Shown here: piece after piece, positions 1 through 24,000 of the stretch
Position numbering within the stretch: the first letter of the stretch is position 1
Layout: every line of letters starts with the position of its first letter
DNA from: an uncultured Mycoplasmataceae bacterium
GTDB taxonomy: Bacteria > Bacillota_I > Bacilli_A > Mycoplasmatales > Hepatoplasmataceae
Direction: 5' to 3'
NCBI GenBank assembly: GCA_947313745.1
Contig: CAMZNG010000006.1
Location: 106,753 to 130,752 of the forward strand
DNA length: 24,000 nt
Notes under the pieces: generated by a model
The model's input: only the letters and a program-made list of their open reading frames with translations
What the model was told of the DNA's origin: nothing
The model's database searches: none
Program-made: the position numbers and the translations under genes

Positions 1-1676
1 GAAGAAATGATCATTTGGAAATATTGTCTAAATTATCAGGGAAATTAGCAAATGATAAATTTTCTAAAAAAATTAAATCTCTTTCATCAATTGAAATTGA
101 AAAAGAATTAAATAATTTAGTTGATTTAAAAAATGATATTGCTAAAAAAAATAATGAATCAAGTTCTAAATATGATATTGTTGCAGTTACTTCTTGTCCG
201 ACTGGTATAGCACACACTTATATGGCTGCAGAAAAATTAAAAGATGCAGCAAAAGAGCTAAAATTAACAATTAAAGTAGAGACGCAAGGACAAACATTCC
301 AAAACATCTTGACTCAAAAAGAAATAGATGATGCTAAAGGGATAATTCTTGCAATTGACAAAGGGATCGAAATGGATAGATTCTCTGAAAAAGATCTTTT
401 AAAAATAGGGACAAAAAAAGTTATTTCAAATGCAAAATTACATATTAATGAAACCTTGGAAAAAAAGAATCTAGATAAAATTAGGGTTGTGGCAACTAAC
501 AATACTTTAAACGGTGTTTCGGGAGATGGTGAATTAACTTTACATAATTTTAAAAAGAGGTCGTGAAAAGCCGTGATGAATGGTGTTTCATACATGCTTC
601 CTTTTGTTATATTTGGTGGTATATTCATTGCTTTATCATTCTTGATTGATATTAAAAACGCAGGTGAAAGTTCTTTTGGTTCCACAACAAAAGTTGCATC
701 ATTTTTTAATTCAATTGGTGGTGTTTCAATGGGAATGATGATACCTATATTAGCTGCATATACAATGAGTGGAATGATAGGTAGACCAGGATTGCTTCCG
801 GGATTTATTATTGGTATGTTAGCAGCAGGTAGCGGACCTATTTTTACTGATATATTTGATATAGGAGTTCCTGGTTGAGTACCAAGTGAATTTAGTGGAG
901 ATTCATCAGTGTCTTCAGGATTTATTGGTGGAGTATTTGGTGCGTTCCTTGCAACTGTAATTGTTATTGGAGTATCAACACTATTAGATTATTTACCAGA
1001 GTCTTTAAGGGGAATTAAACAAATACTATTACTTCCGTTGTTTGGAACAGCTCTTGCATCAATTGTATTTTGATTTATAAATATACCATTAATTTATCTT
1101 TCATGAGGATTATTATATGTCTTAAATTTAATTAATAAAGCTGGATTACAATGATTATTAGCAATGATTCTTGCTGGTATGATGGCAATTGATATGGGTG
1201 GACCAATAAATAAAACTGCATACGTTTTTGGAACTGTAATGATGTCAATAAGTGGTGATGGACAAATTTATATGGCTGCTGTAATGGCTGGAGGAATGGT
1301 TCCACCATTATCAATTGCAATAGCAACATTATTTTATAGAGATAAAATTTGAGATGGTCAAGATATTGATGCAGGATATACAAATTGAGTAATGGGAGCA
1401 TCATTTATCACCGAGGGAGCAATTCCGTTTGCATCAAAATATCCTAAATCAATAATGCCAGGAATTATATTCGGATCATTAATTTCAGGGTTATTAGTAG
1501 GCCTACTAAAAATACAATTACTTGCACCACATGGAGGAATATTTGTATTCGCACTTTTAAATAGTATGATAATGCCAATATGAGCATCAATAGTAACTTA
1601 CATTATTTCAATAGGTATTGGTTCCATAATTGCAGCAGTAATAATTGTATTTTTAAGAAAAAGAGAAATAAAATAG
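1..1676 (+). CDS. fruA: PTS fructose-family transporter subunit EIIB-EIIC (5' partial; the frame is open to the window edge)
   Basis: Frame-3 fragments 15-566, 573-878, 1164-1352 and 1392-1583 join across in-frame TGA codons and end at TAG 1674-1676. The EIIB-Fru active-site region is VAVTSCPTGIAHTYMAAE. The EIIC segments include MAIDMGGPINKTAYVFG and several hydrophobic spans. Confidence 0.85.
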
Positions 1677-1895
1677 TTTAATATCCTTAATTAAATAGAA
1701 AATAATAAATACTTAAGTGTATGAGATAGTGTAATTATTATAATAATTTTATTAATAATAATCATCATTAAAAAAACTAATTTCTTACAAGATTTAAAAT
1801 TATTTTTAGATACAAGTTAAATATTTTGCTTATTTTTGTAATAAAGTGATACATATTATAAGTTATAAGTATAATTATAAAGTTAAGAGGTTTTT

Positions 1896-2990
1896 ATGAA
1901 AGAATTAAATAAAAGATTAGTATTAGATTCAATTAAATATTCAAATTTAAATGGTATTGCAGGTCATGAAGAAAATATTGCAAATGCTATCAAAGATGAT
2001 TTAAAAAATATAAAAGGATTAAAATTTGAAAGAGATGGTCTTGGATCATTAGCTGTTATAAAGAAATCGAAATTAAAAAATGCTCCAACGATATCATTTA
2101 CAACACATATGGATGAAGTTGGTTTTTTAGTTACATCAATAGATTCGAATGGTTTTATTAAGTTTACTCCAATTGGAGGGTGATGAGGTCATGTTGTTTT
2201 AGCTCAAAGAATGATGATCACTACAAGAAAAGGTGAAAAATATATTGGTGTTGTTGGTTCAATACCTCCTCATTTATTAACAAGGGAAACAGCTCAAAGA
2301 GTTGTTAAGATAGATAAGATGTTTTTAGATTTGGGAATGACTTCAAAAAAAGAGGTTGAAAAATTAGGGATACAAATTGGTGATATGATAACTCCTGATC
2401 ATGGAACAGCATTTCAAACTCCAAATCCAAATAGAATAATTGGAAAAGCACATGATAATAGAATATCTGTTGTTACAGGTATTGAAATAATGAGAGAACT
2501 TTCTAATGAAGAACTAGATGTAAACGTTATATTTGTTGCTTCGACACAAGAAGAGGTAGGGTTAAGAGGAGCAAGAACTTCAACATATAAATGAACCCCT
2601 GATGTTGCTTTTGCAATTGATGTTACAATCGGAAATGGAACACCAGGACTTACACCAAAAGAAACAAAACTAGGTACAGGGGTCGCTCTTTCAATGTATG
2701 ATTCTTCAATAATTGGAAACCCAAGATTAATTCACTCAGTTGAAGAAGTTGCAAAGAAAAATAAAATTAAATATACTTTCGATGGACTGGCAAACGGAGG
2801 AACCGATGCAGGGGTTATTCATTTAACTAAAGATGGTGTTTTAACAATGACATTATCAATACCATCAAGATATATGCACTCTCATATATCAATGGTTGAT
2901 TTACAAGATGTTCAGCAAACAGTTAATTTAGTTGTAGAATATATAAAAAACTTTTCGAATGAAAAATTAGAAGGGTTAAAATACAAATAA
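1896..2990 (+). CDS. M42 family metallo-aminopeptidase (glutamyl aminopeptidase / FrvX / YsdC-like)
   Basis: Fragments 1896-2183, 2211-2594 and 2694-2990 share one frame and join via TGA (..PIGGWWGHVV.., ..YKWTPDVAFAIDVT..). Motifs: HMDEVGF, IGKAHDNR, STQEEVGLRGA. An AAGAGG RBS precedes the ATG. Confidence 0.85.
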
Positions 2991-3790
2991 TGACTTTTAA
3001 ATTAAAAAAAGGTGAAAAGTACATATTTGCAAGTGATTTAGATGGTACTTTTTTAACTGATTTTAATTCATCATTACACATAGACTCATATGAAGCAGTT
3101 AGAAAAATACAAGAGTCAAAAAACATCTTTGTAATCGCCACAGGTAGATCATGATGATGAACAAAAACACTATATGAACAATTAGAATCAGTTGATGCAT
3201 CAATTCATTTTTCTGGCGCAATAGTTCATCATCCTAACAATTCTAAATTTGAAGAATTTAGATCCTCAATAAGTCAAATTATTATTAAAGATATGGTTAA
3301 AAAGATTAAAATTTGAGATTTTGCAAATGAGGTTCAAGCAGTCGGAAGAAAGAATCATGCATTTTTTTCAAAAGGAGATGACTTAAATAAATTATTTTTT
3401 AACTGTTATGAATATATAATAAGTTTTTCAAATAAAAAAATAAATCCTGATGATTTAATAAAAAAAATAGAAGATATTATTGGAGATGGATATATGATTA
3501 GAGTTTGAAATTTTCTTGCTGGAGAAGATAAGTCACAAATAATAATTTCACCTAAAGGGACTTCAAAAGAATATGCATTAAAAAAATTATCTGATTTTTA
3601 TGGTGTTCCACAAAAAAATGTAATTTATTTTGGTGATAATGTAAATGATTTAGAGGCCTTAGAGTGAGCTGGGTATTCATTCACACCAAAAAATGCAAAA
3701 GAAATAGCTAAGAAAGCTGCTAATGAGGTTCTAGACCTAACAAATGATCAAGGTGCTGTTCCTAAAAAAATAATAGATTTACTAAAATAA
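2990..3790 (+). CDS. Cof-type HAD-IIB family phosphatase
   Basis: The ATG at 2990 overlaps the upstream TAA by 1 nt (TAATG). HAD motif I is ASDLDGTFL, motif II is ATGR, and motif IV is YFGDNVNDLEALEWAGYSF. The stop is TAA 3788-3790. The gene is absent from the ORF track because of many in-frame TGAs, including three in a row. Confidence 0.85.
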
Positions 3791-3791
3791 T

Positions 3792-4544
3792 ATGAAGAAA
3801 ATAGATTCAAAAAATAATAATTACATAAAACAATTATCTAAATTAGGTTTGAAAAAGGAGATAATCGATCAAGAATTATTTCTTGTTGAAGGCAATAATT
3901 TAATTAAGGAAGCAATAAATTCAGAAGTTGTTGTTAATTTGTTAATCACAAAAGAAGAAATGTACCCCAATGTTGACGATACCAAAAAAATTAAGGTTAC
4001 AAATGACATAATAAAAAAGCTTTCTCATAATAGGTCTAACGAAGGGGCTATTGCTGTGTGTAAATATGAACCAATTACAGTTCATCTATCAGTTGTTAAT
4101 AAAATAATAGTTTTAGAAAATATTAACGATCCTGGTAATTTAGGAACAATTATTAGATCGGCATTGGCATTTGGTTTTGATGCTGTAATTACTCTTGGAG
4201 AATCAGTATTTGCTTATAATGATAAAGTTTTAAGAGCATCACAAGGTTCAATGTTTAAAATACCTGTGATGCAATTAAAAGACTTTAAAGATTTGCATTC
4301 TTTTAAGGCATATAAATTTTGCCTGCAAGAGAATACAAGGTTTTTAAGGGATATAACAATCGAAAAATCCAATGATAACAAACACCAAGAAAAGTTTGCT
4401 TTGGTGTTTGGTAACGAAGCAAGAGGGCTTTCAAAGGATATTTTAAACAATTGAGAAGGAGAAAATGTAAAAATTGATATAAAATCTATCGATTCTTTAA
4501 ATATTGCTGCAACAGCAGCAATTGCATTAAATAAATTTAAATAA
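3792..4544 (+). CDS. TrmH/SpoU family RNA 2'-O-methyltransferase (YsgA/RlmB-like)
   Basis: ORF 3792-4454 continues through TGA to TAA 4542-4544. SPOUT motifs: VLENINDPGNLGTIIRSA, LVFGNEARGLS and a C-terminal SLNIAATAAIAL. Confidence 0.8.
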
Positions 4545-5246
4545 ATGGAAAAAAAAGAAGTAATAATTTTTATACATGGATTCAAAACAAAAGATATAAA
4601 TGATTTTGATGAATTTGTAAATAAATATAAAAGTAAATTAACTAATAAAGAATTAGTAAATTTTGATTTTTATGATTCAAATAAAAAGGAAACAATTAAC
4701 AAAAGAAATTTTGATTTAAAAATTACAGAAGTTTTCGAAAAATATAAAGAAAGAAAAGTAAAGGTAATTGCATATTCTTTTGGATCAATTGTTGCAATGA
4801 AGAATTCTTTAAAATATGAAAATATAGATGATATTTATTTGGTGGTTCCTGCGCTATACATTCATTATATGGATTGAATTTCTTCTATAAAAAAAAATAA
4901 ATCAAAGTTAAAAAAGTTAAAAAAGAAACTTGGTAAAGAAAGATTTGACTCATTTATGAAGAATAATAGTGTTTCAAAAAATTATTCTTTAATATCAAGG
5001 ACCGTACACAAATATATAAAAGCAAATAGAAAACATCTTAAAAAACTAAAAAACAAGAATATTTATGTTTCTTATAGTGAAAAAGATACTATATCAAATA
5101 ATGATAAAGTCATACCTTTCATTAAAAAAGAAATAGAGAAAAATAATAAGGTTATTTTTAATAAAGTGGAAGAAACACATTTTTCAATTTTAAAAAGTGA
5201 AAAAAATAATAAACATATTGAAGATTTTATAAATGATAAAGTATAA
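4545..5246 (+). CDS. alpha/beta-fold hydrolase (putative esterase/lipase), function unknown
   Basis: Fragments 4545-4877 and 4956-5246 are in one frame and join via TGA (HYMDWISS). There is an oxyanion-type IFIHGF, a nucleophile elbow AYSFGS, and later acidic (SEKDT) and His (EETHFS) candidates for a Ser-Asp-His triad. The ATG directly abuts the upstream stop. Confidence 0.55.
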
Positions 5247-5271
5247 TTATTAAAAATAAAAGGAGAGAAAA

Positions 5272-5580
5272 ATGGAAAAAACTAATACAAATGACGCAAA
5301 GAAATTAATAGAATCTAAAGAACTAGTAATCATTGATTTTTTTGCTGAATGATGTGGACCTTGCCAAATGTTTGGTCCAATATTTGCAGAATATGCAGAA
5401 AAAAATAAATCTATCAAATTAATAAAAGTTGATATTGATAGTGAACCTGATTTTACTATGGAAAGTAGTGTTCAAGGTGTTCCAACAATTGTTGCATTTA
5501 AAAACGGAAAAGAAATCGATAGATTTTCAGGATTTAAATCATTAGAGGATTTAGGAAAATTTATTGATTCAGTTAAATAA
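5272..5580 (+). CDS. trxA: thioredoxin
   Basis: The ATG at 5272 follows an AAAGGAGAG RBS. The active site is WCGPC, with the Trp encoded by TGA 5350-5352. GVPTIVAFKNGKE is also conserved. Confidence 0.95.
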
Positions 5581-5603
5581 TTTTATCTATTATATATAAG
5601 GTT

Positions 5604-5640
5604 AATACACAAGATGAATCTTGTGTATTTTCTTTATTTT
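5604..5640 (+). terminator. Rho-independent terminator after trxA
   Basis: The inverted repeat AATACACAAG / CTTGTGTATT is separated by a 6-nt loop and followed by a T-rich tract. Confidence 0.75.
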
Positions 5641-5697
5641 AAAATGATATTTAATTATTTTGAATGTTATATTTTAAAATTAATACTTATAAAAATT

Positions 5698-5718
5698 AAA
5701 GTATAATATATATACTTT
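5698..5718 (+). promoter_or_regulatory. pheS promoter element: 21-nt AAAGTATAATATATATACTTT (TATAAT -10 inside an imperfect palindrome)
   Basis: TATAAT lies at 5702-5707, 39 nt before the pheS ATG. The 8-nt arms AAAGTATA / TATACTTT are reverse complements. An identical 21-mer occurs at 6866-6886. Confidence 0.55.
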
Positions 5719-5745
5719 AATATTTAAGTTTAGAGATTTGTAAAT

Positions 5746-6774
5746 ATGTTAGAAAAAATAAATAAAATAATTATTGAATTAAAAAAAGAATTAGAAAACA
5801 CTAAAGATTTGGAGAGTTTGAAGCAAACTAAGGCTAAATATTTATCTAAATCATCTTTTTATATAGAGTTAAAAAATTCAATAAAAAACTCAGATAATAA
5901 ACAAGAGGTCGGAACCCTAATAAAAACATATACCATCGGTATAAATGATTTATTAAATGACAAAAAAAACGAATTAGAAAACTCATTCTTTATAATAAAA
6001 AAAGATAATCCTTTATTAACAAACAAAAGAATTTTTATTAAAGAAAAACCAGGAGTAACTCATCCTATTTCCGAAATAACAAAACAAGTTATTATTTTCT
6101 TTGATAAAAAGAATTATCACTATTCTCATGGGGTAGAGCTAGAGATTGAAAAATATAATTTTGATATTTTAAACCTAAGCAAAGACCACCCAGCGAGAGA
6201 AATGCAAGATACTTTTTATTTAAAAGGAAAAAAACTCTTAAGAACTCATGCAACAAATATGTCTGCAAGAGAGTTGGAATCAACAAAAAAAGATAAGTTT
6301 AGATCATATTCAGTAGGCCCAGTGTTTAGAAATGATGATAATGATGCAACTCATTCATTTCAATTTAATCAAATAGATATATTTAATATTGGAAATGATA
6401 TGAATGTATCTAATTTAAAATGAACATTAAATGAATTTATGAAATTTTTATTTGAAAAAAACCTAGATACTAGATATAGACCTTCTTATTTTCCATTTAC
6501 AGAACCTTCTTATGAAGTTGATGTTCAATGTCCTCATTGTAATGGAGAAAAATGTAGGATATGTTCCCATACTGGATGAATAGAAGTTCTTGGGTCAGGA
6601 ATGCTTTCTCCAGCAGTTATTAAGAACGCAGGAAAAGATAGTGATAAAATTCAAGGTTGAGCTGCTGGTATTGGGGTTGAAAGAATTGCAATGATGAAAT
6701 GACCAATAAGCGACATTAGGGATCTATATAGAAATGATTTAGATTTTTTATTTTCATATAAAGAAAAAATATAA
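5746..6774 (+). CDS. pheS: phenylalanine--tRNA ligase alpha subunit
   Basis: ORF 5746-6423 continues through TGAs to TAA 6772-6774. Class II motifs: [44 protein letters not shown] Cys cluster [17 protein letters not shown] is present. Confidence 0.95.
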
Positions 6775-6865
6775 ATGCTATTTTTTTCTAATTAACAAAA
6801 AGGATATCTAAAATATAAGCCTTAATTTTAATATCTTAAACAAAACTAATCATTAAATATAAAAG

Positions 6866-6886
6866 AAAGTATAATATATATACTTT
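6866..6886 (+). promoter_or_regulatory. pheT promoter element: second exact copy of AAAGTATAATATATATACTTT
   Basis: This is a 21/21 identical copy of 5698-5718. TATAAT lies at 6870-6875, upstream of the pheT RBS AAAGGAG and the ATG at 6928. Confidence 0.55.
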
Positions 6887-6902
6887 GTTAGAAATTTCTA
6901 AC
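6887..6902 (+). promoter_or_regulatory. perfect 16-nt palindrome GTTAGAAATTTCTAAC in the pheT leader
   Basis: The sequence is fully self-complementary. It directly abuts the 21-nt element and lies 25 nt upstream of the pheT start. It could be an operator dyad or a 5'-UTR hairpin. Confidence 0.45.
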
Positions 6903-6927
6903 AAACAAACATCAAAGGAGATAAATA

Positions 6928-8862
6928 ATGAAATTTTTAATAAATGAATTAAATAAATATGTAGATATTTCAGATAAAACAAACGAAGATTTGACAAAAT
7001 TGTTTACTTCTTTAGCTTTTGAGGTGGAAGAAGTAATTCCAGCAAATATTATTAGTGGAGTTAAATTAACAAAGGTATTAGAATGCTCAAAACACCCTAA
7101 TGCAGACACTTTAAGCTACTTGACAACAAATATTAATAATAAACCAATGGATGTTGTGTGTGGAGGAAAAAATATTTCTAAGGATCAAATTGTAGCACAT
7201 GCAATACCAGGGTCAAAAGTAGGGGATTTACAACTTAAACCAAAAGAACTTAGAGGAATACTTTCAAATGGGATGATCTTATCTATTTCTGAAATAATGG
7301 GAATATCAAAAAAAATAATTGAAAAAGGTGAAGAGCATAATATATTTGTATTTGATAAAAATGTAGATATGAATAAATCAATTTCTAATATATTAGAAAT
7401 TGATGGAGATATATATGATTTATCGATTCTTCCTGACAGGCAATATGCAGCTTCATATTTTACAATGGCAAGAGAAATAGCATCATTTTTAGAGAGGGAT
7501 TTTAATTGAAAAATAAATGATGTTCCTAGAAATGGAGATACTAATATTTCTCTTGAACTTGGTGATAAAGCAAATGCATTATTTGTAACGAATGTGGTTT
7601 TAAAAAAATCAAAAACTCCATTTTTCATAAAAAGAATTCTTTATATTTCAGGAATTAAACCTACAAATACAATTAAAGATATTATTGCTTATGTTATGTT
7701 AATGACTGGATCAGTTGTTTATGTAATGGATAGAAGTAAATCTTTAAAATTAAATGGAAGAAAATTAAATGATATTGACTTATTTAATTCGGATGTATTA
7801 TTAACTGAAAAAGATGAGGTTATGCTTGTTTCTCAATCTTCAAATTCTCATTCTAATTTTATGAATGAAAAAAAATTAAATGTTTTATTTGGCGGAAGAA
7901 ATATTAAAGGATCAACAACCGAATCTGCAAAATTAAGTTCAATGCTAATCATTGATATTGCAAATAAGGCTGGATTTTTAGAAAAAGCATCTAAAACAAC
8001 TTCAAAATACATTGATAAATCAAGAGAATTTGAATTATCAGATGAATATATCTTTAATTATTTAGGGAATAACATAGATATTTCTAAGACAATAAAGAAA
8101 CTAAATTCAATAGGGATAAAAAAGGAAGGGAATAAATATACAATACCTTCTTATAGAAAAGATATTAAATATAAAGCAGACATTATTGAAGAAATAGCAA
8201 GATTCTATGGAATTGAAAACATAAAACCAAAACCTTATTCAATTACAAAAGATGAAATAGATTTTGAACCTCATAAAAATGCATTGATTAATATAACTGA
8301 TGAATTAACTAAGTATGGAATGGTCGAAACTAAAACATATGAATTAATTACTAATGAACAAGCAAAGAAATACAATATTTGAAATATGAATAAATTTGTA
8401 GAATTAACAAGTGATTATTCATTAGAGTTTAACACTCTTCAAACTTCATTATTATCAGGGTTAATTGATTCGTTTGTTTTAAATCATAAAAATGATAAAG
8501 AAGATATTAGACTATTTGAATTATCAAATGTATTCCATAATGAAAAACCTATATATTCATTGGGTATTATTCATGATGAAAAAATAGTCAATAGTAACGA
8601 GGAGCCAATTTTAGCAACAAAAGAATTTGTTATGAAAGCACTAGAATCAATCAATGTTGATTTATCTAAAATTTCTTTCAAAACAAAACAAAACATATCA
8701 TTTAATCCTTATGTATCTTCAGAAGTTTTTTTTGATAATAAATCAATTGGATTAATAGGTGAAATACACCCTTCAATTTTAAGAGAAAATAAATTGATTA
8801 GACTTGATAAAGTTAAGGCTAAACTTTATTATGCAGAAATTAAGCTAGAGGACTTATTTTAG
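6928..8862 (+). CDS. pheT: phenylalanine--tRNA ligase beta subunit (short form, 644 aa)
   Basis: Fragments 6928-7509, 7594-8382 and 8386-8862 share one frame and join via TGA. The N-terminal tRNA-binding OB region is KHPNADTL..VVCGGKN. The B5 region is IPSYRKDIKYKADIIEEIARFYGIENI. The gene is adjacent to pheS. Confidence 0.9.
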
Positions 8863-8866
8863 AACT

Positions 8867-10342
8867 ATGTCTTCAACAAAGGTTAATGAAATACCAATAA
8901 GTGATCACAAATTTAATAAAGGAAGTGTTCTTTCTGTTATTTTAAAGGTTGCCATCCCAATAGTGTTATTAATGATATTTAATTCTGCTTATGCATTTGT
9001 TGATTCTTTAATGTCCTCAAATTTTGTTAATTATGGAGAAACAGAAAGTGGTACTCCATTAACTGGAGGAACTTCTATAGGACTAATATTCCCATTAATG
9101 GGAATATTGAATGCTTTTCAAGTTATGCATAGTGCAGGTAGTGGTCTTGCTTACACAAAAAATATTGCTCAAAACGATTCTGATGGAGCAAAGAAAACTT
9201 TTGGTCAAACCTTCTCATTAAGTTGAACATTGGGAGCTATTATTATTTCATTTACTGCATTAATAGGAATACCATACATACTTACTGCATCTGGAAATTG
9301 ACATAGTGAAACATGAGGGGTTCATACCCATGAAATGGTTTTAGATGGCTATGAGTATATGGTTATATTAACTTTTGCATTTATTCCAATGACCCTTCAA
9401 GGTTCATATATGAGAATATTAAGAGCAGAAGGTAAAGGTGCTGCATCTGCAATAATACCTGCATTAACAATGCCTATAAACATAGCTTTTGATTATATTT
9501 TTATGGCTATGTTAAAACTAGGTCTTGTTGGCGCAGGTTTAGCAACACTTATTGCAACTACATCAGGGGCAACAATGATGATTTTATATGTCTTTATAAT
9601 AAAGAAAAAGGGAGATAATATAAATATTAGTTATAAGTGAGAAAACATTAAATTTAGAAAAGAGTTTTTTATAGCAGTGTTTATTTTTGGATTAGGATCT
9701 TTCTATAGAAGAATATTTGATGGGATTAATATCGTGATGGTTTCTACTTATGTGGGGAATATTTCAATTGATTCAGCATCAAAGGTTGATGTTCCAGCTT
9801 GAACATCTTCCTGGACTATGATGACAAGAAGTATAAATATGGGGACAATGATGTCATTGGGAGTTGGACAAACAATGGCAATGCTTATATCATTTTATAA
9901 TAATTCAGATCAAAAGGATAAGGTTAAAGAAACACTTAAGGTTGGAACCATATGTGTGTTCATTGTTCAAATGATTGCAATAGGAATATTATTATTAATT
10001 GCAAAACCATTGTTTCATGCATATGGAGTTAAACAATTCGATGGTTATGGAGGAGAAATTGGAATTGCATATATATTTATATTATTATTTTCAATACCAA
10101 TGTCACTACAAATCATTCCAGCATTATTTTATTCAGGAATGAAAACACCACGTTCAACTTTATTTCATACCATGATATTTAATGCATCAAACATCATTGT
10201 AGTTTCAATATTCTTTTCAATAGAAAGAATTACAAAGGAACCATTATTTTTATTTGGTGGAATATTTCTTGGAGGACTGATTGGTCTTGTGGGTTCAGGA
10301 ATATTCTTCAACAAAAGATATAGACAATTATTGTCAATCTAA
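8867..10342 (+). CDS. MATE family efflux transporter
   Basis: Fragments 8867-9226, 9335-9640 and 9818-10342 share one frame and join via TGA, giving 491 aa. The protein is polytopic and hydrophobic, with a MATE-like N-terminus (ILKVAIPIVLLMIFNSAYAFVDSLM) and an internal two-fold repeat architecture. Confidence 0.75.
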
Positions 10343-10381
10343 TATATAATTAATAAGATTAAAAAATAAAAGGAGAATAAC

Positions 10382-10564
10382 ATGCCAGTTCCATTTAGAA
10401 GAACTTCGAAAACTAGAAAAGCAAAAAGAAGAACTCACCAAAGAGCAGAAGTACCAACAACAATAATGTGTCAGAATTGTGGTAAAAACATTAAACCTCA
10501 TACTGTATGTAAATCATGCGGACATTATAAAGGTAAACAAGTAATTAAAGCTAAGGATGAGTAA
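10382..10564 (+). CDS. rpmF: 50S ribosomal protein L32
   Basis: [19 protein letters not shown], plus a CxxC...CxxC zinc ribbon (CQNCG..CKSCG). An AAAGGAG RBS precedes the start. Confidence 0.95.
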
Positions 10565-10964
10565 TCAATTCAACAATGAAGATTCGTTGTTACATAAAAG
10601 AAAAGAAAGAATCTTTTTTTTATATAGAAATTATTTGTTAGGTAAAACATTGAATGATTTAGAAAAAGAAATAACTTCTGATCAATATGGTTTTAATGAA
10701 AAGCAAAAAGAATTTGTAAAATTAATTATTGATAATATTTCAGATCTTGAAAACAGGATGAAAAAGTTTTTACCTGAAGATTGAAGATTAGAAAGGTTTA
10801 ATTTTCTTGAAAGATCAATCTTATTGAACGCAACTGCTGAAATTGTTTTTAAGAAAAAGAACAAAAAAATCATTATTAATGAATCAATTGAATTCGCTAA
10901 GAAATATTGCACAGAAAAATCACCATCATTAATAAATGCTATATTAGATAAAATAGGAAATTAA
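10557..10964 (+). CDS. nusB: transcription antitermination factor NusB
   Basis: ORF 10557-10784 continues via TGA to TAA 10962-10964. The C-terminal signature is [42 protein letters not shown]. It overlaps rpmF by 8 nt. Confidence 0.8.
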
Positions 10965-10980
10965 TTCCTATTTTTTTATT
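10953..10980 (+). terminator. Rho-independent terminator overlapping the nusB stop codon
   Basis: The stem ATAGGAA / TTCCTAT has a 5-nt loop that contains part of the TAA stop. A T7 run follows. Confidence 0.6.
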
Positions 10981-11013
10981 TTAAAAAAAAGTGTATAAGT
11001 TTCCCATTTTATG

Positions 11014-11046
11014 TATAATTATGTTGTGAAGTGGGAGATAGTGGGA
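11014..11046 (+). promoter_or_regulatory. mraZ promoter (-10 TATAAT) with downstream direct GTGGGA repeats (candidate MraZ operator)
   Basis: TATAAT lies at 11014-11019. GTGGGA occurs at 11031-11036 and again at 11041-11046, an exact 10-nt period. AAAGTGT lies at 10988-10994, and an inverted TCCCA lies at 11002-11006. Confidence 0.6.
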
Positions 11047-11074
11047 AATAATAAATTTACACCATAAAGAAGAA

Positions 11075-11509
11075 ATGATAGGAAATTACAAAAATAAATT
11101 AGATGAAAAAGGAAGAATAACAATACCTGCTAAGTTTAGAAAAGAACTTGGTGGTTTAATTGTTGTTTCTTACGGATTCGATAATACTCTTGAAATCAGA
11201 ACTTCTAAATCTTTTGAGCTTTGATCTAAAACTCTTAGTGATAAAGGGAACCTCTCTACTTCATCAAGGAAACTATCAAGGTTTATTATGGGTAATTCGT
11301 TTGAAATTACTATTGATAAGGCTGGTAGAGCTTTATTACCGAAAAGACTTATGGAAATGATTAAACTTACAAAAGATGTCATGTTAATTGGTATTGGGGA
11401 TAAAATAGAAGTTCATTCAGAAAAACAATGGAATGATTTAACTTCTAATCCTGAAGAAATGACAAAAACTCTTGAGCAAATGGCTGAAGAATTAAGTAAG
11501 GAAAATTAA
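11075..11509 (+). CDS. mraZ: division/cell wall cluster transcriptional regulator MraZ
   Basis: The ATG at 11075 is in frame with ORF 11288-11509 and joins via TGA (FELWSK). There are two SpoVT-AbrB repeats: DEKGRITIPAKFRKEL and DKAGRALLPKRLMEMI. Confidence 0.9.
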
Positions 11510-11514
11510 TCGTA

Positions 11515-12414
11515 ATGATGAAACATTATTCAGTTCTTGCAAAAGAAACAATAAATAAGTTAAGAATAAAAAGTGATGGAGTTTATGTAGATTGTACATT
11601 AGGACTTGGAGGACATACAAAACTACTGGCAGCAAAAGCTTCCAATGGAAAAGTTATATCATTCGATCAAGATTCGATAGCAATGAAAAAAGCTAAAGAA
11701 AACTTAAAAGAATTCAGTAATATTACCTTTATAAATGATAATTTTTCTAATTTAAGTAAAAGGATCAAGGAATTAGGTATTGAAAAAATAGATGGAATCA
11801 TTTATGATTTAGGAACATCATATTATCAACTTACTGATGAAAAAAGAGGATTTTCTTATCATGGAGAATCAAAACTTGATATGAGAATGAATATAGATCA
11901 AGAGTTTACAGCAATTAATGTAATTAATGATTACAGCGAGGAGGAATTAGCAAGAGTTATGTTTGAATATGGTGATGAACCAAAATCAAGGAGAATCGCC
12001 AAAGCTATAGTAGATTATAGAGAGAGGAGAGAAATACTCTTAAATAAAGAGCTAAATGATATTATAAAATCAGTAAAAGGGTTTGTCAAAGGGAAACATC
12101 CTTCGAAAAATATATTTCAAGCCATTAGGATTGAGGTGAACAACGAAATAGAGGTTATAAAGGAATCTCTTGAACAAGCCATTAATTTATTAAAAAAAAA
12201 TGGAGTTATTGCAGTGATAACGTTCCATTCACTAGAAGACAAAACTGTAAAAGATATATTTTGAAATAAGAAGGAAGATGTTGAGATTACTACAATGGGT
12301 AATAATCACAAATATAAAACTTCAAAAGTTATTTATCCTTCAAAAGAAGAAATAGCTATAAACAAAGCTTCAAGGTCAGGAAAACTAAGAACTTTAGTAA
12401 AACTTATTGATTAA
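11515..12414 (+). CDS. rsmH: 16S rRNA (cytosine1402-N4)-methyltransferase RsmH (MraW)
   Basis: HYSVLAKETI..YVDCTLGLGGHT, DLGTSYYQLTD..RGFSY, FHSLEDKTVK. The ORF continues past TGA 12262-12264 to TAA 12412-12414. Confidence 0.95.
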
Positions 12415-12439
12415 TATACATATTAAAATAGAGAAAAAA

Positions 12440-13576
12440 ATGAAAAATTTATTAGCAATTGAAATAAAGGATAACAAAATAATCGTTACGCTTACTAAGT
12501 ATATAAATGGTAAGCATAATTTAATGTATCATAAATCATATGAATTCATACCTTTACAAGACAAAATTGCTTTTAATGCATCTCTTATCCCAAGGATAAA
12601 GAATGATTTAATAGAATTAGGGTTATTTGAAACGATTAACAAATCAACCTTAACTATTAATACATCAAGAGTTGTGGTCAAAACATTCAAAGAGGAATTT
12701 AAATACGATACTGACTTAGAGTTAGAGAAGGAAAAATTTAAAAACAAGCTAAAAAACAATTGACCTGATTCGGAAATATTAAAACTAGAATTTCCATATA
12801 AAAAATCAGGATTTACAAAAAAAATTATTAATTCTACTGTTGAATCAGTTGAAAGAAGTTATTTAAAAGAAGTTGTTTCAATGTTCAGATTTAATGGTAT
12901 TAATATATCAAAGGTTGTTCCAATGCTTGACGTAATCGAAGAATCAATGAAAGAAAACTCTATTGACAAAGGAATTACATTTTCAGTTCTAGTAGAAGAG
13001 AAATTTACGCAATTAACTACATTTGAAAATGGTTCAATATCTTTTTCAACAAAATGGAAATCAGGACTAAATGATATTTATAAACATATTTCAAAAATTA
13101 TGAATATAAATATAAATGAATCAAAAAAATTATTTAAATTCTTTGGTTCAATACCACCTGAAGATGTTGTGGATAATAAAGTAATCCACACAATTAAACA
13201 TGGTAAAGAAGTTGAAGTCTTTACAAAGAAAGATCTATCAAAATATATAACTGAAAAGGTTAATGAACTATTTTCAAATGTTAAATCAGAATTTCCCTTT
13301 ATCACAGATGATTCAGAAGAAAGAAAAATAATATTTAGTGGAGAAATTAAATCATTAAATGGATTTAAAAAATATGCAAAGAAATCATTTGCAGAAAAAA
13401 ACGTTGAAAAATTCTCAAGTAAATTAATTGGATTAAGCGAAGAAGCAGAATTTGTAACATTAGGAATATTAAACATCATTCAAGATGAAAAAATTAAAAA
13501 AAGGGTAGAAGGAAAACTAGATAAACCTAAAATAAGTGCTATAAACAAATTTATAAGAATGTATAATTATATATAG
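12440..13576 (+). CDS. ftsA: divergent FtsA-like (actin-fold) cell division protein
   Basis: The ATG at 12440 (MKNLLAIEIKDNKIIV) is in frame with 12881-13576 and joins via TGA. It occupies the position between rsmH and ftsZ. There is weak FtsA/PilM-like periodicity (ITFSVLVEEKFTQLTTFENGSISFS.. ESKKLFKFFG) and a C-terminal amphipathic-looking ISAINKFIRMYNYI. The nucleotide-binding motifs look degenerate. Confidence 0.55.
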
Positions 13577-13605
13577 TAATACAAATAAATAGTAAAGGAA
13601 GAAAA

Positions 13606-14811
13606 ATGTTTGATAATTTAAACAATAAAAATAACAACTCTGAAAAAAAGGGCGCAAAAATAAAAGTAATAGGAATTGGTGGGGGTGGATCAAATGCCGT
13701 TAATCAAATTTATATTTCAAAAGAAGTTAGCAATGCTGAATTCTACGTTTTGAATACTGATCATCAAGCTTTAGATTCATCACCAGTACCAAATAAATTA
13801 ACTCTTGGACCTACAATTACAAAAGGTTTAGGAGCAGGTGCTGTTCCTGATGTTGCTAGAGCTGCTGCAGGAGAATCTGAAAAAGAGATTAATGCAATTG
13901 TTCAAGGTTCTGATTTAGTATTCATAACTGCTGGAATGGGTGGAGGTACTGGTTCTGGTGCAGCTCCAGTTGTAGCGAAAGCAGCAAAAGATGCAGGAGC
14001 ATTGGTTGTTGCAATAGTTACTACACCATTTTCATTTGAGGGTGGAAACAGAAGAAAAACTGCAAGAGAATCTTTAGAAAAATTAAGAAGAGAAGTTGAT
14101 TCAATTATTGTTATTTCTAATGATAGACTTGCCGCTGAATTAGGTGGAGTATCATTTTCAAAAGCATTTGAATATGCTGATCTAATTTTAAAACAAGCTG
14201 TAATAACAATAGCAGATATTATTTCAACAACTTCTGTAATTAATCTTGATTTTGCTGATGTTAAAACAGTTTTACAAGGACAAGGACTTGCTTTAATAGG
14301 AACAGGTGATTCTGAAGGTGAGAACGCAGCAATTGATGCTTCTCTAAAAGCAATAAATTCACCAATTCTTGAGTCTTCAATCGAAGGCGCAAAAAAAGCC
14401 ATTGTTATGGTTATGGGTTCTGAAAAATCACTTACTATTGAAAAAGCTCATGAAGCAATACAAACAATTCAAGAGGCAGCAAATTCACCAATAGACATAA
14501 TCTTTGGAGTTAGAATAGATGATGCAATTGGAGATAAAGTGTTAATATCAGTTATTGCAACAGGACTTGAAAAGTTTAAAGCGACAAAAGGAAATGTTCC
14601 TTCAATGTCATCAATATCTTCATCATCTTCATTAACACAAGAAATTAATATAGAAGCATTTAAGAATGATCCAATTGGAGGAATGATTACAGCTGAAACT
14701 GAATTAGATTCTCCAAAAAATAAACCTAGCACTCAAGAAAAAGTATTTGAATCATTATCATTATTAAATGATGATGACGATGATGATGATATTTCAAGTT
14801 TATTAAATTAA
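13606..14811 (+). CDS. ftsZ: cell division GTPase FtsZ
   Basis: An uninterrupted 401-aa ORF. Motifs: KVIGIGGGGSNAVN, the tubulin signature GGGTGSGAAPVVA, and NLDFADVKTV. The acidic C-terminal peptide is DDDDDDDISSLLN. Confidence 0.97.
   Translation: MFDNLNNKNNNSEKKGAKIKVIGIGGGGSNAVNQIYISKEVSNAEFYVLNTDHQALDSSPVPNKLTLGPTITKGLGAGAVPDVARAAAGESEKEINAIVQGSDLVFITAGMGGGTGSGAAPVVAKAAKDAGALVVAIVTTPFSFEGGNRRKTARESLEKLRREVDSIIVISNDRLAAELGGVSFSKAFEYADLILKQAVITIADIISTTSVINLDFADVKTVLQGQGLALIGTGDSEGENAAIDASLKAINSPILESSIEGAKKAIVMVMGSEKSLTIEKAHEAIQTIQEAANSPIDIIFGVRIDDAIGDKVLISVIATGLEKFKATKGNVPSMSSISSSSSLTQEINIEAFKNDPIGGMITAETELDSPKNKPSTQEKVFESLSLLNDDDDDDDISSLLN
14770..14790 (+). repeat. (GAT/GAC)7 trinucleotide tract encoding poly-Asp in the FtsZ C-terminal tail
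   Basis: GATGATGACGATGATGATGAT is in frame and encodes D7. Confidence 0.9.
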
Positions 14812-14826
14812 GAAAAGGAAGTTTAA

Positions 14827-15132
14827 ATGGCAAAAAAAGAAAAAAAACAAATATCAATAATTATTAATACAAAGTCTTCAAGCTTAATTAATATTTCACC
14901 AACAAAGTTTTCTAATTCAAAACCAATAGCCAAAGAATTATTAAAAGGTAATGCATTAATTATTGATTTAAGCAAAATGGAAAAAGTTGATTCAATAAGA
15001 TTGGTTGATTTTATAACAGGAGTTTTATTTACTACTAAAGGAAGTTTTAAAAAAATAGCTCCCAAAACTTATTTGATAGCTCCTTCAAAACATATTTTAG
15101 AGAAATTTTTAACGCAATTCGAAAATATTTAA
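14827..15132 (+). CDS. sepF: cell division protein SepF
   Basis: A 101-aa ORF immediately after ftsZ. SepF/DUF552 pattern: ISPTKFSNSKPIAKELLKGNALIIDLSKMEKVDSIRLVDFITGVLFTTKGSFKKIAPKTYLIAP. Confidence 0.8.
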   Translation: MAKKEKKQISIIINTKSSSLINISPTKFSNSKPIAKELLKGNALIIDLSKMEKVDSIRLVDFITGVLFTTKGSFKKIAPKTYLIAPSKHILEKFLTQFENI

Positions 15133-15144
15133 TCAAAGAAATTT

Positions 15145-15170
15145 AAAGAGACTTGTTAGTCTTTTTTTTA
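15145..15170 (+). terminator. Rho-independent terminator after sepF
   Basis: AAAGAGACT / AGTCTTTTT stem (one mismatch) around a TGTT loop, running into a T8 tract. Confidence 0.65.
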
Positions 15171-15176
15171 TTTGTT

Positions 15177-15182
15177 TATAAT
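15177..15182 (+). promoter_or_regulatory. -10 box (TATAAT) for ileS
   Basis: TATAAT lies 22 nt upstream of the ileS ATG, with an AGGAAAAAG RBS in between. This implies a very short leader. Confidence 0.4.
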
Positions 15183-15203
15183 TGTTTTAATAGGAAAAAG
15201 AAT

Positions 15204-17810
<2,607 letters not shown>

Positions 17811-17835
17811 ACAATAAATATACAATGTATTATTA

Positions 17836-19158
17836 ATGACTAAGAAAAATTTATTATTCAATATATTGTTATTCAATTTATTTTTATTGATAACTCTTTA
17901 TACAAAGAATTGATGGTTAACTCCATTAATTCTTTTTTATTTAGGTTGAATACTATATGAATATGGGTGAAAATCATTAGTATCTATACTTTTTATTATT
18001 TTATTATGTTTTTCTATTAATAATAGCAATAATAAAGAAATAAACCATAAATTAAGCCATAAGGCAAAGATTGTGAAGATTTATAGTTCTAGTATTGTTG
18101 TGAATGAAGATGGTCAAAATTACTATTTAATGGGCATTAAAGAGAATTATATTGTAGGTGATGAAATATCATTTAATGCAATGTATAAAGAAAATGATGA
18201 AATAAGTTCCTTTGATGTATTTTATAAATCAACAAAGTCAAATGGTCTTGCATATGCAAACAATATAAAAGTTATCTCACATAACAAGAACTTAAGAAAT
18301 AATACATATAATTTACTTCTTGAAGATAACTCAACATATTCTGATTTTGCATTAGCAATGCTATATAAAACAAAAACTGATGGAAACGCAACATTATTAG
18401 ATAATATAAACAAATTAGGAATACCTCATTTATTTGTTTTATCAGGGTTTCATATAACGATTTTTTATTTGTTTATTGAAAAGTTGTGTGGGGGAGTCAT
18501 TGTAAATAAAAAAATTGTAGATACAATTTCTTTTGGATCAATTCTTTTCTTTCTATATTTGGTCTATTTCCCTCCCACGGGGATTAGGGCACTATTAACC
18601 ATGGTGATAATAAAGATTGGAAATCTTTCAAAAATAGATTCCCTCTCATTAACAGGGATAATATTTTTTATATTAAATCCTTTTTTGATGATAGGTAATT
18701 CAATGATATTGTCATTTTCTATCACTGCAATGATTTATGAGTCATCATCAAAAAAAGGAAATAGAAATAAAAGAATTCTTAATAAGGTAACCATTTCTTC
18801 TTCAGCATTCTTTTTATCAATACCTACAATATTAACTTGAAATCCTAGTGTAAATTTATTTTCTCCAATACTATCAATTATTTTAACTCCTATTATTTCA
18901 ATATCATATATTATATGTATTTTAATACTACCTTTCCATTATTTATGAGGGTTGTTTTCTACTTATTTTTATCTATTAAATATAATCATTAGTTTACTTC
19001 TTTTTATGTATTTTCCATTAAGTATTGGTATCATTAGTCCGTTTATGCAAATATACTTAGTATCAATAACATTTTTATATATCATTAAACAAAAGGAAAA
19101 TAATTTAATATTATTGAATACATTTTTCATACTTTCTCTTATATTCATTATAATTTAG
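17836..19158 (+). CDS. comEC: ComEC/Rec2-family DNA-internalisation channel protein (short form, 440 aa, no metallo-beta-lactamase domain)
   Basis: The ATG at 17836 is in frame with 18073-18840 and 18952-19158 and joins via TGA. The protein has N-terminal TM helices and an OB-like soluble segment. Its polytopic competence domain contains GIPHLFVLSGFHITIF. It lies directly upstream of holA, as in Firmicutes. Confidence 0.75.
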
Positions 19159-19163
19159 ATAAT

Positions 19164-20150
19164 ATGTTTTATGTAGTAAAAAGCAATAGTAAGTCCCTAA
19201 GGGATAAAATAGTTAAAAAAATTATTAGTTCAAGAAAAATAGAAGATGAGAATGTTTTTGTATTTGATTTTGAAGAAAGCGGAGATTTTGAAAAAGCTTT
19301 TTCAGAATATCTAACATTCAATTTTACTAATGAAAAAAAAATAGTTATTTTAAAAAATGCAAATTTTATCAATGTAGTAAAACCTGATAAATTATATGAG
19401 GAAAGATTTTCAAAATCAATCAATATAAAAAATAAAAATGTTCTTATTTTGGAAGTTGATAAATTTAACAAAACAGGAAAATTGAACAAAAAGTTTAAAA
19501 ATGATTTTGAATTAATTGAAAAAGATTCTCCAAAAAATAATGAGTTAATAAAATTCGTTGAACATTTTTTTACATCAAGAAATATACAAATATCATATGA
19601 ATTATCAAAAAGGATAGTTGAAAAATTAAATGAAGATTTTGACATAATTGTATCAGAAATAAATAAACTTGAATTAATATGCGGTGATAAAATTAATTCT
19701 GAAATTATTGATTCATCAATAATAGATCTATCAAAAGAAAACTTATTTAAGCTTGCAGGTGCAGTTTTAACACTTGATGAAGAAAAAATATCAATATTAA
19801 TCAACAAACTAAGAGTTCAAGGAGAAGAGTTTTATCTTGTTGGAGAAAGATTAGCAATGGAATTTTCAAAAGTTCTAAGATATAAGGTAATTACTGACTT
19901 AGATAAAGGAATAGGGGACTTAGAGTTCCAAAAGCTAACAAACTGAAATATGTGAGGAATAAAGAATTATTCTAATTGAATAAAGAATTGACCTTCTCAA
20001 GAGATTATGTGTAGTTTCTTTTATGATGTAATACTAAGAAAGTCATTCTTTGATATTGTTGAAGGAAATCCTGATGATCCTTTAAGGCTTTTAGAAAAGA
20101 TATTAGTTAATAATGTATTAAAAGTGAAAAGAGGACAATATGAAAGTTAA
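19164..20150 (+). CDS. holA: DNA polymerase III delta subunit
   Basis: ORF 19164-19946 continues through four TGAs to TAA 20148-20150, giving 328 aa. The N-terminal pattern is VFVFDFEESGDFEKAFSEYLTFNFTNEKKIVILKNANFI. comEC-holA-rpsT synteny supports the call. Confidence 0.75.
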
Positions 20151-20337
20151 TAATAAATTATGCAATGTTAATGATTTTGAATACAACAAGAAAACTAAGG
20201 TATTAAAAGTCAAGTATAAAATAGTAGGGGTAAAGGAATACAAAAACTTTACAGAAGAAAATTTTAATTTACTATGCGAGGTAAATAAAAATAAAAAAAC
20301 AATTGGAACAACGTTAAAGAGAGCATTAAAAAAATAA
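20140..20337 (+). CDS. small (65 aa) KTSC-domain-like protein, function unknown
   Basis: The ATG overlaps the holA 3' end by 11 nt. NDFEYNKKTKVLKVKYKIVGVKEYKNFTEENFNLL resembles the KTSC pattern (Y-D/N..t..L.V.F/Y...G...Y.Y.n.....f..L). A strong terminator follows. Confidence 0.4.
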   Translation: MKVNNKLCNVNDFEYNKKTKVLKVKYKIVGVKEYKNFTEENFNLLCEVNKNKKTIGTTLKRALKK

Positions 20338-20368
20338 AACCTTTACATTTAATGTAAAGGTTTTTATT
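20337..20368. terminator. bidirectional Rho-independent terminator between convergent KTSC-like gene and rpsT
   Basis: A ~12-bp stem AAACCTTTACAT / ATGTAAAGGTTT is flanked by an A-run on one side and a T-run on the other. It reads as a terminator on both strands. Confidence 0.8.
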
Positions 20369-20478
20369 ATATATATTTATTTTTTAAATATGAAGATTTA
20401 TATTATCAAATTGTTAAAAAATAATTTTATCTTTATATTTTAACTATCTATAATTACCAATTTATAATCTTCAAATTT

Positions 20479-20820
20479 CTAAGCAACTTCTTTTTTAGGT
20501 GCTGTTGTTTTTTTAACTGCTGGTTTAGGAGTTGGTTTTTCAACTTCTTTTTTAGGTGCTGTTGTTTTTTTAACTGCTGGTCCCTTTGTTGCTTCTATCA
20601 AATGCATTGTAGACTTTAATCTCGCTGCTTTATTTTTGTGAAAGACACCTGAAGTTACTGCTTTATCAATTAATTTAACTGCATTATTAACTAACTCTTC
20701 TGTTTTTAAAGTTTTAGCCTTTTTCATCGCAGTTTTAATTTCTGATTTAAGAGCTTTATTATTCAAGTTTCTTACGTCATCTTGTCTTTTTGATTTATCG
20801 TTTGATTTTATATTTGCCAT
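20479..20820 (-). CDS. rpsT: 30S ribosomal protein S20 with repeat-containing Lys/Pro-rich C-terminal extension
   Basis: MANIKSNDKSKRQ...GVFHKNKAARLKS is the S20 core. The tail is GPAVKKTTAPKKEVEKPTPKPAVKKTTAPKKEVA. The RBS AAGGAA lies on the minus strand. Confidence 0.95.
   Translation of the reverse strand: MANIKSNDKSKRQDDVRNLNNKALKSEIKTAMKKAKTLKTEELVNNAVKLIDKAVTSGVFHKNKAARLKSTMHLIEATKGPAVKKTTAPKKEVEKPTPKPAVKKTTAPKKEVA
20484..20581 (-). repeat. in-frame tandem duplication (41-nt perfect copies, 57-nt period) inside the rpsT 3' end
   Basis: CAACTTCTTTTTTAGGTGCTGTTGTTTTTTTAACTGCTGGT occurs at 20484-20524 and again at 20541-20581. It encodes the repeated peptide PAVKKTTAPKKEV. Confidence 0.95.
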
Positions 20821-20895
20821 TTTTAATTCCTTATATCTTTAATCTTATATATTATATATTAATTATGTATATTTTTGAGTGATATAATTATTAAG

Positions 20896-22791
20896 ATGAT
20901 TTCTCAAAAAAAATTAAATTTAAATAAATATTCATATTTAGATTACCTTAAAGGTGATATTTTTGCTTGGTTAGCATGTAATGAAAATTATGTAATTGCT
21001 TCAAACAAATATGAAGAATTAAAAAAGATAACTCCATGAAGATGAAGAACATATGGAGAGAAAGAAAAAGTTGATCAATTTGAACTACCATCACCAATGA
21101 TTGCCGGTATAGTTGCTAGTGATTGAACAAGATATTGAGCTAAATTTCATTATCCAAGACATCAAATAATTGATATGGATGAAAAGGGTAAAAATATAAA
21201 CAAAGTTAAATTAACAAAAGAATTATTAGATTCAGAAGAGGATTTAGTAATATTTGAAGCTCACTTCAGTTATCATGATTTCAATATTAAAACAGATATT
21301 CTAATAAAGACTGGAAACAAGGTTAAAGTATTAGAAGCAAAAGCAATTACTTCTCCACACAAGATTCATGCAGATGATGTATTTTTTCAAAAAACACTAA
21401 TTAATAAATGTATTCTTAACTCTAATGATTGAAAATTTAATCTTTTAATAATTAATTCAGAATATATCAACAATACAAAACTATCTAAAATAGAAAAGGG
21501 TGGTGCACTCTTTATTGAATCACCAATATTTTTAACAATAAAATCAAAACCTTCTCCTAAAGGTTCAAAATGAACTTTAAGGGAGCAATTGGTTTCAACT
21601 GGTTTTATTAAAGGAAAAATAAATGAAGATTTTAAATATTCTAAATCATTCAACACATTAGAAGCATATTTTAACGAACCAAATCAACTACATACCACAG
21701 ATAACTTTGACAATATATTAGATAAAATAAAGAATATTCAACTTAACGATAATATTCCTAAAGTAAAACTTGAAAAAAGAATGTGAGAGGAAGGGATGAA
21801 ATCTGATTATATGCCTTGAATTTTAAAGATGGCTGGATTACCTGATGAAGATTCTATTTTTGATTTTAAAGGATCTTCAGTAAATTTTAAGAAAAAATTC
21901 GAAATGTATGAGGAAGGCATTTTAACAATAAATGATGCTCCTATCTCATTAATAACTCCAAAAGACATTTCTGAAACAATCAGTTCTCTCGAACAACAAG
22001 ATACTTCCAAGTTTATAGAAAGATTAAAGGGTGGGTTACCATCTAGTTTGAAAGGGTGAAAGTCAGTTATTCAAAAACATTACTTTGATAAAGATGAAGT
22101 ATTCATAAATAAAAAAGGGTTTATTAGTGAGTTGAATAAATATAAAGGTGGGCCAATATACATGTATGATTTTGAAACAGCAGACTTATCAATCCCTATA
22201 ATAGAAGGTGGATGACCATATCAACAAGTCCCATATCAATATTCAATACATATAATAAAAGATGCAGATGATTTTGATTTTGAAACTATGAGAAATATTG
22301 TACATATAGAATGATTGGCAGAAGATATGGAAACCTTTGCTAAAGATTTTTGAAAAAAATTAGCAAATGTTTTTTTAGAACATGGAAGAGGGATATATGT
22401 ATCATGAAATATGAGTTTTGAAAAAACAAGAATAAAAGAAATGGACACATCATTACTTAATGAAGAAGAGCAAAGCATATTATTAGAAGTTCATGATGAA
22501 ACAATTGATTTAAGAGATGCATTTAGTAAACCATATTATTATCACAAAGATATGAAAGGGTCTTCTTCAATAAAATCAGTTGGACCACATTTTGTTAAGG
22601 AAATTGATTATAAGAATTTAAACAACATACAAAAAGGAGATCAATCTTCTGCAGAAGCAAAAAAATGACTTTTAAAAAGAAATGATAAGGAATGGATAAA
22701 GAGTAGGCCAGATATGTTAAAATATTGTGAGTATGATACTTTATTAATGGTAGCAATATTACAAAGAATGAAAGAAAGAGAAATTAAATAA
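20896..22791 (+). CDS. DUF2779-type protein: N-terminal PD-(D/E)xK (RecB/Cas4-like) nuclease fold fused to a C-terminal DEDDy 3'-5' exonuclease-like fold (631 aa)
   Basis: Five same-frame fragments (21175-21432, 21589-21786, 21829-22059, 22411-22668 and unlisted pieces) join via TGA. I checked every codon and found no TAA or TAG before 22789-22791. Motifs: KTDILIK..KVLEAKA..FFQKTL; IYMYDFETADLSIP; WPYQQVPYQYSIH; SWNMSFEKT; KYCEYDTLLM. Confidence 0.7.
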
Positions 22792-22793
22792 TT

Positions 22794-23732
22794 ATGATAA
22801 AAATAGCATTTTTAGGAACTCCATCAATAGGAGCAAAAGCATTAGAATCTTTAATAGATAGTAAACAAATGGAGGTTGAAGTAGTTGTAACTGTTCCAGA
22901 TAGAGCTATAGGTAGATCACACTCTACACTACAACCTTCTCCGGTTGCAAAGACTGCAAAAGAACACAATATCCAAACAATTAAAACTGATTCAATTAAT
23001 AGGGATCTTGAGAAATTAAAATTATTTGAATTTGATTATTTAGTTACATGTGCGTTTGGACAAATTCTTTCTAATGATATTTTGTCATTGCCAAAAAAGA
23101 AAGCAATAAATATCCATGGATCTCTTCTTCCAGAAGGAAGAGGTGGAGCTCCATTACATTGAGCAATAATCAAAGGTAAAACTAAAACTGGAATAACAAT
23201 AATGGAAATGGTTGAAGAAATGGATGCTGGTGACTATTATTCACAATTTGATATAAAGATTAGTAGTTTAGATGATGTGACATCACTTTTTAGTAAGGTT
23301 GGAGATTTAATCTATGAAAAAACTGCTGAAGGAATAATGGAAATAGAAAATGGTAAAGAATCTATAAAACAAAATGAAAAGAAAGTTTCTTATTGATTAA
23401 ACATAAAGAGAAAAGATTCAAAGATTGATTTTAATAATTCAGCAAAAGATATTTGTAATTTAATAAGAGGTCTTGAAAAAGTTCCAGGAGCTTGGGCAAT
23501 GCTTAATGATAAAATAGTTAAAATACATAAAGCAAAAATAGTTAAAGGAACTATTGATTCAGCAACAAGCGAACCAGGAACAATAACAAATATCAGTGAA
23601 AAAGGTATATTTGTCCAAACAAAAGAAGGTGTTATCAATGTAACTGAAGTTACCGTTGAAGGTAGTTCAAGAAATACAATTGATAATTTAATAAATAGTA
23701 ATATTTTTATCAAACATGATAAATTTAAATAA
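22794..23732 (+). CDS. fmt: methionyl-tRNA formyltransferase
   Basis: Fragments 22794-23162, 23202-23396 and 23499-23732 share one frame and join via TGA. Motifs: [36 protein letters not shown]. Confidence 0.95.
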
Positions 23733-24000
23733 TGAAAAAGGAAAATATTAGAAATTTCTCTATAATAGCACATATTGATCATGGTAAATCAACATTAGCA
23801 GATCGTATTTTAGAAATGTCAAATTCAGTATCTAAAAGAGATATGAAAGCACAACTCTTAGACACAATGGATATTGAAAGAGAAAGAGGAATAACAATTA
23901 AGCTTAATGCAGTTCAAGTAAAATATACAAAAGATGGAGAAGAGTATATATTGAATTTAATTGATACTCCTGGGCATGTTGATTTTACTTATGAAGTATC
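23732..24000 (+). CDS. lepA: elongation factor 4 (LepA), 3' partial
   Basis: The ATG overlaps the fmt TAA by 1 nt (TAATG). [25 protein letters not shown] (G1 motif), [14 protein letters not shown]. Confidence 0.95.

Follow-up and report, generated by a model that had tools for sequence, protein, structure and literature searches.

What is the function of the 631-aa protein encoded upstream of fmt and lepA in the 24,000-nt stretch of DNA from an uncultured Mycoplasmataceae bacterium that was analyzed here (the window), and does this protein represent new biology, as had been proposed from the letters alone (the sequence-only reading)? The gene (nt 20896-22791, on the forward strand, as are all features below unless otherwise noted) is a complete coding sequence for a DUF2779-family protein, and its product is 100% identical to P0001. 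Under translation table 4, its 631 sense codons, 14 of them TGA read as Trp, are ended by a single TAA stop at 22789-22791, and table 11 adds no in-frame stops other than these same 14 TGA codons, which confirms, to the nucleotide, the earlier claim that the gene is intact under table 4. The ATG at 20896 is backed by an N-terminal alignment with 29 homologues, which have the motif MxxxKKLNLNKY in common with it.

The assignment of this protein to the DUF2779 type was borne out by a match to Pfam DUF2779 (PF11074) of 104.1 bits, compared with a cut-off of 23.3 (E 8.5e-30), in which aa 422-558 align with the full model (1-126). There are 46 close homologues of the window protein, and a clade-built profile of 599 positions matched 10,950 representatives of 50%-identity clusters at E<=1e-3. 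The best 150 of these 10,950 representatives are typically ∼490-500 aa long, and most cover nearly the entire profile, which indicates that the two-nuclease fusion is the norm for the DUF2779 family. The alignments (A1, A2, and A4) are collinear over the full length, through the N-terminal nuclease, the linker, and the DUF2779 domain, and canonical DUF2779 proteins of ∼490-500 aa (for example, P0036-P0038) have both domains in the same order and the same invariant residues as the window protein. When scored against NCBIfam NF045869 UU173, which describes a Mycoplasma/Ureaplasma subfamily, the window protein reached 111.4 bits over aa 79-621, below the curated cut-off of 225, so it belongs to a different, Hepatoplasma/Tyloplasma-like branch that is related to UU173. 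Its nearest named relatives are from a Mycoplasmataceae MAG (51% identity), Ca. Tyloplasma litorale (41%), and Ca. Hepatoplasma vulgare (38%). The gene is nearly absent from phages (6 partial matches in 50,697 records), and few plasmids carry it (33/72,556), as fits a cellular housekeeping gene.

The protein had also been called the best candidate for new biology in the window. This did not hold, since the nuclease-fusion architecture was published by Majorek et al. in 2014 (PMC3985635) and that of MMSYN1_0389 from JCVI-syn3.0 was described in detail in mSphere in 2026 (PMC13621843). In the COG2251/TM0106-type RecB-family nucleases of the 2014 study, a Cas4-like, DUF83-type PD-(D/E)xK domain is likewise paired with an RNase H-like (PF13482) exonuclease domain; these proteins often carry AAA/helicase modules, whereas the DUF2779 protein does not. 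A Pfam search found no ATPase or helicase domain in the window protein or in its neighbors S20, Fmt, LepA, HolA, and ComEC, so any unwinding would need a separate protein. From its published description, MMSYN1_0389 resembles the window protein in its Pfam family, two-domain plan, D/E-x-K set, DEDD set in which Tyr replaces His, degraded Fe-S cysteines, and position, being numbered beside fmt (0390), but it keeps two Fe-S cysteines where the window protein has lost all four. MMSYN1_0389 is quasi-essential in JCVI-syn3.0, and its published HHpred analysis reached Cas4 (7MID) at E 2e-6 and MrfB (8UN9) at E 5e-7 (PMC13621843). From these comparisons, we conclude that the DUF2779 gene is real and intact and is a typical mollicute member of its family, with no new biology. 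The statement that no family member has an experimentally defined function stands, as the literature searched, including papers that mention DUF2779, contained no biochemical study of this family. With ∼11,000 clusters at 50% identity, DUF2779 is among the larger bacterial families that have a confident enzymatic prediction and are still without experiment, and the quasi-essential genes of the minimal cell JCVI-syn3.0 that lack an explanation include one of its members.

Residues 1-290 (20896-21765) form a predicted RecB/Cas4-type PD-(D/E)xK nuclease domain, as judged from the secondary structure of the model, its Foldseek neighbors, and Cas_Cas4 matches among relatives. A restriction-endonuclease-like signature of D, E-x-K, and Q had been read from the sequence; it is supported, and all of the motifs quoted at that time for both halves of the protein are present, with the key residue of each invariant or nearly so in the 92 diverse DUF2779 family members on which our conservation counts are based. 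The predicted metal-binding D134 of motif II, in KTDILIK (aa 132-138, 21289-21309), is found in 92/92; E147 and K149 of motif III, in VLEAKA (aa 145-150, 21328-21345), are each found in 91/92; and D161 and Q165 of the RecB-family motif IV region, in the DDVFFQKT helix (21376-21399, with FFQKTL at aa 163-168), are each found in 92/92. The AlphaFold (AF2) model is confident (pLDDT 91, pTM 0.86) and contains an alpha-beta-beta-beta-alpha-beta core (E117-149, H156-172, E180-186) with D134, the ExK motif, and Q165, in which D134 and E147/K149 are carried on strands E135-139 and E142-149. The RecB-family motif IV is Q-x3-Y; D161 and Q165 are invariant on helix 156-172, yet the window protein has no Tyr at +4 (QKTLI), and the family consensus at this position is Q-Y-Y-V-L. 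Pfam Cas_Cas4 (PF01930) is matched by 43/92 relatives (best E 1.3e-8), and the window protein itself has no PF01930 or PDDEXK match in Pfam at E<=1, which makes the PD-(D/E)xK assignment a transitive one. A Foldseek search with the N-terminal domain returned Card1, RecE, MGME1, Cas4 (4ic1 SSO0001, 7mi4, and 4r5q), Cas4-Cas1, Can2, and HincII, none at E 0.001. An hhalign comparison of the 92-sequence profile with the Escherichia coli RecB nuclease domain was non-significant (E 0.26); its register places D134, E147, and K149 on RecB D1067, D1080, and K1082.

The predicted PD-(D/E)xK core, the D...ExK residues, and the predicted Q-helix are shared with Cas4 (SSO0001, 4IC1; Pcal_0546, 4R5Q; Geobacter sulfurreducens Cas4-Cas1, 7MID/7MI4) and with RecB/AddB, and the N-terminal motif presumably resembles the S-x-S...C-P/x-K/R-x-h-W/F motif of Cas4. 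Unlike these proteins, the window protein lacks Fe-S ligands, a cas1/cas2/CRISPR context, and a helicase in cis, and it has a second predicted nuclease domain fused to the first.

This second domain, residues 420-631 (22153-22788), is a predicted DEDDy 3'-5' exonuclease (DnaQ/PolB-exo-like, RNase H fold) based on Pfam, the model, and Foldseek. Exo I (YMYDFETADLSIP, aa 422-434, 22159-22197) provides D425 and E427, both found in 92/92; the Exo II variant WNMSFEKT (aa 504-511, 22405-22428) provides N505 (71/92), F508, and E509 (92/92), so that Glu replaces the usual Asp as the Exo II acid in 92/92; and Exo III (KYCEYDT, aa 609-615, 22720-22740) provides Y610 (91/92) and, with the Y-x3-D spacing, D614 (92/92). 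The block WPYQQVPYQYSIH, previously associated with DUF2779, is at aa 440-452, and D538 is kept in 91/92 members. In the model, these Exo motifs are carried on a DnaQ-like beta1-3/alphaA/beta4/alphaB arrangement and a C-terminal helix. RNase_H_2 (PF13482) is matched by 38/92 relatives, and the window protein itself has no direct Pfam match to any DEDD family. The full-length model gave, in Foldseek, 3'hExo first (prob 0.97, E 0.046), followed by RNase T, TREX1, PARN, and PolB exonuclease domains, none at E<=1e-3, and hhalign of the 92-sequence profile with E. coli PolB found nothing. Together, the near-invariant residues and the RNase_H_2 matches support the earlier view of this half as DEDDy exonuclease-like, with Exo I, II, and III. 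Known DEDDy and DEDDh exonucleases (PolB proofreading domains, PF13482 YprB/COG3359, MrfB 8UN9, 3'hExo, and RNase T) share the Exo I D-x-E, the Exo II N-x2-F-(acid), the Exo III Y-x3-D on a long helix at the C terminus, and the predicted RNase H-like beta-sheet order. DUF2779 proteins differ from them in the Exo II Glu, the extra near-invariant D538, and a PYQQxP(Y/F)Q(Y/F)SxH block of their own.

The best PDB neighbors of the model in Foldseek were DEDD exonucleases and PD-(D/E)xK nucleases exclusively, none reaching E 0.001. Searches of PDB chain sequences with the single protein and two family profiles gave no match; hits at E 0.5-1 (DegV and YTM1) were dismissed as noise. The proposed similarity to both nuclease folds is supported by the Pfam matches of relatives and, below significance, by the Foldseek lists; no significant direct match of the window protein to either fold was obtained. 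The catalytic residues are conserved among orthologues as well as in the 92 family members, as eleven residues with catalytic or structural roles do not vary in the 30 mollicute-clade sequences of alignment A1, whose identities to the window protein go down to 22%. The invariance or near-invariance of both catalytic sets in these 30 and 92 sequences argues for two active centers under selection, and that of both centers in extremely reduced genomes indicates that both are probably used. The data support the view that the DUF2779 protein is a fusion of a predicted PD-(D/E)xK nuclease and a predicted DEDDy exonuclease.

New in this analysis is the loss of the Fe-S cysteines, together with the gain of three insertions, in the mollicute clade that reads UGA as Trp. 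G20 (20953-20955) occupies the alignment column in which Cas4-type nucleases have their first Fe-S ligand and which is Cys in 86/92, and M296, S303, and I309 (21781-21822) occupy the columns of the CX6CX5C motif, which are Cys in 85-86/92. Thus, ∼93% of the family keeps the ligands of a predicted [4Fe-4S] cluster, whereas all four Cys are missing in 22/22 proteins of the mollicute clade. Insertions 1 (aa 34-60, 20995-21075), 2 (aa 220-268, 21553-21699), and 3 (aa 360-387, 21973-22056, within the linker) are specific to this clade; canonical ∼490-aa proteins do not have them and keep the C...CX6CX5C cysteines (85-86/92), and are without fmt linkage. Insertion 2 overlaps the sole low-confidence stretch of the model (aa 211-250, pLDDT 60-69). 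The linker (aa 291-419, 21766-22152) is mostly helical in the model, and its segment SIFDF...EEGILTINDAPIS (21853-21948) fits the block SVFxL..K..LYxxGIxxxxDIP of the family, a possible helix-hairpin-helix, with weak DNA_pol_lambd_f matches at this segment in 3/92 relatives and in P0158. Mollicutes thus have family members that are Fe-S-free by nature, which should make aerobic purification easier and allows a test of whether Cas4-type catalysis needs the cluster. The Sulfolobus solfataricus Cas4 needs its Fe-S cluster for activity (PMC13621843), and the absence of this cluster here counts against the activity proposed below.

The gene order around the DUF2779 gene is as had been described, with DUF2779, fmt, and lepA in one direction and rpsT in the other. 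The rpsT gene (ribosomal protein S20; 20479-20820, reverse strand) is separated from the DUF2779 gene by 75 bp of AT-rich divergent intergenic DNA (20821-20895, by direct reading), which has TGATATAAT ∼10 nt ahead of the ATG and no obvious Shine-Dalgarno sequence. A promoter scan found 28 sites where 27.8 were expected, which is no excess over chance and is uninformative in DNA of 26% GC. The fmt gene (Met-tRNA formyltransferase; 22794-23732) has its ATG 2 nt past the DUF2779 stop, and the 5' part of lepA (23732-24000) has an ATG that overlaps the fmt stop by 1 nt (TAATG). These conserved neighbors, rpsT, fmt, and lepA, serve translation and not repair, an observation that does not favor a role at DNA ends.

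Based on the above results, our preferred reading, to which we give a probability of roughly 0.5, is that this is a functional DUF2779 enzyme with two independent metal-dependent nuclease centers that processes DNA ends, flaps, or gaps as a housekeeping function. Catalytic activity, DNA (as opposed to RNA) as the substrate, the polarity of each center, and the cellular role are what we infer. Residues 1-290 would act as a RecB/Cas4-type nuclease, using D134, E147-x-K149, D161, and Q165 and working without a [4Fe-4S] cluster; residues 291-419 would be a helical linker with a probable helix-hairpin-helix that binds the DNA backbone; and residues 420-631 would act as a PolB-exo/RNase_H_2-type 3'-5' exonuclease of the DEDDy subgroup, in which D425, E427, E509, and D614 are the acids and Y610 is the general base. 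The Cas4-like center would cut or degrade 5'-ended single strands and the DEDDy center would trim 3' ends, and this DNA-end processing may contribute to repair, recombination, or the restart of replication where, as presumed for this genome, other nucleases are scarce. Transcription would start in the rpsT-divergent promoter region, with DUF2779 at the head of a compact DUF2779-fmt-lepA unit.

A Mycoplasma bovis DUF2779 transposon mutant grew in axenic medium and poorly in co-culture with host cells; it was one of six such mutants in that screen, the other five being in holA, dnaB, recD, gdpP, and nrnA (PMC7373297). A more specific version of the preferred reading, which we put forward as speculative and rather doubtful, is that the Fe-S-free mollicute DUF2779 protein is the missing nuclease for DNA-end resection and processing in minimal genomes, a helicase-less stand-in for AddAB/RecBCD/RecJ that acts with both polarities. 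It would perhaps be partnered by a RecD2-type helicase, which has the same M. bovis phenotype. A role in resection, and not one in immunity, would explain quasi-essentiality in JCVI-syn3.0.

Upstream of the DUF2779 gene, the window encodes HolA and a 440-aa ComEC; the latter has the Competence domain only and ends 1.74 kb before the DUF2779 start, so the description of a ComEC without its own nuclease domain at a distance of 1.7 kb was accurate. The use made of this nearness, and of the gpr-spoIIP slot that the gene was said to fill, as hints to function was not borne out. We rejected both as functional evidence because it is DUF2779 and fmt that stay together in all of the mollicute loci examined, while the distance of ComEC and holA varies and they lie on either side of the gene in relatives, and no ComEC-like neighbor cluster was seen in the Spiroplasma loci. 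The comEC-holA-rpsT...lepA order exists in Bacillus subtilis without a DUF2779 gene and is ancestral Firmicute synteny, so the nearness of ComEC looks like inherited synteny. These data bear on the idea, which we regard as unlikely, that the protein breaks foreign or damaged DNA, imported for example via ComEC, down to mononucleotides for a host without de novo synthesis. The nearby ComEC and a tdk-thyA-folA group just upstream in the locus of one relative would suit such salvage, as would the recovery of the M. bovis DUF2779 mutant in the same screen as a nanoRNase mutant whose growth was rescued by nucleotides, but this rescue was shown for the nrnA locus mutant only and not for the DUF2779 mutant (PMC7373297). 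In addition, no signal peptide or membrane segment is evident in the model, and the DUF2779 family is widespread in free-living bacteria that synthesize their own nucleotides.

The most constant feature of the locus, and one that is new in this analysis, is that fmt lies directly downstream of the DUF2779 gene in 13/13 mollicute loci, usually as rpsT<>DUF2779-fmt(-lepA). This fixed arrangement, with rpsT and lepA as frequent neighbors, would be accounted for if the protein were an RNA-processing enzyme tied to translation, with one or both centers acting on tRNA or rRNA ends or in mRNA decay. The best Foldseek matches include the RNases 3'hExo, RNase T, PARN, and ERI3, and some of the PD-(D/E)xK matches (Card1, Can2, and cap-snatching endonucleases) cut RNA. 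However, the fmt neighbor cluster consists exclusively of loci from mollicutes that read UGA as Trp, and in the other loci retrieved no neighbor family is present in >7/80 loci; reduced-genome operons often mix unrelated functions; and DNase activity is typical of both Cas4/RecB-type domains and PolB/RNase_H_2-type DEDDy domains (PMC3985635 and PMC13621843). We therefore consider a role in RNA processing improbable. The sole apparent DUF2779-Fmt fusion, the 956-aa P0089, was rejected as Rosetta-stone evidence, since it is best explained by a probable homopolymer error. It is from one 3.8-kb metagenomic contig with an A8 run at the junction, and when this run is read as A9, fmt begins at its own ATG (MNSKKKYKLLFLGTP) and the nuclease ORF stops.

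It is quite unlikely that the protein is an immunity nuclease that acts against invaders in the manner of a solo Cas4, as is suggested by a heading in the 2026 syn3.0 paper (PMC13621843). The N-terminal domain is related to Cas4, as shown by Pfam in relatives and by that paper; a WYL-domain regulator is adjacent in some Clostridia (7/80 loci); and genes for TIR, PDDEXK_4, and McrB-like AAA_5 proteins are close by in a few loci. On the other hand, most loci have no defense neighbors, PADLOC gave no match, the window has housekeeping ORFs only, with the identities of the immediate neighbors backed by Pfam, and no CRISPR-like array, and no cas gene was found among the neighbors checked. The position of the gene in mollicutes is fixed and syntenic and not that of a variable island, and the gene is kept, and quasi-essential, in a minimal cell grown phage-free (PMC13621843).

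That the protein is of little importance and the gene is kept, or scored as (quasi-)essential, mainly as a promoter and translational coupling for fmt-lepA is highly improbable, because although the 2-nt spacing to fmt leaves no intergenic promoter space, lepA overlaps fmt, and fmt (0390), numbered beside 0389, is quasi-essential in syn3A (PMC6609329), the eleven residues stay invariant in alignment A1 at its lowest identities, the full-length protein is conserved across phyla at loci without an adjacent fmt, and the 2026 paper reports no polar insertion signal for 0389 (PMC13621843). As the DUF2779 gene is immediately upstream of fmt, its transposon "essentiality" could be partly polar, and polar effects on quasi-essential fmt may account for part of the quasi-essentiality in syn3.0 and of the M. 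bovis phenotype. Throughout the mollicutes, the DUF2779 gene is tied to fmt and often to lepA, so that before essentiality calls from transposon data are taken to reflect the nuclease, they need a non-polar control.

Translation of the nuclease gene (window 20896-22791, + strand) with the bacterial code gave 14 internal stops, all 14 of them TGA. Read with table 4, the frame stays open over 631 codons and closes at a single TAA, which bears out the claim of the sequence-only reading that the gene is intact under this code; the peptide strings quoted in that reading were all found at the implied positions. Translations of every gene neighboring the DUF2779 gene also require TGA to be read as Trp, and G+C is ∼26% across the whole window, which identifies the source as a mollicute. 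From the start ATG at 20896, the N terminus aligns with those of 29 homologs that share the motif MxxxKKLNLNKY. One protein in public data (P0001) is identical to the window protein, a relative has 77% identity, and from there identity falls off gradually, with Ca. Tyloplasma litorale at 41% and Ca. Hepatoplasma vulgare at 38%.

When the window protein was compared with Pfam, DUF2779 (PF11074) was matched at amino acids 422-558 (104 bits, E 8.5e-30) and no other family was. The NCBIfam "UU173 family" model (Ureaplasma/Mycoplasma) matches it over its full length at a sub-threshold 111 bits, versus a cut-off of 225. A search of 1.84 billion cluster representatives with a mollicute-clade profile returned 10,950 proteins at E ≤ 1e-3, of which 3,624 reach E ≤ 1e-30. 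The 150 top-scoring proteins are typically 490-500 aa and the majority cover nearly the entire profile, so that the two-domain protein is the normal form of the family. Judged by these matches, the DUF2779 family is very large and multi-phylum (Bacteroidota, Ignavibacteria, Clostridia, Campylobacterota, Patescibacteria, Spiroplasma, and others). Among 92 diverse members scanned one by one against Pfam, DUF2779 was matched in 92, Cas_Cas4 (PF01930) in 43 (best E 1.3e-8), and RNase_H_2 (PF13482) in 38 (best E 7.9e-8). Because the window protein itself matches DUF2779 only, its tie to both nuclease superfamilies is transitive, through these family members.

Residue conservation was counted in an alignment of the 92 sequences. 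In the N-terminal domain, K11, D134, D161, and Q165 are present in 92/92, E147 and K149 in 91/92, and E121 in 86/92; in the C-terminal domain, D425, E427, Q448, E509, K560, and D614 are present in 92/92, and D538 and Y610 in 91/92. These include the residues picked earlier by eye: the D of KTDILIK, the E-x-K of VLEAKA, and the Q of FFQKTL in the N-terminal domain, and D-x-E (Exo I), N..FE (Exo II-like), and Y-x3-D (Exo III) in the C-terminal domain. The Exo II acid is an invariant Glu, where the usual residue is Asp. The alignment shows that two complete sets of predicted nuclease catalytic residues are kept invariant over very divergent sequences, including those of extremely reduced genomes.

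An AlphaFold2 model of the window protein, built from an alignment of 30 sequences, had a mean pLDDT of 91 and a pTM of 0.86. In this model, strands at 117-149, a helix at 156-172, and a strand at 180-186 form the alpha-beta-beta-beta-alpha-beta core expected for PD-(D/E)xK enzymes, with D134 and E147-x-K149 on adjacent strands and D161/Q165 on the next helix. Amino acids 291-419 are largely helical, and 421-630 follow the DnaQ-like exonuclease order beta1-beta2-beta3-alphaA-beta4-alphaB, with Exo I on beta1, Exo II opening helix 506-514, and Exo III within the long C-terminal helix. Foldseek against the PDB gave no match at E ≤ 1e-3 for the whole model or the N-domain, so the structural neighbors are qualitative evidence. 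The top of the whole-model list consists of DEDD exonucleases, namely 3'hExo (probability 0.97), RNase T, TREX1, PARN, and the exonuclease domains of PolB, Pol alpha, and HSV polymerase, together with a few PD-(D/E)xK enzymes. When the N-domain was predicted separately (pLDDT 88), the list consisted of PD-(D/E)xK nucleases: Card1 (E 2.3e-3), RecE, MGME1, Cas4 SSO0001, Cas4-Cas1, Pcal_0546, Can2, and HincII. These predicted fold classes are consistent with a RecB/Cas4-type nuclease joined to a PolB/RNase_H_2-type DEDDy exonuclease. Based on these results, we identify the window protein with high confidence as a two-nuclease DUF2779 protein, and the structural interpretation in the sequence-only reading was correct.

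This architecture was already published, so the proposal that the protein is a candidate for new biology does not hold. Within the RNase H-like superfamily, PF11074 was assigned to the clade of 3'-5' exonucleases, and its co-occurrence with DUF83, a PD-(D/E)xK domain, was noted (Majorek et al. 2014, PMC3985635). MMSYN1_0389, the quasi-essential DUF2779 gene of JCVI-syn3.0, was described as a "Cas4-like nuclease fused to a DEDD nuclease": HHpred matched it to 7MID (E 2e-6) and to MrfB 8UN9 (E 5e-7), the D/E/K and DEDD residues are conserved, a Tyr replaces the His, and some of the Fe-S cysteines are lost (mSphere 2026, PMC13621843). The window protein is a further member of this kind. No enzymatic assay of any DUF2779 protein is reported in the literature we found mentioning the family, in line with the earlier statement that no member has an experimentally defined function, and the family is worth an experiment.

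Four alignment columns hold a Cys in 85-86/92 relatives, in the pattern C...C-X6-C-X5-C, which is the [4Fe-4S]-binding arrangement of Cas4/AddB-type nucleases. The window protein has G20, M296, S303, and I309 at these columns, and all four Cys are missing in 22/22 proteins of the UGA=Trp mollicute clade, in contrast to the partial loss described for MMSYN1_0389 (PMC13621843). Relative to the 490-aa form, the clade also has three insertions, at amino acids 34-60, 220-268, and 360-387, the second of which overlaps the sole low-confidence stretch of the model (211-250). The complete cysteine loss and these insertions across the clade are a modest addition to what was known. The window protein is a convenient Fe-S-free ortholog; the window offers no other new handle. 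The linker retains the family block S(I/V)F..L......K...LY..GI....D(I/A)P, and DNA polymerase lambda "fingers" (helix-hairpin-helix) were weakly matched at the same place in 3/92 members, which together suggest a possible helix-hairpin-helix DNA-binding element.

A role in DNA repair is the best explanation for the window protein, although we hold it tentatively, at a probability of roughly 0.4-0.5. Both nuclease centers would be active, acting with opposite polarities on ends, flaps, or gaps, and the protein would be a housekeeping nuclease that processes DNA ends or flaps during repair, recombination, or the restart of replication. The substrate would be DNA, because Cas4/RecB-type and PolB-exo-type domains are typically DNases, because the linker may carry the helix-hairpin-helix element, and because a Mycoplasma bovis mutant was recovered in a screen that also yielded mutants in replication and repair. 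In that screen, the transposon mutant of Mbov_0804 (DUF2779) grew normally in axenic culture and poorly with host cells, and was one of six such mutants, the other five being in holA, dnaB, recD, gdpP, and nrnA (PMC7373297).

Nucleotide salvage or degradation of imported DNA is an unlikely alternative. The neighbors of the gene were confirmed by Pfam: ComEC (17836-19158, 440 aa), HolA (19164-20150), S20 (rpsT, 20479-20820, on the opposite strand), Fmt (22794-23732), and LepA (start 23732). ComEC matched only the Competence (channel) domain at E ≤ 0.01; it lacks the metallo-beta-lactamase nuclease domain, as had been proposed, and also the N-terminal OB/DUF4131 domain. In 13/13 mollicute loci examined (the window, Ca. 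Tyloplasma, Ca. Hepatoplasma, two Mycoplasmatales MAGs, four Spiroplasma genomes, and four further relatives), fmt is directly downstream of the DUF2779 gene, whereas comEC and holA vary in their distance and lie on either side. ComEC proximity and the gpr-spoIIP slot, offered earlier as functional pointers, are therefore best explained not by functional coupling but by a gene order inherited from Firmicutes (comEC-holA-rpsT ... lepA) that holds a DUF2779-fmt pair.

RNA processing, linked to the translation genes, is about equally improbable. What is conserved is the DUF2779 gene with fmt behind it, as in M. mycoides, where these genes are 0389 (PMC13621843) and 0390 (PMC6609329); divergent rpsT is upstream in most of the 13 loci, and about half of them have lepA after fmt. 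The fmt linkage is absent in the loci examined from table-11 relatives (Anaeroplasma, Erysipelotrichaceae, Bacilli) and other phyla, and outside mollicutes no neighbor family recurs in more than 7/80 loci. An apparent DUF2779-Fmt fusion (cluster representative P0089, 956 aa) was rejected as evidence of a functional link: its DNA (L089:694-3564) is a single 3.8-kb metagenomic contig with an A8 run at the junction near residue 640, probably a sequencing or assembly artefact. With nine A's, the nuclease would end and fmt would start at its own ATG with a normal N terminus, giving separate overlapping genes as in other mollicutes. A role in immunity is less likely still; PADLOC gave no match for the window protein.

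Because only 2 nt separate the nuclease stop from the fmt ATG, and the stop of fmt overlaps the ATG of lepA, DUF2779-fmt-lepA is very probably one transcription unit, starting in the 75-bp region shared with rpsT. Since fmt itself is quasi-essential in syn3A (PMC6609329), insertions in the nuclease gene may be polar on fmt, and this operon structure calls for caution with published essentiality calls on the DUF2779 gene; the fixed DUF2779-fmt(-lepA) unit, with this implication, and the dismissal of the ComEC link and of the apparent fusion are further modest additions. The 2026 authors report no polar signal for 0389 (PMC13621843). That the gene is kept mainly as a carrier of fmt-lepA expression signals is very improbable.

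Several minor features were observed in relatives' loci. A WYL-domain (WYL + WCX) regulator adjoins the DUF2779 gene in 7/80 loci, mostly Clostridia and Lachnospiraceae where named (for example L015:6287-7378, L062:6342-7328, L070:5637-6887, and L032:7056-8033), and may point to regulation that responds to damage or phages in bacteria that live freely; TIR-domain and PDDEXK_4 genes are close by in three loci. Four Spiroplasma loci and one Mycoplasmatales MAG encode, directly upstream of DUF2779, a conserved ∼200-aa Lys/Glu-rich protein with an N-terminal membrane anchor (L008:4122-4730, L025:4041-4643, L038:3041-3649, L058:2411-3061, and L065:3041-3649), which has no Pfam match and does not occur in the window; at the same place in L088 is a 203-aa gene that likewise matches no Pfam family. 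In GCA_001641225.1 (L085:1512-3433), tdk-thyA-folA (thymidine kinase, thymidylate synthase, and DHFR) lie between holA and a DUF2779-fmt-lepA-obg block. ComEC-like proteins of relatives are similar to that of the window (401-453 aa).

Within the window, Rfam found no family at gathering score, so that pheS, pheT, ileS, and rpsT are preceded by neither a T-box nor a ribosomal-protein leader, and there are no tRNA genes (1-24000). S20 is 113 aa, whereas its counterparts in Ca. Tyloplasma and Ca. Hepatoplasma have 76-80 aa; the difference is due to a C-terminal tail rich in Lys, Pro, Ala, and Thr that contains KPAVKKTTAPKKEV twice (rpsT 3' end, 20479-20600) and is encoded by ∼3 copies of a 30-nt tandem repeat (20494-20581). 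Between the convergent holA and rpsT, a perfect 13-bp-stem hairpin at 20336-20364 (AAAACCTTTACAT/ATGTAAAGGTTTT), with flanking T-runs on both strands, resembles an intrinsic terminator that works in both directions; a scan found 3 terminator-like sites, versus 0.7 expected. At 11075-15132, a remnant of a division/cell-wall cluster (mraZ-like, rsmH-like, ftsA-like, ftsZ, and sepF, then ileS; only SepF Pfam-confirmed, the others read from translations) persists in this presumably wall-less organism.
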